From Escherichia coli phage NG_S8, in the sequence record LC788711.1: a stretch of DNA of 64,000 nucleotides. The stretch is one strand, 5' to 3'. The notes beneath the pieces are model-generated. The model was not told where the DNA came from, made no database searches, and saw only the letters and a list, made by a program, of their open reading frames with translations. This document shows, piece after piece, positions 1-64,000 of the stretch. Made by a program: the position numbers and the translations under genes. Positions within the stretch are counted from its first letter, which is position 1, and each line of letters begins with the position of its first letter.

Positions 1-216
1 TTCATACTTGAGCGTTGATCTTTGAAGTTGTGTTGGTACTACCAACGACCTTTTGTTTTTACGTGTCAGATTAAATGTCTGATGTAATAAACATAATCTC
101 CAATAGATTATACTTTATAGTATGGTCAGCGGTCTTATTTAACCTCGTATTTCAACCGCTGCTGCGAGGTAAGATGCTTGGGCTTTCGTCTACCGATTTA
201 CTAGTCTTTTAAATTA

Positions 217-855
217 TTACTCTACTTCGATAAAAGTAGAGGCGTTGGACTCAGACAGAACAAAGTCAACGTTGGTTGCAAAGTCCTGGTACTCTTCGTC
301 GTGTTGCTTGATCAGCTTTTCCAGCTCCAGCGGATCGATCAGGAACGGAGTGTTCTTGAGTTCCAGCAGGTTAAGCTGCATCTTAACTTCATCCTCGGAA
401 GTCTTCTTGTCACGGGTAGCCATGGTATCCTGCAAACGCTCATACTTGGCATCAAACTGAGCCTTTTGAGTGTTAAACTTAACAGTAGCAGCATGGAACT
501 GCTTACGCATGTTAGCCAGCAACTGAGCTTTGAGTTCCATAGAACGCTTAGCTTCGATTGCTTCCGCAACAGTCATAGAGCGGGAACCGATCTCTACAAC
601 AGTTTCAGCATTGCTCTTGATCAGCGCTGCTTTCAGATGATCACGCTGGGTCATCATATCCAGCAGAGACTGGAAATCAGTTTTAATACGAGTAGACAGA
701 GCATCTACTTCGATTGCAGCACCAACGACAACTTGATTCTTGTCTTTACCTTCACCAACAGCAATCAAAAGCTGTTGTTCAGTAGCTTTACGGATTTTAG
801 CTTCCAGAGACTTGATAGTTGCCAGAGCACGAGTTTTAGAGATACGAGTAGTCAT
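217..855 (-). CDS. hypothetical protein, predicted coiled-coil, Lys/Glu-rich
   Basis: 212 aa ORF in the track; compact spacing with neighbouring minus-strand genes; no recognisable catalytic motif. Confidence 0.55.
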   Translation of the reverse strand: MTTRISKTRALATIKSLEAKIRKATEQQLLIAVGEGKDKNQVVVGAAIEVDALSTRIKTDFQSLLDMMTQRDHLKAALIKSNAETVVEIGSRSMTVAEAIEAKRSMELKAQLLANMRKQFHAATVKFNTQKAQFDAKYERLQDTMATRDKKTSEDEVKMQLNLLELKNTPFLIDPLELEKLIKQHDEEYQDFATNVDFVLSESNASTFIEVE

Positions 856-909
856 TATTTGCTTCCTTATATGAAGTTTGAGATTTGAATTTGTTTTAAA
901 AACGGTCTA

Positions 910-1092
910 TTACAGACCGATTGCGAGCAGAGTGCGCAGAACAGTATCAGAACTGTTATCAATATTCGGATTGGCGCGATTCAGTACGTTAAAGATTTTC
1001 TGGATGCCGGACTGACGTTCAGCCATACGACGCAGACCCAGGTTACGTTTTGCTACTTTACCATTTTTACGGACGTTTTTAGATACTGGCAT
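910..1092 (-). CDS. small basic hypothetical protein
   Basis: 60 aa ORF, Lys/Arg-rich; followed on the minus strand by hairpin 903-919 plus T-run. Confidence 0.4.
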   Translation of the reverse strand: MPVSKNVRKNGKVAKRNLGLRRMAERQSGIQKIFNVLNRANPNIDNSSDTVLRTLLAIGL

Positions 1093-1162
1093 AATTGTTT
1101 TCCTTTTGTTGTTCTCTCAAATTTATGAATATATTATACAGAATTTTGGAGCTGAAAGCAAA

Positions 1163-1864
1163 TCAAATTTTGATTTTTTCGATCATGATGGCTACACAAT
1201 AACTTTCAACTAAAGCATCGAATGCGGGATCATGTTTCACTGGATAGATTCCATAACGAATGGTATCCATCTTTTCCATTTTAGCTTTTGCCCAGCTAGC
1301 ACCTTCGGCTTCTAGATCTTTATAACTATAACCAGCTTGCATCCACTGATTACGGAAAGATCGAACGTTACCTAAGTTCCAGAATTTCCATGGAACTATT
1401 TCTTCATGGGTTCCGGCATGGAATGTATTTGCAGAGTAGATAGTCATATCAAACTCTGGGCCATTGCCGTAGTACAGAGCATTATCTCCTAGAGACAATT
1501 CCATAATGTTCTGAGCCATAGAGAAGGCAGCATAATTAGAGCCTACGTCATTAGTGCAGTGATGCTTACCATCACGGAAGGCAATCAGTTTAGGATTACG
1601 ACCATTTAGAGCCTCCATAATATGGAGCGCAGATGGACTGTTTTTAGCTTGATCCATCCAGAATGCAATAGTAGAGGCAGTTACCTTAGCACCCGCATTA
1701 AGCTGATCTTGAACGTCTAGAGTAACGAATACCAGATCAGGATCTTTATCAATTCCGTGCATCGCTACAAAAGAGAAAGAAGGCATTGCAATATGAGTAG
1801 TACCGCAATTTCCTGGAGTACCTAGAGATTCAATGTCCAGCATACCAAAGGGCTTGAATTTCAT
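1163..1864 (-). CDS. hypothetical protein, possible DEDD/DnaQ-like exonuclease fold
   Basis: 233 aa; N-terminal LDIESLGT resembles the Exo I D-x-E motif of 3'-5' exonucleases; later H/D/Y-containing segments; no P-loop. Confidence 0.5.
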   Translation of the reverse strand: MKFKPFGMLDIESLGTPGNCGTTHIAMPSFSFVAMHGIDKDPDLVFVTLDVQDQLNAGAKVTASTIAFWMDQAKNSPSALHIMEALNGRNPKLIAFRDGKHHCTNDVGSNYAAFSMAQNIMELSLGDNALYYGNGPEFDMTIYSANTFHAGTHEEIVPWKFWNLGNVRSFRNQWMQAGYSYKDLEAEGASWAKAKMEKMDTIRYGIYPVKHDPAFDALVESYCVAIMIEKIKI

Positions 1865-1894
1865 AATTATGTCCTTTATTGTTGTAGAAAACTA

Positions 1895-2107
1895 TTAAAG
1901 AGCTGTCTCTTTAATAGACTCCCACTGTTTGGGGTCTTTCAGAGGAAGTTCCTCTTCTTCAAACAGGTCTGTTCCATTTTCGTTAACATCCCAGTTTTCT
2001 TCCATGATCTCTTCTAGAAGCTCATGTTTAGAAAGACGAGTGTAGTCTCTAGCAGATTTATGAGTGCTAGCACGGTTAAAATCATTCTTTGCAACGAAGT
2101 TACGCAT
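1895..2107 (-). CDS. small acidic hypothetical protein
   Basis: 70 aa ORF, co-oriented and tightly spaced in the early operon. Confidence 0.45.
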   Translation of the reverse strand: MRNFVAKNDFNRASTHKSARDYTRLSKHELLEEIMEENWDVNENGTDLFEEEELPLKDPKQWESIKETAL

Positions 2108-2115
2108 AGTTTCTC

Positions 2116-2138
2116 CAAATAAGAGGGGCTTTCGCCCC
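2116..2138 (-). terminator. hairpin attenuator, second copy
   Basis: GGGGCTTTCGCCCC at 2125-2138 with T-rich minus-strand flank, then RBS and start of the next gene. Confidence 0.5.
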
Positions 2139-2148
2139 CTGATTTAAA

Positions 2149-2364
2149 TTACTTGCCCAGCAGTTTAAGGATATTTTCCTTAATAGTTTGAGCAGATTTT
2201 TCACTCTTATTGGTTTCAGCCAGTTTCAGAGCGAGTTCTTCTTGCTGTTTCTGAATATCAGCAGCAGTTTTCTGGTCAGCTTCAATACGAGCTTGAAGTT
2301 CATCAGTAATAGTGGTAAAGGAAGCAACGATTTCAGTAACGGAACGTGGTTTCTTAGAGAACAT
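2149..2364 (-). CDS. small hypothetical protein, coiled-coil-like
   Basis: 71 aa ORF flanked by GGGGCTTTCGCCCC hairpins. Confidence 0.45.
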   Translation of the reverse strand: MFSKKPRSVTEIVASFTTITDELQARIEADQKTAADIQKQQEELALKLAETNKSEKSAQTIKENILKLLGK

Positions 2365-2394
2365 AAAAATATCCTTAATTAGTCAGAGAAAGAG

Positions 2395-2417
2395 TTAATA
2401 TATGGGGCTTTCGCCCC
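2395..2417 (-). terminator. hairpin attenuator, one of two near-identical copies
   Basis: GGGGCTTTCGCCCC (plus strand 2404-2417); the same 14-mer recurs at 2125-2138. Confidence 0.5.
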
Positions 2418-2425
2418 ATCAATCA

Positions 2426-2941
2426 TTACTTCGCTTTACGCTTACGAGCAGGTTTAGCGGATTTACGATCAGAAGCACCAGTAAACTTAATACCGATACC
2501 ATAGCACAGAGCGCGAACGTTGTCACGGCTGTACTCTACACCGAAGATATTCGGTTTAACGGAGCCAAACTGTCCACGCGATTCACGCATTACGTCAGCC
2601 ATTGGCTTACGCTTCTGATTGACTGCTTTTTCGTAGTCTTTCAGAGCCATACCGTTGCGGGCGAACATCTCAGCACCGCCGTTAAAGCTCAGAGTTACCG
2701 GTACAGACTTATGACCTTCACCCTTGATGAACACAACCTGCTTAGCAGTTGCGCGAGTAGAGTTCTTGGCCTTCGGCTTCTGGCGAACCGGAGCCGGAGA
2801 CTTCAGGGCAGTCTGAGCCTGAGCATCAGTAGGATGCTTACGCAGATGACGTTCCAGACGAGCCTTACGATTGGCTTCGGTCTGAGTGAAAGTTTTAACT
2901 GCCGGAGCTGCCTGAGTTTTTGCGTTTTTCTGCTTAGCCAT
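2426..2941 (-). CDS. basic hypothetical protein, possibly nucleic-acid binding
   Basis: 171 aa, very Lys/Arg/Ala-rich at both termini. Confidence 0.5.
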   Translation of the reverse strand: MAKQKNAKTQAAPAVKTFTQTEANRKARLERHLRKHPTDAQAQTALKSPAPVRQKPKAKNSTRATAKQVVFIKGEGHKSVPVTLSFNGGAEMFARNGMALKDYEKAVNQKRKPMADVMRESRGQFGSVKPNIFGVEYSRDNVRALCYGIGIKFTGASDRKSAKPARKRKAK

Positions 2942-3024
2942 TATTTGTTTTCCTTTTTGTTGATCAATTTATGAGATATATTATACGAAATTTTGAAGCG
3001 TTTAGCAAATGAATTTTTTAAAAA

Positions 3025-3303
3025 TTATCTGCCGATCATCTTAGCTTGTTCCTCACTGGAAACGTACTGATAACCACCCTTGTTATATGCAGGAGCAGTA
3101 CACAGTTTCTTGCGCTCAATTTCTTCTTGAGCTTTGCGTTCCCTTTCGGCTAATTCTTCATCTAGGTAAACTAGACGTTGCTCCGGAGGTGGTGGAAGCC
3201 TAGTTTCTGGCTCACCAATATTTGCCTTTCTGATCTGACGCGGAGATTGTGCGCGTTTTCTCAAAGGTTTAAATCCTAATGAATTTGAGTTGTAAATTCG
3301 CAT
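3025..3303 (-). CDS. hypothetical protein
   Basis: 92 aa ORF with poly-Pro stretch and charged C-terminal half. Confidence 0.45.
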   Translation of the reverse strand: MRIYNSNSLGFKPLRKRAQSPRQIRKANIGEPETRLPPPPEQRLVYLDEELAERERKAQEEIERKKLCTAPAYNKGGYQYVSSEEQAKMIGR

Positions 3304-3379
3304 AAAGCCCTCCTCACTTTCAATACGAATATTATACTAAATTCGAGGGCTTTAAGCAAGTGAATTTTTAAATTATTTA

Positions 3380-3868
3380 TTACATCTCAGCAAGTTCTTG
3401 CTCAGTAATTACAGTATTGCATAGAGCATCAACTTCTTCATTACCACGAATACCTGAGTGACCTTTAACCTTAACAAAGGTTGGATTGGTATCATGGAAG
3501 TTAATATACTGTTGAGTTAGTTTAAATGCTTCTTGCCAGAGTTCTAGATTAAGAGGAGTTTCACCATCTCCCTTCTTCCAGCCTTTCTTCTGCCAAGACC
3601 ACATCCAGCTTTCCATACCATTTTTGCAGTAAGCAGAATCAGTGTAGATAATTACTGGACGATTATCTTTCTTAGTAGACCAACGAAGAACTTCTACAAT
3701 TGCAGTAAGTTCCATTTCGTTATTAGTAGTTTTAGGGCTGAAGCCAGATTTAGAGCCAATACGATCATCATTATCATTATAGACAACGAATCCCCACGCA
3801 CCTAAACCAGGATTGCCTTTACATGCACCATCTGTATATATGTGGAAAACCGACATTATTTGCTCCAA
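3380..3868 (-). CDS. rnh: ribonuclease H (RNase HI family)
   Basis: YTDGACKGNPGLGAWG at the N-terminus, NNEMELTAIVE, IIYTDSAY, KVKGHSG...NEEVDALC: the canonical RNase HI active-site layout. Confidence 0.9.
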   Translation of the reverse strand: MEQIMSVFHIYTDGACKGNPGLGAWGFVVYNDNDDRIGSKSGFSPKTTNNEMELTAIVEVLRWSTKKDNRPVIIYTDSAYCKNGMESWMWSWQKKGWKKGDGETPLNLELWQEAFKLTQQYINFHDTNPTFVKVKGHSGIRGNEEVDALCNTVITEQELAEM

Positions 3869-4125
3869 TCAATTTCAAGCCAAAAACCTTCACGCTGTTC
3901 ATACTTAGCTTCTACAACATAACCTAGTTTGCTAAGTTTTTGCATGACGCTATTTCTAGCGTTTTCTGAGTATTCAGTTAATCCCTGGATGTGACAGTTA
4001 AATTCTTTATCTTTAATAGCTTTGTCAATCTCTACGGCAATAAGTGATTCTAGGTCAATTACTTCCTTTTTAATGCTAGCAATAGTATTTTGTTTTGCTT
4101 CTAAAGCAGATAAAAGAATAGACAT
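3856..4125 (-). CDS. hypothetical protein
   Basis: 89 aa ORF; its stop overlaps the rnh start. Confidence 0.45.
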   Translation of the reverse strand: MSILLSALEAKQNTIASIKKEVIDLESLIAVEIDKAIKDKEFNCHIQGLTEYSENARNSVMQKLSKLGYVVEAKYEQREGFWLEIDWSK

Positions 4126-4127
4126 AT

Positions 4128-4706
4128 TTATTCTCCAATTACTAAAACATCATGTTGGGAAGATACACCACACATATAATCTGCACAATGCGTAAAAGCC
4201 AGATCAATGATTTCAAATATATCATCTACATCTAAATCTGTGGCTCGACAATCCGCAATAGCTAAACCTGTACGAATACTGGAAAGTACATCTTCTCCTC
4301 CACAGCCTACACCGGCATATTCAACTTCTAGAATAGAAGCATTAGATTGGAAAATAAAGATTCTTCCTTTGTAGAGCATAATAAATTGTCCCAGATTAGG
4401 TTCAGCATATTTTTCATTTTTCTTTTCGCCAAAATCTTTCTGGTTAAACATATCACGTAATTTAGGTACTATTTCCGTATATAAATATTTATCATCGGAA
4501 ATATCTGCTAAACGTGGTGGTACAGTAAAGCTATGCTCTAGTAATTGTCCCATGTAGAAGGAACTAGTGTATCCGAAGTACAAATCATCAGAGATTTTGA
4601 ATACTTTCGGATTTTTAACCAGCAGTTTCGTATAGCCATTAGAACCCATACGATCACCAGCTAAGTATACTTTATCTTTATATTTAAATGCTACTATGGC
4701 TGTCAT
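4128..4706 (-). CDS. HslV / proteasome beta-subunit-like N-terminal nucleophile hydrolase
   Basis: Begins MTAIVAF (Thr directly after the initiator Met), AGD motif, Lys about 30 residues in, GVGCGG matching the GSGG region of HslV; 192 aa fits the family size. Confidence 0.55.
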   Translation of the reverse strand: MTAIVAFKYKDKVYLAGDRMGSNGYTKLLVKNPKVFKISDDLYFGYTSSFYMGQLLEHSFTVPPRLADISDDKYLYTEIVPKLRDMFNQKDFGEKKNEKYAEPNLGQFIMLYKGRIFIFQSNASILEVEYAGVGCGGEDVLSSIRTGLAIADCRATDLDVDDIFEIIDLAFTHCADYMCGVSSQHDVLVIGE

Positions 4707-4780
4707 TATTAAATCCTTCTGTCAAATTAGAAGTATATTATATTTGAATTTCACTCAGTAAGCAAATGAAATTTAAATAT

Positions 4781-4800
4781 AATAGCCCCGAAGGGCTATT
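4781..4800 (-). terminator. palindromic hairpin terminator/attenuator
   Basis: AATAGCCC-CGAA-GGGCTATT followed on the minus strand by a T-rich tract. Confidence 0.5.
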
Positions 4801-4804
4801 TGAA

Positions 4805-5158
4805 TTAGATTATAATCAAGATTATTAGGGCGTATGTCAGATAATGCAGTAACTGATCAAATCCTAAAGCTATCCAAAACTTAGCATCGCTTATAGCGTA
4901 TTTACAGCGTTGTGCTTTCCAATAATCTATAATAAAGTGTAGAATTAATTCCATAATAGCTAAAGCTATAGACATTCCTGGTGATGTGAATAGGATTAGA
5001 ATTGCAAATGTTAATCCAGCATGTACTAGCGAATGGGTTAATAATGGAAGTTTCCACCCTATTTTATGCGTCTTTCTTAGCATATATGGTGTTTGGAGTG
5101 GATAATCGGCCATAAAATGTTTTAGAAAGAATATGACAAATAATAGTATAATTAACAT
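4805..5158 (-). CDS. small integral membrane protein
   Basis: 117 aa, three or four hydrophobic helices (LIILLFVIFF, GLTFAILILF, ALIILIII). Confidence 0.55.
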   Translation of the reverse strand: MLIILLFVIFFLKHFMADYPLQTPYMLRKTHKIGWKLPLLTHSLVHAGLTFAILILFTSPGMSIALAIMELILHFIIDYWKAQRCKYAISDAKFWIALGFDQLLHYLTYALIILIII

Positions 5159-5161
5159 ATG

Positions 5162-6016
5162 TTACACCGTAAATGGATATGCAATAGCAGGATGGTGTTC
5201 ATAGCCACGAACAGTAAAATCATCCTTACTTACCCACGTTAATACATCATCCAAAGTTCTAATATTTGGATTGATTTCTAAAGTAGGAGGTGCAAAAGGT
5301 TCACGATCGAATTGCTTGTGCTCCATCAGAACATTATACTGATCTTCATAGATATGAAGATTAATAATCTTTTGACGAGCAATACCTGGCTTAAGACCTG
5401 TAATCTGTGCCATAATAGCTAGAAGTGCATAGCATTGCACCATATTAAATACTTGGCCCAGCAAGAAATCATTAGACCTCTGGAAAGAGTTTAGGTATAG
5501 TGTATCACCTAAAATAGAGAATTGATGGGTATGCATACACGGACGTAGGCATCCTTTACGAAATTCCCCAGGGTTCCAAAAAGTTAAAATTTCTCCACGA
5601 TCGTCAATCCCTCTTTTCAAATTATGATAGACTTTGGCTAACTGATCAAATACCATACCATCAGAATTAGTCCAATGACGTCCTTGAACACCATAGACTC
5701 GTCCCATATCATCCTCGCCTTTACGGAATGGATTACCTAGCCAGGCAATATTTTCATTTGCATTAGCATTCCATGTATTAACACCAATAGCGCGGAATTG
5801 TGCTGCTGAGTCGTACCCACGGAGATATCCGATCATTTCCATTATTGCTTGTTTAGCAAATGCTTTACGAGTAGTTACTAGCGGCAGTTCTCCTGCTCCT
5901 ACGTTAAAGGTAAAGTCTGCATCAATAATGGTTAGGCAACGAACCCCTGTTCTAGGATTCGTTACCCATACACCCTCTTCAAGAATACGTTTTCCAGTTT
6001 CAATATATTGCTTCAT
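5162..6016 (-). CDS. thyA: thymidylate synthase
   Basis: [10 protein letters not shown] with active-site Cys, [13 protein letters not shown], 284 aa. Confidence 0.95.
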
Positions 6017-6543
6017 TTAAATATCACCAATTCTTGTAAGAATGAAAGCGTTTTATCTGCATTCTGTCCTGCCACATAGTCCATTCTAGTTGCCATTGAA
6101 TTAGTTAAAGTAATATGATGATGCAGATGTACATCAGCAGATAATGGTGTGGCTGAAGTAATAGTAGAGATATACGCCATATCTAGATGATTTTTGACAT
6201 ACATTTCAAGAAGCAGAGTTGCTCCCCCTAATACTACAGTTACCTCTTCCTTGAGAAAATCAGGCAGACGGTATCCAATGTTGCTTATGCGTGTAGCTGA
6301 TCTTATAGAGTTCGGTAGTGGTCTATTTGCATAAATAAATAGGTCAGAATCTCCTAGTATTCTTTTTTGCAGAGTCTCAGGGAATGCTAACCAAGTTCCT
6401 GCTCCTACAATAATATTGTCAGGTGCCAGAGAATCCAATGTAGCATAGAAGATATCTAGTTCTTCTTTGAAAGAACCCCAGGGGAGCTTACCATTGAGGC
6501 CGAACTCCCCATTCGGCCCAGTTGCATAGATTGCTGCTATCAT
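6013..6543 (-). CDS. frd: dihydrofolate reductase
   Basis: N-terminal [14 protein letters not shown]...KLPW motif, 176 aa, adjacent to thyA. Confidence 0.8.
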
Positions 6544-7688
6544 TAGAACATATCCTCAAATTCGTTGCCAAGATCTTTCAGAGTATCAGCAGAGGTTTCA
6601 GTTACTTGACCTACACGATATGCTGCACCAATCTGAATCTCTTGCGGAGCAGGTTGTAAAGATGTAGTATCCAACCAGTTCATAATCCACGGAATAGGGT
6701 TCTTAGTAATTACAGGTAAGTGGCTTGGCCATTCTACACCAATGTGCATAAATGCGTTACGTCCTACAAAGTAAAGATATTCTTCAAGCAGTTCTGCGTT
6801 CAAACCAATCAGACTACGGCCTTTAAAGATAAAGTGACCCCATTCAATCTCAGTTTTCAGAGTTTTTAGGAGTTGTGCTGGTGCTTTAGCTAATGCTTCA
6901 TCTACCAGATCTTTATCAAACTGCTGAAACATAATCTGGATGATAGCTTTAGACATTTGAGTGTGCAGAGCTTCATCTTTAGCAATTAGTTGCAGGTTCT
7001 TGGCAATACCTTGCAGAATATCGTTCTCTGCTAGAGCAAAGGTACATGCAAAAGATGCGTAGAACTGCATTGCTTCCAGACCGTAGATTGCAAAGTAAGC
7101 ATCTAACAGCTTAGCTTGAGTTTCACGTTTAACTTCAGGGAACTCAGTTTCTGGATAAGTATTATCACCCTGATGATCACGTACTGCAAGGAAATACTGA
7201 CCTAACAGATACAATTCATCAAACAGTTCAACAGAATCTGCGATACGTGCAAATGCTTCTTGGTTTTTAGTTACAGAATCAATAAATTCTGCTGGGTCAG
7301 TCAGAACGTTACGAATAATGTTACTATACGCACGGCTATGTAGATCTTCGAAGTAGCTCCACTGCTTGAGCATACCTTCCAATTCAGGACGGCTTACAAG
7401 TGGCATAATAGCTGCCTCAGGAGCACGACTAATGAAAGAATCTGTTTGAGTTTGCCATGCTAAGTTCAGGAGAGTAATTTCCTGGATATCACGCGGGAGG
7501 TTTGGCCATTGTTTCTTATCAGCTTCCAGACTGATTTCAGTTTCAGTCCAAAATTGAGAACGTTGCAGAAGTGCTAGACGCTCAAGTTCAGGATGTGCTA
7601 CACGAACGTAATCTGCGATACCAAGAGAATCGCCCAGGAAAAGGTCAGCGTTAGTATGATCCCAATTCAGGTTTAGTAAAGTAGTCAT
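6543..7688 (-). CDS. nrdB: ribonucleotide reductase class Ia beta subunit
   Basis: Di-iron ligand motifs (EALHT, FACTFALAE), 381 aa, adjacent to nrdA. Confidence 0.95.
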   Translation of the reverse strand: MTTLLNLNWDHTNADLFLGDSLGIADYVRVAHPELERLALLQRSQFWTETEISLEADKKQWPNLPRDIQEITLLNLAWQTQTDSFISRAPEAAIMPLVSRPELEGMLKQWSYFEDLHSRAYSNIIRNVLTDPAEFIDSVTKNQEAFARIADSVELFDELYLLGQYFLAVRDHQGDNTYPETEFPEVKRETQAKLLDAYFAIYGLEAMQFYASFACTFALAENDILQGIAKNLQLIAKDEALHTQMSKAIIQIMFQQFDKDLVDEALAKAPAQLLKTLKTEIEWGHFIFKGRSLIGLNAELLEEYLYFVGRNAFMHIGVEWPSHLPVITKNPIPWIMNWLDTTSLQPAPQEIQIGAAYRVGQVTETSADTLKDLGNEFEDMF

Positions 7689-7794
7689 TGATTTTCCTCT
7701 TTCTCACTATTTCAGGAATATTATAGCAAATCTGGTAGCGATTAGCAAGTAAAATTTCAAAGAAAAAGGAGACCCGAAGATCTCCTTGTTTTTA

Positions 7795-10185
7795 TTACAG
7801 GTTACAACCACCTGATGCACAACCTGCTGCTTCTTCACCAGCTCCACCACCATTTTCAGTGTTGAAGTTAGCGTAGTACCAAGTTTTCCAACCGTACTTA
7901 ACAGCAGTCATGAAATCACGAACTACTACTGGACCAGGAATGATTTCATTCTCAAACTTGGTGTAGTCATAGTACATATTCGTACTGATAGACTGACTGA
8001 AAAATTTCTGCATGGTTGCTACCCATTTGATCCACTCGATACGATCTACATCATAAGCCAGTTTATAGCTCATTAATGTATCCCAATCAGTTGCACCTGG
8101 AGCAATTGCAATTACTTTATTCACTGCACTACCCTTGATAGATACGATCTTACGAGGCGGTTCAATAGAGTTAGTAACACCTAGCAGTACAGAGGAACTT
8201 TCACCTGGCATCTGAGCAGTCAGAACAGAGTTACGCATACCATATTTCAGAATATCTGCACGCAGAGATTCCCAATCCATTTCTAGACCTACAGTTACCA
8301 GTTCATCAACAGTTTTCTTATACGTGTCGATTACCAGAGTTCCTTGTGAAGGCTTAGTACGATTAAACCAGTCACATGCACCCTGTTCTTTGGCCAGACG
8401 TACAGAGGCTTTGTGCAGGAAGTAGGACAGCTTTTCAGCTTCACGGTGAATCCAGTTACGTGCTTCAACACCTTCGTAAGCCAAACCTTCTGCTGCCATT
8501 GCACCTGCTGCGTTCATCAGACCAATACCAACGTTACGACGTTTCTTAGCCGTGTATTCCATAGTTGGGAATGGATAATCCTGAATCTCGATGATTGTAT
8601 CAACGAATTTCAGAAGGATGTAGCAAGTTTTCTCCCATTCAGCCAGAGATTCCATGCGGCCTAGTACAACACCACCTAAGTTACACAGAGATACTTCACC
8701 AATATCTTCTGGACGCATATCGTCTAACTGATCTTGGGTTTTATACAGTTCCGTAATGTGATGGAATGGACGGGTTGGCTGAGTAATTTCAACACAAAGG
8801 TTGGTCATACGAATCGGGTCAAGGAAGTTACCATGACGGTTAGATTCACCAATGTGATGAGCATACATACGCCCCGTTTCCATACGGATACGCAACCAAG
8901 TATCTAGGATTTCTTTTGCAGAGATTCTAGGAGCTGCTGGAATTGTTTTTCCTTCGTGGTCGATCTTTGTAAGAGATGCCACACGTTTCTCCGCTGCCAC
9001 GTAGATTTCTTCAAACTTAGCCTCATCTTCGCCATAAAACGCTTCATGAACTTCTGGTGCGTAGAAATAGGACATTAGCGTAATATCTTCGCTTTTCAGG
9101 TAACGTTTTAACAGAAGGTTGTTAAAGCTCAGAGAGTAATCCATTTTATCGATTTTATTCTCGTCTGTAGCACGTTGTTGTTTAACCTGCATCAACTGAA
9201 TGATTTCAGGATCGAAGTATGGATAAGACACAGTAGCAGAACCGCCACGGGTTTGCTGAGTGTTAGCTTTTACTGAACGGTCAATGTGTCGATAATATGG
9301 CAGTTTTCCGGAATGCGGGAATGCCCCATTTCGCACCGGATCAGCAATTGATCGGCTTTCAAGATGATACCCGATTCCCGCTCTGGCTGCGACCATTTTG
9401 AAGACGATGTGCTCGGCTGTGTCGATTGAATCCAGCGTGTCAGTGGAATCCACGAGGCAACAACTAGCAAATCCACGGTCACTAGAGCGCAGGCCAACCA
9501 GTGGCGGCGTAGGAACGTTGATTTTGTGGAGCGACATTGCATTGTAGAGGTCGATTGCATCTAGAATTGTCCAGTTAGGTTGAGATAACATCGCCATTGC
9601 CATACCCATGTAGGCAAACTGCGGGGTTTCATAAATTTCACCAGTTGCAATATTACGACGAGAATACTTGTCGAAGAACTGTTTCAGTCCACCACTGGTG
9701 AATAAACGATCGCGATCATGATCAATAACTTGGTTCAGAGCGTCAAACTGATCATCGCTAATCCATGCACTCATGTCTTCCCAAGCGCCAACACGAACCA
9801 TATGATCGTGGAAGAAACGCAGAGAAGGTGGTTCGAAGGAATCATATAGGCGTTTACGCATCTGCGCAAGACGTAATTCCTTTGCTGGCACATCGTATGC
9901 TGGATTATCTTTGATAAGACCTTCAGCGGCTTTAATTAACGCATCCATTAGGGTATCGGAATCTACAACACCTTTAGGTAGAGTTTTTTGAGCAGACATA
10001 GTGATGGCTGACCAGCTCACATCAACTGTTTTGCAGCCATATACTGCCCAACCATTGAGTTTTTCAGGAGCAAAGTCTTCTACAGTACCGTCACGTTTAA
10101 TTACTTTTGTAATTCTAAAGTCCATTGCGGTTTCCTTTTTATAGTTCTCAGGATTTAGATAGTATTCTACTTTGTTTTGAGTCAT
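7795..10185 (-). CDS. nrdA: ribonucleotide reductase class Ia alpha subunit
   Basis: ATP-cone ITKVIKRDGTVEDF, C-terminal Cys pair (GCASGGC), 796 aa; true start may be the internal Met of MDFRITKV. Confidence 0.95.
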   Translation of the reverse strand: MTQNKVEYYLNPENYKKETAMDFRITKVIKRDGTVEDFAPEKLNGWAVYGCKTVDVSWSAITMSAQKTLPKGVVDSDTLMDALIKAAEGLIKDNPAYDVPAKELRLAQMRKRLYDSFEPPSLRFFHDHMVRVGAWEDMSAWISDDQFDALNQVIDHDRDRLFTSGGLKQFFDKYSRRNIATGEIYETPQFAYMGMAMAMLSQPNWTILDAIDLYNAMSLHKINVPTPPLVGLRSSDRGFASCCLVDSTDTLDSIDTAEHIVFKMVAARAGIGYHLESRSIADPVRNGAFPHSGKLPYYRHIDRSVKANTQQTRGGSATVSYPYFDPEIIQLMQVKQQRATDENKIDKMDYSLSFNNLLLKRYLKSEDITLMSYFYAPEVHEAFYGEDEAKFEEIYVAAEKRVASLTKIDHEGKTIPAAPRISAKEILDTWLRIRMETGRMYAHHIGESNRHGNFLDPIRMTNLCVEITQPTRPFHHITELYKTQDQLDDMRPEDIGEVSLCNLGGVVLGRMESLAEWEKTCYILLKFVDTIIEIQDYPFPTMEYTAKKRRNVGIGLMNAAGAMAAEGLAYEGVEARNWIHREAEKLSYFLHKASVRLAKEQGACDWFNRTKPSQGTLVIDTYKKTVDELVTVGLEMDWESLRADILKYGMRNSVLTAQMPGESSSVLLGVTNSIEPPRKIVSIKGSAVNKVIAIAPGATDWDTLMSYKLAYDVDRIEWIKWVATMQKFFSQSISTNMYYDYTKFENEIIPGPVVVRDFMTAVKYGWKTWYYANFNTENGGGAGEEAAGCASGGCNL

Positions 10186-10248
10186 TATGCAAGTACAATT
10201 TTTCAGATAAAAAGAGCCCGGATATTTTCATACCCAGGCTCGTCTGTC

Positions 10249-10491
10249 TTACCATTTAAGTTTATCGGCTTGATCAAGTAATTGCTGTTGTATTTCTTGG
10301 TTAAAGAGAATATCTACAGAAGTACTTAGTTCATTATAATTGAAAGGCCGATTTGGATTAGAGGCTACAATTTTCCACGCTAGGGTAGTCTTAGGACTTT
10401 CTTCCCCTTCCTTACGTGTAATCATATTAGCAGCGCTCAGTGAAGTACGGTGGATCTTAGTTTTGCGGTGCAGATGTACGACGTTTCCCAT
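10249..10491 (-). CDS. hypothetical protein
   Basis: 80 aa ORF between nrdA and phoH. Confidence 0.4.
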   Translation of the reverse strand: MGNVVHLHRKTKIHRTSLSAANMITRKEGEESPKTTLAWKIVASNPNRPFNYNELSTSVDILFNQEIQQQLLDQADKLKW

Positions 10492-10492
10492 A

Positions 10493-11254
10493 TTACACCT
10501 TCCCCATATCCTTAAAGATATCGTAGAATGCTTTAGACTCTGGTGAGCGAACGTTGTCGATCAGTTCGATCATAGAGAAAGGAGAGTTTTCGTACTTCTC
10601 ATAGACTTCCATAAGAAGTGCTAGACCTGAATCACCCTTGATGTCTTTCTGAGCTATATCCCCACAGATAATTAAACGACAATCTTGTCCTACACGAGTC
10701 AGGAGACAGATCATTGCTTCAACGGAGATATTCTGAGCTTCATCGACAATAACATAGGAGTTGTTGAAAGTTCGACCACGGGCATGTTCGATAGCCAGGA
10801 ATTTGATTTTCTGACGTTCGACATATCCTTTGTAGGCGTGATCACCGATTGCCCATTTCATGCCATCGGCTATTGGTTCCAACCAAGGCTCTAGCTTTTC
10901 TGCCAGATCACCTGGGAGCATACCAAGAGATTTACCTAGAGGTTCGTTCGGACGCACGAGGATCACTTGCTCAATATCTGAGTGAATGTCTACGAGTTCC
11001 TGAGCTGCAAGAACGGATGGAATAAAGGTTTTACCAGTACCTGGTTCACCAATACCCACAGTCACTGTATTGTTCTTGATCATATTGATATATGATTTTT
11101 GCTCACGGTTTTTACCAACTAGGGATTTAGCAACTGGATTGGCGTAATCACCAGAGAAATCTGCTTGAATTACGTTACTCTCATACTTGTTGCCACGCTT
11201 TCTTGAACCATTGCGGTTCTCTCTTTTTTGACGTGCTTTTCCCATAAATAACAC
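10493..11254 (-). CDS. phoH: PhoH-like ATPase
   Basis: Walker A GEPGTGKTF, Walker B VIVDEAQN, 253 aa. Confidence 0.9.
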   Translation of the reverse strand: MLFMGKARQKRENRNGSRKRGNKYESNVIQADFSGDYANPVAKSLVGKNREQKSYINMIKNNTVTVGIGEPGTGKTFIPSVLAAQELVDIHSDIEQVILVRPNEPLGKSLGMLPGDLAEKLEPWLEPIADGMKWAIGDHAYKGYVERQKIKFLAIEHARGRTFNNSYVIVDEAQNISVEAMICLLTRVGQDCRLIICGDIAQKDIKGDSGLALLMEVYEKYENSPFSMIELIDNVRSPESKAFYDIFKDMGKV

Positions 11255-11539
11255 TCCTATAGTGTACTTCGCTAACAGAGGATCAACAAAAAGATCTTGT
11301 TTATCAACTTACAAATATATTATACCAATATATACGGGAGAAAGCAACTACAATTTTAAATAAGCCTATGATATTGCATTTAAATAAAAAATTTGCTTGC
11401 TTTTATTGGGAGATGTATGGTACTAGATAATCATTTTATATCGCGTACACGGGTGCGTGATTATACTATTTTTAGTAGAGGTTGGCAAATAAAATTTTTT
11501 GACTCAGATCATGTTACAGAACTTTATAGTAAAATATTG

Positions 11540-11568
11540 TTGACATCCGCCTTCGAATGAGTTATAAT
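11540..11568 (+). promoter_or_regulatory. consensus sigma70 promoter (TTGACA-17 bp-TATAAT) for nrdD
   Basis: TTGACA 11540-11545, 17 bp spacer, TATAAT 11563-11568; GGAGGG RBS before the ATG at 11598. Confidence 0.75.
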
Positions 11569-11597
11569 AGTAGTCTTAGTTAGAGAAGGAGGGTATA

Positions 11598-13472
11598 ATG
11601 AATCGCAATGAAGAACTAAAGTATAAAGGAATGCAGTCCTTGATTCGAAACTGCAAAGAAATTATCGAAGGTTCAGCAGATGAAGAGCTGCTGTTTAATA
11701 ATGCCAATAAGCCCTCAGAACGTTTCCCTACACAAAGGGATATGCTTGCAGGGGAATTGAGTAAATATCTGATTCTGGAAGAAATGCCAATCCAGATTCG
11801 AAATGCTCACATGATTGGTGATATTCACTTCCATGATGCTGATTACGCTGCGTTAGGTATGACTAACTGTTGCCTGGTTGCTTTGGAAGATATGTTGAAG
11901 AATGGTATGAAGGTTGGTAATGCTGAAATCAGTACACCAAACTCTATTACTACTGCGGCTGCTATCACAGCTCAGATTATCACTCAGGTTAGTTCACATC
12001 AATATGGGGGTACTTCTGTAGACCGATTAGATGAAGTATTGGCTCCTTATGTTCGTAAGTCTTATGATAAGAATCATGCGTTTGCAAAGCGTTGGACTAA
12101 GGATGAAGCTAAAGCATCTGTAATGGCTACGGAAATGACTGAGAAAGAAGTTTACGATGCCTGTCAGGGCCTGGAGTATGAAATCAATACGATGTTCAAC
12201 TCTAATGGTCAAAGTCCGTTTATTACCTTTGGTTTTGGTCTAGGAACTTCTTTGGAAGCACGTCTTGTACAGAAAGCAATACTAGAAGTACGTATGGATG
12301 GTTTGGGTATCAATAAACGTACAGCTATCTTCCCTAAACTGGTATTTGTTTTGCGTGAGGGCGTAAACATGAAACCTGGTGATGTTAACTATGATATCAA
12401 GAAGTTAGCTATGAAATGTACTGCTGAACGTATGTATCCTGACTACATCAGTTATGATAAGGTTGTAGAAGTTACGGGGGACTACAAAGTCTCTATGGGC
12501 TGTCGTTCGTTCCTGGCTGCTGCGGAAGATGGTGAAACTTCTGGTCGTAACAACTTAGGCGTTGTTTCCGTAAACCTTCCTCGAATCGCTATCGAAGCGG
12601 AAGGAAATATTGATCTATTCTTCGATCTGCTTGAGCTGCGTGTGGATACCGCGTTAAAAGCATTGGAGTGGAGGGTTGATCGCTTAAAATACATTCAAGC
12701 TAAAGCTGCGCCCATCCTCTATATGTCAGGAGCCTTTGGATTACGTCTGGGGCCAGATGAATATGTATTTGATCATTTCTACAAGCGTGCTTCTGTATCT
12801 CTAGGGTATATTGGTTGCCACGAAATGTTGCAGCTCATGTTTGGTAAAGATGTAGATACAATGTCTGAGTCTTGTATCAAGTTCGTTCAACGTGTGCTAC
12901 AATACATGCGTGATCGTGCTGATCAGAAGAAGGAAGAGACTCAATTAGGGTATAGTCTGTATGCTACACCATCTGAATCTCTATGTGACCGCTTCTGTCG
13001 CCTAGACCGTGAGTATTTCCCAGAGCATGAAGATATTCTGGCTAAAGGATATTACACTAATTCCCATCACCTTGATGTAGAACGTAAGGTTGCTCCAAAT
13101 GTGAAGTTTGATTATGAGTCTAACTTTACTCCTATTGCTTCTGGTGGGTGCATTTCCTATGTGGAATTACCGGATATGAAACGATTCCCTGATGCACTGG
13201 AATGGGTTATTAACTATGCTGCAAGTAAAGTTCATTACTTCGGTATTAATACTCCAGTAGACTCTTGTGGGGAATGTGGGTTCTTGGGTGAAACTATAGC
13301 TTCTGAGGATGGTTTCAAATGCCCAATTTGTGGCAATCATGATCCTGAGACTCTTGAGGTAACTCGTCGAGTTTGTGGATATCTTGGAAATCCAGGTGCT
13401 CGTCCGTTTAACCCAGGTAAACAACATGAGGTTATGGGTCGAGTGAAACATCAAGACATTCGCGCTAAATAA
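11598..13472 (+). CDS. nrdD: anaerobic ribonucleoside-triphosphate reductase (class III)
   Basis: C-terminal glycyl-radical motif RVCGYLG and Zn ribbon CGECGF...CPICG, 624 aa. Confidence 0.95.
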   Translation: MNRNEELKYKGMQSLIRNCKEIIEGSADEELLFNNANKPSERFPTQRDMLAGELSKYLILEEMPIQIRNAHMIGDIHFHDADYAALGMTNCCLVALEDMLKNGMKVGNAEISTPNSITTAAAITAQIITQVSSHQYGGTSVDRLDEVLAPYVRKSYDKNHAFAKRWTKDEAKASVMATEMTEKEVYDACQGLEYEINTMFNSNGQSPFITFGFGLGTSLEARLVQKAILEVRMDGLGINKRTAIFPKLVFVLREGVNMKPGDVNYDIKKLAMKCTAERMYPDYISYDKVVEVTGDYKVSMGCRSFLAAAEDGETSGRNNLGVVSVNLPRIAIEAEGNIDLFFDLLELRVDTALKALEWRVDRLKYIQAKAAPILYMSGAFGLRLGPDEYVFDHFYKRASVSLGYIGCHEMLQLMFGKDVDTMSESCIKFVQRVLQYMRDRADQKKEETQLGYSLYATPSESLCDRFCRLDREYFPEHEDILAKGYYTNSHHLDVERKVAPNVKFDYESNFTPIASGGCISYVELPDMKRFPDALEWVINYAASKVHYFGINTPVDSCGECGFLGETIASEDGFKCPICGNHDPETLEVTRRVCGYLGNPGARPFNPGKQHEVMGRVKHQDIRAK

Positions 13473-13478
13473 TGAATC

Positions 13479-13512
13479 AGCCAGGTTGCTAGTCGACCTG
13501 GCTTTTATTTTA
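13479..13512 (+). terminator. putative intrinsic terminator after nrdD
   Basis: Short GC hairpin (CAGGT...ACCTG) followed by a T-rich tract. Confidence 0.4.
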
Positions 13513-13513
13513 T

Positions 13514-13542
13514 TTGCTTTCGAGCTAAAACTTATGTATAAT
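13514..13542 (+). promoter_or_regulatory. early sigma70 promoter with conserved leader
   Basis: TTGCTT-17 bp-TATAAT followed by TGATTTATAAATTTGAGAGGAGAAAGCT-ATG. Confidence 0.65.
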
Positions 13543-13570
13543 TGATTTATAAATTTGAGAGGAGAAAGCT

Positions 13571-13852
13571 ATGAGCGAATTGCTTCCGAAAGTAGATGTT
13601 TCCCATCTTGGAGAGCCTAGTGAAGAACGTAAGGCTCTAGATTGGTTGGGCGGATTTGATTATCGTCGTGTTGTTGCAACATGGAATGATAAGAAAGTTA
13701 AGAAGTTTCGGGTACATTATGTAGGTAAAGACAAGTGGCTCTGGATTGATTATGAAGAATCGAAGGGGTCTACTAAGGCTGTGAAAATTTATCGTATGTA
13801 TGGGTATTATTATGCTCACTGTGATAAGAATGAATTTACAGTACAGAACTAA
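13571..13852 (+). CDS. hypothetical protein
   Basis: 93 aa ORF directly downstream of promoter and leader. Confidence 0.55.
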   Translation: MSELLPKVDVSHLGEPSEERKALDWLGGFDYRRVVATWNDKKVKKFRVHYVGKDKWLWIDYEESKGSTKAVKIYRMYGYYYAHCDKNEFTVQN

Positions 13853-13861
13853 GGAATAAGA

Positions 13862-14065
13862 ATGAAAAACGTAAAACATCTTAAATATCGCTTAATTTAC
13901 AACGGACGTATGGAAACAGAAGATCTAGCTCAGCTAGCGATCAATTCAGATGAAGTTACAGTTCGTGCTTTGTCCATCGAGAAGCTGCGTGCTTCTTATG
14001 AAAATCGTATTATGGAATTGGAGGAAAAACTTTATGGACTTCTTGAATCAGAATCTAAAAAGTAA
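13862..14065 (+). CDS. hypothetical protein
   Basis: 67 aa ORF; AGGAAT 5 nt upstream of the ATG. Confidence 0.45.
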   Translation: MKNVKHLKYRLIYNGRMETEDLAQLAINSDEVTVRALSIEKLRASYENRIMELEEKLYGLLESESKK

Positions 14066-14228
14066 TTTAGAAAATATGCTTATGGAGCAGTGGAATGCTG
14101 GGTATAATGCTGGAGTAGCTACCTGTATTGCTGGTTTGGATATGCTTATTAAGCAAGAGAAGGTTCGCCCAGAAGAAGCAATTCTGCTCCAAAATATCAT
14201 CGAAGGATTCAAGCAAGGAATCATATAA
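14034..14228 (+). CDS. hypothetical protein (start uncertain; the track begins this frame at 13950)
   Basis: ATG at 14034 (MDFLNQ...) gives a 64 aa product ending just before the Sir2-like gene; overlaps the previous ORF in another frame. Confidence 0.35.
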   Translation: MDFLNQNLKSNLENMLMEQWNAGYNAGVATCIAGLDMLIKQEKVRPEEAILLQNIIEGFKQGII

Positions 14229-15079
14229 TGCGTAGACTAATCGTTGTTAGTGGTGCAGGTTTGAGTGTAGATAGTGGTGTTCGTGCTTTCCGTACTGATA
14301 CTGCTAGTGGGAAATCCTTGTGGGATGAGTACGATCTAGAGGAAGTATGTAGCTTGCCTAACTTTGAAGCTGGCTTCCGTCGCTTCTGTGGTGAAGATGA
14401 TCCTAACTACTTCAGTGCTCGTTTCCCTGGCATTGATAAAGATGGTAACGATCTGTATCTCAAGACTCATGAGTTCTACAACATGCGTCGTCAGGAATTA
14501 CAGACTGTTGAGCCTAACATTGCCCATCTGCGAATTGCAGAATGGTTCCAGCGTTATGGTGCGGATAGCGTGAAGAACTTCACTACTAACGTTGATGACC
14601 TTCTGGAACGTGCTGGTATCCCTCGTGATGAAATCATTCACGCTCACGGGTACTTGAAAGAGGTGATCTATCGTCAGGGTCGCAACCAAATCATCGAAGA
14701 TGTTGGGTATACTGCGATTGCCCCTGAGGATTACGAATGGGTAAAACCAAACGTAACATTCTTTGGTGAGACGGCTCCGTGGTATATGGGTCAGATTAAC
14801 CTGTTTGATACACTTACTAGCAATGATATGGTTATTGTAGTAGGTTGTAGCAACCAAGTAATCGACTTCAACTGGGAGCTATTTCCTGCTGTATGTCGTG
14901 GAACTAAGATGATGGTTGTTAACCCACAAGTTCGTTATGACGAACAGCTTGAGTATGAGAAACGTGGTGTTACTGTATGGCGTGCTGGAGCTGCCGAAGT
15001 TTTTGGTAATAAACACTTTATTGATCAAGTTGAAGCTTTTATGGAGGGAAATATTTATGTCCCAGAAAAGCATGTGTGA
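14228..15079 (+). CDS. Sir2 (sirtuin)-like NAD-binding protein
   Basis: VVSGAGLSVDSGVRAFR (GAGIS..SGIP.FR), TTNVDDLLERAG (TQNIDGLHERAG), HAHG (catalytic His), VVGCS (VVGTS); no CxxC...CxxC zinc ribbon. Confidence 0.8.
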   Translation: MRRLIVVSGAGLSVDSGVRAFRTDTASGKSLWDEYDLEEVCSLPNFEAGFRRFCGEDDPNYFSARFPGIDKDGNDLYLKTHEFYNMRRQELQTVEPNIAHLRIAEWFQRYGADSVKNFTTNVDDLLERAGIPRDEIIHAHGYLKEVIYRQGRNQIIEDVGYTAIAPEDYEWVKPNVTFFGETAPWYMGQINLFDTLTSNDMVIVVGCSNQVIDFNWELFPAVCRGTKMMVVNPQVRYDEQLEYEKRGVTVWRAGAAEVFGNKHFIDQVEAFMEGNIYVPEKHV

Positions 15080-15239
15080 TCTTTTAGTATGGCCAGACGG
15101 TAGTTGGTGCTACCGTTTCGAATTTGCTACTGATGACTTCTCATGGAAGAGTGATGATTTCTGCGTTATCTATGAGGATACAGCAGAATGGAAAGAGTTC
15201 CTTATTAAGGAGGGAGAATATGGTGAAGAAGATTTTTAA
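15055..15239 (+). CDS. small hypothetical protein
   Basis: ATG at 15055 with GGAGGG 8 nt upstream; 61 aa; overlaps the Sir2-like stop. Confidence 0.4.
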
Positions 15240-15405
15240 GGGTATCTGGAAAGGTCTAGTATGGTTTGTCAACCTAATCGGTATGATTACCATTTATTCT
15301 CTGTTCCTATCTGTTATGTGGGGTAAAGGTGAATTGAAGGTTCCAGTTCCTTTTACTGATGAAGTTAAAGTCTGGACGTGGGATGCTACTGGTGGAAATA
15401 AGTAA
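15220..15405 (+). CDS. small membrane protein
   Basis: ATG at 15220 after AGGAGGGAGA; 61 aa with one hydrophobic helix (GLVWFVNLIGMITIYSLFLSVMW). Confidence 0.45.
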   Translation: MVKKIFKGIWKGLVWFVNLIGMITIYSLFLSVMWGKGELKVPVPFTDEVKVWTWDATGGNK

Positions 15406-15899
15406 TACTCCTGTGATTTTCCTGGATATTGATGGGGTGCTCAATTCGAGCATCTCTCACCATCATGCTCCAGATAGTGAGAAGCTATTCTTTGGGGGTG
15501 ATTGGGTTTACAAGCCATTACTCCAGGCTTTTCAGAACTTTCTTGAGCCATCCCCAATAATGATTGTTGGGGTATCTTCATGGTTTTCTGTACGAAATGA
15601 AATGGAGAACGTTCAGATTATGACCGGACTCGGTTTGATCGATCGTTTTCTTGGTACAACAGATTTTACTGGAGGTGGTTTATCTCGGGGGTAATTCTGT
15701 TTTACGTTTTGTCGAAAAATATAAGCTCAAGCATTGGTGTGTCCTAGATGATGCTGGTGCTATGATGTATCAATTTCCTACTGTTATTGTAAACGGCAGG
15801 ACTGGAATAAACCTTCAAGATTTAAACGCTATCAGCTATATGCTGGAGTTTAGTCCAGATCTTGAAATGTGTAAGGCTCTTCAGAAACTTAAGGTATAA
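15359..15899 (+). pseudogene. HAD-superfamily phosphatase-like gene split by a frameshift at a G5 run (15687-15691)
   Basis: HAD motif I FLDIDGVLNS in frame A (15359-15694), motif-III-like VLDDAG in frame B (15651-15899); removing one G from GGGGG joins the frames into one ORF of about 180 aa. Confidence 0.5.
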
Positions 15900-15901
15900 G
15901 C

Positions 15902-16330
15902 ATGTTCAATAATATTTTCATGAAAGAGGTAAATCCTATGCTTCTCAACTTCTGGCGCTCTCTCCCTAATGGTATGTATAATGAAACCATCAATCTCCTT
16001 AAGATTTGGTGTGAGAATAACGATATCTTCCTGTCTTTTAAAGGCCCGCTAGAGGAAGCTCCGTGTATTGGAGTTAGTGTGGATTTAGGCGAGGGAGTAG
16101 AAGAGATTGTAGACTGGAAAGAACTTGATGAAATGGGTCTGGTTTTTGCCTTGAACCATAAGCTGTTTATGCCTGCAAATCACCGTCTTATTGTAAATTA
16201 TCGCACTGGTGAAGCTCCTGCTTTCCAGGTAAATGAACGTGAGGGCTGGTCATACTCGCCCGGGGAAGTAAATGAGGGGATTCAGAAACTTCGTCGTTTC
16301 GGGTATATGATCCCAGGTTTAACTGCTTAA
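15902..16330 (+). CDS. hypothetical protein, paralog A of a tandem pair
   Basis: 142 aa; C-terminal region aligns to the next ORF (W.EL..MGL..ALN...F.P......TGE.P...V.....W.Y...........L.R.G...PGL). Confidence 0.6.
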   Translation: MFNNIFMKEVNPMLLNFWRSLPNGMYNETINLLKIWCENNDIFLSFKGPLEEAPCIGVSVDLGEGVEEIVDWKELDEMGLVFALNHKLFMPANHRLIVNYRTGEAPAFQVNEREGWSYSPGEVNEGIQKLRRFGYMIPGLTA

Positions 16331-16339
16331 GGAGGCAGA

Positions 16340-16735
16340 ATGGAACAAGTATTTTGGCGTCAGATAGATCCTAGTTTGGTAGAGCGTGCTGAGGGGCTCC
16401 TTGCACGTTGGTTGGGGGTTGACAAGGTTAGTGTAACATTTCCGTTTACTTCTGTAACAGACCCTAGTGTAGGAGTCTTTGTGGATGAAGATGAAGATGA
16501 TGGTTGGGAAGCTGACTGGAATGAATTGTCCAGCATGGGCTTGATTGTTGCCCTCAACTTCTCTATATTCCATCCACGTGGCTTAGCCATTACACGTGAC
16601 CCCGAAACTGGTGAATCCCCTTATCTTTTGCAAGTAGAAGATGATATTTGGGAGTACACCGAAGATATTCTCGAAGAAGCTAAAGGTCACTTAAATCGCA
16701 TTGGGATCTATGTCCCAGGCCTAAATGATGATTGA
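16340..16735 (+). CDS. hypothetical protein, paralog B of a tandem pair
   Basis: 131 aa; shares the motif skeleton of the preceding ORF; GGAGGCAGA RBS before the ATG. Confidence 0.6.
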   Translation: MEQVFWRQIDPSLVERAEGLLARWLGVDKVSVTFPFTSVTDPSVGVFVDEDEDDGWEADWNELSSMGLIVALNFSIFHPRGLAITRDPETGESPYLLQVEDDIWEYTEDILEEAKGHLNRIGIYVPGLNDD

Positions 16736-16759
16736 TTTTCATTAGCCCAATCCTGATTA

Positions 16760-16786
16760 CCGAGTCATTTTGGCTCGGTTTTCTCT
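16760..16786 (+). terminator. intrinsic terminator
   Basis: Hairpin CCGAGTC-ATTTT-GGCTCGG followed by TTTTCTCT. Confidence 0.6.
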
Positions 16787-16826
16787 GTGCTCAAAGACAC
16801 TGATAGCACCTTCGGAAAAATTTTAC

Positions 16827-16855
16827 TTGCAGGATGCTCAAAATCTTGATATAAT
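16827..16855 (+). promoter_or_regulatory. early sigma70 promoter with conserved leader, about 500 nt upstream of the next start codon
   Basis: TTGCAG-17 bp-TATAAT then ATTTATATTGAATTGAGAGACATTAG, resembling the other early leaders. Confidence 0.55.
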
Positions 16856-17351
16856 ATTTATATTGAATTGAGAGACATTAGTAAAAATTGATTTTGCTAA
16901 TTTTTCTTGTTTACAATCCGCAATACGGAACAGTTAGGCTGCCCCATTAAGGGTTGTTTTAACTATTACTAGTGTTTATACTGCATTAGTTAATTATCAA
17001 TTAAGTGATCTGCGTACCCTGAATTCGGAAAGGTAAATCCAAACCGTGCATATTTAGCTCGTTATATAGGCAGAGCTTTATATGGGGGTGCGAACGAAAA
17101 GAGCAGCGAATGGTGACACGTCCAGTAGCCACCTACCAATAGGATAGTGAGGGCAATCAGAATCGGCTTAGCGGCCAATGACCTAGGTTCTGATCTGGAT
17201 AAGAGTTAAGAGAGCGCAGCACTGAGGTATGATAACTTATTCATACTGCTTGATGGTGATTAATGTTTGTGTAAATGGTAGTAATAGTTGTTCTATTCTT
17301 TTGAATAGTCCTAAAGAAAGATATCCGAATAACCAACATAGGAGTATTGTT

Positions 17352-20141
17352 GTGTTCTCAATCCTACAAGGTCACGCAGGATTTTCCAGAGATAAAGCCA
17401 CTGGCATCTGGAAAGAGATCAAAGTGGAAGATTACACCTTTGCAAAGCGATTCTCTAAAGAGCATCCAGAAGGTAAACCAGCTTCCATGCCCTTCAAATT
17501 TGATGTACTTGAAGAACTTGACCCGCAAAACCTTGCTGAAATGTTACCTATCATGCGTCGTCTTACCAAAGACCCGCATATTGTAGCTATTCGGGGTAAG
17601 TGTCTAGCTCCAAAAGATAATGTGCGTCGTACCAGAGGAAACTTTAACGTATCCAATCCTAGTCATATTATTGCTATGGACGTGGATGGTATTGTAGATA
17701 CTGGTGGCTATGACAAGTTTAATCTTGTTGGCATGGCACGTCATATTATTAAGATGTTGAATAGTATTAGTGAGGATATGTTTCCTCTTGATGCAGGGTT
17801 TATTGCCCATGCATCGTCTTCGGCTGGATTAAAACCAGGTATCCGAATGCACTTAATGCTAGAATCTAATGTCAAGGTAACGCAGGGACAGTTAAAGTTC
17901 TTATTTACATCTATCAATGATAGTAGTAAGCAAAAGTACGGCTTTGATATTGCTGACTTAGCTTATTATTCTTCTGTTCAGCTTCACTATTTCGCAGATC
18001 CCTTATTTGATGATGGTATAGTCGATCCGTTTAAAGCGGAGAATAAACCACGTCTTGTGTATGTTAAGGGTTCGAAGGTGAATCTACCTAATAACCTAGT
18101 TGACTTTGAAACAACTAGAGGTGAGTTTAAAGAAGAATTCTACTCCTTACTTGACCAAATTAAAGGCAAGAAGGCTGCATCTGATAAAGTGGAAGAAACC
18201 ATCAGCGAACTAGAAGAAGCTGAGGATGGGGTGTACCTGCGTATTATTCCAAAACTTTACCACAGAGCGTTAGAAGATGGTGTTGACTTTACATGGTTAG
18301 AACGTGAGATTAAACCAGCTTTATCTGAATATATTGCAACTAAAGATAATAGTCGTAATATTCAAGATTACTTTAATAACGGTCGTAAGCAGGCTCTCAA
18401 AGCCTTTGTAAATAACTCCAAACGTGAGATTCCACCAAACTTAAAAGGTGTACCATTAAAACGTCTAGACACAGATTCTCCACCAGAAGTTCCATACCTG
18501 AAAATTAACATTGTACCACCAAAAGGACATTTAACATTTGTTAAGGCAAGTCTTGGTACGGGTAAAACTACAGCAGTAACTAAGTGGCTAGATGCAGGTG
18601 TTCTTCCAGGAAACTTTATTGCAATCACAAATACTAGGGCACTTGTATCTTCTAACGCGAAGAAATTCGGTGCTGGTCAGTATGATAAGTCAGTTGATAT
18701 GCTGAACTTCAAACGTGGTGCCATTGATCGTATGTCTTCAACTATTCACTCTATCCATAAGTTCAAGAGCTTTGTGGGTCAGATTGATACGATCTTTATT
18801 GATGAATGTGACGCAGTAATGAATGATCTGTTATTCGCTCCGGTTGTTAAAAACCGTCGTGAATGTATTCAGGTTCTTCGTGATATCCTTATTACTGCTA
18901 AAACTGTTATCTTATCCGATGGTGATATCAGTGCAGAAACGATTGAAGCCTATGGTTCTTTGATTGATTTTGATAAACCAGTCGCATTTTATAATCACCA
19001 CCGTAAAATGCTGGCGAAAGCTCATGCTTATGAATTCCCTGATGAATCCAGTATTTGGGTTGCACTTCAAACATCTTTAGAGATGGGGGAGAAATCAATC
19101 CTAGTATCTGACTGTGGCCCGGATGAACTGAATGAGAAGGGAATGGCATTACGTCGTAATACTGGTGCGTTAGTTAAAGAAATTCACTCAAACTCTACGT
19201 CTGATGTAGATATCCGACGTATTCTGGATTATACAACTAATGAGCTAATTGATCAACAGATTGATTGTTTATTATGTAGTCCATCTGTAACGAGTGGTGT
19301 TGACTTTAACTATTTTGATAACGTATTCGTAATCACTAGAACCTCAAACCAAGCGCCAAACATGCGTTTTCAAGCAATCAGGCGCGACCGTGGTGCTCAG
19401 AACATTTATTATTTTATTGATAAATCTACGAGTGGATTTTCTGCGGGTTCCGAGCAATATAATATTGACGAAGGTTGGATTGAGTTAGCCCAACAACTGT
19501 ACGCACGTCGTCGTGAGCTGGAATCTAGAAACTATACTAGTACTTTGCGTTATTATCTGCTTGATCAGGGTGCAACTATCGATATTTTCAGCGAAAGCTG
19601 GGGAACTATCGAAGGTGCAGGCAAAGAGTATACAGAAGAGCGAATCAAAGCTATTTTGCACTCAACTCCTGAATATTGTGCACCACGTCATGCAGATGCC
19701 TATGAAGCCAAGTTACTTCTGGTTCGCTATTATCATCTGGATTCTATTAAAGATGTAACAGTGGAACACGTTGAACAGTATATCAAGGATAAACCAAACG
19801 ATAGAGCTGCATTCTTCCATAAGATGCACGACATGTTCTGGGAAGATATTAAAAAGTGTTCAAACGTAACAATCAAACCGTTTATCGAAGCTCTTAAGAA
19901 TAAGAAGAAGGATTTCTTCCTTAAGACAGGTCAGAGCGCTAACCCAAAATATGCTCGTATGTATCTTGGCATGATGGGTATCGGTAAAGATCTGGATACG
20001 GAAAAGATTGTGGACTGGTACAGAACTTACTGTAAGATCGAATGTATGCCGATTCCAGTTAAGTTTATGACAGATGAAGAACGTCAGATGCATGAGGAAG
20101 CTCTTGCTGAATTGGGGGCTAGAAATGACAGCGAAGAATAA
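17352..20141 (+). CDS. SF2-type helicase, replication-origin-binding-protein-like
   Basis: Walker A SLGTGKTT, Walker B IFIDECDAV, helicase motif SPSVTSGVDFN; probable GTG start at 17352 preceded by TAGGAG; the track ORF extends upstream to 17229. Confidence 0.8.
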   Translation: MFSILQGHAGFSRDKATGIWKEIKVEDYTFAKRFSKEHPEGKPASMPFKFDVLEELDPQNLAEMLPIMRRLTKDPHIVAIRGKCLAPKDNVRRTRGNFNVSNPSHIIAMDVDGIVDTGGYDKFNLVGMARHIIKMLNSISEDMFPLDAGFIAHASSSAGLKPGIRMHLMLESNVKVTQGQLKFLFTSINDSSKQKYGFDIADLAYYSSVQLHYFADPLFDDGIVDPFKAENKPRLVYVKGSKVNLPNNLVDFETTRGEFKEEFYSLLDQIKGKKAASDKVEETISELEEAEDGVYLRIIPKLYHRALEDGVDFTWLEREIKPALSEYIATKDNSRNIQDYFNNGRKQALKAFVNNSKREIPPNLKGVPLKRLDTDSPPEVPYLKINIVPPKGHLTFVKASLGTGKTTAVTKWLDAGVLPGNFIAITNTRALVSSNAKKFGAGQYDKSVDMLNFKRGAIDRMSSTIHSIHKFKSFVGQIDTIFIDECDAVMNDLLFAPVVKNRRECIQVLRDILITAKTVILSDGDISAETIEAYGSLIDFDKPVAFYNHHRKMLAKAHAYEFPDESSIWVALQTSLEMGEKSILVSDCGPDELNEKGMALRRNTGALVKEIHSNSTSDVDIRRILDYTTNELIDQQIDCLLCSPSVTSGVDFNYFDNVFVITRTSNQAPNMRFQAIRRDRGAQNIYYFIDKSTSGFSAGSEQYNIDEGWIELAQQLYARRRELESRNYTSTLRYYLLDQGATIDIFSESWGTIEGAGKEYTEERIKAILHSTPEYCAPRHADAYEAKLLLVRYYHLDSIKDVTVEHVEQYIKDKPNDRAAFFHKMHDMFWEDIKKCSNVTIKPFIEALKNKKKDFFLKTGQSANPKYARMYLGMMGIGKDLDTEKIVDWYRTYCKIECMPIPVKFMTDEERQMHEEALAELGARNDSEE

Positions 20142-20358
20142 AAAGTGGGAAACAAGGAAGTTTTCCGTAAAAGAACGGAAAACTTCTGTTTACGATACTG
20201 CGGAGAAACTATGTAGGGTTGTACCACCTCGTCTCGCTGGCATCCCTAACGTCTCCATATGGTTACTTAAACAACGGAAGACTCGTGTGTCTCTTCGCAT
20301 TGGCTTTGAGTTAGATAAAGTCTATGCTGAACTTGCTTCTTTGCTCAAAGAATCGTAA
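20125..20358 (+). CDS. small basic hypothetical protein
   Basis: ATG at 20125 (MTAKNKKW...), 77 aa, overlaps the helicase stop. Confidence 0.4.
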   Translation: MTAKNKKWETRKFSVKERKTSVYDTAEKLCRVVPPRLAGIPNVSIWLLKQRKTRVSLRIGFELDKVYAELASLLKES

Positions 20359-20366
20359 AAATTTAT

Positions 20367-20395
20367 TTGCTTTTAGGAAAATTTTTCTGTATAAT
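20367..20395 (+). promoter_or_regulatory. strong early promoter, near-identical to T5 PN25 as I recall it
   Basis: TTGCTT-17 bp-TATAAT embedded in AAATTTATTTGCTTTTAGGAAAATTTTTCTGTATAATAGATTCATAAATTTGAGAGAGGAGTTTAAAT-ATG. Confidence 0.8.
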
Positions 20396-20426
20396 AGATT
20401 CATAAATTTGAGAGAGGAGTTTAAAT

Positions 20427-21131
20427 ATGGCTGGTTCTCGTAGAAAGAAACTTATCCATGAAATCCCTGATGAAACCTTTAAAAAGGTTATTGAACATCT
20501 GGAGAATGGTGGTACTAAGAAAGCAGCATGTGAAATGCTCGGTGTTTCTTCTAACCCAACTATGGAACGAATGATCGAAGAATGGAGAGATCGTCAGGTT
20601 CAAGTTGCGGAAATGAAAAAGAAGAAGCGTGGAACACTGATTGAGGGTGTTGAGCTTGCAAACGTAATTGAACAGTATCTTTCTGGTGATTCTTTTGAAG
20701 AAATTGCTGATCGTAACTATCGTTCTGTAGCGATGATTAAATCTGTTCTGGAACGTTATGGTGCTCTGCTTCGTTTAAACGATATTGTTGATCCATTGAA
20801 TCCTCCGTTGATTCCTGATGATGCAATGGCAGAAGAATTTGAAGTTGGTGAACTTGTTTGGGTTCCTGGCTATCAGTGTATTGGTGAAATCAAGAAAGCA
20901 ATGACTAACCCAGTTGGCTGCTACCGTGTTTGGTTGTTATCAGAAGGTAAACAACAGAACGTTCACTATATGCACTACGAATTAGCTTCTGTTAAACATC
21001 TGGAAAAGCTGGGTGTTGATGTTAAGGCTCTGGGCTTTAAGTGGAGTCGTGAAGAAGTTATCACGTTGGTTAATGAAGCTGTTAAAGCTGCCCTGAAACT
21101 AGATAAAGAGAAAGGAAAACGTCGTGAGTAA
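20427..21131 (+). CDS. putative helix-turn-helix DNA-binding protein
   Basis: 234 aa; N-terminal HTH-like segment TKKAACEMLGVSSNPTMERMIEEW; Lys-rich C-terminus. Confidence 0.65.
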   Translation: MAGSRRKKLIHEIPDETFKKVIEHLENGGTKKAACEMLGVSSNPTMERMIEEWRDRQVQVAEMKKKKRGTLIEGVELANVIEQYLSGDSFEEIADRNYRSVAMIKSVLERYGALLRLNDIVDPLNPPLIPDDAMAEEFEVGELVWVPGYQCIGEIKKAMTNPVGCYRVWLLSEGKQQNVHYMHYELASVKHLEKLGVDVKALGFKWSREEVITLVNEAVKAALKLDKEKGKRRE

Positions 21132-21360
21132 ACTAACTGATCTGTTAAAAGCTGGAGACGTAAAATATCTCCAGCGAACTAGTTGGGAAAATAATAAAGA
21201 TTACACAGTAATCCTGAAATTCTTTGTAGATAGCAATACCGTACGCCAGTACGTGTGGATGCCTTTTGATACATCATTATTCCCAAGTGATGAAGTGTGT
21301 GAACTAACCCTAGAAGAAGCCCTGGCCGACGATTGGGAGATCGTTGAACTAGATGTGTAG
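21124..21360 (+). CDS. hypothetical protein
   Basis: 78 aa, start overlaps the previous stop. Confidence 0.5.
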   Translation: MSKLTDLLKAGDVKYLQRTSWENNKDYTVILKFFVDSNTVRQYVWMPFDTSLFPSDEVCELTLEEALADDWEIVELDV

Positions 21361-21380
21361 CAGTTACTGAAAAATTTCAG

Positions 21381-21409
21381 TTGCTTAATCCTGTAATTCT
21401 TGATATAAT
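21381..21409 (+). promoter_or_regulatory. early sigma70 promoter
   Basis: TTGCTT-17 bp-TATAAT. Confidence 0.6.
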
Positions 21410-21467
21410 ATTCTCATAGTTTGAAAGAACTATTCTGTTTAATTCTTAATTAAGGAAATCGAAAAAT

Positions 21468-21878
21468 ATGACTACTCCAACTCAGTGGACTGATGAACTG
21501 TTCGAAAAAATGTCTTCCGACTACGTTGCTCGTATGGAGCAATTCCCAGAAGATGAGCGTCCGGGCGTTAGCATGGAAATTGTTAGCGAAATTGCTCAGG
21601 AAAATGGTGTAACTCCGAACGGTTTCCGTATGAAGCTGACCAAAGCAGGTCTGTATATCAAGAAAGCTGCTGGCTCTACTTCTAAATCAAGCGCATCTAC
21701 TGGAGAAAAAGCTTCTGGTGGTTCTCGTACTTCCAAAGCTCAGGCTCACTCCGATCTTCGCTCCGCATTCTCTGATGCTGGCTTAGCCCCGGACTTCCTG
21801 GACGACGCAATCATCGACAAGCTGACCGGTAAAGCAGCTGCTCATCTGGCAGAAGCTATCCGAGCTATCACTAAGTAA
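21468..21878 (+). CDS. hypothetical protein
   Basis: 136 aa; GGAAATCGAAAAAT-ATG. Confidence 0.55.
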   Translation: MTTPTQWTDELFEKMSSDYVARMEQFPEDERPGVSMEIVSEIAQENGVTPNGFRMKLTKAGLYIKKAAGSTSKSSASTGEKASGGSRTSKAQAHSDLRSAFSDAGLAPDFLDDAIIDKLTGKAAAHLAEAIRAITK

Positions 21879-21914
21879 TTCTTAGATAAATCCACCAACA
21901 CAAGGAATACAGTT

Positions 21915-22211
21915 ATGAATAAAGCTGAAATTATTGCTCAATGCGAAAAATTTGGTGAGTTTTATCTTCATTACGAAAAACTTCGTCAGAAAGGAACCAC
22001 GTACCTTCAGGGTACGATGGAATTTGATCCAGCTCAGGATAAATACCTGGCTGAGCGTATTAAACGTGAGCGCATCCGTAAGCCGAAAGAAGATGAAATC
22101 CTCGTTTTCTCTCGTACTAACGATAGCTTCCGTTTCATTCCTGTTGCGAAAGTTCGCCGTGTGACGAGCCTCCAGTCAGAGTTAGATCGTGCTTCTCCAG
22201 TAGGCCGATAA
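21915..22211 (+). CDS. hypothetical protein
   Basis: 98 aa; followed by the terminator at 22222-22245. Confidence 0.55.
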   Translation: MNKAEIIAQCEKFGEFYLHYEKLRQKGTTYLQGTMEFDPAQDKYLAERIKRERIRKPKEDEILVFSRTNDSFRFIPVAKVRRVTSLQSELDRASPVGR

Positions 22212-22221
22212 GAAACCAATT

Positions 22222-22245
22222 AGCCCCTATATGGGGCTTTTTGTG
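22222..22245 (+). terminator. intrinsic terminator
   Basis: AGCCCC-TATAT-GGGGCT followed by TTTTTGTGTATTT. Confidence 0.7.
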
Positions 22246-22261
22246 TATTTGGGATATGTAA

Positions 22262-22570
22262 ATGAGCGATCAGGTAAATCAAAACTATGAAGGACACGTT
22301 GACGACCAGTCCATCATGCTTTGGGAGAAGGAGGGGGAACAAGTAAGACTAACCGTATCTGAATTTCGTGGGAATCTATACATGGGAATTCGTTACTGGC
22401 TCCAAGATATTACTGGAGAGTGGTTTCCAACGAAATCCGGCTTCTCTTTTCCTTATACCCTAGAAACTACATCACAGCTATTCTACGCTTTTACGCAAAT
22501 CCTCAGTGAATCCGAGGTCTTGCATGAAGTACAGAAACGAGCTGAAGAACTCAAAGCCAAGAATGCCTAG
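22262..22570 (+). CDS. PC4-like single-stranded DNA-binding protein
   Basis: RLTVSEFRGNLYMGIRYW...GEWFPTKSGFSF matches the PC4/Sub1 C-terminal ssDNA-binding fold pattern; a PC4 homolog is described for T5. Confidence 0.65.
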   Translation: MSDQVNQNYEGHVDDQSIMLWEKEGEQVRLTVSEFRGNLYMGIRYWLQDITGEWFPTKSGFSFPYTLETTSQLFYAFTQILSESEVLHEVQKRAEELKAKNA

Positions 22571-22588
22571 TTCTTGGCTTTTTCTTTA
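22555..22588 (+). terminator. intrinsic terminator overlapping the PC4-like stop
   Basis: GCCAAGAA-TGCCTAG-TTCTTGGC then TTTTTCTTT. Confidence 0.7.
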
Positions 22589-22597
22589 TAAATGTAC

Positions 22598-22626
22598 TTG
22601 CTTTCGACTCAGTTTTCATATATAAT
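22598..22626 (+). promoter_or_regulatory. early sigma70 promoter with conserved leader
   Basis: TTGCTT-17 bp-TATAAT then ATTTATATAAATTGATGAGAGGATCAATT-ATG. Confidence 0.7.
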
Positions 22627-22655
22627 ATTTATATAAATTGATGAGAGGATCAATT

Positions 22656-22856
22656 ATGGCAATGACAATAACACTTCCAAAGATTCAAGCAAAACTTAAT
22701 TTGCTCTCCATAGCAAGAATCAATTACCAGGATAGTATCGGCACTCCAAACCAGAAAGCGTACAAAGATGCGTGGTTGAAAGAAGCTGCTGATTTAGCTG
22801 GTATGGCTGCTCAGTATAATAAAGAACTCAAAATGGAAATCGCAGACGATGAATAA
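22656..22856 (+). CDS. small hypothetical protein
   Basis: ATG at 22656 after the GAGAGGA RBS (the track start at 22638 lies inside the leader); 66 aa. Confidence 0.5.
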   Translation: MAMTITLPKIQAKLNLLSIARINYQDSIGTPNQKAYKDAWLKEAADLAGMAAQYNKELKMEIADDE

Positions 22857-23820
22857 TGTAAAAGACTTTATCAAACGTTGTCAAGAAGCGTACTACCAGG
22901 GAATGAGTCTTATTTCCGATGAAGAATATGATCGTCTGATTAAAAGATTCCCACTAGAGGAAGAAATCGGACCGAAAGGTGATATCCCTCATTTGTATCG
23001 TATGTATTCTTTACAGAAAGTCTATTACGATCGTGGTGATAAAGCTCCATTTAACCCATTAGGTCAGGTTGAAACTGATAAGTTAGATGGTTGTGCGATT
23101 TCTCTATTATATATTAATGGTGAATTTGTTCAAGCGTTAACTCGTGGTAACGGTATTCTAGGGAATGATGTAACGCATAATGTTAAAATGCTGAACATTC
23201 CCAAAACTATTTCCCAAAAAGTACCAACTCAAATCACTGGTGAAGTTCTCATTACTAAAGAAGTAGAGAACAAACGTAACTACGCTTCGGGTGCTATTAA
23301 CCTGAAAGATAGTGATGATTTCATGCAACGTATTGGTGAAGGTGGTTTAATCTTCGTTGCATATGGTATCCAGTGTTCAGCGGAAACAGTCGGTATTACA
23401 GAAGCCTATTTAAAAGATATGCTTTGGCTAGAGAATGAGAACTTCTTGACAGTTATTAATGTTCGTTCCTTCTTTAAATGGATTCCGACAGATGGTAAAG
23501 TTGTTCGCATTAACGACAACAATAAATTCTTCCGTGAAGGTTGGACTAATAAATTTCCTCGTGGTGCATTTGCTATTAAAGAGGATGAAGAAGGCGAAAT
23601 TACCACACTTGTTAAAGTTGAATGGCAAGTAGGGGCTTCTGGTAAAGTAACTCCAGTTGGTTATTTCGAACCGGTGATTATTGATGATGCCACAATCGTT
23701 AAAGCAACTCTTAATAACGTTGATTATATTAACGCTCTCGATTTAGAGATCGGTTGCCAGATTCGAGTGATTCGTGCTGGTGGTGTAATCCCTTGTATAG
23801 TAGAGCGAGTATACGACTAA
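22849..23820 (+). CDS. lig: NAD-dependent DNA ligase, N-terminal adenylation/OB part (separate polypeptide)
   Basis: KLDG adenylation lysine motif (TDKLDGCAISLLY), RGNG...DVT; 323 aa; the Zn-finger/HhH/BRCT part is encoded by the next gene. Confidence 0.9.
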   Translation: MNNVKDFIKRCQEAYYQGMSLISDEEYDRLIKRFPLEEEIGPKGDIPHLYRMYSLQKVYYDRGDKAPFNPLGQVETDKLDGCAISLLYINGEFVQALTRGNGILGNDVTHNVKMLNIPKTISQKVPTQITGEVLITKEVENKRNYASGAINLKDSDDFMQRIGEGGLIFVAYGIQCSAETVGITEAYLKDMLWLENENFLTVINVRSFFKWIPTDGKVVRINDNNKFFREGWTNKFPRGAFAIKEDEEGEITTLVKVEWQVGASGKVTPVGYFEPVIIDDATIVKATLNNVDYINALDLEIGCQIRVIRAGGVIPCIVERVYD

Positions 23821-23870
23821 TTCGTAACCCTTTGCTACCCGTTTACCATGTCGGAATTATAAAGTGGTTA

Positions 23871-23899
23871 TTGACATTTTCGCCGCTTAGGTATATACT
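23871..23899 (+). promoter_or_regulatory. sigma70 promoter in the ligase spacer
   Basis: TTGACA-17 bp-TATACT. Confidence 0.6.
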
Positions 23900-23963
23900 A
23901 TTATCATTCAGTTGAGGGATAGAAAGTTATGGCGAGGGTAAGCAAAGTTAGTTAAAATTGTAG

Positions 23964-23992
23964 TTGCTAAATGCTTAAATACTTGCTATAAT
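23964..23992 (+). promoter_or_regulatory. early sigma70 promoter with conserved leader
   Basis: TTGCTA-17 bp-TATAAT then ATTTATATAAATTGATAAGGAAGAAATTTG-ATG. Confidence 0.65.
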
Positions 23993-24022
23993 ATTTATAT
24001 AAATTGATAAGGAAGAAATTTG

Positions 24023-24802
24023 ATGAAAATCGAAATTCCAACACAATGTCCCTCTTGTGGTTCTAAGCTAGATCTTGTCAACGGGCAATTATTCTGTAGG
24101 AATAAGTCCAACTGTCCAGCGCAATCAAGTAAGTTAATCGAGAACTTCTGCACAAAAATGAAGTTAAAGGGCTTTGGCCCGAAAACTATTGAGAAGCTGG
24201 AGCTGACTAAGATCTCAGAACTGTTTTACCTGACCGAAGAAGATTTGGTCGGAGCTGTGGGTAGCAAGGTTGCCGCTAAATTGATTAGCGAGTTAAATAC
24301 TAAGGTTCGCGGAGACATTAACTTTGGTTCAGTTCTCGGTTCTTTAGGAATTCCTCTTATTGGAGAGGTTGCAGCAAAGAAACTGTCCCAAAATTGCACT
24401 AGCTTCCACGATGTGAAGGCTGACGGCAAGGCTGGAGAAAATTACAAAACCTGGCTAAATTCCCCACAAGGCAAGGATGTTATTGAATTACCGTGGAAAT
24501 TCTCAACGGGTATTCGAGGTGCTAAAGCGGATATCATCATTACAGATGATTTAGTTGCCCAGCCAAATGGAATCACGGTCTGTATTACCGGATCTTTGCA
24601 AGATTTTGCAAATCGAACGGATGCAACAAACTATTTAGAAAGTCTAGGATATACGGTTAAGAAGTCCGTTACCAAAGACGTCAAATACCTAATCTGTGAG
24701 GATGAATCAAAACGTTCTTCCTCATCTTATAAGAAAGCCGAAACGAATGGGATAGAAATCCTGTCGATTAAAGAACTATTGGAGAAAAATAATAATGTCT
24801 AA
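24023..24802 (+). CDS. lig: NAD-dependent DNA ligase, C-terminal Zn-finger/HhH/BRCT part (separate polypeptide)
   Basis: Cys4 finger CPSCGS...CRNKSNC, GIPLIGEVAAKKL helix-hairpin-helix, BRCT-like VCITGSL; 259 aa from the ATG at 24023. Confidence 0.85.
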   Translation: MKIEIPTQCPSCGSKLDLVNGQLFCRNKSNCPAQSSKLIENFCTKMKLKGFGPKTIEKLELTKISELFYLTEEDLVGAVGSKVAAKLISELNTKVRGDINFGSVLGSLGIPLIGEVAAKKLSQNCTSFHDVKADGKAGENYKTWLNSPQGKDVIELPWKFSTGIRGAKADIIITDDLVAQPNGITVCITGSLQDFANRTDATNYLESLGYTVKKSVTKDVKYLICEDESKRSSSSYKKAETNGIEILSIKELLEKNNNV

Positions 24803-25562
24803 ACTGAACTGGAACGTAGAAGGTGTAACCGAGTCTCTGAAAGCAAAAGCCACTGCTCTGGGTGTTGCTGTAATCTCTCAAGAACAAGTAGCTGCTATCG
24901 CTGCTGAACTGGCTACCGAGACTGGTAAAGACGTTACCGCTCGCTCTGTTGGCTCTAAGCTGCGTAAAGAAGGTTTCGAAGTACAGAAAGCAAACGAAGT
25001 ACAGAAATCCCCGTGGACTCCTGAGCAGGAAGCTGAACTGGTTGATTTCCTGAACGCTCATGCTGGTCAGTATACTTACGCTGAAATCGCTGCTGCTGTA
25101 GCTGGTGGTCAGTTCGGTGCTAAGCAGGTACAAGGTAAGATCCTGAGTCTGGAAATGACTGCTTCTGTTAAGCCAACCGAAAAAGCTGCTGCTGTTCGTT
25201 CCTTTACTCCTGACGAAGAAACTGATTTCGTTAATCAGGTTGTTGCTGGTGCTACTATTGAAGCTATCGCTGCTCACTTCGGTCGCAATATTAAGCAGAT
25301 CCGTGGTAAAGCTCTGAGTCTGCTTCGTGAAGGTCGTATCGCTGCTATGCCGGTACAGGAAACTTCAAGTGCTAAAACTCGTGAAGATCTGTTAGAAGGT
25401 CTGGATCTGGCTAACATGACTGTTGCTGAGATCGCTGAGAAAACTGGTAAGTCTGAGCGCGGTGTTAAATCTATGCTGTCTCGTCGTGGTCTGGTTGCTA
25501 AGGACTATGATGGTGCCGCTAAGCGTGCTAAACTGGATGCAAAAGCTGCGGCTGCTGAATAA
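24795..25562 (+). CDS. Ala/Lys-rich DNA-binding protein, probably the T5 D5-type early DNA-binding protein
   Basis: 255 aa, internally repetitive HTH-like segments; position upstream of helicase, primase and polymerase matches the T5 D5 locus. Confidence 0.5.
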   Translation: MSKLNWNVEGVTESLKAKATALGVAVISQEQVAAIAAELATETGKDVTARSVGSKLRKEGFEVQKANEVQKSPWTPEQEAELVDFLNAHAGQYTYAEIAAAVAGGQFGAKQVQGKILSLEMTASVKPTEKAAAVRSFTPDEETDFVNQVVAGATIEAIAAHFGRNIKQIRGKALSLLREGRIAAMPVQETSSAKTREDLLEGLDLANMTVAEIAEKTGKSERGVKSMLSRRGLVAKDYDGAAKRAKLDAKAAAAE

Positions 25563-25578
25563 TCTGGTAAATTAAACC

Positions 25579-25613
25579 TAAGGGGAGGGGGCTATGCTCC
25601 TTCCCCTTTTTGC
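25579..25613 (+). terminator. intrinsic terminator
   Basis: GC-rich hairpin AAGGGGAGGGGGCTATGCTCCTTCCCCTT then TTTTGCATTT. Confidence 0.6.
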
Positions 25614-25644
25614 ATTTAGAAGGCACGAAAGCGTGCAAAGGAGA

Positions 25645-27117
25645 ATGACCTTGTTTAACGTGCAAGCTGTAGTGTTGAAGATGCTTCTCGCTTCTGGACA
25701 GAAGCAAATAGCATTGGAAACATTCTCAAAACTGCATAAAGATCATTTTAATGACGCTTTCTCCTCAATTTACCAAGCCGTCCAGAATTATTATAAGAAA
25801 TATAACGCAATGCCGTCCATTGACGCACTGATGCTTGAGGCCAATAGGAACGCCCGCCTTTCTCAAGCTCTTGTCGTCTTAGCTAACACTCAAATTCCAG
25901 AAGTGAGCATGGAACAGGCGCTTGAAGTCCTAGAAGCCGAATATACACAGGATCTATTCCTGAAACTTCTAGAAACAGACGTGCTTCAAGATTTAACAAT
26001 GCTGGATCAGGGAGAAATTCTCAACCGAGTTGCCTCCCTTCACTTAAAATTAGAAGAGAAAGTAACGAATACTGGAAAGGTATTCAACGCAGACACAATG
26101 CGTATTTTCCAGAGAGAAGAAGATACCAAACTGAACTTGATCGCTCTTGGTATTTGTAATGAGTTCGACGCTCAAATTGGTTTAGCTCGCACAGAAACGT
26201 TACTGCTTGGTGGTTGGCGTGGTACTGGTAAATCCATTATCTGTTCAAACATACAGGTTCAGCAATATTTGAATGGAGACATTGCTCCATATTTCTCAAT
26301 TGAGATGAAAGAGCACGAAGTGTTTAGACGTAATCTGGCTATGTTAGCTGGAGTATCTGCATTAGCAATGCGTAACAACACTCTTGAAGGTGCTGCTCTG
26401 TTGAGATTAGCCAGAACTAGGGCTAGGATGTTTAATGGTGGTGAAGAGCTTTTCGATAACTTCGTTAAGCAATACACTATGGCTAAAATGAGTGACTTCT
26501 ATGATATGGAAAGTAAACTCCTTGAAGGCTATGAGCTTCACACTCCTATGATCATCGTTTACGATCCTGAACTGTCTATTACGACGGTTGACGTAGAATT
26601 AAATAAACTAGTTGCTAAGTATGGTGATAAGGTTACTGTAGCTCTTCTAGACTATATTAACCAAACAAGACTTCCAGATTCAAAGACCATTGATATGTAT
26701 GACTGGAAAGAACAGATGGTTGTTAGTTCATCTTTCAAATCTATCTGCCAGAAACATAACGTGGCTGGTGTTGCCCCTTACCAGATTGACCAAGATGGTA
26801 GAACGCGTATGTCTAAAGGGATTCTTGATTCCGCAGATATGGCTGCTAATCTTAATGCTGCAAAAGCTGATAACGGTCAAGGTGCTATTATGTTTGACTT
26901 CGTTAAGACTCGTTCCTCTGATAGTGTGAAGTTTATGCCTAAGATGAACTGGGAAACTCTACGAATGGATAACACTACCAACCTAGCAATGGAAGATATT
27001 GCGCAAATGGAAGCTGAGTTCGTTATTCCTATTGAAAAGGATAAACCAGCTCAACCTAAACGTGCTAAGAAAGACAAAGCTGAAAATTCAACAGGTGAAC
27101 AGGCCAGCGATATATGA
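25645..27117 (+). CDS. DnaB-like replicative helicase
   Basis: Walker A LGGWRGTGKS; ATG at 25645 after AAGGAGA (the track ORF starts upstream at 25594); about 490 aa. Confidence 0.75.
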   Translation: MTLFNVQAVVLKMLLASGQKQIALETFSKLHKDHFNDAFSSIYQAVQNYYKKYNAMPSIDALMLEANRNARLSQALVVLANTQIPEVSMEQALEVLEAEYTQDLFLKLLETDVLQDLTMLDQGEILNRVASLHLKLEEKVTNTGKVFNADTMRIFQREEDTKLNLIALGICNEFDAQIGLARTETLLLGGWRGTGKSIICSNIQVQQYLNGDIAPYFSIEMKEHEVFRRNLAMLAGVSALAMRNNTLEGAALLRLARTRARMFNGGEELFDNFVKQYTMAKMSDFYDMESKLLEGYELHTPMIIVYDPELSITTVDVELNKLVAKYGDKVTVALLDYINQTRLPDSKTIDMYDWKEQMVVSSSFKSICQKHNVAGVAPYQIDQDGRTRMSKGILDSADMAANLNAAKADNGQGAIMFDFVKTRSSDSVKFMPKMNWETLRMDNTTNLAMEDIAQMEAEFVIPIEKDKPAQPKRAKKDKAENSTGEQASDI

Positions 27118-28004
27118 GTAGAATAACAGAACTACTTGATCTGAAAGGCATTGAATACAAAGACACAGGTGGGGACATCCTCATCTGTTGTCTCAATCCA
27201 GATCATGATGATAAACACCCAAGCTTGCGTATTGACCCTGAATCAGGTATTATGCATTGCTTGAGCTGTGGCTTCGGTAGAGGAATACCGAGCATTTACC
27301 ATTATTTTAATGAGACTCAGTACAGACAGTCACCAAGATTGTCACAAGTACGTAAAAAGATTTCAGAGATTAGGAATGGATCTACGAATCTTGCAATTCC
27401 TGAATCTGCTTACCTTTTCGAAGGTGATTTCCGAGGTATCAGTTCTAAGACCTTGAAGAAATATTTTGCTTTCCAACATCAAGCAGACTGGGAAGGCAGA
27501 ATTGTATTCCCAATAACAGATGCTGTTGGACGCAATATCCTATTTCTGGGACGTTCTATAAACAGTTCTGCCCCTCCTAAATACTTAGTAAAACCAAAAC
27601 AAGTTTCACCACCGATTTTCCCTGTACGATATAATACACCAGTTCTTGTTCTAGTTGAAGGTATCTTTGATATGTTAAATCTAGAAGATAACGGTGTGGA
27701 TTATGCTTCTTGCTGCTTTGGTACACATCAGTTTACATCTGATAACATTGCTGATAAGTTCAGTCCTTACATTATTGCTGGGGTAAGAGTAGTAGTTATC
27801 CTATTAGATAATGATGCCTCTGGTAATAAAGCTGCTCAAGCACTAGCGAAGCTAATTCGTACAAAAACACGTTTAACACCTGTAGTTGGTAACTTCCTTC
27901 TTCCAGAAGGCAAAGACCCAGGTGATTTAAATAAAGAAGAGATCGATATGTTGGCTCAACGTATTGAAATTTTAGTTGCCGAATCGCTCAAAGATTTGGT
28001 ATAA
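27114..28004 (+). CDS. DNA primase (zinc-finger plus TOPRIM)
   Basis: CCLNPDHDDKHPS...HCLSCGFG zinc-binding motif, 296 aa, translationally coupled to the helicase. Confidence 0.8.
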   Translation: MSRITELLDLKGIEYKDTGGDILICCLNPDHDDKHPSLRIDPESGIMHCLSCGFGRGIPSIYHYFNETQYRQSPRLSQVRKKISEIRNGSTNLAIPESAYLFEGDFRGISSKTLKKYFAFQHQADWEGRIVFPITDAVGRNILFLGRSINSSAPPKYLVKPKQVSPPIFPVRYNTPVLVLVEGIFDMLNLEDNGVDYASCCFGTHQFTSDNIADKFSPYIIAGVRVVVILLDNDASGNKAAQALAKLIRTKTRLTPVVGNFLLPEGKDPGDLNKEEIDMLAQRIEILVAESLKDLV

Positions 28005-28005
28005 T
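27976..28005 (+). promoter_or_regulatory. putative sigma70 promoter upstream of the polymerase gene
   Basis: TTGCCG-18 bp-TATAAT overlapping the primase 3' end. Confidence 0.45.
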
Positions 28006-28066
28006 ATATTGGTAAGTTAGAGAAGAAACACTGAAGTTATACTTACTTACCAAAAGGAGACTAAAT

Positions 28067-30634
28067 TTGAAAATTGCAGTAGTTGATAAAGCTCTAAATA
28101 ACACTCGTTATGATAAACACTTCCAGCTTTACGGTGAGGAAGTTGATGTATTCCATATGTGTAACGAGAAGTTATCTGGCCGTTTGCTGAAAAAGCATAT
28201 TACAATCGGAACTCCAGATAACCCGTTCGATCCGAACGATTACGATTTTGTTGTACTAGTTGGTGCTGAACCTTTCCTGTATTTCGCAGGTAAGAAAGGT
28301 ATCGGTGATTATACTGGTAAACGTGTAGAGCATGGCGGCTATGCCAATTGGATTGCAAGTATTAGTCCAGCTCAGTTACACTTTAAACCTGAAATGAAAC
28401 CAGTTTTCGATGCAACTGTAGAAAGTATTCACGATATTATTAATGGTCGTGAGAAGATTGCAAAAGCTGGTGATTATCGTCCTATTACTGATCCAGATGA
28501 AGCTGAAGAATACATCAAGATGGTGTATAACATGGTTATCGGTCCTATCGCATTCGACTCCGAAACCTCAGCTTTGTACGCTCGTGATGGTTATCTGCTT
28601 GGTGTTTCTATATCTCACCAAGAGTACCAGGGTGTTTATATTGACTCTGACAGCATAACCGAAGTAGCTGTACATTATCTCCAGAAAATTCTGGATAGCA
28701 AGAATCATCAGATCGTTTTTCATAACTTGAAGTTCGATATGCACTTTTATTCCTATCACTTAGGACTTTCCTTTGAGAAAGCACATAAAGAGCGTAGACT
28801 TCATGATACCATGTTACAACACTATGTTCTCGATGAACGTCGTGGTACTCACGGCTTGAAATCTCTGGCTATGAAGTATACTGACATGGGCGATTACGAC
28901 TTTGAACTGGATAAGTTCAAGGATGATTATTGCAAAGCACATAAAATCAAGAAAGAAGATTTCAGCTATGATCTGATTCCATTTGATATTATGTGGCCTT
29001 ATGCTGCAAAAGATACCGATGCTACTCTGCGTCTGCATAACTTCTTCTTACCGAAAATTGAGAAGAATGAAAAACTTTGCAGTCTATACTATGATGTTCT
29101 GATGCCTGGTTGCGTATTCCTGCAACGTGTTGAAGATCGTGGTGTACCAATTTCTGTTGATCGCTTGAAAGAAGCTCAGTATCAGTTAACTCACAACCTG
29201 AGCAAGGCTCGTGAAAAGCTGTATACTTATCCAGAAGTCGTTCAGCTAGAGAAAGATCAGAACGAAGCGTTTAACCCGAACTCTGTTAAGCAACTTCGTG
29301 TTCTTCTGTTTGATTATGTTGGTCTGACTCCAACGGGTAAATTGACGGATACAGGTGCAGATTCTACAAACGCAGAAGCTCTGAATGAATTGGCTACTCA
29401 GCACCCGATTGCGAAAACTCTGCTAGAGATTCGTAAGCTGACTAAGCTGATCTCTACTTATGTTGAGAAGATTCTTCTGAGCATCGATGCAGATGGTTAC
29501 ATTCGTACTGGTTTCCACGAACACATGACTACTTCTGGTCGTCTGAGTTCTTCTGGTAAGCTAAACCTGCAACAGTTACCGCGTGATGAATCTATTATCA
29601 AGGGTTGTGTAGTAGCTCCCCCTGGATATCGTGTAATCGCATGGGACTTAACAACTGCGGAAGTTTATTACGCTGCTGTACTGTCTGGTGACAGAAACAT
29701 GCAACAAGTATTTATCAACATGAAGAATGAGCCTGATAAATACCCTGACTTCCACTCAAACATCGCACACATGGTATTTAAACTGACCTGTGAACCACGT
29801 GATGTTAAGAAGCTGTTCCCAGCTCTGCGTCAGGCTGCTAAGGCAATTACCTTCGGTATTCTGTATGGTTCTGGCCCAGCTAAAGTAGCTCATTCTGTTA
29901 ACGAAGCTCTTCTGGAACAGGCTGCTAAGACAGGCGAACCGTTTGTTGAATGTACCGTTGCAGATGCGAAGGACTATATCGAAACTTACTTCGGTCAGTT
30001 CCCTCAGCTTAAGCGTTGGATTGATAAGTGCCACGATCAGATCAAGAACTTTGGATTCATCTATAGTCACTTTGGTCGTAAGCGTCGTCTGCACAACATC
30101 CATTCCGAAGATCGTGGTGTTCAGGGTGAAGAAATCCGTTCTGGATTTAACGCAATCATTCAGTCTGCATCTTCTGATAGCCTGCTGTTAGGTGCTATTG
30201 ATGCTGATGAAGAAATCCTATCCCTGGGTCTAGGAAAAGAGATGAAGATCGTCATGTTGGTTCACGACTCCGTGGTTGCTATTGTACGTGAAGATCTGAT
30301 TGATCAATATAACGAGATTCTGATTCGTAACATCCAGAAGGATCGTGGTATTAGTATCCCTGGCTGCCCAATCGGTATTGATTCTGATTCTGAGAAAGGT
30401 GGTTCTCGTGACTACTCTTGTGGTAAGATGAAGAAACAGCACCCATCAATCGCTTGTATTGATGATGATGAGTATACTCGTTATGTTAAGGGTGTATTAC
30501 TCGATGCAGATTTCGAGTATAAGAAGTTAGCTGCAATGGATAAAGAGCATCCAGACCACAGCAAGTACAAGGATGATAAGTTTATTGCTGTATGTAAAGA
30601 TCTGGATAATGTGAAAAGGATTTTAGGTGCTTGA
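28067..30634 (+). CDS. DNA polymerase, family A (T5 type), with 3'-5' exonuclease domain
   Basis: 855 aa, the length I recall for T5 DNA polymerase; TTG start after AAGGAGA; polymerase palm motifs in the C-terminal half. Confidence 0.9.
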   Translation: MKIAVVDKALNNTRYDKHFQLYGEEVDVFHMCNEKLSGRLLKKHITIGTPDNPFDPNDYDFVVLVGAEPFLYFAGKKGIGDYTGKRVEHGGYANWIASISPAQLHFKPEMKPVFDATVESIHDIINGREKIAKAGDYRPITDPDEAEEYIKMVYNMVIGPIAFDSETSALYARDGYLLGVSISHQEYQGVYIDSDSITEVAVHYLQKILDSKNHQIVFHNLKFDMHFYSYHLGLSFEKAHKERRLHDTMLQHYVLDERRGTHGLKSLAMKYTDMGDYDFELDKFKDDYCKAHKIKKEDFSYDLIPFDIMWPYAAKDTDATLRLHNFFLPKIEKNEKLCSLYYDVLMPGCVFLQRVEDRGVPISVDRLKEAQYQLTHNLSKAREKLYTYPEVVQLEKDQNEAFNPNSVKQLRVLLFDYVGLTPTGKLTDTGADSTNAEALNELATQHPIAKTLLEIRKLTKLISTYVEKILLSIDADGYIRTGFHEHMTTSGRLSSSGKLNLQQLPRDESIIKGCVVAPPGYRVIAWDLTTAEVYYAAVLSGDRNMQQVFINMKNEPDKYPDFHSNIAHMVFKLTCEPRDVKKLFPALRQAAKAITFGILYGSGPAKVAHSVNEALLEQAAKTGEPFVECTVADAKDYIETYFGQFPQLKRWIDKCHDQIKNFGFIYSHFGRKRRLHNIHSEDRGVQGEEIRSGFNAIIQSASSDSLLLGAIDADEEILSLGLGKEMKIVMLVHDSVVAIVREDLIDQYNEILIRNIQKDRGISIPGCPIGIDSDSEKGGSRDYSCGKMKKQHPSIACIDDDEYTRYVKGVLLDADFEYKKLAAMDKEHPDHSKYKDDKFIAVCKDLDNVKRILGA

Positions 30635-31124
30635 TTTCAAATTGCCCGTATATGCTTTACGGGCGTTTGTATCAATTGAGCAGGAAGGTGATTATTCCGT
30701 AATTACAACAAGATATAATAAATATGTGCTAGATAACAGGGAGTTGCCTGGCACATTCTCTCAACGTAGGTTAGCCTTATTTGAGAAGCGGAAAGAATTA
30801 CCTTATAAGCTCTATCCTATTCGTGGTAGAATATCAATGTTGTCCCAATTAGTTGGGTCAAAGCGTAGCCAGTTCATAGATTCTGATGGAAATCTCATTA
30901 ACTGGAAGAAAACTACGTTCTATGATGTTATCACGTCTAAAGTTCTGCATTCTGCAAGAATTTATAATGGAAAGTATCAATGCTATGTGGCTAAAGTCCC
31001 GTATCCATTCGTGCTATCCTATGTTCCAGCTTATATAAGCTATATTCTGGTAAATAATAGCCCTGTTATTTATCAAGTCCATCAAGAGGAGCCTGAAATT
31101 CCTAGACTTAGAATAAAATTATGA
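30627..31124 (+). CDS. hypothetical protein
   Basis: 165 aa, overlaps the polymerase stop and is coupled to the next helicase. Confidence 0.5.
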   Translation: MLDFKLPVYALRAFVSIEQEGDYSVITTRYNKYVLDNRELPGTFSQRRLALFEKRKELPYKLYPIRGRISMLSQLVGSKRSQFIDSDGNLINWKKTTFYDVITSKVLHSARIYNGKYQCYVAKVPYPFVLSYVPAYISYILVNNSPVIYQVHQEEPEIPRLRIKL

Positions 31125-32473
31125 AGGTTGTTATATCTAATAAAGCCTATTTCAAGCCCGATGATGAACTCTGGGATTATTGTAGTAAGCAAACCACTTA
31201 TCACATCGAGACAATGACTAGTAAATACCCTATTATGTATAAGAATAGTGGTGTTGTTGCTAAAGAGATTAAGTGGATTCCCATTACGCGCCTGGATTTA
31301 CTAGATGCTAAGGGAGTAAAATACGAATTAGTTGATAAACGCACATTAGCTCCGGTAGAAATACCAGAACCTCAGTTCAAGCTACGTGAAGAAGATCAGC
31401 TTCCTATATATGAAGAGTGCGATGATACCTGTATTATTAATGGTAAGCCTGGATTTGGTAAAACTATCCTAGCTCTAGCTCTTGCATATAAGTTTGGCCA
31501 GAAAACTCTGGTAATCTGCACTAACACATCCATTCGTGAAATGTGGGCTGCAGAAGTTCGTAAATGGTTTGGATTCGAGCCGGGTATTATAGGTTCTGGA
31601 AAGTATAACATTGATCCACCAATCGTGGTCAGTAATATACAAACAGTGAACAAACATGCGAATAATCTTTCTAAGGTATTCGGTACTGTTATAGTTGATG
31701 AAGTTCACCACTGTGTAGCTACAACTTTCACTAATTTCCTAGAGATCTCATGTGCTCGCTACAAGATCGGTCTATCAGGTACATTAAAACGTAAAGATGG
31801 GCTACAAGTTATGTTCAAAGATTTCTTTGGATATAAGATCTTTAGTCCCCCTGTTAATAACACTGTTCCACCCACAATCCATAGGTACTCCGTACCTGTC
31901 GAGTTATCAGGAAACCAGAACGTACCATGGGCACTACGTGCTAATGATGTATATAATCATCCTGAATATCGGGAAACTATTATAAACCTAGCACATTTAT
32001 ATGTGTCTATGGGGCATAAGGTTCTCTTTGTAAGTGATAGGACGGAACTAATCCAAACAATATTAGAAGCTCTCGCACAACGTGGTGTTACAACCTATGA
32101 GATTATAGGTGCAACTCCTTTGGATGACCGATTGAGAATCCAGAAAGATGTAGCGGAGGGCGGACCCTGTGTGCTTGCAGCAGCTCAGAGTATCTTCTCA
32201 GAAGGTATTTCTCTTAACGAGCTGTCTTGTTTAATAATGGGAAGTCTCATTAATAATGAATCTCTCATAGAACAGTTAGCAGGCCGCGTTCAACGTATTG
32301 TTGACGGAAAGCTAGATCCGATTGTTGTAGATTTAATTATGAAAGGAGGTACTGGTTTAAGACAGGCTTCTGGACGTATGGCCGTGTATCGCAATAATGC
32401 ATGGAAAACTATTACTATGACTCCGGAGAAAGCAGTACAATTAGCTAAAATTGCATTTGGCAACTACTCATAA
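31121..32473 (+). CDS. SF2 DNA helicase (T5 D10-like)
   Basis: Walker A NGKPGFGKT, DEAH-like box VDEVHH, 450 aa. Confidence 0.85.
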   Translation: MKVVISNKAYFKPDDELWDYCSKQTTYHIETMTSKYPIMYKNSGVVAKEIKWIPITRLDLLDAKGVKYELVDKRTLAPVEIPEPQFKLREEDQLPIYEECDDTCIINGKPGFGKTILALALAYKFGQKTLVICTNTSIREMWAAEVRKWFGFEPGIIGSGKYNIDPPIVVSNIQTVNKHANNLSKVFGTVIVDEVHHCVATTFTNFLEISCARYKIGLSGTLKRKDGLQVMFKDFFGYKIFSPPVNNTVPPTIHRYSVPVELSGNQNVPWALRANDVYNHPEYRETIINLAHLYVSMGHKVLFVSDRTELIQTILEALAQRGVTTYEIIGATPLDDRLRIQKDVAEGGPCVLAAAQSIFSEGISLNELSCLIMGSLINNESLIEQLAGRVQRIVDGKLDPIVVDLIMKGGTGLRQASGRMAVYRNNAWKTITMTPEKAVQLAKIAFGNYS

Positions 32474-32485
32474 TTATTGTATAAT
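32457..32485 (+). promoter_or_regulatory. early sigma70 promoter, first of a tandem pair
   Basis: TTGGCA-17 bp-TATAAT then conserved leader CATAAATTTGAGAGAG. Confidence 0.55.
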
Positions 32486-32556
32486 ATATACATAAATTTG
32501 AGAGAGAAAGTTTCGGATTGATAAGAAAGTCCGAAGCAGAAAAATAAAAATTGTAC

Positions 32557-32586
32557 TTGTCAAATCCTCCCGATTTAATGTATAAT
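32557..32586 (+). promoter_or_regulatory. early sigma70 promoter, second of a tandem pair
   Basis: TTGTCA-18 bp-TATAAT then ATATACATAAATTGATGAGAGACAAAA-ATG. Confidence 0.6.
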
Positions 32587-32613
32587 ATATACATAAATTG
32601 ATGAGAGACAAAA

Positions 32614-32976
32614 ATGAAATTCTTTGATTACGAGAGAATTTACCTCTTAGCTAGAGGAAACTCCGACCTGATTGTCAAGCTATTTAATAGAATGCTTGCA
32701 GAGCCTGATGCTTACCAACTACTGGTCGGTTCTTCATTCATCTTGAATGAATCAACTATTGTTGATAACCCTTACAAATTGTCTAATAGACAACTGGCAG
32801 AATATCTAGGAATTCTAAGTCTACGAAATTATGCCGAATATAAGTTTACAAACGATCCGAGTTTGGACATGCAATATGTCCCCATATGGATACCACGTTC
32901 TGTAATCGACACTAACCCACTAATTGCAATCAATAAATCGAAGATAATCTTTAAAGAGGAAATAAAATATGGCTAA
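32614..32976 (+). CDS. hypothetical protein
   Basis: 120 aa downstream of the tandem promoters. Confidence 0.55.
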   Translation: MKFFDYERIYLLARGNSDLIVKLFNRMLAEPDAYQLLVGSSFILNESTIVDNPYKLSNRQLAEYLGILSLRNYAEYKFTNDPSLDMQYVPIWIPRSVIDTNPLIAINKSKIIFKEEIKYG

Positions 32977-33742
32977 GTCTTGGGGCGAAACTACTGGCGG
33001 TTCTAACGATAAAATCGACTTCCTGAAATTCAACAACGGTGTAACTCGTGTTCGTATCGTTTCTGGTGTTCTTCCACGTTATGTATACTGGCTGACTAAC
33101 AAAGATGGTAATGCAGCTCCGTTTGAGTGCCTGCGTTTCAACCGTACTAAAGAGAGCTTCGTTCGCGGTAAAGCTGACCCGATTCACGAAATGGGTTTCT
33201 TCGAGAAAGAGCTGGACAAAGATGGTAATCGTGTTCCGCTGAAACCGAAGAAAAACTACATCGCTTTCGTTATCGACCGTTCTGATAACAAACTGAAAGT
33301 TATGGAAGTTAAAGCTACGATCCTGAAAGGCATCCAGTCTATCATGAAGCAGCTTGAACTGGCAGATCCATTCGATATCGATATTTCTATCGAGAAGAAA
33401 GGTAAAGGCTTCGATACTGAGTACGATGTACAGCAGATCGCAGCAATGCAGTTCCAGATGAAACTGAAAGATCCTACCAGTGCTGAGTCTAAACTGCACG
33501 CCGCTGATGTTGATATCCTCGGTGAAGCTATGTGTGATGATACTGGTGAGTTCATCAAGTTCGAAAAAGTTCCTTCTCTGGAAGAAACCTACCCGGTTCC
33601 GTCCTATGAAGAGCAGAAAGAAGCTATTCTCGCCTTCATGGAAGGTCGTGAGAAGCAAGAAGGCGGTGACGCTAAGTCTGGTGGAGATGCTGGTTCTCAG
33701 AAAGGCATCGACGCTGAAGCTGCTAGCGATCTGGACGACTAA
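32969..33742 (+). CDS. putative single-stranded DNA-binding protein with acidic C-terminal tail
   Basis: 257 aa; C-terminus EAASDLDD is acidic like SSB tails; sits in the replication/recombination cluster. Confidence 0.4.
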   Translation: MAKSWGETTGGSNDKIDFLKFNNGVTRVRIVSGVLPRYVYWLTNKDGNAAPFECLRFNRTKESFVRGKADPIHEMGFFEKELDKDGNRVPLKPKKNYIAFVIDRSDNKLKVMEVKATILKGIQSIMKQLELADPFDIDISIEKKGKGFDTEYDVQQIAAMQFQMKLKDPTSAESKLHAADVDILGEAMCDDTGEFIKFEKVPSLEETYPVPSYEEQKEAILAFMEGREKQEGGDAKSGGDAGSQKGIDAEAASDLDD

Positions 33743-33748
33743 TAAACC

Positions 33749-33777
33749 AAGGGGAGCTACGGCTCCCTTTCTTTTTA
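33749..33777 (+). terminator. intrinsic terminator
   Basis: GGGAGC-TACG-GCTCCC followed by TTTCTTTTT. Confidence 0.7.
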
Positions 33778-33781
33778 ACTT

Positions 33782-34759
33782 ATGAGAATACTATTTAGTG
33801 CTGATCATCATATCAAATTAGGACAAGATAAAGTTCCAAAGGAATGGCAGAAGCGTCGCTTCCTGATGCTAGGAGAACGGTTAAATGACGTATTCCATAA
33901 TCATAACTGTGATCTGCATATTGCTGGTGGTGATATTCTTGATGTTGCCGACCCATCGTCGGAAGAAATAGAACTTCTTGAACAGTTCATGTCAAGACTT
34001 GACCATCCAGGCAAGATCTTCACAGGGAACCATGAAATGTTAACTAAAACTATTTCATGTCTGTATCACTATGCAGGAGTTATTAATAAAGTAACAAACG
34101 GAAATTGGGAAGTCATTACTAAACCATATCGTTCTCCTGAATTTGATATTGTCCCTTATGATGAGATCCACAAACCAAAGTGGAAACCATCTGAGTCAAA
34201 ACTATGTTTCACGCATGTTCGTGGTGAAATCCCTCCACATGTAAAACCAGAGATTGATCTAACGAGGTATAACTGTTATGACACTGTAATTGCTGGCGAT
34301 TTACATTCTTATACTAATAGTCAAACTGTTGGTTCTACTAGACTTCTTTATCCAGGATCTCCATTAACTACATCGTTCCACAGAGAACGCACAAAAGGTA
34401 CAAATGGTTGTTTTATCATTGATACCGACACATTAAAAGTAGAATGGATTGAACTCGGTGACTTACCACAGCTGATTCGTAAAACAATCGGAGTTGGTGA
34501 GGAAATGGAGCCTAGTGACTATGACCGTGTAATTTATGAAGTCACTGGTGACGTCGTTCAGTTAAAGTCTATTAAAGATTCCGATCTCTTAGATAAAAAG
34601 ATTAACCATCGAGTTACTAAAGATGCTAAGTTAAATCTTGTTGATCTTGATATGTTAGGCGAACTTGAACTTTACTTCCGTGAAGTTGAAAAGCTGTCTC
34701 AAGACGACATTGATAGAATCTTAGCTAGAGCTGCTAAATATGTCAAAGATTATAATTAA
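33782..34759 (+). CDS. SbcD/Mre11-like nuclease (T5 D12-like)
   Basis: Calcineurin-like phosphoesterase motifs ILFSADHH, GGDILD, GNHE; 325 aa. Confidence 0.9.
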   Translation: MRILFSADHHIKLGQDKVPKEWQKRRFLMLGERLNDVFHNHNCDLHIAGGDILDVADPSSEEIELLEQFMSRLDHPGKIFTGNHEMLTKTISCLYHYAGVINKVTNGNWEVITKPYRSPEFDIVPYDEIHKPKWKPSESKLCFTHVRGEIPPHVKPEIDLTRYNCYDTVIAGDLHSYTNSQTVGSTRLLYPGSPLTTSFHRERTKGTNGCFIIDTDTLKVEWIELGDLPQLIRKTIGVGEEMEPSDYDRVIYEVTGDVVQLKSIKDSDLLDKKINHRVTKDAKLNLVDLDMLGELELYFREVEKLSQDDIDRILARAAKYVKDYN

Positions 34760-36578
34760 GACACTAAAATTCAGCAACGTTATGTCTTACGGTAAGGATA
34801 TTGTAATTCATTTCGATAAGAATCCAGTTACTCAGTTAATCGGAGGAAACGGTCTAGGGAAGTCCACTATTGCTACTGTTATTGAGGAATTGTTTTATAA
34901 CAAGAACTCACGTGGTATCAAGAAGGACGCCCTATTCTCTTGGGGTTCTCCGAAGAAAGAGTACGATATGCACGCTTACTTCTCGAAAGATGAAGATGAG
35001 TATGAGTTGCATAAAGTAGTTAAATCAACTGCTAAGGTTACACTGATTAAGAATGGAGAAGATATCAGTGGACACACAGCAACTCAAACGTATAAGATGA
35101 TTGAAGAGATTATGGGTGGTGACTTCCAAACATTCACTAAACTGATCTATCAATCTGTAGGTTCCAACCTAGACTTCCTCAAAGCAACTGATGCGACACG
35201 TAAAGCTTTTCTTGTTAATCTGTTCAATCAGGAACAGTATAAAGAGATGTCAGAAACTATTAAGGCTGATCGTAAAGAAGTGGCAAGTACGTTAAGTAAC
35301 TTGCAAGGCCAGATGGCCGTAATTACGAAGATCCTCAATGGAAAAGGTAATCTCGGAAGTTTACAAGAGCCAGTTGAAGTTCCAGAGTTTGATGAAGAAC
35401 CGTTAGCACAAGAACTTACTGAGTCGAAAATTAAGGCGGCATTAGCCAAATCACAAGAGGCTAATATTACTAAACTCCGTAATTTGGACAAAGCTGTACA
35501 AGTTGCCGAACAATCTTTCGAGCCTTTCAAAAATTTCCCTGCGCCCACTGACCAATCTGAAGAGATCTCAAGTGTTACGCGTGACCTAACGATTGTTACC
35601 TCACGTGCGGGAGAAGTCAAGAAACGTTATCAGAAGTTCAAGCAAGAGGCTTCAAATACTGAATGTCCTACTTGTGGCACTCATCTTGATACAACTGCTG
35701 CTCAAAAAGCAATGGATATGGCTAGAACAGAGTATGATCCTCTATTTAAAGAGAAGCAATCTCTTGAAGCTACGCTAGAGCAGTTGAAGAAAGAACAAGT
35801 CGAGTACACTGCGTATACTAGAGCTAAGGATGCTTTGGATAAGGCAATAGCAGCTAGGGACGAGTTCAAAAATTCAATGAGTGATGCTTCTTTTGAAGAA
35901 CTCAATGTGCAAATCCTACAGGTGCAAATCCGACAATTAGAACAGGAAATCGCAGATGGACGTTCTAAAGTTGCAATTGCCAAAGAGCATAATGCAAATG
36001 TCGAGTTAGCCAATGCAAAGTATAAAGCGAAACTAGAACAGATTGAGAAAGCTGAGGCAGAAATGTCTGAGATAACGTCCAAACTGGATGGAGTATCAGA
36101 AGCTGTCGCTGATCTTGATATTCTGATAGCTGCATTGAAAAATCTGGTAGGATATAAACTAGAGCATAGTGTGAAAGTATTTGAGGAATTGATTAATAAA
36201 TATCTTTCTATTATGACTGGTGGTAAGTTCGCACTTGGATTTGAGCTTGATGAAACTAAATTACAAGTAGTAATCTTCAATGATGGAAACCGTACCAGTA
36301 TGGAGAACTGCTCTACTGGTCAGCAGAGTAGAATTAACCTAGCAACTCTGTTGGCAATTCGAATGCTGTTAACATCTATCAGCAAAGTTAATATTAATCT
36401 TCTATTCCTTGACGAAGTTATTAGCTTTATTGATACGAAAGGACTTGATACTCTTGTTGAACTATTAAATGAGGAAGATAGTCTGAACTCTATCATTGTT
36501 TCTCATGGGCATACGCATCCATTAGCCCATAAGATTACTGTCAAAAAAGATGCAGAAGGATTTTCCTACTTAGAATAA
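34740..36578 (+). CDS. SbcC/Rad50-like ATPase (T5 D13-like)
   Basis: Walker A GGNGLGKST, long coiled-coil with CPTCG zinc hook, Walker B/D-loop LLFLDEVISFID; 612 aa. Confidence 0.9.
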   Translation: MSKIIIKTLKFSNVMSYGKDIVIHFDKNPVTQLIGGNGLGKSTIATVIEELFYNKNSRGIKKDALFSWGSPKKEYDMHAYFSKDEDEYELHKVVKSTAKVTLIKNGEDISGHTATQTYKMIEEIMGGDFQTFTKLIYQSVGSNLDFLKATDATRKAFLVNLFNQEQYKEMSETIKADRKEVASTLSNLQGQMAVITKILNGKGNLGSLQEPVEVPEFDEEPLAQELTESKIKAALAKSQEANITKLRNLDKAVQVAEQSFEPFKNFPAPTDQSEEISSVTRDLTIVTSRAGEVKKRYQKFKQEASNTECPTCGTHLDTTAAQKAMDMARTEYDPLFKEKQSLEATLEQLKKEQVEYTAYTRAKDALDKAIAARDEFKNSMSDASFEELNVQILQVQIRQLEQEIADGRSKVAIAKEHNANVELANAKYKAKLEQIEKAEAEMSEITSKLDGVSEAVADLDILIAALKNLVGYKLEHSVKVFEELINKYLSIMTGGKFALGFELDETKLQVVIFNDGNRTSMENCSTGQQSRINLATLLAIRMLLTSISKVNINLLFLDEVISFIDTKGLDTLVELLNEEDSLNSIIVSHGHTHPLAHKITVKKDAEGFSYLE

Positions 36579-36581
36579 AAC

Positions 36582-37064
36582 ATGGCCGTAGATAGTAGAG
36601 AGAAAGGTAAACGTGGTGAATATCAGGTAAGAGATATACTGCGTGAACGTACAGGTCTTGAGTGGGAACGTGTTCCAGGCTCTGGTGCTTTTGGCCAGAG
36701 CCATGGACTGAAGGGTGACATCTACCTTCCACCACAAAGCGGACACATTAGTAAATACTGCTTCGAAGTTAAGTGGTATAAAGATGATAACATATCAAGT
36801 AATTTATTTAACGTTGGTGAATCCACTCTAGAGAAGTGGTGGCAGCAGTGTTCCCGTGAAGGTGAACAGATGAACTCCAAACCAGCCTTAATATTCAAGA
36901 AAGACAGAGGACAGTGGTTAATTGCTTTGGATAGCTCAGACCCGATGGTTGACAACTTAATGAGTCGCACCCATATGGTATTAAATAAGAAAGACATGGA
37001 AATCGTAATCGGGTTATTCGAACCGTGGTTACATCACGCATCTGTTGAGGACTTAATTAAATAA
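36582..37064 (+). CDS. putative PD-(D/E)xK nuclease, possible Holliday-junction resolvase (T5 D14 position)
   Basis: 160 aa; GKRGEY...GDIY...FEVKW fits a D...E.K nuclease core. Confidence 0.45.
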   Translation: MAVDSREKGKRGEYQVRDILRERTGLEWERVPGSGAFGQSHGLKGDIYLPPQSGHISKYCFEVKWYKDDNISSNLFNVGESTLEKWWQQCSREGEQMNSKPALIFKKDRGQWLIALDSSDPMVDNLMSRTHMVLNKKDMEIVIGLFEPWLHHASVEDLIK

Positions 37065-37939
37065 TGAGTAAATCCTGGGGAAAATTTATTGAAGAGGAAG
37101 AAGCTGAGCTGGCTTCTCGTCGCAACCTAATGATTGTTGATGGAACTAACTTGGGCTTCCGCTTCAAACATAATAATAGTAAGAAACCTTTTGCTTCTAG
37201 TTATGTATCAACGATTCAATCTTTGGCGAAATCTTATTCTGCTAGAACTACAATTGTTCTTGGCGATAAAGGAAAGTCTGTATTCCGTTTAGAGCATCTT
37301 CCTGATTATAAGGGCAACCGTGATGAAAAGTATGCTCAACGTACAGAAGAAGAGAAAGCACTAGATGAACAGTTCTTTGAATACCTTCGTGATGCTTTCG
37401 AGTTGTGTGAAACCACATTCCCAACCTTCACTATTCGTGGCGTAGAAGCAGATGATATGGCAGCTTATATTGTTAAGCTCATTGGTCATTTATATGATCA
37501 CGTTTGGCTGATCTCTACTGATGGTGACTGGGATACTCTATTAACTGATCGAGTTTCTCGCTTCTCCTTCACCACACGTCGTGAGTACCATCTTCGTGAT
37601 ATGTATGAACATCATAACGTTGACGATGTAGATCAGTTTATCTCTTTGAAAGCAATTATGGGAGATCTCGGTGATAACATCCGTGGTGTTGAAGGCATCG
37701 GTGCAAAACGTGGTTATAATATTATCCGTGAATTTGGTAATGTTCTGGATATTATTGATCAACTCCCTCTGCCTGGGAAACAGAAATATATACAGAATCT
37801 GAACGCATCGGAGGAGTTGCTTTTCCGAAACTTGATTCTAGTTGATTTACCGACCTATTGTGTAGATGCTATTGCTGCTGTGGGTCAAGACGTATTAGAT
37901 AAGTTTACGAAAGATATTTTGGAGATCGCAGGACAATGA
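37064..37939 (+). CDS. flap endonuclease / 5'-3' exonuclease (T5 D15-like)
   Basis: 291 aa, the length I recall for T5 D15; N-terminal LMIVDGTNLGFRF motif; C-terminal H3TH region. Confidence 0.9.
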   Translation: MSKSWGKFIEEEEAELASRRNLMIVDGTNLGFRFKHNNSKKPFASSYVSTIQSLAKSYSARTTIVLGDKGKSVFRLEHLPDYKGNRDEKYAQRTEEEKALDEQFFEYLRDAFELCETTFPTFTIRGVEADDMAAYIVKLIGHLYDHVWLISTDGDWDTLLTDRVSRFSFTTRREYHLRDMYEHHNVDDVDQFISLKAIMGDLGDNIRGVEGIGAKRGYNIIREFGNVLDIIDQLPLPGKQKYIQNLNASEELLFRNLILVDLPTYCVDAIAAVGQDVLDKFTKDILEIAGQ

Positions 37940-38382
37940 TTAAAATTAAACTAACTCATCCAGATTGCATGCCGAAAATTGGTTCTGATGATGCCGCAGG
38001 TATGGATCTGCGTGCATTCTTTGGTACTAACCTTGCGGCAGATTTACGTGCTATTGCACCAGGCAAATCCCTTATGATCGACACCGGTGTCGCGGTGGAA
38101 ATTCCGCGAGGTTGGTTTGGTTTGGTAGTTCCTCGCAGCTCTTTAGGTAAGCGTAAACTGATGATCGCAAACACCGCAGGAGTGATCGACTCAGACTACC
38201 GTGGTACTATTAAGATGAACCTGTTTAACTACGGTTCTGAAATGCAAACTCTGGAGAATTTCGAGAGACTTTGTCAGCTAGTGGTACTACCACACTACTC
38301 AACCCATCATTTTGAAATCGTTGACGAACTAGAGGAGACTGATCGTGGAGAAGGCGGCTTTGGAAGCTCAGGAAGTAAGTAA
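37936..38382 (+). CDS. dut: dUTPase
   Basis: AAGMDL, VIDSDYRG, C-terminal GGFGSSG; 148 aa. Confidence 0.9.
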   Translation: MIKIKLTHPDCMPKIGSDDAAGMDLRAFFGTNLAADLRAIAPGKSLMIDTGVAVEIPRGWFGLVVPRSSLGKRKLMIANTAGVIDSDYRGTIKMNLFNYGSEMQTLENFERLCQLVVLPHYSTHHFEIVDELEETDRGEGGFGSSGSK

Positions 38383-38611
38383 TTTTGCTGATCCTAATAT
38401 GGTAGGGGTAGATGTAGACCAACCTAATTTTTGCAAGATTGATATTAAATACGTTGAACCTGAGAAAATAGTATTGAGGGTTGATGTATCTGGTGTAGTA
38501 GAACAGTGGGATGAAGAAGGATTTATCGCACTTTGCACTGAATCTCAAGATCATATGCTTAAAGCCATGCTAGCAGTATATAACTTAGGTAGTATTGCAG
38601 GTAGTAGATAA
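38345..38611 (+). CDS. hypothetical protein (start uncertain)
   Basis: 88 aa track ORF overlapping the dut 3' end; last plus-strand ORF before the convergent terminator. Confidence 0.35.
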   Translation: MEKAALEAQEVSNFADPNMVGVDVDQPNFCKIDIKYVEPEKIVLRVDVSGVVEQWDEEGFIALCTESQDHMLKAMLAVYNLGSIAGSR

Positions 38612-38618
38612 TAATAAA

Positions 38619-38650
38619 CCCCAGTGGACAATCCACTGGGGTTTTCTCTT
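38619..38650. terminator. bidirectional intrinsic terminator between convergent early and late transcription
   Basis: CCCCAGTGGA-CAA-TCCACTGGGG followed by TTTTCTCTT on the plus strand and by TTTATTATTAT on the minus strand. Confidence 0.8.
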
Positions 38651-38694
38651 ATTTAGTAAGGAGTTGTTTTACTAATTCCTTTATTTTATTAATC

Positions 38695-38710
38695 TTTTTT
38701 TTTTTTTTTT
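38695..38710. repeat. T16 homopolymer tract
   Basis: 16 consecutive T on the plus strand in the non-coding region. Confidence 0.95.
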
Positions 38711-38734
38711 GAGAGGATGCAAAACGAACCTCTT

Positions 38735-38762
38735 GCATTTTGCATTTTGCATTTTGCGTTTT
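38735..38762. repeat. tandem heptamer repeat (TGCATTT) x4, last copy degenerate
   Basis: TGCATTT TGCATTT TGCATTT TGCGTTT; an upstream ATGCAAAA forms an inverted repeat with the array. Confidence 0.9.
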
Positions 38763-38898
38763 CATATTGTACATAAGAACAGCCTAAGAATCAGCGAACT
38801 GTTAACATAGCAGAACACGCGTTGCGTTGCTAGGATAATCAATGTTCAGGCTTGTTTCGCAGCAATATTTTTCAGTGACAGATTGCACTCCACTTATA

Positions 38899-41850
38899 TT
38901 ACGGTAGTTCTGTAATTGTTGGAGCATTTCCGTTAAGCATTGATTTTACAAGATTTTTCAGTTCATATAACTCATTGCGTAATACGTTAATTTCCTCCTG
39001 TTGATTATCAATCTTTGCTTTTTGCTCTTTGAATGCGTTAACAAGAAGTGCGACAACACCATTATAGTTAATGCCTTTGATTGCCTCGCCTTTTGGGTCT
39101 AGCTGACCATCGTTATTCAAAGAATGAACCGCTTCCGGCAAAACCCTTTCAACATCTTGTGCGATCAATCCAGCCTCAATACTATAAACGCTGTTTTCAT
39201 CTTCAATTAGATTGTTGCGCTTGTAGTAAGTATAACCAGTTAGATAATCAATTTTGTCGGATGCCGTTTCGATCTCTTTTAGATGTGCTTTTAATCTAAT
39301 GTCAGACCTGCTAACCCAATTTGATGCGCTACCATTTCCAGCACTATCAAAAATAAATTCAGCGCCCTTAACATAAAGATGTGTTTCAGCGCCGCCAGAA
39401 GTCCACGGAACAACATCCATGCCAGCTATCCAATCTTTCCCCCAATAAACAGATTTAAATATGGCAACCGCAGAATCAAATCCAATGTGCTCAACAAGCA
39501 ATCCAGACGCACGACTACGCCAGTCGGCAAATGAACCACCCTCAACTTGACCAGCAATAAGAGCGTTTGGATCACCGCGCCTAACTCCATTTACATACAT
39601 ACCCCTTGCGTTATCATCAACATAAGATGATATGACCCTGTAAGTGTTTATTCCTGATGGAGTCCATGCAAATATTCTCGCTGAATCAGCAAACGCGCTT
39701 ATGTGACCATCACGATCCCATTTAAGACCTGAATCATAATCCCCAATTGCTATAGAGTAATCACCAAGAGCCGATTGAGCATCCGGACTTAATAACATCA
39801 ATTGCCTATCAGATCTTGCTATCCTGTACCATCCACCCCAAGAGCCAGCACTGCAAATGATACCCCATTTATTACCGTTCATTGTGGTTGCAACAATATT
39901 TCCATACTCAACATGACCGTTTGCATTTTTACCGTGAACATGCAATTCATACATCCACCAACCAGAGGCTTCAGGTGGTTGATATGTAACAAGTTCTCCA
40001 CTTGAGTAATAACCGCTTTCTGCGTATGTTGACATAAACCCAAGAATGTTTGAATTATCAGGAATAATAATTGCTTGACCACCAACAGGAGTATTTAAGT
40101 TCTTTCTTGCTCCAACTTCAGTATTAGATCCAGTGCCGCCAGCATCAATTGAAAGAGGAATCCATCTTCCAGTTTCATCAGTCCAAACACCCCACGCCGC
40201 ATCAGGTCTAATTGTGATTCGATAAGGTGAGTTACTCCCTGGTGCATACATCATAGTTTCTGTTTCTGTTTGCTTTAAACGATCAATGCCAAAGTTTATT
40301 TTTGCGCCCTCAACGTTTTCAGCACCAGTACCGCCAGCACCAATAGAAAGCGCAGATGTGCTGTTATTGTCATTACGCGCAACGCGCCATTCCCCATTGT
40401 TAGCGATCCGTAATTCATAAGTCCATGCAGGATTACGAAAAGAATTATAAGCGCCAGCATATTGATCTTTTACAGAATTAACAGCCTCAACTTTTAGCGC
40501 CTCCCTTGCAAGGTCTTTGTTTGCAAGATCATTAAGGTTCTGATCCTTCTTTAACGACGCTTGCATAACCTGTTCTGCTGATGCAGCCGCTGTCTCCGCT
40601 CTATCTGCTGCACTGGTGGCATTAGTAGCTTTCTCTCCTGCTATTGTAGCGCTACCAGCGGCCTCCAGGGCCTTGTCTGTTGCTGTCGTTGCAGCAGTAG
40701 TGGCGGTATTTTTAAATACCTCTGCTTCGTCTCTGTAGCCTTTGGTTGTGGTCATCGCTTGCGTAGCTGTATTCGCACTACCTGATGCACTTTGCTGAGC
40801 TAGCTTAGCAGCGTCTTCACTAGCTTTTGAGTTAATTTCACTAGTCTTTGTATTAGTTTCTGAGTTTTTTGCTGCTAATGCTGATGTGGAGGCTTGTGCA
40901 GCGAATGCTTCTGCTTCATCCCTGAATCCTTTGGAGTCAGAAGCAGAGGCAGCGGAATCAGCAGCATTAGTCTCACTAGTTTTTGTTGCTGCTGCATATG
41001 CTGCTGCATTAGTCTCACTAGTTTTTGCATTAGTCTCACTAGTTTTTGCATTAATCTCACTAGTTTTTGCTGCAGCTGATGATTCTATAGCAGTAGTTTC
41101 ACTAATTTTTGCTGCAGCTGATGATTCTGCAGCTTTAGTAGCGGATGCAGCAGATTGAGAAGCAGAAATAGCAGACTGAGAAGCAGAAGCTTCAGAAGCT
41201 TCAGCAGAAATAGCAGATTCATTCTCAGAATTCTTAGCATTAAGTTCTGAAGTCTTAGCAGCTATCTCGGAGTCTTTTGCAGTAGTAGCGTATTCTCCCG
41301 CCTCTGTAGCAGAACCAGCAGCAGCAATAGCCTGATTGGTAGACTCAGTAGCAGATGTAGCAGCATTTTGTTCAGAAGTAGCAGCAGCAGTCTTAGCAGC
41401 CTCAGCGTCCTTCTTAGCTTGTTCAGCTAATAGACGACTCTGTTCAGCATTTTGTGCAGCAAGTTCAGCAGAATCACGGAATCCTTTGGATTCCTCAGCT
41501 GACGTAGCAGAGGCATCAGCACTATCTTTAGATAAACCAGCTTGTCTCTCCGCTTCAGTAGCAGAAGCAGCAGATTGAGTTGCAGAAGTTTCTGAAGAGT
41601 TAGCGTAAATTGCAGCTAGGTTCTCCGAGTCCTTAGCATTTGTTTCAGATTCTTTTGCTGCAATTTCAGAATCTTTTGCTGCCGCAGCAGAAGCAGCAGA
41701 GGCCTCAACAGCCCCTGTTAGTTCACTAGCAGTAATAGAACTAATAGAAGTACCTAAAACTACCGTATACTTAGGATATTTACTAGCAGTAGTTGTAGTG
41801 TCATCTATGTTCAGAATCTGCTGTACAATAATTTTAGTTTTAAGTGCCAT
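38899..41850 (-). CDS. ltf: L-shaped (side) tail fibre with C-terminal intramolecular chaperone domain
   Basis: 983 aa; Ala/Ser/Thr-rich repetitive N-terminal shaft; C-terminal SDIRLKAHLKEIE...GLIAQDVERVLPEAV matches the auto-cleaving peptidase S74 chaperone domain. Confidence 0.85.
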   Translation of the reverse strand: MALKTKIIVQQILNIDDTTTTASKYPKYTVVLGTSISSITASELTGAVEASAASAAAAKDSEIAAKESETNAKDSENLAAIYANSSETSATQSAASATEAERQAGLSKDSADASATSAEESKGFRDSAELAAQNAEQSRLLAEQAKKDAEAAKTAAATSEQNAATSATESTNQAIAAAGSATEAGEYATTAKDSEIAAKTSELNAKNSENESAISAEASEASASQSAISASQSAASATKAAESSAAAKISETTAIESSAAAKTSEINAKTSETNAKTSETNAAAYAAATKTSETNAADSAASASDSKGFRDEAEAFAAQASTSALAAKNSETNTKTSEINSKASEDAAKLAQQSASGSANTATQAMTTTKGYRDEAEVFKNTATTAATTATDKALEAAGSATIAGEKATNATSAADRAETAAASAEQVMQASLKKDQNLNDLANKDLAREALKVEAVNSVKDQYAGAYNSFRNPAWTYELRIANNGEWRVARNDNNSTSALSIGAGGTGAENVEGAKINFGIDRLKQTETETMMYAPGSNSPYRITIRPDAAWGVWTDETGRWIPLSIDAGGTGSNTEVGARKNLNTPVGGQAIIIPDNSNILGFMSTYAESGYYSSGELVTYQPPEASGWWMYELHVHGKNANGHVEYGNIVATTMNGNKWGIICSAGSWGGWYRIARSDRQLMLLSPDAQSALGDYSIAIGDYDSGLKWDRDGHISAFADSARIFAWTPSGINTYRVISSYVDDNARGMYVNGVRRGDPNALIAGQVEGGSFADWRSRASGLLVEHIGFDSAVAIFKSVYWGKDWIAGMDVVPWTSGGAETHLYVKGAEFIFDSAGNGSASNWVSRSDIRLKAHLKEIETASDKIDYLTGYTYYKRNNLIEDENSVYSIEAGLIAQDVERVLPEAVHSLNNDGQLDPKGEAIKGINYNGVVALLVNAFKEQKAKIDNQQEEINVLRNELYELKNLVKSMLNGNAPTITELP
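41006..41068 (-). repeat. 3 tandem copies of a 21 bp unit inside ltf, plus a second 23 bp direct repeat at 41064-41086 and 41106-41128
   Basis: GCATTAGTCTCACTAGTTTTT x3 (third copy with one change); encodes TSETNAK heptad repeats. Confidence 0.9.
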
Positions 41851-42272
41851 TATTGAGTTACTCCATCGCTGATGTATACTTTACCTTCCATAATACGGAA
41901 AGAATTGACTTCAGAGCCAATTACATCACGAGTCATTAGGATATCATAATAACCAGCAAAACGTTGTCTTGGGTTATACTTATCACGTTCTTTAGATGCT
42001 TTTTCACCAATATTAGTAGTGTCTGCAATGGAAAGACTAATTGCAGCAGCACCTTGAGCAGCATCAATAACATGAGTTTTAAAATTAGCTAGAACCTCGG
42101 CGTTCTCATCTAAACTAGATTTAATAGTTCCTCTGAGTGAATACCCTGTCAAGTTAACAGGAAATTCTGTTGGCGGATATACGCTATCATCAACATCCAT
42201 AAATTGCATGATAAGACTATAAGGCACTTTCTCATCAACAACAATATCAATAACTCGGTTTTCTGTACTCAT
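41850..42272 (-). CDS. tail collar protein (T5 p132-like)
   Basis: 140 aa (T5 p132 is 140 aa as I recall), between ltf and pb4. Confidence 0.7.
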
Positions 42273-42277
42273 TATAA

Positions 42278-44335
42278 TTACCTTATATGGATATACCCAC
42301 TATTTAGGTCTATCTTCATCTTGTAGTATGCTTCAGGGTTTCCTGATAACGCAGCATTTCTATCATAGATTATATTAACACCTATTTGTGATAAGAAGGC
42401 ATTTCCTGCCACAATCTTATCAGCAGTTACAGTTCCATTAACAATCATGTTGCCATGAAGAACCATTGCAGGGTTAATCCATCCAGCCCCGTTCCATTGA
42501 CGGGTAAATGCTGTTTGTGGAGCATTACTGTTAAATTGTGTTAGAACATCGTATTTAACCGGAGGTTTTCCAAAGTTATTTTGAAAGAATGCGTTAGCTT
42601 GTCCATCATCCCAACCGCCTAATCCAGGAATACCCATGGAGTACATCCCAGGACCACGCTGTCCATCATGTCCTATAGTACCTTCAGTACCACTCCATTG
42701 AACCACATCAGACCAGCTAGTACCTTCAAGAAGTTTGTTAGTAACTGGATCAAGTGTACCTGTAGTCGCATAGATATTTTGTGTCATATCTGTACGATTA
42801 GGTGGAGTTTTTGACCAACCAGGAGGTGGATAATCTTGTTCTAACGGTTTGGCCGGTAAAGATGTTGCTAACTTATAAACAAATACTGTTTGCTTACCTT
42901 GTAAACCAGTTCCAATATCTACGTCACCATTTGGTGTTCCAATTACTACACCACTAGAAATACGCAGAGTAGTACCATCATAACGTATCCATTGTGTAGC
43001 ATTACCAATGTCTAACTTAGCTTTGGCAGAGGTATTATCCATACCCATCCAAATACCAGAGTTATTATCTCCCCAAGATTTACCTTGAGTATAAATTGCT
43101 GGATTATCTTTACCAGATAAGTTAGTCATGATAAAGTTCGCAGCATTAATATCTCTAGTAATTACTTTACCATCGACGTTAACAACACGATTTATAGGGT
43201 CGAAAGAAATAGGTGCTTTTCCTTCTTCATCTAGCAGACCAATGTTAATAGCACCAGTAGCTGCATCAATTAAGAATGTCTGTCTCCAGATTTCTCCATC
43301 TTTCATACTACCCTTAATAAAGGCATAGTTAACATCAATACCAGTCTCATTGACAAAACTATTATCTAGAGGAGTATCTTCATTCAATATAAATGTTACA
43401 GGAGCTGATTCTGTTATATCTTGCTTATTTGGTCCCCAGGCAATTGATGAAACCTTAAAGGTATGTTCAACTTTCCATGGGAATGATATAATCGTTGCAG
43501 CTCTAGCAGCACCCACGTTTATCTTTTGAGCTTTAGCCCATCCGGTTTTAGCGTATTCCTCGGAGTTTATATAAGTAACCAAGAACTCACGAACGTTAGC
43601 ACCAGCACCACGTTCCCATTCCCACTCAATTCTAACATCATATCGTTCTTTACCATCAGCAATTCGTGCAGCTTTAAAAACAATATCGATAGGTGCAGTA
43701 GGTGGAACAAAGTTATAAGCTACAGTTAGAATATTAGGAAACTCGTAGTATCCTGAAGAATCAACTGTAACACCATCAGGCATAGTTACTTGACCAGATA
43801 TTCTGATCTTATAGTCTCCGATAGGAACTCCACCAAATTTAATAGTAGAACCTAAAGCCCCAATATAATATTTAGTCCAAGGACTGTCTTCAGTGGCTGT
43901 ACTTTTTAACTCAATAGTACAGTAACTTGCTTCACCAGTTGTTTCCACAACAACTATCGGTGCGCCCACCCCAACATCCACAGGTTCTGACTCAGATCTT
44001 GCTGCGACAATTATTGGCTTCTCTTTTGTTTTAAAGTTAGTTTCATTAGAGAGGTTAATACCAATTTTTGCATTTAAAAGTTCTGAGTCAATAATCGAGT
44101 CATAAAAAGCTCCCTGAACCTGATAGGTAGTTGAGGGAGTTAAATTATTGATCATAACAAAGAAAGTGTCGATTCCAGTGAAATCTCTTCTATCCACTTC
44201 TTCGCCAAGTTTAAGCCAGAATGATCTACCGATAACATCGTAGTCGGTATAGATAGAATGCTGGATATACGCCATCGTATACCCAGTCATAATACTATTT
44301 AAGACCATCTTGGCTGGTGCATTATTCGAAATCAT
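42278..44335 (-). CDS. baseplate/central fibre protein (T5 pb4-like)
   Basis: 685 aa, synteny collar-pb4-pb3. Confidence 0.75.
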
Positions 44336-47185
44336 TTAAATAGATGCCCAATCCACAGATTGCTCGCCATTATCACCTTCTGCTCTTATACGGAAGCGTA
44401 ACTTCCTATTAATACCTAGAGCATCCTCGTTATGAAGAGCATAGTCTGCCTTATTGTATATCAGTAGATAATCGTAGACATACTGATCTTCAATTCGTAC
44501 ACTTCTTAATAAACGATCTAGGTTATCGTAGATTTCGAGAGTGTAGAAGATTCCATCAATGATATCTTCTTCTGGAATTCTATCCCAGGCCAACTTAACG
44601 TCTGGTCCTACAAACTCCGATGCATCTCCTGAAGCTGTGTTAGTAACCCTGAAATTACTAACGACGCTTAAGTTTTTAGCAGAGTTAAGTTCTACTGATA
44701 GTGTTACAGGAGAACTTCGTCTACCATTAATATCTACAGCTCTAATCTCAAAGACTGCTAAACCAGCAGGTTCTCCAATAATTTCTTGGATCATTCGTAG
44801 ATTTGGATTAGTTTCTAGTTGCTGTACTATATAAGGATCAGCATGCCCAGAGTGAACGATGGAGTAATAAACAACGTTATTAGTTAAGCTAGGAAGCCAA
44901 GATAGCTCACCATTCTTACCAATAGATCCTACTTGTCCACCCGGTGTTGGTGTATACATAAAGTCTCTAGGAGGCAGTACGTTATTACTAACATCAGGGA
45001 TATCGTTACCACTATTATCAACCTGCTCGGAGTTAATGAATACATCCTCACCGTACTCTTGCAGTGTAATATTAATCTTACCTTCTCTAGAGTTTTCAAC
45101 TTCATCAACTAGGAAGTACTTCTTATCCCAACCATAACGACCATATGTAAAAGCAATTGGATCGTTAGGCTCAATGCCTATGAAATGATATGGTAATGAG
45201 AATGTGAGAGTTCGTGAGTAACGAGACTTTTTCAGTTCTCTATCTGCAAAGCTACGCGCAGTATAGTAGTTAGTGATGTTTGCAAAAGAAAGCTGAAGTT
45301 TTTTATCTAACCCTTTATCTTGTTCTTTAAATACAGAATTAAAGAATGTGATAGAGTTAGTTTTCCAACTTAATGCAGGATCTAATATAGAGGCTTGTAC
45401 TGAGTTGAATTTATTTCTGCCAGTAGTATCTGACAATTCCAGATCACCATAGGTATCTAAGAAGTCAATCTCCAGTGGAGTATTCGAGAACTTCTCAACA
45501 GTTATTCTATACTGACCAGATAAGTTGTTGATAGCACCCCCATAAGACTCTATTAATCCCTGCACGTTTTTAAATACTGACTCAGAGGTATCGAGAATAG
45601 TGTTCATTTGAACTATTTGTCTATTCTCTCCTACAGCATCAGTCCATCCAACGTATCTCCAGTAGGGTTGCCAAGAAACCTGATAGGATTCATCAATTAT
45701 ATCCAGAATAGCTGCTTCTTGAATAAGTTGCTGGAGAGGGAACTGATCAATAGTGATATTAGCACCATAGCGATTAGAGGTTAGGTAGTCCAGAGTTTGC
45801 CAGATACCATTTAAGCTAGTCTTATCAGCAGTTACTTTACCATCTGAATGATAGATCTTAATCTTCTTACCTTGAACTTCAGCGCTAACTTCTGGAATTT
45901 CTGTTCTGTTTTCATTAATAGTAAAGCGAACAATAGCGTAAGCAGTATCTAACAGTTTATAACGAGAGTCCCAGTATTCTGGTCCATTCTCATTCATGTT
46001 CTGTAGATAGAAACCTTTCTCTTTTGCAATGTTAACTAGAACATCAGCAGCAGATTGATCAGCCTTACCATGATAAGTCCAGATACGGATATCGCCATTA
46101 CCATCATTATACTTATATTCCTGTCCATGAACAGAAGGTTCAGAGCTTGGTTGACCAGAAGCAATACGTTGCATGGTATCACCAGCTACTTTCTTAGTAC
46201 CAAAGCAAGTACGAGACTTACTATCATTAGGATCAATACAGATCATTGGTACATCACCAAAGTAAAAATCTAGGAACCCATCAATCTCACCCTCACAGAA
46301 AGCGTATACTACATATACGATATTAGGATTATGCAGTTCAGTATCTGCAAATACTGGGATTCCAGGAATTTTCTGAACTCCATATACTACTGGCAGGAAT
46401 TTAGCAGCTAAGTTAAAATCAAGATCTACTTCCTTAGTTACAGTCTCATAATATTTCTTTAGACTATAGCTTCTAGAAAGACCAAATAATTTTTTCTTAG
46501 ATTGTAACTTATAACGTTCTTCCTGAACCTGATACTTAGCAAGAATAGAGATACTCTTGTTAGCGTGGAAGAACCCGTAGTCTTCTTGATATTCAGGTCG
46601 CTTAGCACCATTAGACGGAACTAATTGGCCGGCAACAATCTCAAGCCCTCTATGGTCAGCATCATCTGTGAAACGTCCATTTACTCTATCAAAGTCATAG
46701 AATTGGTTTGAACAGTTCCATGTAATAACGGATGTACTAACTCCAGAAGTACCAATGTTATCCTTAATACCACCACCAGTAATTTTACCACGGAAGTAAA
46801 GTAAAGGACCATTAGTGTCTGGATCTACAGGAAGAATATTACCTTCTTCATCAATAACCGCTTGATGGATTGAAATAGATCTATCTAGGAAGGATACACC
46901 ATTTTGGACTAGTTTTAATACTTCATCCTCAGCAGTACCTGTGATAGTAAAAGAAAGGCTACCAATGGAAAGTTTTCTATTTTGTTTATGTGTTGTTATA
47001 GACTTAACTTTACCGGATGTGTAAAGAATACCATTATAAATTACATCCCTAAAATAGTCTGTAAGATAAATGTACGCAGAACTTGATCCGGTAGAGCTTG
47101 GCAATTCAAGAGTAATAAGGCATGCAGTTTTTATTTTATTATTGGTTCTTAAATACTCTCTTGCACTGTCAAGAATTTTCTTCAT
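44336..47185 (-). CDS. baseplate hub protein (T5 pb3-like)
   Basis: 949 aa, the length I recall for T5 pb3; synteny. Confidence 0.8.
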   Translation of the reverse strand: MKKILDSAREYLRTNNKIKTACLITLELPSSTGSSSAYIYLTDYFRDVIYNGILYTSGKVKSITTHKQNRKLSIGSLSFTITGTAEDEVLKLVQNGVSFLDRSISIHQAVIDEEGNILPVDPDTNGPLLYFRGKITGGGIKDNIGTSGVSTSVITWNCSNQFYDFDRVNGRFTDDADHRGLEIVAGQLVPSNGAKRPEYQEDYGFFHANKSISILAKYQVQEERYKLQSKKKLFGLSRSYSLKKYYETVTKEVDLDFNLAAKFLPVVYGVQKIPGIPVFADTELHNPNIVYVVYAFCEGEIDGFLDFYFGDVPMICIDPNDSKSRTCFGTKKVAGDTMQRIASGQPSSEPSVHGQEYKYNDGNGDIRIWTYHGKADQSAADVLVNIAKEKGFYLQNMNENGPEYWDSRYKLLDTAYAIVRFTINENRTEIPEVSAEVQGKKIKIYHSDGKVTADKTSLNGIWQTLDYLTSNRYGANITIDQFPLQQLIQEAAILDIIDESYQVSWQPYWRYVGWTDAVGENRQIVQMNTILDTSESVFKNVQGLIESYGGAINNLSGQYRITVEKFSNTPLEIDFLDTYGDLELSDTTGRNKFNSVQASILDPALSWKTNSITFFNSVFKEQDKGLDKKLQLSFANITNYYTARSFADRELKKSRYSRTLTFSLPYHFIGIEPNDPIAFTYGRYGWDKKYFLVDEVENSREGKINITLQEYGEDVFINSEQVDNSGNDIPDVSNNVLPPRDFMYTPTPGGQVGSIGKNGELSWLPSLTNNVVYYSIVHSGHADPYIVQQLETNPNLRMIQEIIGEPAGLAVFEIRAVDINGRRSSPVTLSVELNSAKNLSVVSNFRVTNTASGDASEFVGPDVKLAWDRIPEEDIIDGIFYTLEIYDNLDRLLRSVRIEDQYVYDYLLIYNKADYALHNEDALGINRKLRFRIRAEGDNGEQSVDWASI

Positions 47186-47796
47186 AGACTTTCCCTCAAG
47201 GAAAGTGAAATACCAGTATATGTACCATTACTATTTAACGTAGAGCCAAAACTGTCTCCGTTCATTAATTTAGTTCTAAACAGAATACCATTAAATACCG
47301 GTTTCTCACTACCCGTAGTAGTAATGAATAGATCAGGATAAACACTTATATTCCAAGTATTTCCTACTGTGTTGATAGAAGTGATTTTATACACTTTTGG
47401 ATGATTGGACAACTTAAATAAATCGCCTGGTTTAGGCAGTCCACGAAGTGTACCTTTAGTGTCCATAATAACTGTTGAACCTTTTTGTCCAGCAGGAATA
47501 TTTACAGCACTAGTATCACCACGAACTCGGAAGGCTTCATATTGTGGTAATAACACATCAATATAGCTACCTGTTCTTTTATAATCTAGAATGAATGAGT
47601 CTAATTTAGCAAATTCATCTGGGAACAATTCTGGATAAGAGATATTAATACCCCAATATTGAGCAGACACCTTAACCTCCCTAACTTTACCATTAGGTAA
47701 TTCATCACGAATCATAGGGTCATTGTCTACTAAGTTAACGCTTTCAAAACCTAACCCTGATAGCTCTGGGTTCGTGTATGGGTCTGGTAGTCTCAT
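47182..47796 (-). CDS. distal tail protein, Dit (T5 pb9-like)
   Basis: 204 aa, the length I recall for T5 pb9; immediately downstream of the tape measure gene. Confidence 0.75.
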   Translation of the reverse strand: MRLPDPYTNPELSGLGFESVNLVDNDPMIRDELPNGKVREVKVSAQYWGINISYPELFPDEFAKLDSFILDYKRTGSYIDVLLPQYEAFRVRGDTSAVNIPAGQKGSTVIMDTKGTLRGLPKPGDLFKLSNHPKVYKITSINTVGNTWNISVYPDLFITTTGSEKPVFNGILFRTKLMNGDSFGSTLNSNGTYTGISLSLRESL

Positions 47797-47822
47797 AGTT
47801 AATTTCTCCTCTTAATAACAAT

Positions 47823-47851
47823 ATTATAATAGGATTGGAAAATTTTATCAA
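47823..47851 (-). promoter_or_regulatory. sigma70-like promoter on the minus strand upstream of pb9
   Basis: Minus strand reads TTGATA-17 bp-TATAAT, then AGGAG 9 nt before the pb9 ATG. Confidence 0.5.
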
Positions 47852-47859
47852 GAAATTTT

Positions 47860-47897
47860 TATTTTTCCATAAAGAAAAGGAGGACATAAAGTCCTCC
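47860..47897 (-). terminator. intrinsic terminator/attenuator after the tape measure gene
   Basis: Minus strand: GGAGGAC-TTTAT-GTCCTCC followed by TTTTCTTTATGG. Confidence 0.6.
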
Positions 47898-47904
47898 TCC
47901 AGTA

Positions 47905-50900
47905 TTAAGAATTACCAAGTGATTTCAGGGTGGTTCCATTCTCATTAAGAGCCTGTTCCACGGCATCCCTGAAAGCAGCACTGTTGCTCGAAGCAAAGTC
48001 TCGGAAGCTAGCCGCATCCATCGTACTGATGTTCAGCACAATAGGTCTACCCGATGTACCCTTTGAAGATCCTTTGAGTTCATCAGTAGGAGTAGCCTTC
48101 ATCGGAACCATAGGAGTGATTACTTCGGTACCATGCTCACCCATCTGGTAACTAACTCCAGGATACATATTACCACCTTCTGCACGAGGTACGAAAGAGT
48201 TAGCATTACCAATCCCTTGATCCCCTCGAATATAAGAAAGTTCTCCTGCGTTAGCCGACATAGAAACGTCTACGTTCTTCTGGCGCTCTCCAAGAGTTAA
48301 GTAACCAGCTGTCTCAGCACCAGAGTCCCCAATAGAAGACATACCAGATGCAGAGGATGCTTGAGCAAGAGCCATAGCACCTGCTAAACCAGCCGCAACC
48401 ATCAGAGGAATAGAAAATGGGTATGGAACAGCTGTTGCTGCTTGCATCACCGCTACTGCCGTCTGGATAATGATTTGCTTCTTAGCTGCATCTTGCTGGA
48501 TCTTGAGCTTTTCAGCCTCTAACTTCTTGATCTTAGCTTTGGATTGCTCAGATTTACCATCACGTTTCTGTTCTGCTGCAATAGCTGCATCAATAGCACT
48601 TACCTGTTGACCAACACTATACTGAATCATTGAAGACACAGTTTGCATACCAGCAGCAACTAAAGATGTAGTATCCAGAGATCCCTGAGAGAACTGAATC
48701 ATAGCATTAGTTAGGTTACCCATACTTTGTGCCACTGCAGTTGCTTCAGAGTTCAGCTCGGATAGTTTAGAGATAGCCTGGTCATAGGATGCCATTCTAT
48801 TCTGCATATCCGCGAAAGCTTTGTCATCTCCAGATAGTCCAGTTGTAGGTGTATATGTAGCTCCTACAGATGAACCTACTTGTTGTTGCATTTGAGCATT
48901 TCTTTGGGCTGCTAATGCGGACATTTGTGCTTGAGTTTTTGATATCTCAGAATTCCATCGCATCTGTTCATCCGCATTACCTTTAGTAAACTCTTTCATT
49001 TGTTTATAGAATTCTAACTGCATTTCCATCTTTTGCATTTCCCCTGCTAGAGGGTACATGCCAGTTAATGTATTCTCAAATGCTTCCTGTCTTTTTGCTG
49101 CAACTCTGGATATATTATCTAACCTAGCTTTCCAGATTTCACGCTCAATCTGTGCCTGAGCACGTCTTGATTGTTCAGCTTCCTTCTGCTTATCAATCTG
49201 CTTGGAGTACCACACATACTTCTCTTTCTCGATAGTCAGTTCAAGGTTCAACTGAGCTAAACGATATTGAGTATCTGTCATAGTACGGTTATTCAGGAGA
49301 GCTATTTCACGATCAACACCAAGAATCTTATCCGTATAGTCCTTAACTTTCTTCTGAGCTTCCATGTCCTGGTTAGTAATTTTTATACGTTCTAACTGAA
49401 CCTTAGCTATTTCATTCTCAATTGCCTTGTTACCCTTGTTAGTTTCTAGGACACGCTTAAGAGCTGCTTCCTGTTCTTCTAACTGTTGGATTTCTAGACG
49501 TCTACCCGCTTCCTGTGCTTTCTCTTTATCCTTGGTCTGGTTGTACACTTCGGCAATCTTCTGCTGAACTTCTAACTGATTCTTAGTCTCATTACCAGTT
49601 AATTTTACGTAACCAGCAAGAGCTTGTGAAGCAGTCTTCATCTCACTAAGAGTATTATACCCTAAGTTCAGGCTCTTAACATACTCATCAGCATTTTTAC
49701 CAGTACCCGCAGAAAGAGACTCAATAGTCTTAATCGTATCTGATAGGGATGCACTAGTTTTAGCCGCAGTATTAGTATTCTGAGCGATGTTCTGGATATC
49801 GTTAGCTAAGTCACTGGCAGTTTTCTTAGCTTGGTCATACGCTTTCTGCTGTTCTGTCAATCCTTTCAGAGTTGCAGAGTTAAAGTCATAAACCGCATCC
49901 GGGTCATTTGCATCTTTCTGTAGGTTAATTTGCTTCTGGAATGCTGTATTAGATTTGGCTGCGGCAGCACCAGCAGCTTGGTATGCCGATTTCCATGCAT
50001 TAAGATTGCCAGTTGAATCCTCTACTTCCTTATCAAGACGCTCTACCTGGAGAGCTAATGCAGCAGTATCTGCAATGAATTTCTGGTTTTCTTCAGAAGA
50101 TCCTATGCGAACTCCTCCTACTTCAAAACCTCCTGCAGCTAACCCTACCGGTGCACCTTGAGCAACTAAACGAATAGCCCCTGCTGTAGATGCATCTGCT
50201 TGCTGCATACGCTTGTCTAGATCAGCTTTTAACTTATTACGCTTTTCTAGAGATTCTTTGTACATATCAAGAGCTTTATTATATCCTTCCTCAGAAGCGG
50301 AAAGACTTAAAGCTACAGCACCAACGTTAGCTGGGTCAATCTGGCGGTTAGTTTCTTCCTGTGCTCTAGCAGCAGAGGCCGAGATAGATGCTTGAGAAGT
50401 ATAGAACACTGCGTTGATAGAATCAATTACTGGCCCTAAATACTTAGCAGCAGCCTGTTGAACCTTTCTCAGTGCAGCATCAGCATTAGCAGCAAACTGT
50501 TCCCAGGGGGTTGCACGAAGTACATCATCAAGATAGCCGAAACGTTTAGTAGATTCAGCGATAACTGCGTTAGCATATGCTTGTTGCTTCTGGAAAGTAG
50601 AGAGACTATTAACGTTATATGTAATACCTGTGTTAGCAGCATTTAACTGTTTAACGTAGTCTGCGTAAGCATCGTTAAGACGAATAGTAACACCAAGTTC
50701 GTCCAGAAGTTCGATTTCTTGTTTAGATACACCCTTGATTACACGGTTAAGTGCATCAGTCATATCAACACCAAGAACAGCAGCAGCACGACGAGCTACT
50801 AGACCAAATTTATTAAGTTGTTCAGCATCGAATCCATATGCAGAAGCAGAGGATGCCTGTCTCATTGCTTCTTCGAAGGAGATTGCATAACCAGCAGCCT

Positions 50901-51615
50901 CTTGTAGAGATCTAGCTAGAGTTTGTACAGGAGTACCTGTTTGAGTACCAACAATAGTACCAAACTTCTCAAGACGGTTTAACTGGTCACCCATCTTAAG
51001 TTGTTCGAATGCAGATTGTAGAACGAACACGTTAGACGCGATAGCAGCATACATAAGAGGTAAACTACCACCCACTTTAGCCATTGCTGCGAAGTCACGA
51101 GTAGCACCACGTGCTGAACCAGAAGTATTACCAATTGCACGACTAGCACGTCCTGCGGAGGTAGTTGTATCGTTAAAGCCTCTAGCAGTATTGCCTAGTG
51201 CTCGGTTAGTATCATATAATCTATCTTGAACTTTTTCGGTTGCAGCAGCTACATCGTTACCCATAGCCTTAACAGATTTACCCACATGTGTAAATCCAGA
51301 CTCTAGCTTCTCAGATACTTCGATCATAGCAAGGGCAAGATCATCTAGCTTATCACCAATACCTTCAATGGATTTAGTGATACCAGCCATACCTCTACTA
51401 GCCTGCATTTTAGTTAGACTTTTAGCTGCTCTATCCGCCGCCCTCTCAATGGAGTAAAGAGTTTTGGGCATTTTTCCTAACTGCTCATTAGTCAGTTCGG
51501 AAGCGGCAGCAGCATTTTCTAACGCATCGGAAACGTTCTCGATAGATTTTGCAGTACGGGTTGCCCCTTTCTGCTTTACATCTATAAGTAGTTCTCGTAT
51601 TAGCTTATCAGTCAT
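47905..51615 (-). CDS. tail tape measure protein (T5 pb2-like)
   Basis: 1236 aa, mostly predicted coiled-coil, Gly-rich C-terminal region; position between chaperones and Dit. Confidence 0.9.
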   Translation of the reverse strand: MTDKLIRELLIDVKQKGATRTAKSIENVSDALENAAAASELTNEQLGKMPKTLYSIERAADRAAKSLTKMQASRGMAGITKSIEGIGDKLDDLALAMIEVSEKLESGFTHVGKSVKAMGNDVAAATEKVQDRLYDTNRALGNTARGFNDTTTSAGRASRAIGNTSGSARGATRDFAAMAKVGGSLPLMYAAIASNVFVLQSAFEQLKMGDQLNRLEKFGTIVGTQTGTPVQTLARSLQEAAGYAISFEEAMRQASSASAYGFDAEQLNKFGLVARRAAAVLGVDMTDALNRVIKGVSKQEIELLDELGVTIRLNDAYADYVKQLNAANTGITYNVNSLSTFQKQQAYANAVIAESTKRFGYLDDVLRATPWEQFAANADAALRKVQQAAAKYLGPVIDSINAVFYTSQASISASAARAQEETNRQIDPANVGAVALSLSASEEGYNKALDMYKESLEKRNKLKADLDKRMQQADASTAGAIRLVAQGAPVGLAAGGFEVGGVRIGSSEENQKFIADTAALALQVERLDKEVEDSTGNLNAWKSAYQAAGAAAAKSNTAFQKQINLQKDANDPDAVYDFNSATLKGLTEQQKAYDQAKKTASDLANDIQNIAQNTNTAAKTSASLSDTIKTIESLSAGTGKNADEYVKSLNLGYNTLSEMKTASQALAGYVKLTGNETKNQLEVQQKIAEVYNQTKDKEKAQEAGRRLEIQQLEEQEAALKRVLETNKGNKAIENEIAKVQLERIKITNQDMEAQKKVKDYTDKILGVDREIALLNNRTMTDTQYRLAQLNLELTIEKEKYVWYSKQIDKQKEAEQSRRAQAQIEREIWKARLDNISRVAAKRQEAFENTLTGMYPLAGEMQKMEMQLEFYKQMKEFTKGNADEQMRWNSEISKTQAQMSALAAQRNAQMQQQVGSSVGATYTPTTGLSGDDKAFADMQNRMASYDQAISKLSELNSEATAVAQSMGNLTNAMIQFSQGSLDTTSLVAAGMQTVSSMIQYSVGQQVSAIDAAIAAEQKRDGKSEQSKAKIKKLEAEKLKIQQDAAKKQIIIQTAVAVMQAATAVPYPFSIPLMVAAGLAGAMALAQASSASGMSSIGDSGAETAGYLTLGERQKNVDVSMSANAGELSYIRGDQGIGNANSFVPRAEGGNMYPGVSYQMGEHGTEVITPMVPMKATPTDELKGSSKGTSGRPIVLNISTMDAASFRDFASSNSAAFRDAVEQALNENGTTLKSLGNS

Positions 51616-51621
51616 TTATTT

Positions 51622-51660
51622 TTCCCAATAAAAAAGGCTCTGGGCAAATCACCCAGAGCC
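51622..51660 (-). terminator. intrinsic terminator immediately upstream of the tape measure start
   Basis: Minus strand: GGCTCTGGG-TGATTTG-CCCAGAGCC then TTTTTTATTGGGAAAAATAA-ATG. Confidence 0.7.
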
Positions 51661-51695
51661 AAGCCTCATCGTGGAACGCCCATTGGAGGAAACTT

Positions 51696-52064
51696 TTACT
51701 GAGCTCGAGATCTAGCATGCGGTTTAATGTTCGGAGTACGACCATTAGGTTTACTATGCTTCTCGGCTCTCTTACGAGCTGCATCTACAGCTTTCGAATC
51801 AAATATATTGATGATGTGTAGAACAAACTCTTTCTCTATAGGATCAGTAATCCCATAGATATCAAATAAAACACCTAGTGCACTTTTGTCTTTTCCTATA
51901 AAGATAGGAAAGTCACCTGGTATGAAACAGTCAATAAGACTGTTATAAATATTCATACTAGTAGATACAATAGGTGGAAAATCTTCGAGTTCAACAGGCA
52001 TTGCCTTAGGATCAGGTTCAATACCTAGTGACTCACAAAGCATTAAATATTGTTGTTTTGTCAT
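51696..52064 (-). CDS. putative tail assembly chaperone, distal part
   Basis: 122 aa directly upstream of the tape measure gene; its frame stays open 29 codons upstream of the Met and overlaps the previous gene's end. Confidence 0.5.
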   Translation of the reverse strand: MTKQQYLMLCESLGIEPDPKAMPVELEDFPPIVSTSMNIYNSLIDCFIPGDFPIFIGKDKSALGVLFDIYGITDPIEKEFVLHIINIFDSKAVDAARKRAEKHSKPNGRTPNIKPHARSRAQ

Positions 52065-52125
52065 TTTAGATGCTGAGGATTTAATGCATTTATCTGCAAA
52101 ATCGGCAACAGCATCTAGTAACTGC

Positions 52126-52530
52126 TTACGCTTTTGAGCTACGAAAAGTGTCTAAGTGGAACACTGTCTGGTTGATCCAAGAATCAAACGCAGCAGAGTT
52201 CTGCATAAGCATGATAGCATTATCGCGGCTAAATGGAACTTCAGTAGTAGGATCAGCTTCAGTTTCGATAAGCATCAGCTTCTCAACATCTCCAATCGTC
52301 AAGCCAGTCCAGCCAGCAATTGCAGTATCAACGAAAGCTTCAATAAACTTATCATCATCCTGAACCTGAATCATAGTACCGTTAACCCACTCATCACGCT
52401 TAGCGGAAGAGATAACACGCTTAGATGCAGCACGAGACATGTAGTTCAGTTGCAGCTTGAAGTTAGGCATACCTGGATAAGCCAGCTCAATAGTACGAGT
52501 TTCAAGGGTAATATCTTTTAAATTGATCAT
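52126..52530 (-). CDS. putative tail assembly chaperone
   Basis: 134 aa, acidic, located between the tail tube genes and the tape measure gene. Confidence 0.55.
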   Translation of the reverse strand: MINLKDITLETRTIELAYPGMPNFKLQLNYMSRAASKRVISSAKRDEWVNGTMIQVQDDDKFIEAFVDTAIAGWTGLTIGDVEKLMLIETEADPTTEVPFSRDNAIMLMQNSAAFDSWINQTVFHLDTFRSSKA

Positions 52531-53426
52531 TTCTTTATTTCTCCAAAGAAGTCGATTCTTACCGGATCAGAGTCTGCAGTAGGGATTACATCCCATTCAA
52601 CTCTGTATACATCCGAGAATTGTAGGCGTTTTGTTATACGTGCTGAAGGAAAGTCAATCGAAATATGTTCATTTCGGATGGTTAATGGTATGTCAGTTTC
52701 GGGTTCAATATTATAAAACATATCACCAGCAAATCGCTTAGTGTAGTAAAATGCAATTGTTGCCGAAGCATTCATCTCATTAACATAAGCTCTCTTATTA
52801 TTATATATTTTGTTTATGTCAAATACGCTTTTATCTTCTCTCCAAGAACATTGTTGCTGGAATGACATAGAAGCGGATAAAAGAGCCGGTAAAACGTTAC
52901 TGTTAGTAGATACTCTAGGAGGACTATATGACATAACTTCACCCTGAACAATAGAACCAGCAGGAGTAAAAGTAGACACCTCAGAGAACTTACCAGATTC
53001 AATTCCTACGTTTAGAATAGGAACGCTTTTATCTAGAGAAAAGTCTACAGTAGATACATAGCAATTCTCAAAATACACACAGTTATTATCTTTATTAACT
53101 ATGTATATATTAAACATTGTTGGCTCAATATTTGTACTATAAAGTGGTAGTAGGAATGTGTTACCCTCTCGGTCAAAGCCCATCCATTCAAAGAAGTTAG
53201 CTTCAGTAAGGGTATTACTAAAATTTATAGCCAGCGATATTGAAGATGGAGTTTGTGCATTAATAATAGAGTCAGCATAGTTGGTTCTACGATGGATAGT
53301 CCTACGAAGAGTTTTAAATTCCTCATAGGACGTATTGATATCGTAATTTGACAGGGCATCAAAATGATAAGCCCTGCCATCATACTCAACTATAACTTTT
53401 GACTCCCTCATTAGAGAGTAGTACAT
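52527..53426 (-). CDS. tail protein (T5 p140-like)
   Basis: 299 aa (T5 p140 is 299 aa as I recall); synteny. Confidence 0.65.
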   Translation of the reverse strand: MYYSLMRESKVIVEYDGRAYHFDALSNYDINTSYEEFKTLRRTIHRRTNYADSIINAQTPSSISLAINFSNTLTEANFFEWMGFDREGNTFLLPLYSTNIEPTMFNIYIVNKDNNCVYFENCYVSTVDFSLDKSVPILNVGIESGKFSEVSTFTPAGSIVQGEVMSYSPPRVSTNSNVLPALLSASMSFQQQCSWREDKSVFDINKIYNNKRAYVNEMNASATIAFYYTKRFAGDMFYNIEPETDIPLTIRNEHISIDFPSARITKRLQFSDVYRVEWDVIPTADSDPVRIDFFGEIKK

Positions 53427-53430
53427 TTAA

Positions 53431-54840
53431 TTAGCCACCAGAAGCAGTAACTGTAATGCTCTTAGTACCTTCTACACCAGAACCATCTTTAGCTACAGCT
53501 TTCACAGTAACTGCACCAGTCTTAGAAGCATCAGCGGTCAGTAAACCAGAAGTTGCATCAATAGTAGCAGCAGTACCAGAGGAAATAGACCAAGTTACTT
53601 CCTTATTAGTAGCTTCAGCAGGTAAAACGTCTACAGTCATCTGAAGAGTTGCGCTATTCTCAACGGAAGTTGCATCGCCCGCAGATTTAACAGTAATACC
53701 TGTTACCTTAACCGGAGCTGCTTTACCACCGTCACCAGTTGCAATCAGATTTGCAATAGTAGTTTTGGTGTACTTATTAGAGAAACCAAGATAACCTTCA
53801 TCACCAGTATCCAGATCAGTAGGAATTGCTTTGAACTCTACAGAAGTACCAAGTACATCGTCAGTCTCAATAGTTGGGATGTTAACGTGAGCTTGCTTAG
53901 CAACTAGAACAGCGGCTGGGCGCTCATCGTCATATTCACCGCCAAGTACTAGAGCGATTTCGAAACGGTTAACTACCTTCAGGGTCTTAATCAGATCTTT
54001 ATACAGATCCATAGAACCTAGAGCTTTATCGTTAAGATAAGCGGTCAGAGAACCAGTTAATTCGAATGCACCAGTAAATGAACCGATTGGGATGTTAACA
54101 CGGGACATGACGTTAGGAGTCAGATAGGTGATGTTGTTGTTAATTGTAAAGCTACCACCAGTGATCGGAATGTCATATGCCTTACCAGTATCCATATCCT
54201 TAATTTTGAGGATAGTCAGTTTGTTCTTGATGTAAGAACCCTGGATAGTCATGTAAGTTTCATCATCAATACCCACAGTATCAGGATCAAAGGGAGCAGC
54301 GTCCAGAGGGATCAGCTGGTTACCATTACCCGACCAAGTTACACGACCGATATCTTCGATATCAACGTTTACTTCAGCCTGGTTGATCTGACAGGAATCG
54401 ATGTAGCTCCATGCTTTATCAGTAAGGATGTAAATATGTAGCATTGCCAGCTCGTGGTATGCGTTATCCTTAAAGTTAACCATGAAGTTAGTTTCGTTAG
54501 TGTGAGCACCTGTATCACCATCTAGGTTGATAGGCTTACCACTAGAAAGAGCATGCCACAGCATGTAGTCCGGAACGATCTGCTTACTAGTAGTCTTATC
54601 TAAGTAAGGCAGGATGTAAGTAGAGAAACTCCACTCAGCTGCGTTCAGGGAGTCGTTGAAACGTTTTGAACCACGAGTTGGACGCGGACCAGCTTCGTTA
54701 ACAGTAATATCGGTTGAGTTACTGTCCTGACCCCAAGAAATATCATCTTGAACTAGAATCTCTTGCGTGTTGGTCTTATCGTGACCAGTCTTAACCGTAG
54801 ACACGAAGATTCGAGTATTACGTAATAGTTGTAAAGACAT
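53431..54840 (-). CDS. major tail tube protein with C-terminal Ig-like domain (T5 pb6-like)
   Basis: 469 aa; C-terminal Big_2-like segment (VTVKAVAKDGSGVEGTKSITVTASGG); strong RBS GGAGAA. Confidence 0.85.
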   Translation of the reverse strand: MSLQLLRNTRIFVSTVKTGHDKTNTQEILVQDDISWGQDSNSTDITVNEAGPRPTRGSKRFNDSLNAAEWSFSTYILPYLDKTTSKQIVPDYMLWHALSSGKPINLDGDTGAHTNETNFMVNFKDNAYHELAMLHIYILTDKAWSYIDSCQINQAEVNVDIEDIGRVTWSGNGNQLIPLDAAPFDPDTVGIDDETYMTIQGSYIKNKLTILKIKDMDTGKAYDIPITGGSFTINNNITYLTPNVMSRVNIPIGSFTGAFELTGSLTAYLNDKALGSMDLYKDLIKTLKVVNRFEIALVLGGEYDDERPAAVLVAKQAHVNIPTIETDDVLGTSVEFKAIPTDLDTGDEGYLGFSNKYTKTTIANLIATGDGGKAAPVKVTGITVKSAGDATSVENSATLQMTVDVLPAEATNKEVTWSISSGTAATIDATSGLLTADASKTGAVTVKAVAKDGSGVEGTKSITVTASGG

Positions 54841-54866
54841 TTATTTATATTCTCCTAATCTGTAAC

Positions 54867-55352
54867 TTATCTGCGAAGTGCCCTACGAGGTGGCTGATAC
54901 CTCACTGTTACATTTATTTCCGCTAAACCATATGGGGCCAGTAGACCCTCATCTGTAGCTACTGAGGTGATGCTCATATCAGTTGCCTCACATGGGAAGG
55001 TCGATCCATTAGGTTTACTAACAGTATATTCTAAATTTCCACCTGTGTCAATGACGGTTTTTATGTCAGCTACGAGTTTTTCAAGTTGCTCTTGAATATC
55101 TGTTTTCTCTTTGTCATACACGAAGATTGGAAGTTCTAAAAACATCCACTGTTGGCCTGAAGGAAGATACTGCCCAGTTTCAGTTCCGATATGAACTGCC
55201 ACGAAAGGAAATTCTCGGATTTCCTCGAATTTATAAGTTTGACGAGAAACGTTTCCATAAAGGTTATTGAAATACTCGTCAGGTTGTGAACCATCCATTT
55301 GTGTGGCGATTCGGTCAACCACTGCTTGTGCAATACTTGTTCTGTGATCCAT
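54867..55352 (-). CDS. tail terminator protein (T5 p142-like)
   Basis: 161 aa (T5 p142 is 161 aa as I recall); synteny. Confidence 0.65.
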   Translation of the reverse strand: MDHRTSIAQAVVDRIATQMDGSQPDEYFNNLYGNVSRQTYKFEEIREFPFVAVHIGTETGQYLPSGQQWMFLELPIFVYDKEKTDIQEQLEKLVADIKTVIDTGGNLEYTVSKPNGSTFPCEATDMSITSVATDEGLLAPYGLAEINVTVRYQPPRRALRR

Positions 55353-55355
55353 TTA

Positions 55356-56123
55356 TTAGGTTCCTTGATTAACCTTGATTTTATATCTAGAGTGAATCAG
55401 GTCTCTTGCAGCTTTTGCGATTGCCTCCCCAATAAGTTTTTGAGGGTTTCGAGCGCCAGGGTAAGGTCGTAGAGAAAGTCTTCGATATGTAGAAACTGCG
55501 GGGTTGAACACAGAGTAAGGACGAACCATATAGTTATACGTCACATTCAGCTCTGGAGCACCTTTACTAGTTTCTGCATCACGTAGCATAACGTCTTTAA
55601 TCTTTAAGGAGTTAGCAAAGCGACCAGTTCTGAACTTCAATGGTGCCCCTGCTTTTTTCATATCCTTGATTAAATATTCCTTAGCAACTATCTCAAGAAT
55701 AGCACGCATGTTACTGTTCGATACGAAACGACCGGAAGCACCTGTTACTGCACCAGAATAGCCATCTTCAGTATCTCTAGGATCTCCAAAGTTTACCTGA
55801 ACTCTACCGGTAGAACGTTTTTTACCAGCAGCAGAACGTTTACCTGCTGTTGCTTGAATTAAATTCTCTAGAGCGCCTAAATCACCAGAAAGATCTAAAT
55901 TAGAAGAAACAGCCTTCAGTATAGATGCTGTCCTAACATTTAATAAGTCTTGAGATACTGGTTTTGAGAATTTGAAAGATACCTGTGCAACTGTACCATC
56001 TCTTGTAGGATCTTTCAAACCTGTCTCAACTGTATACACAACAGTATTCTTATTATTCTCAGATCGTCCTGCAGTATCTAGCTGCTCTTTAATAATTTGT
56101 CTAGCTAGATCAGAAAGAGCCAT
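55356..56123 (-). CDS. neck / tail completion protein (T5 p143-like)
   Basis: 255 aa; synteny between head completion and tail terminator genes. Confidence 0.55.
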   Translation of the reverse strand: MALSDLARQIIKEQLDTAGRSENNKNTVVYTVETGLKDPTRDGTVAQVSFKFSKPVSQDLLNVRTASILKAVSSNLDLSGDLGALENLIQATAGKRSAAGKKRSTGRVQVNFGDPRDTEDGYSGAVTGASGRFVSNSNMRAILEIVAKEYLIKDMKKAGAPLKFRTGRFANSLKIKDVMLRDAETSKGAPELNVTYNYMVRPYSVFNPAVSTYRRLSLRPYPGARNPQKLIGEAIAKAARDLIHSRYKIKVNQGT

Positions 56124-56635
56124 TATACTCTCCTGTAGACTTCGATGATTGTACGAATATGCTCTGGAATACCAGACTTAGTATTGTTAAACGTAACTGT
56201 CTCACCACCAATAGTCTTGGCTTGACGATAATCTTGCTTATGCCAGTGGTCTACTAACAGACATGCTGCCAGTTTAAGATCTTCAGGCATTGGATTGAAA
56301 CCACCTTGAGTATACTCTACATCCATATACCCTTCAGGAGGATTAAACTTAAGAAGAATAACACCATCAGGATACAGTTTAAACTGTTCCGGGTCTATTT
56401 CATTCTCGTTAATAGTCATCTTTGTAATAGATGTGGCTGAGGGAGAACTCAGGAAATATTTCCTACGGCTAGGTTTAGTAGTGATTAATTGATCTACCGC
56501 ATCCGCGTCGTCCATACCTAAAAGGCTAGTAATCAGCGTATTGGCAGATTTAATCATCATATCTACTTGAGTTTCAATTTCAGGACGTTTTGCGTTAGCA
56601 TATAGTCTGTAATCTTCAACAGTGATGATTTGCAT
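56123..56635 (-). CDS. head completion / head-tail adaptor protein (T5 p144-like)
   Basis: 170 aa; immediately downstream of the capsid gene and its terminator. Confidence 0.55.
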   Translation of the reverse strand: MQIITVEDYRLYANAKRPEIETQVDMMIKSANTLITSLLGMDDADAVDQLITTKPSRRKYFLSSPSATSITKMTINENEIDPEQFKLYPDGVILLKFNPPEGYMDVEYTQGGFNPMPEDLKLAACLLVDHWHKQDYRQAKTIGGETVTFNNTKSGIPEHIRTIIEVYRRV

Positions 56636-56644
56636 TTATTTTTT

Positions 56645-56676
56645 CCCAATAAAAAAGGAGAGCCGAAGCTCTCCTT
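56645..56676 (-). terminator. intrinsic terminator after the major capsid gene
   Basis: Minus strand: AAGGAGAGC-TTCG-GCTCTCCTT then TTTTTTATTGGGAAAAAATAA-ATG. Confidence 0.7.
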
Positions 56677-56695
56677 ATCGGCTGAAAAGCCTGTA

Positions 56696-58072
56696 TTAAG
56701 CGGCAGCGTAAGCACCAGATACAACGCCGTTTTCGAAGTAACGTTGCAGGTTAACACGCTGGGTAACGTAGTATGCGTCACGCTGTTTGCCAGCTTGGCG
56801 CTCACGTTCAACAGTAACGGCACGCTGACGCGGCATTACAAAGTTATCTTTATAAACAATAACTGCGAATTCAGCGGAAGCAGCTTTAGCTGGGAAGTAC
56901 TCAGAAACTACAACCGGCAGACCGTAAATACGACCAACCTGACCCTGCAGTTTAACAGCATCGTTACCAACCTGGGCAACATCCTGCCATTCTTCATCTT
57001 CCAGCAGATCGTAGTAAGCATCCATAGATACGATCAGTACCAGTTTGCTCAGTTTCAGACCGTGACGGCCCAGTTTACGACGCAGCTTGGAGATAGTCTT
57101 AGCAGTTACCAGAACAGAACCGTCAGCTTTAGCTTCGGTAACAACCTTAGCACCATCATCAGCAGCCAGTTTCAGCAGACCCTTAGGCTGACCAGTACCA
57201 TTACCGGACATGAAAGCTTCTTCGATAGAAACAGCGTGTGCTTCGATCAGACGCTTACGCAGCAGAGGCAGCAGGGAGAAGATTGCATCTTCTTCAGTTT
57301 CATCAGTGATGAAGGACTTAGCAGCCAGCTTGTAAGTTTTGAAGCTGATTTCAGTCAGTTGACCTTTAACTTCGTCACCAACAGTTTCGTCAGTACCGAA
57401 TTTGGAAGCATCTACCCAAGTAGCACGACCAGCTTCTGGTTCAACGAGCATAGTAAGGATTTTGCTGGACATTGGCAGTTCATCGAACAGTGCACCAACT
57501 ACCAGTTCCTTCTGCAGGTCACGGATAATACGGGTAGAGAAGATAGTTTCGTATGCTTCGCTAGACATGGAAACGGAAGAAGAACCGTTAACAGCTTTAA
57601 CGTGAGCCTTACCATGTTCAGTTTCGAATACGTCTTTCTCCATCATATAAGACAGAAGAACCAGTTTCTCAACTTCATCTTCGAAAGCATCCTGAGTGCC
57701 ATAAAGAGCTTTAGCTACGCTATCACCAACGAAGGAACGACCTTCACGAGCTGCCAACAGAGACTTGATTTCGTCCTGAAGACCAACGATGGTTTCCTGC
57801 TGCTTTTCTACAGTCTGTGCAAACAGTTCTGCGCTCTTCTTAGACTTCTCGTCCAGGTTCTTAACCAGATCCAGAGCCTCTTCCAGACGCTTACGGTCTT
57901 CACCAACAGCTTTAGATACTAGGTCATTCATACGAGACAGTTCTTTTTCTTCCTGCTCTTCACGCAGACGCTTAGCTTCCGCAGCTTTCTGAGCAGCAGT
58001 CAGACCTTCCAGAGATTTAGCCAGATCACCCAGACCAAGTTCTTCCTTCAGCTTATTAATATCAATAGTCAT
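56696..58072 (-). CDS. major capsid protein (T5 pb8-like, HK97 fold expected)
   Basis: 458 aa, the length I recall for T5 pb8; N-terminal coiled-coil delta-like domain; follows the protease gene. Confidence 0.85.
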   Translation of the reverse strand: MTIDINKLKEELGLGDLAKSLEGLTAAQKAAEAKRLREEQEEKELSRMNDLVSKAVGEDRKRLEEALDLVKNLDEKSKKSAELFAQTVEKQQETIVGLQDEIKSLLAAREGRSFVGDSVAKALYGTQDAFEDEVEKLVLLSYMMEKDVFETEHGKAHVKAVNGSSSVSMSSEAYETIFSTRIIRDLQKELVVGALFDELPMSSKILTMLVEPEAGRATWVDASKFGTDETVGDEVKGQLTEISFKTYKLAAKSFITDETEEDAIFSLLPLLRKRLIEAHAVSIEEAFMSGNGTGQPKGLLKLAADDGAKVVTEAKADGSVLVTAKTISKLRRKLGRHGLKLSKLVLIVSMDAYYDLLEDEEWQDVAQVGNDAVKLQGQVGRIYGLPVVVSEYFPAKAASAEFAVIVYKDNFVMPRQRAVTVERERQAGKQRDAYYVTQRVNLQRYFENGVVSGAYAAA

Positions 58073-58089
58073 TTTTAAATAATTCTCCG

Positions 58090-58722
58090 TTATTCTTTAA
58101 CGTAGCCTAAAGCTATCGCAAGTTTTTCTAGTTCAGAAAGATTACGTTCTTGAGCTGGGACAGCCTTAGAACTTGTTGCAGTAAAAGATTTGCGCCATTC
58201 AGTGTAATCATGGCCATTCATACTCTTAGCGAGGTTGAACGTTGAGTCCTGATTACAGGGTACAGAAACTACCGAAACTTCGTATAGTTCTAAATCTTTA
58301 ATAATAAATATGTCAGTAGCTTCATCCCATTCTGCGTCTAGGCAGCGGAATCCGATACTGAAGGTTTTCAGTACACCGTTTTTAATTAGTGAAAAGATAG
58401 CTGGATCAGAACTTTCATAAATCTCGCATTCAATTTCGAGACCCATTTCAGTAGGGTTAAGATCAATACACTTGCCGATTGGACGACGATGGTCGTGGCC
58501 GAAAAGAATAATCGGGTTTTTCATGTAGTTAGCAAGTGCATTAGACGTTTTCCATGCCGAAGCAGGAATTACGTCACCAGCGCGATCTTTACTAATTGTA
58601 TTAGCGAATCCACGGATTTTTACAACACCCTCTTTGGATTCGCTATCAATAGACTTAATGTAAGCGTCTAAATGAACCGGTGCTGATTTTAACTTGTTAT
58701 AGTCAATAGCAGCATTTGTCAT
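58090..58722 (-). CDS. prohead maturation protease (T5 pb11-like)
   Basis: 210 aa, the length I recall for T5 pb11; between decoration and capsid genes. Confidence 0.75.
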   Translation of the reverse strand: MTNAAIDYNKLKSAPVHLDAYIKSIDSESKEGVVKIRGFANTISKDRAGDVIPASAWKTSNALANYMKNPIILFGHDHRRPIGKCIDLNPTEMGLEIECEIYESSDPAIFSLIKNGVLKTFSIGFRCLDAEWDEATDIFIIKDLELYEVSVVSVPCNQDSTFNLAKSMNGHDYTEWRKSFTATSSKAVPAQERNLSELEKLAIALGYVKE

Positions 58723-58725
58723 TTA

Positions 58726-59208
58726 TTAAACCTCCGGCGCAGGGTTGATAGTTGTTACACACTCATTAGAAGTAATGGAAGTAGATTTACTATCCGTTAC
58801 AACAACTTTGTAAGTACCAGAGTCTTCTGCAGCAGCTGTAGCTTTGTTGAAATTAGGGCCAGTAACACCACTTAGTGGAGAACCGTCTTTAGTCCAAGCA
58901 TAAGTATATGGTGCAGTACCACCAGTAACTGTTACGCCCAGATTAATTGCTGCACCAGTATCAACAGCTAGAGTTTTAGCCAGATTCTTCGTGAAAGCTA
59001 GAGCCGGAACAACCGGAACAGTAACTTCGTATGCTTCTTTGAACTTATTCCAAACCTTGCGGTTGGTATGTGCAGTGGTCATTCCAAACTCTTTACGTAG
59101 AGTAGCGTAGTTTGGAACGAACTTGTGTGCTGCAACCGTAGCAAAGAAGATATGAGATTCTGGCAGCTTTTCACCAAAAATGGCCTTTAGACCATCATAA
59201 TCAATCAT
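58726..59208 (-). CDS. capsid decoration protein with Ig-like domain (T5 pb10-like)
   Basis: 160 aa; C-terminal Ig-like segment (GTAPYTYAWTKDGSPL...SGTYKVVVTD). Confidence 0.7.
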   Translation of the reverse strand: MIDYDGLKAIFGEKLPESHIFFATVAAHKFVPNYATLRKEFGMTTAHTNRKVWNKFKEAYEVTVPVVPALAFTKNLAKTLAVDTGAAINLGVTVTGGTAPYTYAWTKDGSPLSGVTGPNFNKATAAAEDSGTYKVVVTDSKSTSITSNECVTTINPAPEV

Positions 59209-60422
59209 TCTTTATCCCCATCGGCAGTGCCTTGCGGTCTACCACCTTCTTGACCAGATACACCTGTTGCAGAACCAGCAACGTTAGCAGGAATACGAAT
59301 CTTATTCATCTGCTCATCATCTAAAGGTTCAAGGTTAAGCTCTTCACGAGCCTCGTTACCAGTCATGATACCGTTATTAACCAAAGAGGTTAAATGTTTA
59401 GCCTCAGCTTCTTTATCTGGCGTCAGTGCAGCTACTTCCTTAGTATTAGGAGTAACCTTGTAGCCAAAGAAGAAAGTAAGAGAACTAGTCAGCTTGTTCA
59501 GCATAGGAATGATAGTCATGTAATAGAACAATTCGATGTTTGGTCGAATGTTAGCATTATTACCACCATCAAGTAACACTTGCGGAACACCAAAGGCAAG
59601 ACAGATGGATTTATTAAATCCTTCGATATCTTCCTTGAAGTCTAGATCTTTAAAAGAGGATATTTGGGAGTACGGTTTTGCTTTCATACCACCATCTAGA
59701 ATCAGGACAGTAGACTGACCAGTACTAGGATTATAATCGAGTTGTAATTCTTCTTGTTTACGCTCACGCAATTTCTTGTTCAGGATTTCATCCGTCTCAA
59801 GAATAAGACCAATCACAGTGCCGTTATCGAGGAACTTCTCTTTAAAGTTAAGCATTTTAGAACGCTTCTCAAGAGAGTCAATAACTGTAGCAACACGAGA
59901 TTGTCCAGAAATTTGGGAGTTTGTGCCACACACGTAACTGTTATCCTTTATAAAGATAATCTCATCTACGCGATAGTCTATCTGGTTATTAAATATGAAT
60001 TTTTTGATAAACTTATTGGCATCTGCCTCTACTTGCATTAGTGCAGCAGGGACATGGTAAAGTGCTGTGCCATCCCAATAGATGTATGCACAACCCTCAA
60101 AAAGTAGGTCAGTGACTACAAGTCTACGGAATGTGCTTATATCCATGAATGGATTAGGTCGTACATTTAAGAGAGTGTCTAGAGTCTTTGCCTTGACGCC
60201 ATTAGCGTACGTGACAATATTATATTTATCTCCGACAGTATAAGAACACTCCGCCGCACTATCGATAACCATGTTAGCAGTTCGGTTGAGAATCTCAATC
60301 TTACTGTAGGCTTGTCCAGTGGTAAATGGCTTACGGTTAGTGCGATGACTAACTGGTTCCATGTCTCTTATAATACGTTGACCCGGATTTAGCTTTTCAG
60401 TAATCCAGCTTTTTAAACCCAT
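59205..60422 (-). CDS. portal protein (T5 pb7-like)
   Basis: 405 aa; follows the terminase and HNH genes. Confidence 0.8.
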   Translation of the reverse strand: MGLKSWITEKLNPGQRIIRDMEPVSHRTNRKPFTTGQAYSKIEILNRTANMVIDSAAECSYTVGDKYNIVTYANGVKAKTLDTLLNVRPNPFMDISTFRRLVVTDLLFEGCAYIYWDGTALYHVPAALMQVEADANKFIKKFIFNNQIDYRVDEIIFIKDNSYVCGTNSQISGQSRVATVIDSLEKRSKMLNFKEKFLDNGTVIGLILETDEILNKKLRERKQEELQLDYNPSTGQSTVLILDGGMKAKPYSQISSFKDLDFKEDIEGFNKSICLAFGVPQVLLDGGNNANIRPNIELFYYMTIIPMLNKLTSSLTFFFGYKVTPNTKEVAALTPDKEAEAKHLTSLVNNGIMTGNEAREELNLEPLDDEQMNKIRIPANVAGSATGVSGQEGGRPQGTADGDKE

Positions 60423-60946
60423 TATAAGAACCTTGCGAATCCTGATTTAGTTTCAGTCTTGACTTGTGTCTTTTCTTGAGGATTCTGTAGCTTTTCCTTT
60501 TGTTTAAGAACCCATGCCTTCTGCTTATTAGCAGAAAAAAGGGGAGGTTCCTTAGTGTACACCTTATGTAATAGTTGGTGATGGTGGACACAAAGGGTAA
60601 CAGTGTCATCTACTAGCTCATGCCTATATCTTTCATAGAATGCCGTCCTATTTGAGAGGACTGTTTCTTCGTCAGTGAAATCCAATTGGAGTTCTTTAGC
60701 AAATTTTTTAACTAGTAGAGACACTGTATGGTAATGATGAAGCTCTAATTCTTCACCACAACCACAGATTTCGCAGCGATCGGCTTTTTTATATTGACTT
60801 TTTATACCGTCTCGCATGAGTGATATAGCATCACGTTTATATTTTACATTTCCTGCCACAGTATTCTCCTCAACTGTATGAATATAGTATACATAATCAT
60901 GTCGAATTTGTAAAGGGGATTTTAAAATGCAGGAATGGGATACCAA
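60422..60946 (-). CDS. HNH endonuclease
   Basis: CEICGCGEELELHHYH...N...LCVHHHQLLH: HNH motif with Zn-binding Cys/His pairs; 174 aa. Confidence 0.8.
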   Translation of the reverse strand: MVSHSCILKSPLQIRHDYVYYIHTVEENTVAGNVKYKRDAISLMRDGIKSQYKKADRCEICGCGEELELHHYHTVSLLVKKFAKELQLDFTDEETVLSNRTAFYERYRHELVDDTVTLCVHHHQLLHKVYTKEPPLFSANKQKAWVLKQKEKLQNPQEKTQVKTETKSGFARFL

Positions 60947-60973
60947 CTGAGTAGTATCCCATCCTATACTTAT

Positions 60974-62290
60974 TTATTTCCCACGGGAAATTGAGTAAAT
61001 TCCATAACGCAGTGCGTCACAAAGGTGAGAGTTTGCATCATGACGTGGTTTTTCACGTGATAATTTCTCTTCGCCTTCCTGGAAGTCCCACTTGTAGTTC
61101 GCTAGGGCGTGGATCAATGAGGTACATGAAGCATCTACGATAATCTTACCTTGCTGGAACAGTGCTTGTAGGCATGCCAGACCATCTAGGACAGATTTCT
61201 TAGCAGGAGCAGAAGCGATTTCATGTTCATATGCTAAGTCCTGACGGAACTGAGCAGCAGCGGAGTCTACAAATATACGATCAACATTATAACGATCTAT
61301 GCAGTGTTGGATATAAGCAGCGTGTTGAGCTGTAGTCTTTTCAGCTTGCTGATATTCTTCCAGTACGTAATAAACATCAGTATCATAGTGATACTTGATA
61401 GTAAGAACTGCTGTAGGGTCACGATAACCAACGTCGATACCAAGTAATGTTTCGAAAGCCTCATCATCTTTAAAGAAGTGGCGCATACCTTTGAGGTCTT
61501 TAACATGTTCGATAGCATTGAAGGTGTCAAAGATCTGACCTTCGAATACAGAGAAGTCAGCCTCATATTCTTGACGGAAGTAGTTTTTACTAACAGTACG
61601 ACGCGCTTCTTCGATATCGTTCAGATCAGCACGTGGGTTATCACGATATGTACCATGAATAGATACCCAGTTAGGTAGAGTTTCGTTAAATCCTTTCTCA
61701 TAGAACTCTTTAAACCAGTTACCACCACGAGGTGTGGAAATAAACAGAGCTTTAGAGTTTGGCTTATCTAGAGTAGGACGTAACTGAATATCGAAAGCTG
61801 CACCACCAACGTCGGAAATCGCTGCTTCGTCAAAAATGATGAAGTCATATGAACGACCAACCGCGGAGTCAGCCTGCGCCGCAGAAGCCAGCTTAAAGAG
61901 AGAACCATTCGCTAGTTCAATCTCTTTATCTTTTGCGTTCTCACGTTCAGTCTGTAATCCATACTTCTTAATAAGACCACGAATCTGTGACCAACCTATG
62001 TTAGCCAGTGAGTAGTTAGGTGCAACTACCAGCACCTTCACATTGGGTTCCAGAAGTTTTAGGAACCCAAGTGTATATGCGATGAATGACTTACCTACAC
62101 GACGTGATACACATGCAGTCACGAAGCGGTGTCTTGGGTCTCCCAGCGCATTAATGATTGCAATCTGAGGGGCATTAGGTGTAATTCCCTCTTGAGCTAG
62201 AATGCTAGAGACTGGCAGACGGAAGAATCGTTTGTCAATACCAAAGTCAATAACATCTGTGGTGTTAATATAGTCTCTAGAGACTTTCAT
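60974..62290 (-). CDS. terL: terminase large subunit
   Basis: Walker A RRVGKSF, Walker B DFIIFDEAA, C-terminal nuclease region; 438 aa, the length I recall for T5 TerL. Confidence 0.9.
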   Translation of the reverse strand: MKVSRDYINTTDVIDFGIDKRFFRLPVSSILAQEGITPNAPQIAIINALGDPRHRFVTACVSRRVGKSFIAYTLGFLKLLEPNVKVLVVAPNYSLANIGWSQIRGLIKKYGLQTERENAKDKEIELANGSLFKLASAAQADSAVGRSYDFIIFDEAAISDVGGAAFDIQLRPTLDKPNSKALFISTPRGGNWFKEFYEKGFNETLPNWVSIHGTYRDNPRADLNDIEEARRTVSKNYFRQEYEADFSVFEGQIFDTFNAIEHVKDLKGMRHFFKDDEAFETLLGIDVGYRDPTAVLTIKYHYDTDVYYVLEEYQQAEKTTAQHAAYIQHCIDRYNVDRIFVDSAAAQFRQDLAYEHEIASAPAKKSVLDGLACLQALFQQGKIIVDASCTSLIHALANYKWDFQEGEEKLSREKPRHDANSHLCDALRYGIYSISRGK

Positions 62291-62772
62291 TATCTCTTAC
62301 CTCCTCCTGCTAGAGCGGTAATAAGATTCATATAGTTTTCGTCACCACTTCCAGCAATAATATTATTCTGAATATTAGTCTGGTTAGCCGGAGTACGGGC
62401 TGCTGCCTTCACTTTCTCCAGTTCTACCATCATTTTCATTTCTTCCATCTTCATCTTGTGCGCCTTCCAGAGAATATCCATGATATCCTGGTCAGAACCC
62501 ATGCCAGTTTCTTCGAGTTCTTCCAACTTGCGCTTGATAACTTCATCAAGAACTCCGAATAAGCGGTCACGATTACGGAAGCCGCTTTCCATAAAGATAT
62601 CGTTAAGATAGTTTTTAACTTCCCCACGATTCATTATATCACGGAATGCAATCTCGGACATTCCAAGACTACGAGCGGCGGCAGGAACATCACTACCGCA
62701 CTGTAAATAGGCTTCAATAACATCCATGCCTTCGGGAGACATGAGATCGGGAACTAATACATCATTTGCCAT
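62290..62772 (-). CDS. putative terminase small subunit
   Basis: 160 aa; HTH-like [17 protein letters not shown]; immediately upstream of and coupled to terL. Confidence 0.65.
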
Positions 62773-62782
62773 ATATCCTCCT

Positions 62783-64000
62783 TTAGGTTAGGCGTTGAAC
62801 TGTTACACGTAGTCTTGGCAAGAAAACAGCTGCCGCTTCTGCAGCGTGAATGATAACACCCAACTCAACGTTGCCATTACCAAGGTTTTTAATAGTATAA
62901 ATATATCCGTTCCTACGGAAAGCAAACTCATCAGGCCTACTAGCCCAAGTTTGTGTATAACTATAGGAAGTTGTACTGTGATAAGGTACTAGATATCCAG
63001 GTGGCAGAGTAAGAATCTGGTGGAATACACCATCACCAGCTGTATAACTTTGTTGACGTCTACCCTGTACCTGCCAAGCGCTACCGCCGTAAGTACGCAC
63101 AGGCATTCCAGCAGTATTAAGATTACCCATAATAACTTCAGTAGTTAATATAACAGTAGAGTGAGCATTTGGTAATCCCAACCAAACTGTGGCCAAAGGT
63201 GTGTAGAAGTCACCAGCACCAGGGTAGGATGGAGTTATATCGTCCCCTACATAAGTACTTGCAACGTTGCCTGGGAATAACCTGAGGGGTACAGTACTAG
63301 GACTCCACACAGGTCCATGTTCATTACCAATGGAGTTGGTATTAGTATCTACATACCATTGTTTACCTACACCAAATTTATATAAGCTAATTTGAGAAGC
63401 TGCACCACCATAGTTAACAGGAGACCACAACCCGCCATTACTAGAGCCGATAAATTCACATCGTGCAGTATTATCACCAAAAACTCCGGTATACGCAGCG
63501 TTATTACCAACATACTCCATATCAGGGCGATAGCCTAAGTTTCCGAAAGCATTCTGGTTAATGAATTTATATCCTGTATTTGGTAAACTAACACCTTTAA
63601 TAGTAAAGTTAGATGGAGATATTAGGATATCTGAACCGGTAAATGGATTACCAGAAACTCCCATACTACCATTAGAATAGCGCAGATTTAGCACATACCA
63701 AATAACCTTAGTTGGCGTAACGTTATACCAGTCCTGTACATATACCTTTCTAGCAGACTGAGCAGCCATATTAGAAGTAGAACCTCTACAAACATATATT
63801 TTTTCTGGGTATGCAGGAGATTGGTAAAGAACGTTTACGTTATCTGGTAGTACGCCTTTTTTACCTGCGAAGCCACGAATATTAGAACTACAAACATAAA
63901 ACCAATCATGGCCTCTACCAGCAGAACCAATAGGCGCCTGCCAGTTAGGTTCCCAATAATCTGCGTTACCACCATCTAAAGGAACAGTAGAGACACCAGT
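62783..64000 (-). CDS. Gly/Asn/Thr/Tyr-rich structural protein, 5'-truncated at the window edge (possible receptor-binding or fibre protein)
   Basis: Minus-strand frame is open from 62783 through 64000 (the track Met at 63769 is internal); composition typical of fibre/receptor-binding proteins. Confidence 0.5.

What the first reader, a model, noticed from the sequence alone, without database searches (positions are those of the whole stretch)
16736..17351. About 600 bp non-coding region with its own promoter upstream of the origin-binding-like helicase
This is a compact genome where most genes abut or overlap, yet no ORF of 60 aa or more exists here on either strand. The stretch begins with a terminator hairpin (16760-16786), then a promoter with the conserved early leader (16827-16855), then about 500 nt with only short inverted repeats (for example CTATTC-TTTT-GAATAG near 17291-17306) before the helicase start. 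It could be a long structured 5' leader, a small non-coding RNA, or a replication origin placed beside its binding helicase.
Basis: partly seen in the sequence, partly recalled or inferred. Interest (0 to 1): 0.6.

Follow-up and report, generated by a model that had tools for sequence, protein, structure and literature searches.

The report
Large structured RNA before T5 helicase
The 600-bp gap before the replication helicase gene of this T5-like phage encodes a roughly 490-nucleotide, intricately folded RNA, conserved across T5 relatives, that matches no catalogued RNA family and has no known function.

Summary
Window 16736-17351 (a T5-like Epseptimavirus, about 100% identical to Salmonella phage SH9) has no credible ORF. 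It starts with an intrinsic terminator (16759-16786) and an extended -10 early promoter (16827-16855), and it ends at the true GTG start (17352) of the T5 D2 helicase/primase.

It is not a spacer. The transcript (about 16862-17351) folds into a 5' hairpin, an invariant 25-nt motif, and a helix of about 40 bp that closes a multi-helix domain of about 250 nt carrying a conserved C[UUAGCG]G hairpin.

- A fold predicted from the window sequence alone is kept by 7 compensatory double substitutions in the T5 clade (slid controls 0-1).
- A second sequence type shows 6 more compensatory pairs.
- Helices covary across Pectobacterium, Klebsiella, Providencia and Proteus phages.
- 26 of 166 pairs are G·U, so the fold is specific to the transcribed strand.
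- The 5' half is more conserved than the flanking genes.

There is no Rfam match, no iterons, and no copy outside T5-like phages.

Best reading: a new, large structured leader RNA of the D2 mRNA, possibly excised by RNase III. Its function is unproven. A trans-acting RNA or an RNA II-like origin transcript remains possible.

The parts
16759..16786 (+). Intrinsic terminator ending the upstream operon (stem ACCGAG/CTCGGT, T run)
   Evidence: It is conserved in T5 and in type-B phages. In S132 an HNH cassette is inserted right after its stem.
16827..16855 (+). Early sigma-70 promoter: -35 TTGCAG, 17-nt spacer, extended -10 TG (16847-16848), -10 TATAAT (16850-16855), followed by an ATATT-type discriminator
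   Evidence: Sequence. CTTGCA-17-TATAAT is conserved in Sugarland, DU_PP_V, My1 and PR1. The record for phage S114 annotates a putative promoter here. The T5 early-promoter ATATT discriminator is described in PMC7472727.
16862..17351 (+). Whole structured leader RNA, about 490 nt. The start is inferred from the -10 position; the conserved sequence begins at TGAGAGAC, 16868.
   Evidence: MFE -141 kcal/mol, z = -4.3 on the + strand against -2.4 on the - strand. Covariation. The 5' boundary is defined by phages with a replaced promoter.
16868..16909 (+). P1: 5' hairpin (GAGAGA.AUUAGUAAAA / UUUUGCUAAU.UUUCUU)
   Evidence: The same hairpin shape with different sequence is seen in DU_PP_V, My1 and Sugarland. 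It is 100% identical in types A and B.
16923..16947 (+). M1: invariant motif AUACGGAACAGUUAGGCUGCCCCAU (AUAC[G/A]GAACAGUnnGGCUGC in all five enterobacterial-phage lineages)
   Evidence: Collection scans find true copies only in T5-like phages.
16960..17000 (+). P2, 5' strand of the long AU-rich helix (38 pairs in the window fold)
   Evidence: helix 4: 29 pairs invariant, 6 vary on one side, 1 compensatory. One search inverted repeat I1. A duplex of -27 to -43 kcal/mol forms in all five lineages with unrelated sequences.
17250..17290 (+). P2, 3' strand
   Evidence: Same as for the P2 5' strand.
17004..17026 (+). P3, 5' strand (core CUGCGU at 17010-17015) closing the central domain
   Evidence: CUGCGU/GCGCAG (window), CUGUGU/GCACAG (T5), CUACAU/GUGUAG (type B2), CUACAC/GUGUAG (DU_PP_V, My1), CUAGAA/UUCUAG (Sugarland); 6 of 6 pairs form in every lineage. 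Also.
17203..17223 (+). P3, 3' strand (core GCGCAG at 17214-17219)
17027..17202 (+). Central multi-helix domain (type A). In type-B phages it is replaced by an unalignable sequence with the same closing helices.
   Evidence: Identity to type B drops to 34-48% here while the flanks stay at 98-100%. Four compensatory pairs lie inside it in type A (267-343, 274-298, 302-338, 303-337).
17158..17192 (+). H12/H13: 7-bp helix (CAGAAUC/GGUUCUG) enclosing the hairpin GGC[UUAGCG]GCC (17165-17176) and a 3' bulge
   Evidence: CTTAGCGG occurs exactly once per 6-kb locus, always on the + strand and in this RNA, in all Markadamsvirinae, Sugarland, My1, DU_PP_V, PR1/PSTCR5 and Stubb, and twice in Aeromonas phage TS3.
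17224..17249 (+). 3' hairpin of type A (GUAUGA-UAACUUAU-UCAUAC). In type B, DU_PP_V, My1 and Sugarland its place is taken by a hairpin with the loop GUUGCCAcc.
   Evidence: helix 14 (372-391 AU<->GC). (AAGUGG/CCACUU <-> AAGGGG/CCCCUU).
17293..17308 (+). Small hairpin CUAUUC-UUUU-GAAUAG, not followed by a T run, so not a terminator
   Evidence: helix 15, invariant. Sugarland has CUAUC-CUU-GAUAG at the same place.
17340..17354 (+). Shine-Dalgarno AGGAG (17340-17344) and the true GTG start (17352) of the D2 helicase/primase

Best explanation
The gap encodes an RNA element, not a spacer and not a DNA origin of the iteron type. Host RNA polymerase starts at a T5 early-class, extended -10 promoter (16827-16855). 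It transcribes about 490 nt of untranslated RNA that runs, with no terminator, into the D2 helicase/primase gene (GTG 17352).

This leader folds into:
- a 5' hairpin (P1);
- an invariant 25-nt motif (M1);
- an AU-rich helix of about 40 bp (P2), formed by sequences about 290 nt apart;
- a second closing helix (P3);
- a multi-hairpin central domain that carries a conserved C[UUAGCG]G hairpin.

The fold is maintained by selection in every enterobacterial T5-like lineage examined, while the inner domain has been exchanged or has evolved rapidly.

The most likely mechanism is inferred, not shown. The RNA acts in cis on D2 expression. The near-perfect P2 duplex is a candidate RNase III substrate. 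Cleavage there would separate the structured domain from the D2 message and set the 5' end, stability and translation of that message. The conserved loops (M1, UUAGCG) would be contact sites for a protein or for tertiary folding.

My estimates:
- It is a functional structured RNA: about 0.9.
- It is co-transcribed with D2 as its leader in this phage: about 0.75.
- Its main role is cis control of D2: about 0.4.
For: **Shown**
1. No ORF of 60 aa or more, and no conserved small ORF. The ATG-17229 extension is not conserved.
2. The promoter is conserved across genera. Sequence conservation begins exactly at TGAGAGAC in phages whose promoter was replaced by an HNH cassette.
3. The + strand folds at z = -4.3, the - strand at -2.4. 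26 of 166 pairs are G·U. The mirrored fold on the - strand is 33 kcal/mol weaker.
4. The fold predicted from the window sequence alone was tested on 15 type-A sequences: 96.6% of cells paired, 7 pairs changed on both sides (0,0,0,0,0,1 in the slid controls), and 0 of 500 shuffles reach the covariation score.
5. Type B gives 6 compensatory pairs and 99.5% of cells paired, or 3 pairs with a single-sequence fold.
6. Across lineages, P3, H12, the UUAGCG stem and two hairpins keep pairing with different sequences, and a long P2 duplex forms in all five lineages.
7. The distance from the -10 hexamer to the D2 start is 477-502 nt in five lineages.
8. The 5' half is 92-100% identical between the window and T5, while the flanking coding sequence is 70-86% identical.
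9. No terminator lies between the RNA and D2.
10. The other early promoters in the window lie 28-128 nt from their genes.

**Inferred**
The transcription start, co-transcription with D2, RNase III cleavage of P2, and the regulatory outcome.
Against: - There is no expression or processing data; I found no T5 transcript map in the papers I could search.
- In Proteus phage Stubb a perfect consensus promoter lies 37 nt before D2, downstream of the RNA region. D2 therefore need not be expressed through the RNA there, which favours an independent role for the RNA.
- Pairing that would occlude the Shine-Dalgarno sequence is weak and differs between lineages.
- 490 nt with a swappable inner domain is far more than known translational operators need.
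- Within each type the covariation rests on few independent lineages: essentially two clades in type A and two or three in type B.
Confidence: 0.55

Rival explanations
1. A stable, trans-acting non-coding RNA. The structured core (about 16960-17290) is released from the primary transcript, for example by RNase III cutting in P2. It then works on its own as an RNA-protein particle, a scaffold or decoy for a host or phage protein, or a cofactor of the replication machinery. D2 merely shares the promoter.
For: - The size and architecture (a closing rod plus a multi-helix domain with invariant loops) resemble processed stable RNAs rather than operators.
- Proteus phage Stubb has its own 12/12 consensus promoter for D2 after the RNA region.
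- By eye, Aeromonas TS3 and Vibrio D153 have terminator-like hairpins about 80 nt before D2.
- The inner domain is exchanged between otherwise near-identical phages, as might be expected for an RNA that faces a variable partner.
- An optional 97-nt expansion segment is present in 51 phage records.
Against: - In the window and its close relatives nothing terminates the RNA before D2.
- The distance from the RNA to D2 is tightly conserved, which suggests a cis relationship.
- No processing data exist.
- The terminator scan did not confirm the TS3 hairpin.
Confidence: 0.25
2. A transcription-primed replication origin. The promoter-driven, folded transcript behaves like ColE1 RNA II or the T4 oriF/oriG and T7 origin transcripts. 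It forms a persistent RNA-DNA hybrid near the D2 gene. This hybrid opens the duplex, primes leading-strand synthesis and loads the adjacent primase-helicase.
For: - It lies next to the gene annotated as origin-binding protein / primase-helicase.
- A strong early promoter drives about 0.5 kb of untranslated, structured RNA, as with RNA II.
- AT-rich flanks (GC 0.28-0.33 at 16800-16999 and 0.30 at 17250-17349) surround a GC-richer core.
- In T5 the element sits at about 48.5% of the genome.
- The T5 origin or origins have not been defined at sequence level in the literature I could reach.
Against: - No iterons or repeated binding sites.
- No antisense promoter on the - strand in 16000-18000.
- Selection acts on intramolecular RNA pairing including G·U pairs, which an R-loop primer does not by itself require.
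- The transcript ends in a good Shine-Dalgarno sequence and an ORF.
- Recombitron editing of T5 pointed to dominant unidirectional replication from one genome end (PMC10055335).
- The "origin-binding" name of D2 rests only on helicase-domain homology to herpesvirus UL9.
Confidence: 0.12
3. A DNA-level or non-functional feature: a decayed gene, a recombination scar, a binding region for a transcription factor, or a region encoding a small protein.
For: - Several GenBank records annotate small hypothetical ORFs here.
- The locus is a hotspot for insertions: an HNH cassette and a 97-nt segment.
Against: - The annotated small ORFs differ between records and lineages, and one spans the terminator and the promoter.
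- Substitutions come as compensatory pairs rather than with codon periodicity.
- Conservation exceeds that of the neighbouring genes.
- Insertions spare the RNA precisely.
Confidence: 0.04

Closest known systems
ColE1-type RNA II (plasmid replication pre-primer)
   Same: An untranslated, multi-stem-loop transcript of about 0.5 kb made from its own sigma-70 promoter, placed beside replication functions, with a fold that matters.
   Different: No antisense RNA I-type promoter and no Rfam match. The RNA here runs into a Shine-Dalgarno sequence and a 929-aa ORF. No evidence exists for a hybrid or an RNase H site. It sits in a virulent linear phage, not a plasmid.
RNase III processing stalks (rRNA operon stems; T7 early mRNA R sites; lambda N leader)
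   Same: A long, slightly irregular duplex formed by sequences that flank a structured RNA or precede a cistron. The host is E. coli or Salmonella, which have RNase III.
   Different: Cleavage is untested. P2 (about 40 bp, closing about 250 nt) is larger than the T7 R sites. The enclosed domain is neither rRNA nor a known RNA.
Large ornate bacterial and phage ncRNAs (ROOL, GOLLD, OLE, raiA, HEARO)
   Same: The same size class (0.5 kb or more). Many helices supported by covariation, interspersed with invariant nucleotides. Some of these families are phage-borne. Function is unknown.
   Different: No match to any of these Rfam models, in the window or in eight relatives. This RNA is AU-rich. It has a fixed position as the leader of a replicative helicase gene. 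Its inner domain is interchangeable.
Translational operators and candidate cis-RNAs upstream of phage replication genes (T4 gene 32 pseudoknot, gp43 operator; csRNAs of Fremin et al. 2023, PMC10690425)
   Same: A conserved RNA structure directly upstream of a phage replication protein gene; a plausible autoregulatory logic.
   Different: About ten times larger. No evidence that D2 binds it. The paper's main text does not mention helicase, primase or T5-like phages. Its candidate list was not available to me, so an unnamed overlap cannot be excluded.
Processive antitermination RNAs (HK022 put, lambda nut, EAR)
   Same: A promoter-proximal, ultra-conserved hairpin (P1) at the start of a long early transcript.
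   Different: No sequence or model match. The GAGAG leader is shared by other T5 early promoters that lack the rest of the RNA. No downstream terminators have been shown to be overridden.

Membership tests
Any Rfam 15 family (4227 models, including ROOL, GOLLD, OLE, raiA, HEARO, RNase P, tmRNA, 6S, riboswitches, ribozymes, RNAI, c4) | A match to the family covariance model at or near its gathering score | tested here: not met
   No hits at gathering thresholds in the whole window. At E<=10 in 16500-17600 there are only two sub-threshold chance hits over the terminator. Nothing appears in the homologous regions of eight relatives at E<=1.
tRNA / tmRNA | A cloverleaf or tmRNA detected by ARAGORN | tested here: not met
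   No genes found in the window.
Bacterial RNase P RNA (a lead from memory: AGAAUCGGCUUAGCGGCC resembles the conserved ACAGAAnCCGGCUUA region) | P4 helix with conserved regions CR-I and CR-V in the correct order; a match to the RNaseP_bact models | tested here: not met
   No RNase P model hit even at E<=10. No GAGGAAAGUCC-type partner lies upstream. I treat the resemblance as coincidental.
Iteron-type replication origin | Several direct repeats (initiator binding sites) next to an AT-rich unwinding element | tested here: not met
   Only three 2-copy chance repeats of 9-15 nt. AT-rich stretches exist, but they form the two strands of the RNA helix P2.
ColE1 RNA II-type primer origin | An untranslated structured transcript of about 550 nt from its own promoter | tested here: met
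   A promoter plus a structured untranslated RNA of about 490 nt.
ColE1 RNA II-type primer origin | An antisense RNA I gene and promoter overlapping the 5' end | tested here: not met
   No promoter-like site on the - strand in 16000-18000. No RNAI model hit.
ColE1 RNA II-type primer origin | A persistent RNA-DNA hybrid and RNase H cleavage at the origin, with DNA synthesis starting there | not testable with these tools
   This needs DRIP or RNase H mapping and nascent-strand mapping.
RNase III processing site | About two helical turns (20 bp or more) of mostly Watson-Crick duplex RNA | tested here: met
   P2 has 38 predicted pairs in the window, 95.6% of cells paired across type A (helix 4). 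Duplexes of -27 to -43 kcal/mol form in five lineages.
RNase III processing site | Actual staggered cleavage by RNase III in vivo or in vitro | not testable with these tools
   This needs 5'/3' end mapping in wild-type and rnc hosts.
Cis-regulatory 5' leader of the downstream gene | Same strand, no terminator and no other promoter between the element and the gene; synteny kept | tested here: met
   Met in the window and in the T5, Sugarland, My1 and DU_PP_V lineages. Not met in Proteus phage Stubb, which has a 12/12 promoter 37 nt before D2.
Cis-regulatory 5' leader of the downstream gene | A conserved structure that occludes or exposes the Shine-Dalgarno sequence or start codon | tested here: inconclusive
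   In types A and B, UCCUA (17309-17313) can pair with UAGGA, and GCAAUAC (16920-16926) with GUAUUGU (17345-17351). These sequences never vary or are partly broken in T5 (helices 2 and 16). Other lineages use different, weak pairings.
Protein-coding gene / small ORF | An ORF conserved across relatives, with a ribosome-binding site | tested here: not met
   The small ORFs annotated in some records are not shared between lineages.

The most novel reading that the evidence does not exclude
T5-like phages carry a previously unrecognised class of large ornate RNA: about 0.5 kb here, with non-coding gaps of 0.7 to 1.6 kb at the same place in Vibrio and Aeromonas relatives. This RNA would be a working partner of the D2 primase-helicase. 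It could be an RNA II-like folded pre-primer that defines the long-sought T5 replication origin, or an RNA cofactor or scaffold excised by RNase III. Its exchangeable inner domain would then reflect specificity or an arms race.
Probability: 0.2. Interest if true: 0.85.

Novelty: new variant of a known kind. Interest (0 to 1): 0.62.

Why it matters
T5 is a classical model phage, and its relatives are widely used in phage therapy and biocontrol. Yet its replication origin and the control of its replicative helicase/primase are still undefined.

A covariation-supported RNA of about 490 nt, more conserved than its neighbouring genes, sitting directly before D2 and absent from Rfam, gives a concrete and mutable target for both questions. 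It also adds a phage example to the small set of large structured RNAs of unknown function.

Two practical corrections follow:
- Many GenBank records start D2 41 codons too early, inside the RNA.
- Several records annotate spurious small ORFs across the RNA.

Tried and rejected
- **Rfam and ARAGORN scans:** nothing found.
- **ATG 17229 as the helicase start:** rejected.
- **Iterons and tandem binding sites:** none.
- **Host or plasmid similarity, mimicry or a prophage copy:** none in E. coli genomes or plasmids.
- **Scans for the M1 motif in IMG/VR, metagenomes and GTDB genomes:** every hit outside T5-like phages is a chance match inside a coding sequence, lacking the upstream AUAC and the downstream UUAGCGG. 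One recurrent gut-metagenome hit with TTAGCGG at +109 is a bacterial gene.
- **RNase P resemblance:** recalled from memory and not supported.
- **Covariance model of the UUAGCG domain:** the MAFFT alignment of nine lineages (A4) did not place the helix strands in common columns, so I built no model. I verified the pairings by script instead.
- **mafft-xinsi:** not installed.
- **Vibrio-phage upstream regions:** alifold on 5 sequences gave a mix of compensatory and broken pairs on a poor alignment, so this is inconclusive. Neither M1 nor CUUAGCGG occurs there.
- **Literature:**
  - Bourguignon 1976 (the T5 origin EM map) is not held.
  - I found no T5 transcriptome or ncRNA paper.
  - The Fremin 2023 supplements are not held.
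- **97-nt insert as a multi-copy mobile element:** rejected, since there is one copy per genome and its fold is unremarkable (z = -1.1).
Full report
**Identity of the window and the locus**

The region is 99-100% identical to Salmonella phage SH9 and other Epseptimavirus/Tequintavirus (T5-like, Demerecviridae) genomes. 538 phage records match it.

The downstream gene is annotated in GenBank as "replication origin binding protein", "DNA primase C" or similar. It is the orthologue of T5 D2, the bipolar SF2 helicase of Wong et al. 2013 (PMC3632103). Counted from GTG 17352, its Walker A motif falls at residues 399-406, exactly as published.

**Check of the observation**

- The upstream 131-aa ORF ends at 16735, and no ORF of 60 aa or more lies in 16736-17351.
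- The terminator (16759-16779 plus a T run) is found by the scan.
- The promoter is TTGCAG-17-TATAAT (16827-16855) with an extended -10 TG.
  - The -35 hexamer has only 3 of 6 matches, which is why the scan missed it.
  - CTTGCA-17-TATAAT is conserved in the Klebsiella (Sugarland), Pectobacterium (My1, DU_PP_V) and Providencia (PR1) relatives.
  - It carries the ATATT-type discriminator reported for T5 early promoters (PMC7472727).
- The "early leader" is real: TATAAT-N5-14-TGAGAG occurs 5 times in the window against 0.27 expected.
- The other four copies of that leader sit 28-128 nt from their first gene. This one is 497 nt from the real start.

**True start of D2**

Many records start the gene at ATG 17229 (970 aa). 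The evidence favours GTG 17352:
- In T5 the in-frame upstream stretch has no start codon.
- In My1 a stop codon immediately precedes the start.
- In all lineages a good Shine-Dalgarno sequence precedes the GTG/ATG that aligns with 17352.
- tblastn homologues down to 58% identity align from residue 1.

**The gap is conserved across the family**

| Phage | Non-coding stretch before the D2 homologue |
|---|---|
| Sugarland | about 600 bp |
| My1 | 590 bp |
| PSTCR5 | 710 bp |
| Vibrio phages Athena and D153 | about 700 bp (only tiny ORFs annotated) |
| Vibrio phage JSF10 | 1.1 kb |
| Aeromonas phage TS3 | 1.6 kb, including a divergent promoter region |

From the -10 hexamer to the D2 start codon the distance is 499, 500, 502, 502, 490, 477 and 490 nt. 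These values are for the window, T5, two type-B phages, DU_PP_V, My1 and Sugarland.

**Conservation pattern**

Against T5, the window is 92-100% identical over 16850-17150. It is only 70-86% identical in the upstream gene and about 80% in D2.

A second group of Tequintavirus/Epseptimavirus phages ("type B", for example chee24 and STWB21) behaves differently:
- They are about 100% identical over 16856-16960.
- They drop to 34-48% (unalignable) over about 16990-17250.
- Conservation resumes from about 17285.
- Islands shared with type A remain: GAUCUGCGU..., GGCUUAGCGGCC and ...GCGCAGC.

Both types occur in both genera. The type-B inner domain is closer to that of Pectobacterium phage DU_PP_V (67% identity) than to type A. 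Type A therefore looks like the derived or replaced version.

In phages where an HNH homing-endonuclease cassette has replaced the native promoter, conservation starts exactly at TGAGAGAC (16868). These are L012, L015, L025, L174, S132 and SP76. The conserved unit is therefore the transcript, not the promoter.

**Structure**

The + strand RNA (16856-17351) folds at -141 kcal/mol, z = -4.3, with 0 of 100 shuffles as good. The - strand gives z = -2.4.

26 of the 166 predicted pairs are G·U. The mirror-image fold on the - strand is 33 kcal/mol weaker. Many substitutions are A-U<->G·U or G-C<->G·U transitions, which preserve pairing only on the + strand.

*Test on type A.* I took the fold predicted from the window sequence alone, so it is independent of the other sequences. 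I counted it on 15 type-A sequences: 3 from the window clade and 12 from the T5 clade (A3).
- 96.6% of cells are paired.
- 7 pairs have changes on both sides: 126-414, 158-361, 267-343, 274-298, 302-338, 303-337 and 372-391.
- The six slid controls give 0,0,0,0,0,1.
- No shuffle out of 500 reaches the covariation score.

*Test on type B* (A5, 12 distinct sequences).
- A single-sequence fold gives 3 compensatory pairs, with 0 in all slid controls.
- The alignment fold gives 6 compensatory pairs, with slid controls of 0,1,0,0,1,0 and 99.5% of cells paired.
- These include CUGCG/CGCAG -> CUACA/UGUAG in P3, GGAG/CUCC -> AGAG/CUCU, and AAGUGG/CCACUU -> AAGGGG/CCCCUU.

A caveat applies to both tests. 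Within each type the changes come from two or three clades, so these are a handful of independent events, not dozens.

**Cross-lineage support**

- **P1** is a hairpin of the same shape with different sequence in DU_PP_V, My1 and Sugarland.
- **P3** forms 6 of 6 pairs in seven lineages, using four different sequences.
- **H12**, the helix enclosing the UUAGCG hairpin, covaries:
  - CAGAAUC/GGUUCUG (window)
  - UAGAAUC/GGUUCUA (T5)
  - CAAAUCU/GGAUUUG (type B)
  - AUACGGG/CUCGUAU (My1)
- **The 3-bp stem under the UUAGCG loop** varies:
  - GGC/GCC (window)
  - GAC/GUC (My1)
  - UGC/GCG (PR1)
  - GCC/GGU (Stubb)
- **P2** forms a duplex of -27 to -43 kcal/mol, spanning about 50 nt on each side, in all five lineages with unrelated sequences.

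The octamer CTTAGCGG occurs exactly once per 6-kb locus, always on the + strand and inside this RNA:
- In most lineages it lies 170-187 nt before the D2 start.
- In Providencia phages it lies 285 nt before the start, and in Proteus phages 410 nt.
- Aeromonas phage TS3, whose D2 is only 26% identical, has two copies. One caps a 10-bp hairpin flanked by CAGAAUC...GGUUC, as in the window.
- The octamer is absent from the Vibrio phages and from a metagenomic low-GC group whose D2 is 44% identical. That group has only a short AT-rich divergent intergenic region.

**Anatomy in window coordinates**

| Element | Coordinates |
|---|---|
| Transcription start (inferred) | about 16862 |
| P1 | 16868-16909 |
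| M1 (AUACGGAACAGUUAGGCUGCCCCAU) | 16923-16947 |
| P2 | 16960-17000 with 17250-17290 |
| P3 | 17004-17026 with 17203-17223 |
| Central domain | 17027-17202 |
| H12/H13 | 17158-17192 |
| 3' hairpin | 17224-17249 |
| Small hairpin | 17293-17308 |
| Shine-Dalgarno | 17340-17344 |
| GTG start | 17352 |

**What it is not**

- It matches no Rfam 15 family in the window or in eight relatives, and it holds no tRNA or tmRNA.
- It has no iterons. The only notable repeat is the P2 inverted repeat.
- No promoter-like site lies on the - strand.
- It has no similarity to E. coli genomes or plasmids.
- The M1 motif finds true copies only in T5-like contigs in IMG/VR, metagenomes and GTDB genomes. The other hits are chance matches in coding sequence.
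- The small ORFs annotated in some records are not conserved. One of them spans the terminator and the promoter.

**How it most likely works**

*Shown:* a conserved early promoter; an untranslated stretch of about 490 nt whose + strand base pairing is under selection; no terminator before D2; a fixed distance to D2.

*Inferred:*
- The RNA is the 5' leader of the D2 message.
- The near-perfect AU-rich P2 duplex of about 40 bp is the kind of substrate RNase III cuts, as in rRNA precursor stalks and T7 early RNA (established knowledge; not tested here).
- Cutting there would release the folded core and leave D2 mRNA with a defined 5' end.
- The invariant single-stranded M1 and the UUAGCG loop are candidate contact sites.
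- Weak pairings can cover the Shine-Dalgarno sequence or the spacer: UCCUA with UAGGA, and GCAAUAC with GUAUUGU. They do not vary within types A and B, and they differ in other lineages. Translational control is therefore possible but unsupported.

*Points towards an independent role for the RNA:*
- Proteus phage Stubb has perfect 12/12 promoters both at the start of its RNA region of about 700 nt and 37 nt before D2.
- By eye, Aeromonas TS3 and Vibrio D153 have terminator-like hairpins before D2. The scan did not confirm this for TS3.

*The origin idea* survives only in an RNA-primed (ColE1 RNA II, or T4/T7 origin transcript) form.
- The T5 origin is undefined in what I could read.
- One recent study argues for dominant unidirectional replication from a genome end.

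**Novelty**

I found no description of this RNA.

A 2023 survey reported over 10,000 unnamed candidate structured RNAs in IMG/VR. Its text does not mention helicase, primase or T5-like phages, and its lists were not available to me. An unnamed overlap therefore cannot be excluded.

I rate it a new RNA family within the known broad kind of large structured bacterial and phage RNAs or leaders. It is of real interest to RNA and phage-replication specialists, but its function is unknown and there are no expression data.

Noticed in passing
window 17229-17351: Most GenBank and RefSeq records start the D2 / origin-binding / primase gene at ATG 17229 (970 aa). The conserved start is GTG 17352 (929 aa) with an AGGAG Shine-Dalgarno sequence. 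The 41 extra codons lie inside the structured RNA.
   Followed up: yes
L016 1963-2059; L018 and L033 at the same place (equivalent to window about 16909/16910): An optional 97-nt segment (AGTGAAGCTGACAAGGG...AAAAAGTTTTTTCTT) is inserted right after P1, with a TTTTTCTT duplication. It occurs in both type-A and type-B backgrounds. It is present once per genome in 51 phage records, including Yersinia phiR2-01. Its own fold is unremarkable (z = -1.1). It could be an expansion segment or a relic of an insertion.
   Followed up: partly
L210 (Salmonella phage S132) 255-835; also SP76 (L211), L012, L015, L025, L174: An HNH homing-endonuclease cassette sits between the terminator stem and the RNA. It brings its own promoter (TTTGCA-18-TATAAT) and joins precisely at AAATGAGAGAC, so the RNA is left intact. 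The locus is an insertion hotspot.
   Followed up: partly
window about 16990-17250 compared with L017-L027, L033, L173-L176: Two unalignable versions (types A and B) of the inner RNA domain exist among phages whose flanks are about 100% identical. Both types occur in both Epseptimavirus and Tequintavirus. Type B resembles Pectobacterium phage DU_PP_V. L028 has a type-A core with a type-B 3' tail, which suggests recombination within the element.
   Followed up: partly
window 1114-1138 (-), 13537-13561, 20390-20414, 32480-32504 (+): There are four further early promoters with the TATAAT...(A)TTTGAGAG leader. Three are 28-41 nt from their gene. The one at 32480 has a 128-nt leader that I did not examine.
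   Followed up: no
L040 (Vibrio phage JSF10) 1330-2432; L042 (Aeromonas phage TS3) 718-2309; L039, L041: Distant Demerecviridae keep much larger non-coding, purine- and GC-rich stretches (0.7-1.6 kb) before the D2 homologue. TS3 has two CUUAGCGG hairpins. The Vibrio phages have none, and their structure could not be settled. Vibrio locus L053 (an IMG/VR contig) has an extra insert of about 100 nt after a conserved 5' part, which recalls the 97-nt insert of the T5 group.
   Followed up: partly
L046 (Proteus phage Stubb) 1705-1733 and 2435-2464: Two perfect 12/12 sigma-70 consensus promoters: one at the start of the non-coding region of about 700 nt and one 37 nt before D2.
   Followed up: partly
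window 14228-15079: The 283-aa ORF upstream in the same early operon is annotated in relatives as a SIR2-family NAD-dependent deacetylase (S114, Sugarland, My1). It is a conserved neighbour of this locus across genera.
   Followed up: no

What the first reader, a model, noticed from the sequence alone, without database searches (positions are those of the whole stretch)
38612..38898. Early/late convergence zone: bidirectional terminator, T16 tract and (TGCATTT)x4
After the bidirectional terminator (38619-38650), 250 bp of non-coding DNA separate it from the ltf stop. It contains a 16 nt T homopolymer (38695-38710), four tandem TGCATTT heptamers (38735-38762) and an ATGCAAAA/TTTTGCAT inverted repeat. 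Late transcripts would carry this as a 3' UTR with an A16 run. Candidate roles are a protein-binding array, a DNA-unwinding element, or a slippage-prone site.
Basis: seen in the sequence. Interest (0 to 1): 0.5.

Follow-up and report, generated by a model that had tools for sequence, protein, structure and literature searches.

The report
Dead gene relics behind tail-fibre gene
The 250-bp "non-coding" spacer between the early genes and the tail-fibre gene of this T5-like Salmonella phage is a recombination scar made of two dead gene fragments, and its T16 run and heptamer repeats are slippage-prone junk that varies between isolates rather than a regulatory element.

Summary
The window is an EPS7-like (Epseptimavirus, T5-like) phage. 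The described features are real: a 13-bp terminator hairpin at 38616-38644, a T16 run at 38695-38710, and TTGCATT x3 plus TTGCGTT at 38733-38762. Both repeats are unique in the 64 kb.

The spacer is not primary non-coding DNA. On the minus strand, 38711-38888 is a relic of codons 145-199 of a ~233-aa gene (PHROG 9288). That gene sits intact just downstream of the lateral tail-fibre gene in small siphoviruses, mostly T1-like. The relic has two in-frame stops. 38649-38693 is a relic of the last 14 codons plus the stop of a native LtfB-type fibre gene, which in other T5-like phages abuts the terminator.

The T-run lies exactly at the junction of the two relics. The heptamer array is an expansion of former codons (MKAQLQE).

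In the 13 EPS7-clade relatives aligned, every indel in 901 bp falls in the T-run (T10-T22) or the heptamer array (3 or 4 units). More distant relatives have T4-T7 and two units, or no spacer at all.

Verdict: this is a tail-fibre cassette-exchange scar carried as the ltf 3' UTR. "Slippage-prone" is supported; "protein-binding array" and "unwinding element" are not. Interest is low.

The parts
38345..38611 (+). Last early-side ORF (88 aa, PHROG 5592, unknown function). Its stop lies 5 nt before the terminator hairpin. Listed as context.
   Evidence: Annotated as a hypothetical protein (VOG3976) in relatives.
38616..38644 (.). Bidirectional intrinsic-terminator hairpin (13 bp, 7 G-C, 3-nt loop). 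AAA on the 5' side and TTT on the 3' side give a U-run on either strand.
   Evidence: scores both strands. Seafire annotates a terminator on both strands here. It is conserved in all T5-like loci examined, including those without the spacer.
38649..38693 (-). Relic of the stop codon (38649-38651) plus the last 14 codons of a native LtfB-type lateral tail-fibre gene. The window's minus frame reads INKIKELVKQLLTK*.
   Evidence: One search aligns it with the intact fibre C-termini ..EIDELKKLVKQLLAK* (UTK0009) and ..EIDELKELVKQLLAK* (EscoHU1 LtfB), whose stop codons occupy the same position next to the hairpin. In one search, query positions 1-105 match at 81-87% inside annotated tail-fibre CDSs of other T5-like phages.
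38695..38710 (.). T16 homopolymer (A16 on the late-transcript strand) at the junction between the two relics. Its length is hypervariable.
   Evidence: Lengths in relatives range from 4-7 up to 22. Homology to the PHROG 9288 gene stops at the TCTCAG just right of it, and the stretch on its left shows no homology to that gene's 3' end.
38711..38888 (-). Relic of codons ~145-199 of a PHROG 9288 gene. The gene encodes ~233 aa and is intact downstream of the lateral tail-fibre gene in small siphoviruses such as Drexlerviridae. The relic has in-frame stops at 38802-38804 and 38784-38786 and a 15-nt insertion.
   Evidence: tblastn gives 53-55% identity and E 7e-15 to 3e-14 against vojen_58, KLB26 MVRO031 and SP36_56. 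blastn gives 75-80% identity to these genes. Multiple alignment. The same two stops occur in the gmork-group pseudogene.
38733..38762 (.). Heptamer array TTGCATT x3 + TTGCGTT (+TT). On the minus strand it reads AAAACGC + AAAATGC x3. It is a slippage expansion of the former codons ...ATG AAA GCG CAA TTG CAA GAG... (MKAQLQE).
   Evidence: There are 2 units in GRNsp8, 8sent65, atrejo and the gmork group, 3 in fuchur and PSa2, and 4 in the window clade.
38889..38898 (.). A 10-nt junction between the present fibre gene's stop codon and the start of detectable homology to the PHROG 9288 relic.
38899..41850 (-). Present lateral tail-fibre gene (983 aa). The N-terminus is T5 Ltf-like. Residues 505-983 are 57-70% identical to Drexlerviridae lateral tail fibres. 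Listed as context and as part of the exchanged cassette.

Best explanation
The spacer is a recombination scar at the hypervariable lateral tail-fibre locus of an EPS7-like phage. It is not a dedicated regulatory element.

Inferred history:
1. An ancestral Epseptimavirus had a native LtfB-type fibre gene ending a few nt from the bidirectional terminator.
2. A foreign cassette from a small T1-like siphovirus (fibre gene plus the downstream PHROG 9288 gene) replaced most of it. The right-hand junction fell at about codon 199 of the PHROG 9288 gene and about 15 codons before the end of the old fibre gene. This left a truncated, dead PHROG 9288 copy and a 45-nt tail of the old fibre gene.
3. The dead copy picked up stop codons that are shared by both descendant lineages.
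4. In the EPS7 lineage a second fibre replacement brought in the present 983-aa fibre and removed the first ~143 codons of the pseudogene.
5. With no coding constraint, replication slippage expanded two seeds. A short T-run at the junction grew from T4-T7 to T10-T22. A pair of adjacent near-identical heptamers grew from 2 to 3-4 units.

What is shown and what is inferred:
- Shown: the homologies, the disrupted frames, the synteny, the positions of the repeats relative to the relics, the inter-isolate length variation, and the absence of the spacer in other T5-like phages.
- Inferred: the order of events, slippage as the mechanism, lack of function, and that the tract is transcribed as the ltf 3' UTR up to the hairpin.
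For: - Identity of the phage: 99.9% to Salmonella phage JN-S202001, an Epseptimavirus.
- PHROG 9288 relic: window 38754-38892 matches genes of unrelated Drexlerviridae at 75-80%. These genes lie directly downstream of the tail-fibre gene. tblastn gives E 3e-14 with two in-frame stops and a 5-aa insertion that is the heptamer array. The alignment shows the array is an expansion of coding sequence and the A-tract sits where homology ends.
- Family: PHROG 9288, E 6e-124.
- Donor direction: intact copies come only from contigs of 72 kb or less. No T5-like record covers more than 67% of the protein (rokbiter, residues 62-217 at 39.6% identity), and every T5-like copy examined is interrupted by in-frame stops or truncated.
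- Cassette link: the present fibre's distal half is 57-70% identical to Drexlerviridae fibres.
- Second relic: INKIKELVKQLLTK* versus intact LtfB ends, with the stop codon at the same place. Fibre genes abut the terminator in other T5-like loci.
- Timing: the stops are shared with the gmork-type pseudogene, which sits behind a different 755-aa fibre.
- Variation: all indels among 13 close relatives fall in the T-run or the array. Short T4-T7 runs and 2 units occur in divergent relatives.
- Uniqueness: both repeats are unique in 64 kb.
- No RNA function detected: no Rfam family at threshold. No unusual RNA folding once the terminator is removed, z = -1.35. No promoter-like site in the spacer.
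Against: - The relic is retained in two fibre lineages. It is 94% identical between the window and GRNsp8/8sent65, which is higher than third-codon-position identity of the adjacent fibre 3' end (77-84%). This could hint at constraint, but the locus is mosaic, so segment ages differ and the test is inconclusive.
- All 16 EPS7-clade records examined keep a long T-run (10 or more), which might reflect selection rather than mutational bias.
- Part of the T-run length variation may be sequencing or assembly error in homopolymers. No reads were available.
- Transcription through the spacer and termination at the hairpin were not measured.
Confidence: 0.8

Rival explanations
1. Exapted 3' UTR element. 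The length-variable A-run, the heptamers or the AGAGG...CCUCU hairpin in the ltf transcript tune mRNA stability or fibre dosage. T-run length would then act as a heritable, quickly mutating rheostat, similar to a contingency locus.
For: The tract lies between the fibre stop codon and the only terminator. T-run length differs between genomes with zero substitutions in 901 bp, namely JN-S202001 (T17) and BD13 (T22). All EPS7-clade genomes examined keep a run of 10 or more.
Against: The run is not in a promoter or reading frame, where known contingency repeats act. Relatives with T4-T7, or with no spacer at all, are viable isolates. The UTR shows no significant structure without the terminator. 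Variation may be partly technical.
Confidence: 0.08
2. One reading: a protein-binding repeat array and/or an AT-rich DNA-unwinding element (origin-like or regulatory site) at the early/late boundary.
For: There are four tandem heptamers with an inverted partner next to an extreme T-run. Both are statistically unique in the window.
Against: The heptamers are expanded codons of a pseudogene. Their number varies from 2 to 4 and their sequence drifts (TTGCACT, TTGTATT, TTGTGTT, TTGAATT). The whole tract is absent from other Epseptimavirus and Tequintavirus-like genomes that share the flanking genes and the terminator. The period of 7 bp, contiguous, does not place sites on one helical face. Binding was not testable here.
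Confidence: 0.03
3. The spacer encodes small proteins. The 41-aa ORFs 38649-38774(-) and 38802-38927(-) are annotated in some relatives as hypothetical proteins or as 'tail fiber protein'.
For: ORFs are listed. Similar ORFs are annotated in BSP22A, BD13, NBSal002 and SuperGirl.
Against: They are the residual frames of the two relics. ORF 38649-38774 reads through the A-run (KKKKK), so its C-terminus changes with every T-run length. Annotated lengths differ between near-identical genomes (105, 120, 129, 132 nt). No Shine-Dalgarno sequence is evident before either ATG. Many records annotate nothing here.
Confidence: 0.03
4. The length polymorphism is purely a sequencing or assembly artefact. The T-run is stable and the heptamer number is fixed.
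For: Homopolymers of 10 or more are error-prone on most platforms. Differences of +/-1 (window T16, JN-S202001 T17, faergetype T15) are within the error range.
Against: The range is T10-T22 in the clade and T4-T7 in relatives where the run is interrupted by other bases. Whole-unit (7-nt) differences in fuchur and PSa2, and the diverged 95-bp duplicate in bobsandoy, cannot be homopolymer miscalls.
Confidence: 0.06

Closest known systems
Mosaic junction scars and gene relics at phage tail-fibre loci. Own knowledge: horizontal exchange of tail-fibre segments among unrelated phages, Haggard-Ljungquist et al. 1992 and Sandmeier 1994. T5-like ltf locus diversity: Golomidova et al. 2016, PMC4728585; Maffei et al. 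2021, PMC8594841.
   Same: The fibre locus is variable and flanked by conserved DNA. The distal fibre half is shared with an unrelated phage family. Leftover fragments of replaced genes lie at the junctions. PMC8594841 reports high identity upstream and downstream of the ltf locus with a sharp drop inside it, both in Markadamsvirinae and in small siphoviruses. PMC4728585 calls the ltf locus a potential mutation hot spot through recombination.
   Different: I did not find these two nested relics (LtfB tail plus PHROG 9288 fragment), or their simple-repeat expansions, described in those papers or in the GenBank annotations. The annotations call them repeat_region, hypothetical protein or nothing.
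Hypermutable simple-sequence tracts (bacterial contingency loci; homopolymer or heptanucleotide phase-variation repeats). Own knowledge.
   Same: A long homopolymer and a short-unit tandem repeat change length between near-identical genomes much faster than substitutions accrue.
   Different: The tracts are not in a promoter or an open reading frame of a live gene, so no on/off switch is evident. They lie in dead DNA in a 3' UTR.
Bidirectional Rho-independent terminators between convergent operons. Own knowledge.
   Same: A G+C-rich hairpin is flanked by A-run and T-run between convergent genes. It is conserved across T5-like phages and annotated as a terminator on both strands in Seafire.
   Different: On the late (minus) strand the U-tract is interrupted (UUUAUUAUUAU). 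Activity has not been measured.
PreQ1-I riboswitch aptamer (Rfam RF00522)
   Same: The minus-strand AGAGGUUCGU...CCUCU hairpin followed by an A-run resembles the P1 stem and A-rich tail.
   Different: It scores 24.5 bits against a gathering score of 39. The conserved CUA of the tail is missing. The hit disappears in relatives with short A-runs. Nothing lies downstream to regulate. This is a chance resemblance.

Membership tests
Gene relic (pseudogene fragment) of PHROG 9288 | Statistically significant sequence homology to intact family members | tested here: met
   tblastn E 7e-15 to 3e-14 with 53-55% identity over 55-60 codons. blastn 75-80% identity. The intact query matches PHROG 9288 at 6e-124.
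Gene relic (pseudogene fragment) of PHROG 9288 | Reading frame disrupted or truncated | tested here: met
   Only codons ~145-199 of ~233 remain. There are two in-frame stops and a 15-nt insertion.
Gene relic (pseudogene fragment) of PHROG 9288 | Conserved synteny with the intact gene (directly downstream of a lateral tail-fibre gene) | tested here: met
   The intact gene follows the fibre gene in phage 36, vojen, KLB26 and JakobBernoulli. The relic follows the fibre gene in the window, and the fibre's distal half is homologous to those fibres.
Gene relic of native LtfB-type fibre 3' end | Homology to the C-terminal codons and stop of intact fibre genes, at the same distance from the terminator | tested here: met
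   INKIKELVKQLLTK* versus ..ELKELVKQLLAK*, with the stop codon in the same column next to the hairpin. Identity is 81-87% at DNA level inside annotated fibre CDSs. The match is short (45 nt), so statistical support comes mainly from the blastn hits that also include the terminator.
Bidirectional intrinsic terminator | G+C-rich stem-loop followed by a U-run on each strand, between convergent genes | tested here: met
   13-bp stem with 7 G-C. Tails are TCTCTTATTT (+) and ATTATTATCT (-) after the flanking TTT. The genes are convergent.
Bidirectional intrinsic terminator | Transcripts end at the hairpin in vivo | not testable with these tools
   Needs 3' end mapping such as Term-seq or 3' RACE.
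Contingency (phase-variation) repeat | Repeat length varies between closely related genomes | tested here: met
   T10-T22 and 3-4 heptamers in the EPS7 clade. All indels in 901 bp fall in these two tracts. Sequencing error may contribute to +/-1 differences.
Contingency (phase-variation) repeat | Repeat lies in a promoter spacer or in the reading frame of a functional gene, so that length toggles expression | tested here: not met
   The tracts lie in pseudogene DNA downstream of the fibre stop codon. No promoter-like site is found in the spacer.
Iteron or protein-binding array / origin with DNA-unwinding element | Repeat units conserved in sequence and number among relatives that share the function | tested here: not met
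   Unit number ranges from 2 to 4 and unit sequences drift. The whole tract is absent in many T5-like phages.
Iteron or protein-binding array / origin with DNA-unwinding element | Specific protein binding, or initiation of replication | not testable with these tools
   Needs EMSA, ChIP or origin mapping.
PreQ1-I riboswitch (RF00522) | Score at or above the Rfam gathering threshold, with the conserved tail motif | tested here: not met
   24.5 bits against 39. The tail is pure A without CUA. Scores are 23-26 bits in relatives, with no hit at E<=1 in the relatives scanned that have T4-T7 runs.

The most novel reading that the evidence does not exclude
The long, fast-mutating A/T run, with its neighbouring repeats, is not merely tolerated junk. 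Either it tunes lateral-fibre expression through the ltf 3' UTR in a length-dependent, heritable way, or it acts as a template-switch hot spot that promotes duplication and cassette turnover at the fibre locus. For the second option, the SB9 300-bp and bobsandoy 95-bp duplications both have a boundary at a T-run.
Probability: 0.07. Interest if true: 0.5.

Novelty: new member of a known kind. Interest (0 to 1): 0.2.

Why it matters
- It explains an odd-looking tract. It shows that some small ORFs and 'repeat_region' features annotated here in public EPS7-like genomes are pseudogene debris.
- It records a concrete case of a tail-fibre cassette moving from small T1-like siphoviruses into T5-like phages, followed by a second fibre swap. 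That is useful for reconstructing host-range evolution and for choosing safe junctions when engineering fibres.
- The T-run is a practical caveat for assembly, and a possible strain marker.
- It opens no new mechanism.

Tried and rejected
- Known RNA families: Rfam gave only sub-threshold hits (PreQ1 24.5/39 bits, His_leader, NsiR1, SAM-II). They are driven by the terminator hairpin or by hairpin plus A-run. Rejected.
- Structured 3' UTR: z = -3.57 with the terminator but -1.35 without it. No evidence.
- Promoter in the spacer: none found by the sigma-70 scan. T5 late promoters are not covered by that scan.
- Homology of 38645-38716 to the 3' end of the intact PHROG 9288 gene: no better than shuffles. 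The last ~34 codons are therefore truly missing.
- Neutral-rate test (relic identity versus third-codon positions of neighbours): inconclusive, because neighbouring segments have very different divergences (54-96%). The locus is mosaic.
- Larger sample of independent assemblies: the IMG/VR pattern scan and the metagenome pattern scan each gave 0 hits. An IMG/VR protein-anchored scan gave only 6 loci.
- Function of the intact PHROG 9288 protein: no Pfam domain at threshold and all database names are 'hypothetical'. The AlphaFold model has low confidence (pLDDT 55): one long helix at 53-217 with a disordered Gly-rich N-terminus. No fold search was run.
- Literature searches for a prior description of these relics found none.

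Full report
**What the window is.** A 901-bp stretch around the finding is 99.9% identical to Salmonella phage JN-S202001. It is 97-99.8% identical to dozens of EPS7-like phages (Demerecviridae, Markadamsvirinae, Epseptimavirus). On the + strand, flap endonuclease, dUTPase and an 88-aa ORF (PHROG 5592) end at 38611. On the - strand there is a 983-aa lateral tail fibre (38899-41850), a collar/p132-like gene and a straight-fibre gene.

**Observation check.** The features are all present, with minor corrections.
- The hairpin lies at 38616-38644 (13 bp, 7 G-C). It scores as terminator-like on both strands and is annotated so in phage Seafire.
- T16 is exactly at 38695-38710.
- The heptamer array is 38733-38762, as TTGCATT x3 plus TTGCGTT.
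- T16 is the only homopolymer of 8 or more in the 64 kb, and the maximum in 200 shuffles was 13.
- The array is the only perfect tandem of 3 or more copies with period 6-12, and 0 of 100 shuffles had one.

**The spacer is made of two gene relics.**

*First relic (PHROG 9288).* A sensitive blastn search of the spacer hit unrelated ~41-52 kb siphoviruses of the Drexlerviridae (phage 36, vojen, KLB26, EC147, JLBYU41 and others). Identity was 75-80% over window 38754-38892, always inside a 'hypothetical protein' CDS.
- In those phages the CDS (~233 aa, PHROG 9288) lies directly downstream of the lateral tail-fibre gene.
- tblastn aligns window 38709-38888 (minus strand) to residues 145-199 of that protein (E 3e-14, 53% identity). 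The alignment has two in-frame stop codons and a 5-residue insertion.
- In the multiple alignment that insertion is the heptamer array. The intact genes read ATG AAA GCG CAA TTG CAA GAG (MKAQLQE). A second group of Epseptimaviruses (gmork, vaffelhjerte, rokbiter, SE24) has AAAACAC+AAAATGC. The window has AAAACGC+AAAATGC x3.
- Homology to the gene ends at TCTCAG (Ser-Gln 198-199), immediately next to the A-run.
- The stretch between the A-run and the terminator shows no similarity to the gene's last 34 codons beyond shuffled controls.

*Second relic (LtfB tail).* That last stretch is the second relic. The minus strand of 38649-38693 reads INKIKELVKQLLTK*. Intact LtfB-type fibres of other Epseptimaviruses end ...EIDELKELVKQLLAK* (EscoHU1) or ...EIDELKKLVKQLLAK* (UTK0009). 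Their stop codons sit in the same alignment column, a few nt from the same hairpin.
- blastn had already shown window 38600-38704 matching at 81-87% inside annotated tail-fibre CDSs.
- In STG2-like, HdH2-like and other T5-like loci the fibre stop likewise sits next to the terminator with no spacer.
- The T-run therefore sits exactly at the junction of the two relics.

**Where the cassette came from, and in what order.**
- Residues 505-983 of the window's fibre are 57% identical to the JakobBernoulli lateral fibre and 69-70% identical to that of Salmonella phage 36. The distal fibre half and the downstream gene therefore form a module shared with T1-like phages.
- Intact PHROG 9288 proteins (230 hits, 225-265 aa) come only from contigs of 72 kb or less. 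No T5-like record covers more than 67% of the protein (rokbiter, residues 62-217 at 39.6% identity; the next best reaches 60%). Every T5-like copy examined carries in-frame stops or is truncated.
- The gmork group carries a longer pseudogene behind a different 755-aa fibre. It starts at its own ATG and has a premature TAG at codon 110.
- That pseudogene has the same two stops as the window (LLY*QFADS* versus LLC*QFADS*), the same 3' breakpoint and the same LtfB tail.
- Inference: one ancient insertion of a fibre plus PHROG 9288 cassette into the native fibre gene came first. The insertion truncated the PHROG 9288 gene, which then decayed. A later second fibre replacement in the EPS7 lineage removed the pseudogene's first ~143 codons, so that only 10 nt separate the new stop codon from the relic.

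**Behaviour of the repeats.** T-run lengths in the records examined:

| Group | Phage | T-run |
|---|---|---|
| Divergent relatives | atrejo | T4 |
| Divergent relatives | GRNsp8, 8sent65 (TTAATCTTTTTTACTGAGAGG) | T6 |
| gmork group | vaffelhjerte, rokbiter | T7 |
| gmork group | SE24 | T14 |
| gmork group | gmork | T17 |
| EPS7 clade | BSP22A | T10 |
| EPS7 clade | EPS7 | T11 |
| EPS7 clade | S.Kent 1-2-1 | T12 |
| EPS7 clade | Seafire | T13 |
| EPS7 clade | SH9 | T14 |
| EPS7 clade | faergetype, fuchur, PSa2, bobsandoy | T15 |
| EPS7 clade | window | T16 |
| EPS7 clade | JN-S202001, SuperGirl | T17 |
| EPS7 clade | 1-29, SB9 | T18 |
| EPS7 clade | NBSal002 | T19 |
| EPS7 clade | BD13 | T22 |

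- Heptamer units number 2 in divergent relatives, 3 in fuchur and PSa2, and 4 elsewhere in the clade.
- In pairwise alignments of the 901-bp stretch with 13 clade members, every indel position lies in the T-run or the array and none lies elsewhere. JN-S202001 and BD13 differ from the window only by T-run length.
- bobsandoy has a 95-bp diverged extra copy of T-run plus array, with TTGAATT x3. SB9 has a 300-bp tandem duplication whose junction is at a TTAAT(C/T)TTT microhomology next to a T-run.
- Some +/-1 differences may be homopolymer sequencing error. Whole-unit changes and the duplications cannot be.

**Tests of functional alternatives.**
- Rfam finds nothing at threshold. The best hit is PreQ1 at 24.5 bits against a gathering score of 39. 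It is a hairpin followed by the A-run, it lacks the CUA tail, and it vanishes in relatives with short runs.
- The late-strand RNA folds no better than shuffles once the terminator is excluded (z -1.35, against -3.57 with it).
- No sigma-70-like promoter lies in the spacer.
- The small ORFs that some records annotate here are the residual frames of the relics. One runs through the A-run, so its end changes with run length.
- A rate comparison was inconclusive because the locus is mosaic. Relic identity to GRNsp8 and 8sent65 is 94%, fibre third positions are 77-84%, and orf88 third positions are 54-57%.

**Most likely mechanism.** The tract is a non-functional scar transcribed as the 3' UTR of the fibre mRNA and ended by the conserved bidirectional hairpin. 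With coding constraint gone, slippage on a short T-run and on two adjacent near-identical heptamers produced the T16 run and the 4-unit array.
- Confidence that the spacer consists of these two relics: about 0.9.
- Confidence in the whole statement, including lack of function: about 0.8.
- Shown: the homologies, the frame disruption, the synteny, the repeat positions, the variation between isolates, and absence of the spacer in relatives.
- Inferred: the order of events, the slippage mechanism, transcription and termination, and lack of function.

**Comparison with what is known.** High diversity and recombination at the lateral tail-fibre locus of T5-like phages and small siphoviruses, with conserved flanks, is established (PMC8594841; PMC4728585). 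Horizontal exchange of fibre segments between unrelated phages is classical (own knowledge). This is one more instance of that kind. I found no prior description of these particular relics. Public annotations label them repeat_region, hypothetical protein, 'tail fiber protein' or nothing.

**Verdict.** The feature is ordinary: a new member of a known kind, interest about 0.2.

Noticed in passing
L004 (Salmonella phage SB9) about 1885-1915, aligned to window 38689-38716: In SB9's terminator-proximal copy, the segment TAATC-T16-GAGAGG is replaced by ATTAG-A17-CTCTCC. That is the base-by-base complement, not the reverse complement, of the usual sequence. An inversion cannot produce this. It looks like an assembly or editing artefact, or an unusual template switch.
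   Followed up: partly
L004 (SB9) 1800-2460: There is a 300-bp tandem duplication covering the T-run, the PHROG 9288 relic and the last ~33 codons of the fibre gene. Its junction is at a TTAAT(C/T)TTT microhomology. The 57-aa CDS SB9_022 is the duplicated fibre 3' end.
   Followed up: partly
L003 (phage bobsandoy) about 1890-2000: There is an extra 95-bp diverged copy of T-run plus heptamer array. All three units carry the same C-to-A change (TTGAATT x3), and the rest is AT-enriched. This suggests independent or concerted expansion after duplication.
   Followed up: partly
L008-L010 (vaffelhjerte, gmork, rokbiter) 1136-1950: A different 755-aa fibre is followed by its own terminator-like hairpin, a promoter-like stretch and a PHROG 9288 homologue with a premature TAG at codon 110. 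The N-terminal 109-110 aa ORF is annotated as a gene. rokbiter has an internal Gly-rich repeat duplication. Whether the truncated ORF is still expressed is unknown.
   Followed up: partly
PHROG 9288 family (e.g. vojen_58; proteins P0001-P0120): This is a conserved ~232-aa protein encoded next to lateral tail-fibre genes in small siphoviruses. It has a Gly-rich, probably disordered N-terminus, one predicted long helix (53-217), an invariant CCC motif and a C-terminal PTPPTGCC tail. It has no Pfam domain or functional name. BASEL annotates part of it as 'putative sugar-binding protein'.
   Followed up: partly
L016 (IMG/VR contig of 109,306 bp) about 1800-2021: Another T5-like genome has a different ~220-nt spacer, with a second hairpin, between the conserved terminator and its fibre stop codon. 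This suggests relic accumulation at this position is recurrent. It was not analysed further.
   Followed up: no
window 38345-38611 versus L025/L026: The 88-aa early ORF next to the terminator is only 65-67% identical between the window and GRNsp8/8sent65. The adjacent dUTPase gene is 98% identical. There is therefore a sharp mosaic boundary on the early side too.
   Followed up: no
window 38696-38738 (-): There is a sub-threshold PreQ1 riboswitch-like match (24.5 bits against gathering score 39). It is created by substitutions in the pseudogene that formed an AGAGG/CCUCU hairpin next to the A-run. Judged a chance resemblance.
   Followed up: yes
L025 (GRNsp8) 870-1481 and L021 (EPS7, NC_010583) 600-1096: GRNsp8's fibre gene is annotated as frameshifted into two CDSs. 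The EPS7 reference record has no CDS annotated over the fibre 3' end within the stretch fetched.
   Followed up: no
window 38112-38126: There is a perfect TTGGT x3 pentamer repeat inside the dUTPase gene. It is the only other perfect tandem of 3 or more copies with period 4-12 in the window.
   Followed up: no

What the first reader, a model, noticed from the sequence alone, without database searches (positions are those of the whole stretch)
38899..41850. L-shaped tail fibre with 21 bp tandem repeats and a C-terminal auto-chaperone; shorter than the T5 pb1 I recall
At 983 aa this is well below the roughly 1400 aa I recall for T5 pb1. Its shaft contains exact DNA tandem repeats (3 x 21 bp at 41006-41068, plus a 23 bp direct repeat at 41064-41086 and 41106-41128) encoding TSETNAK heptads. 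That is a ready substrate for repeat expansion or contraction and recombination with other fibre genes. The C-terminal S74-type chaperone domain is intact. The receptor-binding tip probably has a different glycan specificity from T5.
Basis: partly seen in the sequence, partly recalled or inferred. Interest (0 to 1): 0.45.

Follow-up and report, generated by a model that had tools for sequence, protein, structure and literature searches.

The report
EPS7-type phage lateral tail fibre gene
This is the ordinary side (L-shaped) tail-fibre gene of a T5-like phage of the EPS7 group, found almost letter-for-letter in dozens of sequenced Salmonella and E. coli phages; its short DNA repeats encode 7-residue units of a coiled-coil shaft, and relatives really do gain and lose whole units.

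Summary
A 983-aa ORF lies at 38899-41850 (-). It contains a 21-bp tandem array (two exact copies, the third with one mismatch), an exact 23-bp direct repeat, and an intact Peptidase_S74 chaperone with the S849/K854 dyad. The gene is not new. The exact protein is BEU76647.1 of E. coli phage NG_S8, and the DNA is at least 99% identical in 42 phage records, including EPS7, Seafire, BSP22A and BASEL Bas29. The architecture has four parts. Residues 1-40 are an anchor 43/45 identical to the solved DT57C LtfA N-terminus and sit next to an LtfC collar gene. Residues 41-444 are a heptad-periodic helical shaft. Residues 445-848 are a beta-rich distal module unrelated to T5 pb1 but up to 91% identical to lateral fibres of ~50-kb phages (Tlsvirus-like). 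Residues 849-983 are the self-cleaving chaperone. Even so, 31 of 38 close relatives keep 2952 nt. The receptor is inferred, not shown, to be Salmonella O-antigen. Verdict: a correctly read, already known gene of low novelty.

The parts
38899..41850 (-). ltf gene: lateral (L-shaped) tail fibre protein, 983 aa
   Evidence: ORF. Exact match to BEU76647.1 of E. coli phage NG_S8. 99.3-99.8% nt identity to the fibre gene of EPS7, Seafire, BSP22A, Bas29 and others.
41731..41850 (-). N-terminal anchor, aa 1-40, which threads into the LtfC collar
   Evidence: aa 1-45 are 43/45 identical to DT57C LtfA chain 8hqz_d. In DT57C this part forms beta-strands and a lasso inside the LtfC dodecamer, and the helix starts at T40 (PMC10713586).
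40519..41730 (-). Shaft, aa 41-444: Ala/Ser/Thr/Glu-rich and heptad-periodic, predicted alpha-helical (trimeric coiled coil by homology)
   Evidence: Residue autocorrelation is 0.32 at lag 7 and 0.30 at lag 14 against about 0.10 background. The AF2 model has helices 41-111, 121-299 and 308-444. DNA repeat spacings are mostly multiples of 21.
41005..41070 (-). 21-bp tandem array (3.1 copies) encoding TSEINAK/TSETNAK/TSETNA(A), aa 263-283
   Evidence: TRF score 125, 97% matches. Heptad and codon table. Copy number differs in MET_P1_137_112 (+1), falkor (-2) and ZBSTP12 (-4).
40961..41139 (-). Wider 42-bp-period repeat region that holds the array, including the exact 23-bp direct repeat (41064-41086 and 41106-41128)
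   Evidence: TRF period 42, 4.3 copies. Family D2. Bases read directly.
40491..40548 (-). Conserved module junction (gene nt 1303-1360, aa 435-454, KKDQNLNDLANKDLAREALK)
   Evidence: Homology to fibres of ~50-kb phages (several annotated Tlsvirus, Drexlerviridae) starts sharply at gene nt 1303, with 96-98% identity over the junction in TLS, YSP2, KKP 3830 and BubbaBully. Homology to the TrudiRoth allele ends at nt 1337.
39307..40518 (-). Distal beta-rich module, aa 445-848, presumed receptor-binding part of the mature fibre
   Evidence: No similarity to T5 pb1. Up to 91% aa identity to fibres on ~50-kb contigs. AF2 gives a beta-rich domain, confident only for aa ~590-840. aa 692-736 resemble the S16 gp37 tip.
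38902..39306 (-). C-terminal intramolecular chaperone (Peptidase_S74), aa 849-983; S849 is at 39304-39306 and K854 at 39289-39291
   Evidence: Pfam PF13884, aa 849-909, E 1.6e-10. The SDxxxK motif aligns with T5 pb1 1264-1269. Match to the S16 gp37 chaperone region, E 3.7e-13.
41850..42272 (-). ltfC (p132) collar gene, 140 aa; its stop overlaps the ltf start by one base
   Evidence: Pfam LtfC. Full-length match to DT57C LtfC 8hqz_Q (E 1.3e-81) and T5 p132 7qg9_R (E 3.2e-62).
38616..38644 (.). Bidirectional intrinsic terminator between ltf and the convergent dut-side genes
   Evidence: 13-bp stem with 7 GC pairs and T-runs on both strands. T5 is annotated with a bidirectional rho-independent terminator at the equivalent place.

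Best explanation
The ORF is the single-polypeptide lateral (L-shaped) tail fibre gene of an Epseptimavirus, the EPS7 group of T5-like phages. The window's protein is identical to that of E. coli phage NG_S8.

Shown or directly supported:
- Residues 1-40 are the conserved anchor that inserts into the LtfC collar, whose gene lies immediately upstream.
- Residues 41-444 form a heptad-periodic alpha-helical shaft.
- Residues 445-848 are a beta-rich distal module.
- Residues 849-983 are an S74 intramolecular chaperone with its Ser849/Lys854 dyad intact.

Inferred from the family:
- Three chains form a trimeric coiled coil.
- The chaperone drives trimer folding and then cuts itself off before S849, leaving an 848-residue mature fibre.
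- The distal module binds the host O-antigen reversibly and speeds adsorption before the separate pb5-type protein binds its outer-membrane receptor. Salmonella groups B and D are the likely targets, judging by the hosts of phages that carry this allele.

The 21-bp repeats are the most recently duplicated heptads of the shaft. Because the unit is one heptad, in-register slippage or unequal recombination adds or removes whole heptads, which should keep the coiled-coil register (inferred). Relatives show exactly this. The distal half is an exchangeable module shared with lateral fibres of ~50-kb siphoviruses, several of them annotated as Tlsvirus (Drexlerviridae), and it is joined at a conserved junction.
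For: - Identity: megablast gives 359 records, 42 of them at >=99%. The exact protein is in NCBI. The records are classified as Epseptimavirus.
- Anchor: and PMC10713586.
- Shaft: lag-7 periodicity and AF2 helices 41-444.
- Chaperone.
- Repeat dynamics: ZBSTP12 is otherwise ~99.6% identical but lacks 84 nt (4 units) joined in register. MET_P1_137_112 has +21 nt and falkor -42 nt. misterkot and Wa28 lack 112 aa, which is 16 heptads.
- Phage phi37 has an S113-type Ltf with the same proximal shaft. In experimental evolution it acquired delA56-A97 (42 aa) and a 28-aa insertion in the shaft (PMC12541327).
- Module exchange.
- Host inference: records with this allele were propagated on S. Typhimurium or S. 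Enteritidis. Bas29, with a 99.5% identical gene, is the only BASEL phage that plaques robustly on S. Typhimurium (PMC8594841).
Against: - No binding, cleavage or adsorption experiment exists for this allele, so the O-antigen ligand is inferred.
- Bas29, EPS7 and NG_S8 also grow on E. coli, including K-12 without O-antigen, so the fibre is not essential on every host.
- AF2 models were monomers of modest confidence (mean pLDDT 65 and 62). The tip fold found no convincing solved homologue.
- Repeat number is mostly stable: 31 of 38 distinct close relatives have exactly 2952 nt.
- Two shaft length changes are not multiples of 7 aa: bobsandoy +18, which is a sequence replacement, and Shin27 +36.
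Confidence: 0.85

Rival explanations
1. The fibre's distal module recognises something other than O-antigen, such as LPS core or an outer-membrane protein, possibly through a separate adhesin as in the S16/T2-type gp37-gp38 tips.
For: aa 692-736 and the chaperone resemble the S16 gp37 tip (Foldseek 6f45 chains, TM about 0.66-0.68 on the target). Phages with this allele also infect rough E. coli K-12 (PMC8594841).
Against: No ORF of 60 aa or more lies between the ltf stop and the terminator, so no gp38-like or ltfB gene is adjacent. Lateral fibres of T5-like phages that have been tested bind O-antigen and are dispensable on rough strains (PMC4728585, PMC8594841). In the related phi37, Ltf mutations track O-antigen phase variants (PMC12541327).
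Confidence: 0.1
2. The repeat-number differences among database relatives are assembly or sequencing artefacts, and the array is in fact invariant in nature.
For: Tandem repeats are a known source of assembly error. The EPS7 record carries an apparent 1-nt error in this same gene. Most relatives have the same length.
Against: The array is only about 65-180 nt, shorter than typical reads. All variants stay in frame and differ by whole 21-nt units joined in register. They occur in independent isolates from different laboratories. Comparable shaft indels were confirmed by targeted sequencing in phi37 (PMC12541327).
Confidence: 0.07
3. The fibre is branched, as in DT57C (LtfA plus LtfB), and this ORF is only the LtfA-like stem.
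For: The N-terminal 205 aa are close to DT57C LtfA. Bas29's annotation labels two tiny downstream ORFs 'tail fiber protein'.
Against: Those ORFs are 41 and 34 aa, lie in a repeat-rich intergenic stretch, and have no fibre-like sequence. EPS7 is listed in the literature among the single-fibre-gene phages (PMC4728585).
Confidence: 0.03

Closest known systems
Lateral tail fibre of Escherichia phage EPS7 and its group (NG_S8 BEU76647.1, Seafire, BSP22A, S116, SP76, BASEL Bas29 SuperGirl)
   Same: Same gene: 99.3-99.8% nt identity over all 2952 nt, same length, same neighbours (pb3, pb4, ltfC, ltf, then the convergent dut side).
   Different: Only a handful of substitutions. The EPS7 reference record has a 1-nt deletion at gene nt 2412 that truncates its annotated protein to 807 aa.
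Phage T5 pb1 (Ltf, 1396 aa)
   Same: Same role and position in the genome. N-terminal 211 aa are 53% identical. The shaft is SE(T/L)NAK-type and heptad-rich. The C-terminal S74 chaperone has the same SDxxxK motif.
   Different: 413 aa shorter. No detectable similarity in the distal part. T5's solved polymannose-binding tip did not appear in the sequence or fold searches.
DT57C LtfA (PDB 8HQZ chain d, 1076 aa)
   Same: aa 1-205 match at E 8e-63, and aa 1-45 are 43/45 identical. The LtfC partner matches at E 1.3e-81. The helix starts at the same place (T40 in DT57C, residue 41 here) (PMC10713586).
   Different: DT57C has a second fibre gene, ltfB, and a branched fibre; there is none here. The distal parts are unrelated.
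S113-type Ltf (755 aa), the allele of phage phi37 used in gut co-evolution work
   Same: Same genus, same anchor and same proximal shaft (96% nt over the matched stretches; A56 and A97 conserved). Shaft indels in multiples of 7 aa arose experimentally (PMC12541327).
   Different: The distal domain is different. phi37's host-range residues H468, S469 and G491 are present in S113 but are Y, N and A here, so that mapping cannot be transferred.
Lateral tail fibres of Tlsvirus and related ~50-kb Drexlerviridae (Citrobacter phage Stevie gp27, Brooksby, TLS, YSP2)
   Same: The distal module plus chaperone (aa ~435-983) is shared. Identity is up to 91% aa on ~50-kb contigs, 63% with Stevie over aa 693-971, and 96-98% nt at the junction.
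   Different: The N-terminal attachment domain and shaft are entirely different (MALYRxGTA... type). The virion family and genome position also differ.
Salmonella phage S16 gp37 distal fibre tip (PDB 6F45)
   Same: The tip motif (aa 692-736, E 3.4e-4) and the S74 chaperone (aa 848-971, E 3.7e-13) are homologous.
   Different: S16 needs a separate gp38 adhesin, and no such gene is adjacent here. About 110 extra residues lie between the motif and the cleavage site.

Membership tests
Markadamsvirinae (T5-like) lateral/L-shaped tail fibre (pb1/Ltf/LtfA) | N-terminal collar-binding anchor homologous to pb1/LtfA | tested here: met
   aa 1-205 against 8hqz_d, E 8e-63. aa 1-211 are 53% identical to T5 pb1. 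phrog_24369 (1396-position profile) matches aa 3-211.
Markadamsvirinae (T5-like) lateral/L-shaped tail fibre (pb1/Ltf/LtfA) | Encoded directly downstream of the ltfC/p132 collar gene in the pb3-pb4-ltfC-ltf tail module | tested here: met
   ORFs of 949, 685 and 140 aa lie upstream. Pfam finds the PB4 domains and LtfC. LtfC matches 8hqz_Q and 7qg9_R over its full length.
Markadamsvirinae (T5-like) lateral/L-shaped tail fibre (pb1/Ltf/LtfA) | Trimeric alpha-helical coiled-coil shaft starting near residue 40 | tested here: inconclusive
   Heptad periodicity and a monomer AF2 helix from residue 41 to 444 fit this feature. The trimeric state was not modelled or observed.
Markadamsvirinae (T5-like) lateral/L-shaped tail fibre (pb1/Ltf/LtfA) | Reversible binding of host O-antigen that accelerates adsorption | not testable with these tools
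   Only indirect evidence: the hosts of phages carrying this allele and the Bas29 phenotype (PMC8594841).
Peptidase_S74 intramolecular chaperone (endosialidase / pb1 type) | Pfam PF13884 match above the gathering score at the C-terminus | tested here: met
   41.5 bits against a cut-off of 22, aa 849-909.
Peptidase_S74 intramolecular chaperone (endosialidase / pb1 type) | Catalytic Ser and Lys five residues apart (SDxxxK) at the cleavage site | tested here: met
   S849 and K854. The same motif is at 1264-1269 of T5 pb1 and at 583-588 of the Stevie fibre. That these residues are the catalytic dyad comes from the literature on this domain, recalled from memory.
Peptidase_S74 intramolecular chaperone (endosialidase / pb1 type) | Actual autoproteolytic release of the C-terminal domain | not testable with these tools
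   Needs virion mass spectrometry or SDS-PAGE.
T5 pb1-type receptor-binding tip (polymannose O8/O9 binding) | Sequence or fold similarity to the pb1 C-terminal receptor-binding domain | tested here: not met
   BLASTP finds nothing significant beyond the shaft. No pb1 chain appears among the PDB sequence hits or the Foldseek hits, although the model was only moderately confident.
Branched LtfA/LtfB fibre (DT57C type) | A second fibre gene (ltfB) downstream of ltfA | tested here: not met
   Only ORFs of 41 aa or fewer lie between the ltf stop (38899) and the terminator at 38616-38644.
gp37-gp38 adhesin-capped tip (S16/T2 type) | A separate gp38-like adhesin gene next to the fibre gene | tested here: not met
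   No adjacent ORF. The rest of the window was not searched for one.

The most novel reading that the evidence does not exclude
The heptad array and the wider repeat-rich shaft could act as a built-in length-tuning device. In-register gain and loss of 21-nt units would continually produce fibre-length variants, and selection would match these to the thickness or modal chain length of the host O-antigen layer. Under this reading shaft length is an adaptive, fast-evolving trait and not neutral slippage. Shaft indels rose to detectable frequency in phi37 in viscous medium and in the mouse gut, which is compatible with this but does not show it.
Probability: 0.2. Interest if true: 0.45.

Novelty: already known. 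Interest (0 to 1): 0.13.

Why it matters
It matters little as a discovery. The gene, its family, its chaperone and its modular evolution are all documented, and the exact protein is already in GenBank. Its practical value is as a clear worked example. One well-sampled fibre allele shows heptad-unit copy-number changes in register, and it has a sharply defined junction where the receptor-binding half is shared with ~50-kb siphoviruses of a different family. Both facts are useful for engineering the host range of T5-like Salmonella phages: they indicate where to cut and which shaft lengths are tolerated.

Tried and rejected
1. Transferring phi37's mapped host-range residues (H468Y, S469Y/F, G491A, residue 556) to this protein. 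Rejected: all EPS7-type alleles have Y468/N469/A491/W556. The S113 allele has H468/S469/G491, so phi37 carries a different distal domain.

2. IMG/VR scan for more repeat variants.

3. Cluster look-up for length variants. The protein's cluster has a single member.

4. AF2 monomer of aa 441-983 followed by Foldseek against the PDB. Only aa ~590-840 were confident. The best hits were weak (R1 pyocin fibre, E 3.7e-4, TM ~0.2; short S16 gp37 tip chains), so no fold assignment was made.

5. Profile search of alignment A1 against the PDB. The strong 'depolymerase' hits come from the N-termini of the ~50-kb-phage fibres in the alignment, not from this protein.

6. The PH204/SP76 'long tail fibre' swap paper. 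It concerns pb3 and pb4, not ltf.

7. A second fibre gene or adhesin downstream. None was found.

Full report
**Observation**

The window has a 983-aa ORF at 38899-41850 on the minus strand. Tandem Repeats Finder reports a 21-bp unit at 41005-41070 with 3.1 copies, 97% matches and score 125. This lies inside a looser 42-bp-period array at 40961-41139. Read base by base, two copies are identical and the third has one G>A change. The 23-bp direct repeat at 41064-41086 and 41106-41128 is exact. In gene order the heptads are TSEINAK, TSETNAK, TSETNA(A).

The DNA identity exceeds what the protein repeat requires. With the protein fixed and codons redrawn from the shaft's own usage, only 2 of 2000 trials reach the observed 28-nt exact run at lag 21. 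Similar heptads at aa 67 and 200 use other codons. The array is therefore a recent duplication or conversion tract.

Pfam finds Peptidase_S74 at aa 849-909. T5 ltf is 4191 nt, which is 1396 aa.

**What it is**

Megablast against phage genomes finds 359 records. Of these, 42 are at least 99% identical and 82 cover at least 80% of the gene. The best are SLAM_phiST45, 3-29, BSP22A, Seafire, BD13, faergetype, SP76, EPS7, S116 and BASEL phage Bas29 SuperGirl, and they are classified in Epseptimavirus (Demerecviridae, Markadamsvirinae). The exact protein is BEU76647.1 of Escherichia coli phage NG_S8.

The neighbours are those of the T5 tail module. Upstream lie a 949-aa pb3-like protein, a 685-aa pb4 with all four PB4 Pfam domains, and a 140-aa LtfC. 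On the other side are the convergent dUTPase and flap-endonuclease genes. LtfC matches the solved DT57C LtfC (E 1.3e-81) and T5 p132 (E 3.2e-62) over its full length.

**Anatomy**

1. *Residues 1-40.* aa 1-45 are 43/45 identical to DT57C LtfA. In the cryo-EM structure this part donates beta-strands to a dodecameric LtfC ring and forms a lasso, and a trimerising helix starts at T40 (PMC10713586).

2. *Residues 41-444.* This stretch is 30% Ala, 15% Ser, 11% Thr and 11% Glu. Residue autocorrelation is 0.32 at lag 7 and 0.30 at lag 14, against about 0.10 background. A monomer AF2 model is helical at 41-111, 121-299 and 308-444. The two breaks lie just before repeated SKGFRD motifs at aa 121-126 and 306-311. 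Direct DNA repeats fill this region, mostly with spacings that are multiples of 21. The flagged array sits in the longest helix.

3. *Residues 445-848.* This part is beta-rich and Gly-rich, with two GGTG(A/S)...A(K/R).N(F/L) motifs. AF2 is confident only for aa ~590-840. Foldseek finds no convincing solved homologue except the short S16 gp37 tip. phmmer aligns aa 692-736 to that tip.

4. *Residues 849-983.* This is the S74 chaperone. The motif S849-D-I-R-L-K854 has the same SDxxxK pattern as positions 1264-1269 of T5 pb1.

A 13-bp-stem bidirectional terminator at 38616-38644 closes the unit, as annotated at the equivalent place in T5.

**Relation to T5 and others**

BLASTP against T5 pb1 aligns only aa 1-211 (53% identity) and the low-complexity shaft. 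Nothing in the distal part aligns. The fibre is therefore a member of the T5-like Ltf family by its anchor, shaft, chaperone and genomic position, but it does not carry T5's receptor-binding tip.

The distal half is instead shared with lateral fibres of ~50-kb siphoviruses. The Stevie fibre (Tlsvirus, Drexlerviridae) is 63% identical over aa 693-971 and 55% over aa 352-522. Proteins on ~50-kb contigs reach 91% identity over aa 431-983. The homology boundary is sharp. DNA similarity to TLS, YSP2, KKP 3830, BubbaBully and SRT8 begins at gene nt 1303 and is 96-98% over the next ~50 nt. Similarity to the TrudiRoth (Bas30) allele ends at nt 1337. This segment encodes KKDQNLNDLANKDLAREALK at the end of the predicted helix and behaves as a module junction.

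**Repeat dynamics**

| Phage | Change relative to this gene | Comment |
|---|---|---|
| ZBSTP12 | -84 nt (4 units) | only 11 other nt differences; 'ATTAGTGA' of heptad 2 is fused in register to 'GACTAATGCAGCA' of heptad 6 |
| MET_P1_137_112 | +21 nt | one extra TSEINAK unit |
| falkor | -42 nt | two units fewer |
| MSP1, misterkot | same length in the array | two neighbouring heptads converted, giving four TSETNAK plus one TSETNAA unit in tandem |
| Shin27 | +36 aa | duplication beside the array |
| misterkot, Wa28 | -112 aa (aa 114-225) | 16 heptads, elsewhere in the shaft |
| bobsandoy | +18 aa at residue 377 | a sequence replacement |

The array is still mostly stable. Of 38 distinct phages in the top 60 rows, 31 have exactly 2952 nt.

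Published experimental evolution of Epseptimavirus phi37 reports a shaft deletion (delA56-A97, 42 aa) and a 28-aa insertion at position 164, alongside host-range substitutions at residues 468-556 (PMC12541327). I checked which allele phi37 carries. H468, S469 and G491 are present in the 755-aa S113 allele and absent from all EPS7-type alleles, which have Y, N and A. The shaft indels are therefore relevant, because the proximal shaft is homologous. The host-range residues cannot be transferred.

**Mechanism**

By homology with T5 and DT57C, three chains enter the LtfC collar and form a three-helix coiled-coil shaft. If the whole shaft is helical it would be roughly 400 residues long, or about 60 nm at 0.148 nm per residue (my estimate). 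A beta-structured distal part follows. The chaperone drives trimer folding and then removes itself at S849.

The mature tip probably binds Salmonella O-antigen reversibly. Phages with this allele were propagated on S. Typhimurium and S. Enteritidis. Bas29 is the only BASEL phage that plaques robustly on S. Typhimurium (PMC8594841). T5-like lateral fibres bind O-antigen and are dispensable on rough hosts (PMC4728585, PMC8594841). This step is inferred; no binding data exist for this allele.

Heptad-unit indels change shaft length by about 1 nm per unit without shifting the coiled-coil register. That is probably why they are tolerated. Whether length is under selection is open.

**Verdict**

The finding is accurate and its interpretation is supported, but the object is a well-sampled, already deposited gene of a well-understood family. 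Novelty: already known. Interest is low.

Noticed in passing
window 40491-40548 (gene nt 1303-1360): There is a sharp, shared homology boundary here. Fibres of ~50-kb Drexlerviridae-size phages (TLS, YSP2, KKP 3830, DanielBernoulli, BubbaBully, SRT8) become 96-98% identical exactly from gene nt 1303, and the TrudiRoth allele stops matching at nt 1337. It looks like a conserved recombination junction between shaft and distal module that is used across phage families.
   Followed up: partly
proteins P0030, P0035, P0036, P0046, P0073, P0074 and others: The distal module (about 43-62% identity) also occurs in 950-968-aa fibres on ~105-110-kb contigs labelled Salmonella enterica. These have a quite different N-terminus (MWYREGTISF...). 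They may be phage-plasmids or another large siphovirus group, and several clusters have many members.
   Followed up: no
window 38645-38898 (between the ltf stop and the terminator): This 254-nt non-coding stretch has a run of 16 T (38695-38710) and 4.3 copies of TTGCATT (38733-38762). faergetype annotates the latter as a repeat_region. Bas29 annotates two tiny ORFs here (41 and 34 aa) as 'tail fiber protein', which looks like annotation noise. The function of the stretch is unknown.
   Followed up: partly
L007 (Escherichia phage Eps7, CP000917.1), gene nt 2412: The EPS7 reference genome has a 1-nt deletion relative to all close relatives. It truncates the annotated fibre to 807 aa and removes the S74 domain (P0028 has no PF13884 hit). 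It is probably a sequencing error in the 2008 record and not a biological difference.
   Followed up: partly
window aa 121-126, 306-311 and 369-374 of the fibre (about 41473-41490, 40918-40935, 40729-40746): The motif (S/T)KG(F/Y)RD(S/E)AE recurs three times in the shaft. The first two copies lie immediately after the only breaks in the predicted helix (aa 112-120 and 300-307). These are candidate hinge points for the 'L' shape. A 61-nt DNA repeat family (D5) marks them.
   Followed up: no
window 40886-41158 (+) and other antisense ORFs inside the shaft: Several 60-90-aa ORFs on the opposite strand of the shaft are Ala/Ser/Leu-rich mirror images of the low-complexity coding sequence. They have no support as genes. 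T5's record annotates an antisense ORF (T5.134) inside ltf, but at a different place.
   Followed up: no
L018 (Salmonella phage S113) locus 5924-6433: The S113-type locus has two extra small ORFs (orf22a and orf22b, 109 and 54 aa) downstream of its shorter 755-aa fibre. The window has nothing comparable there.
   Followed up: no
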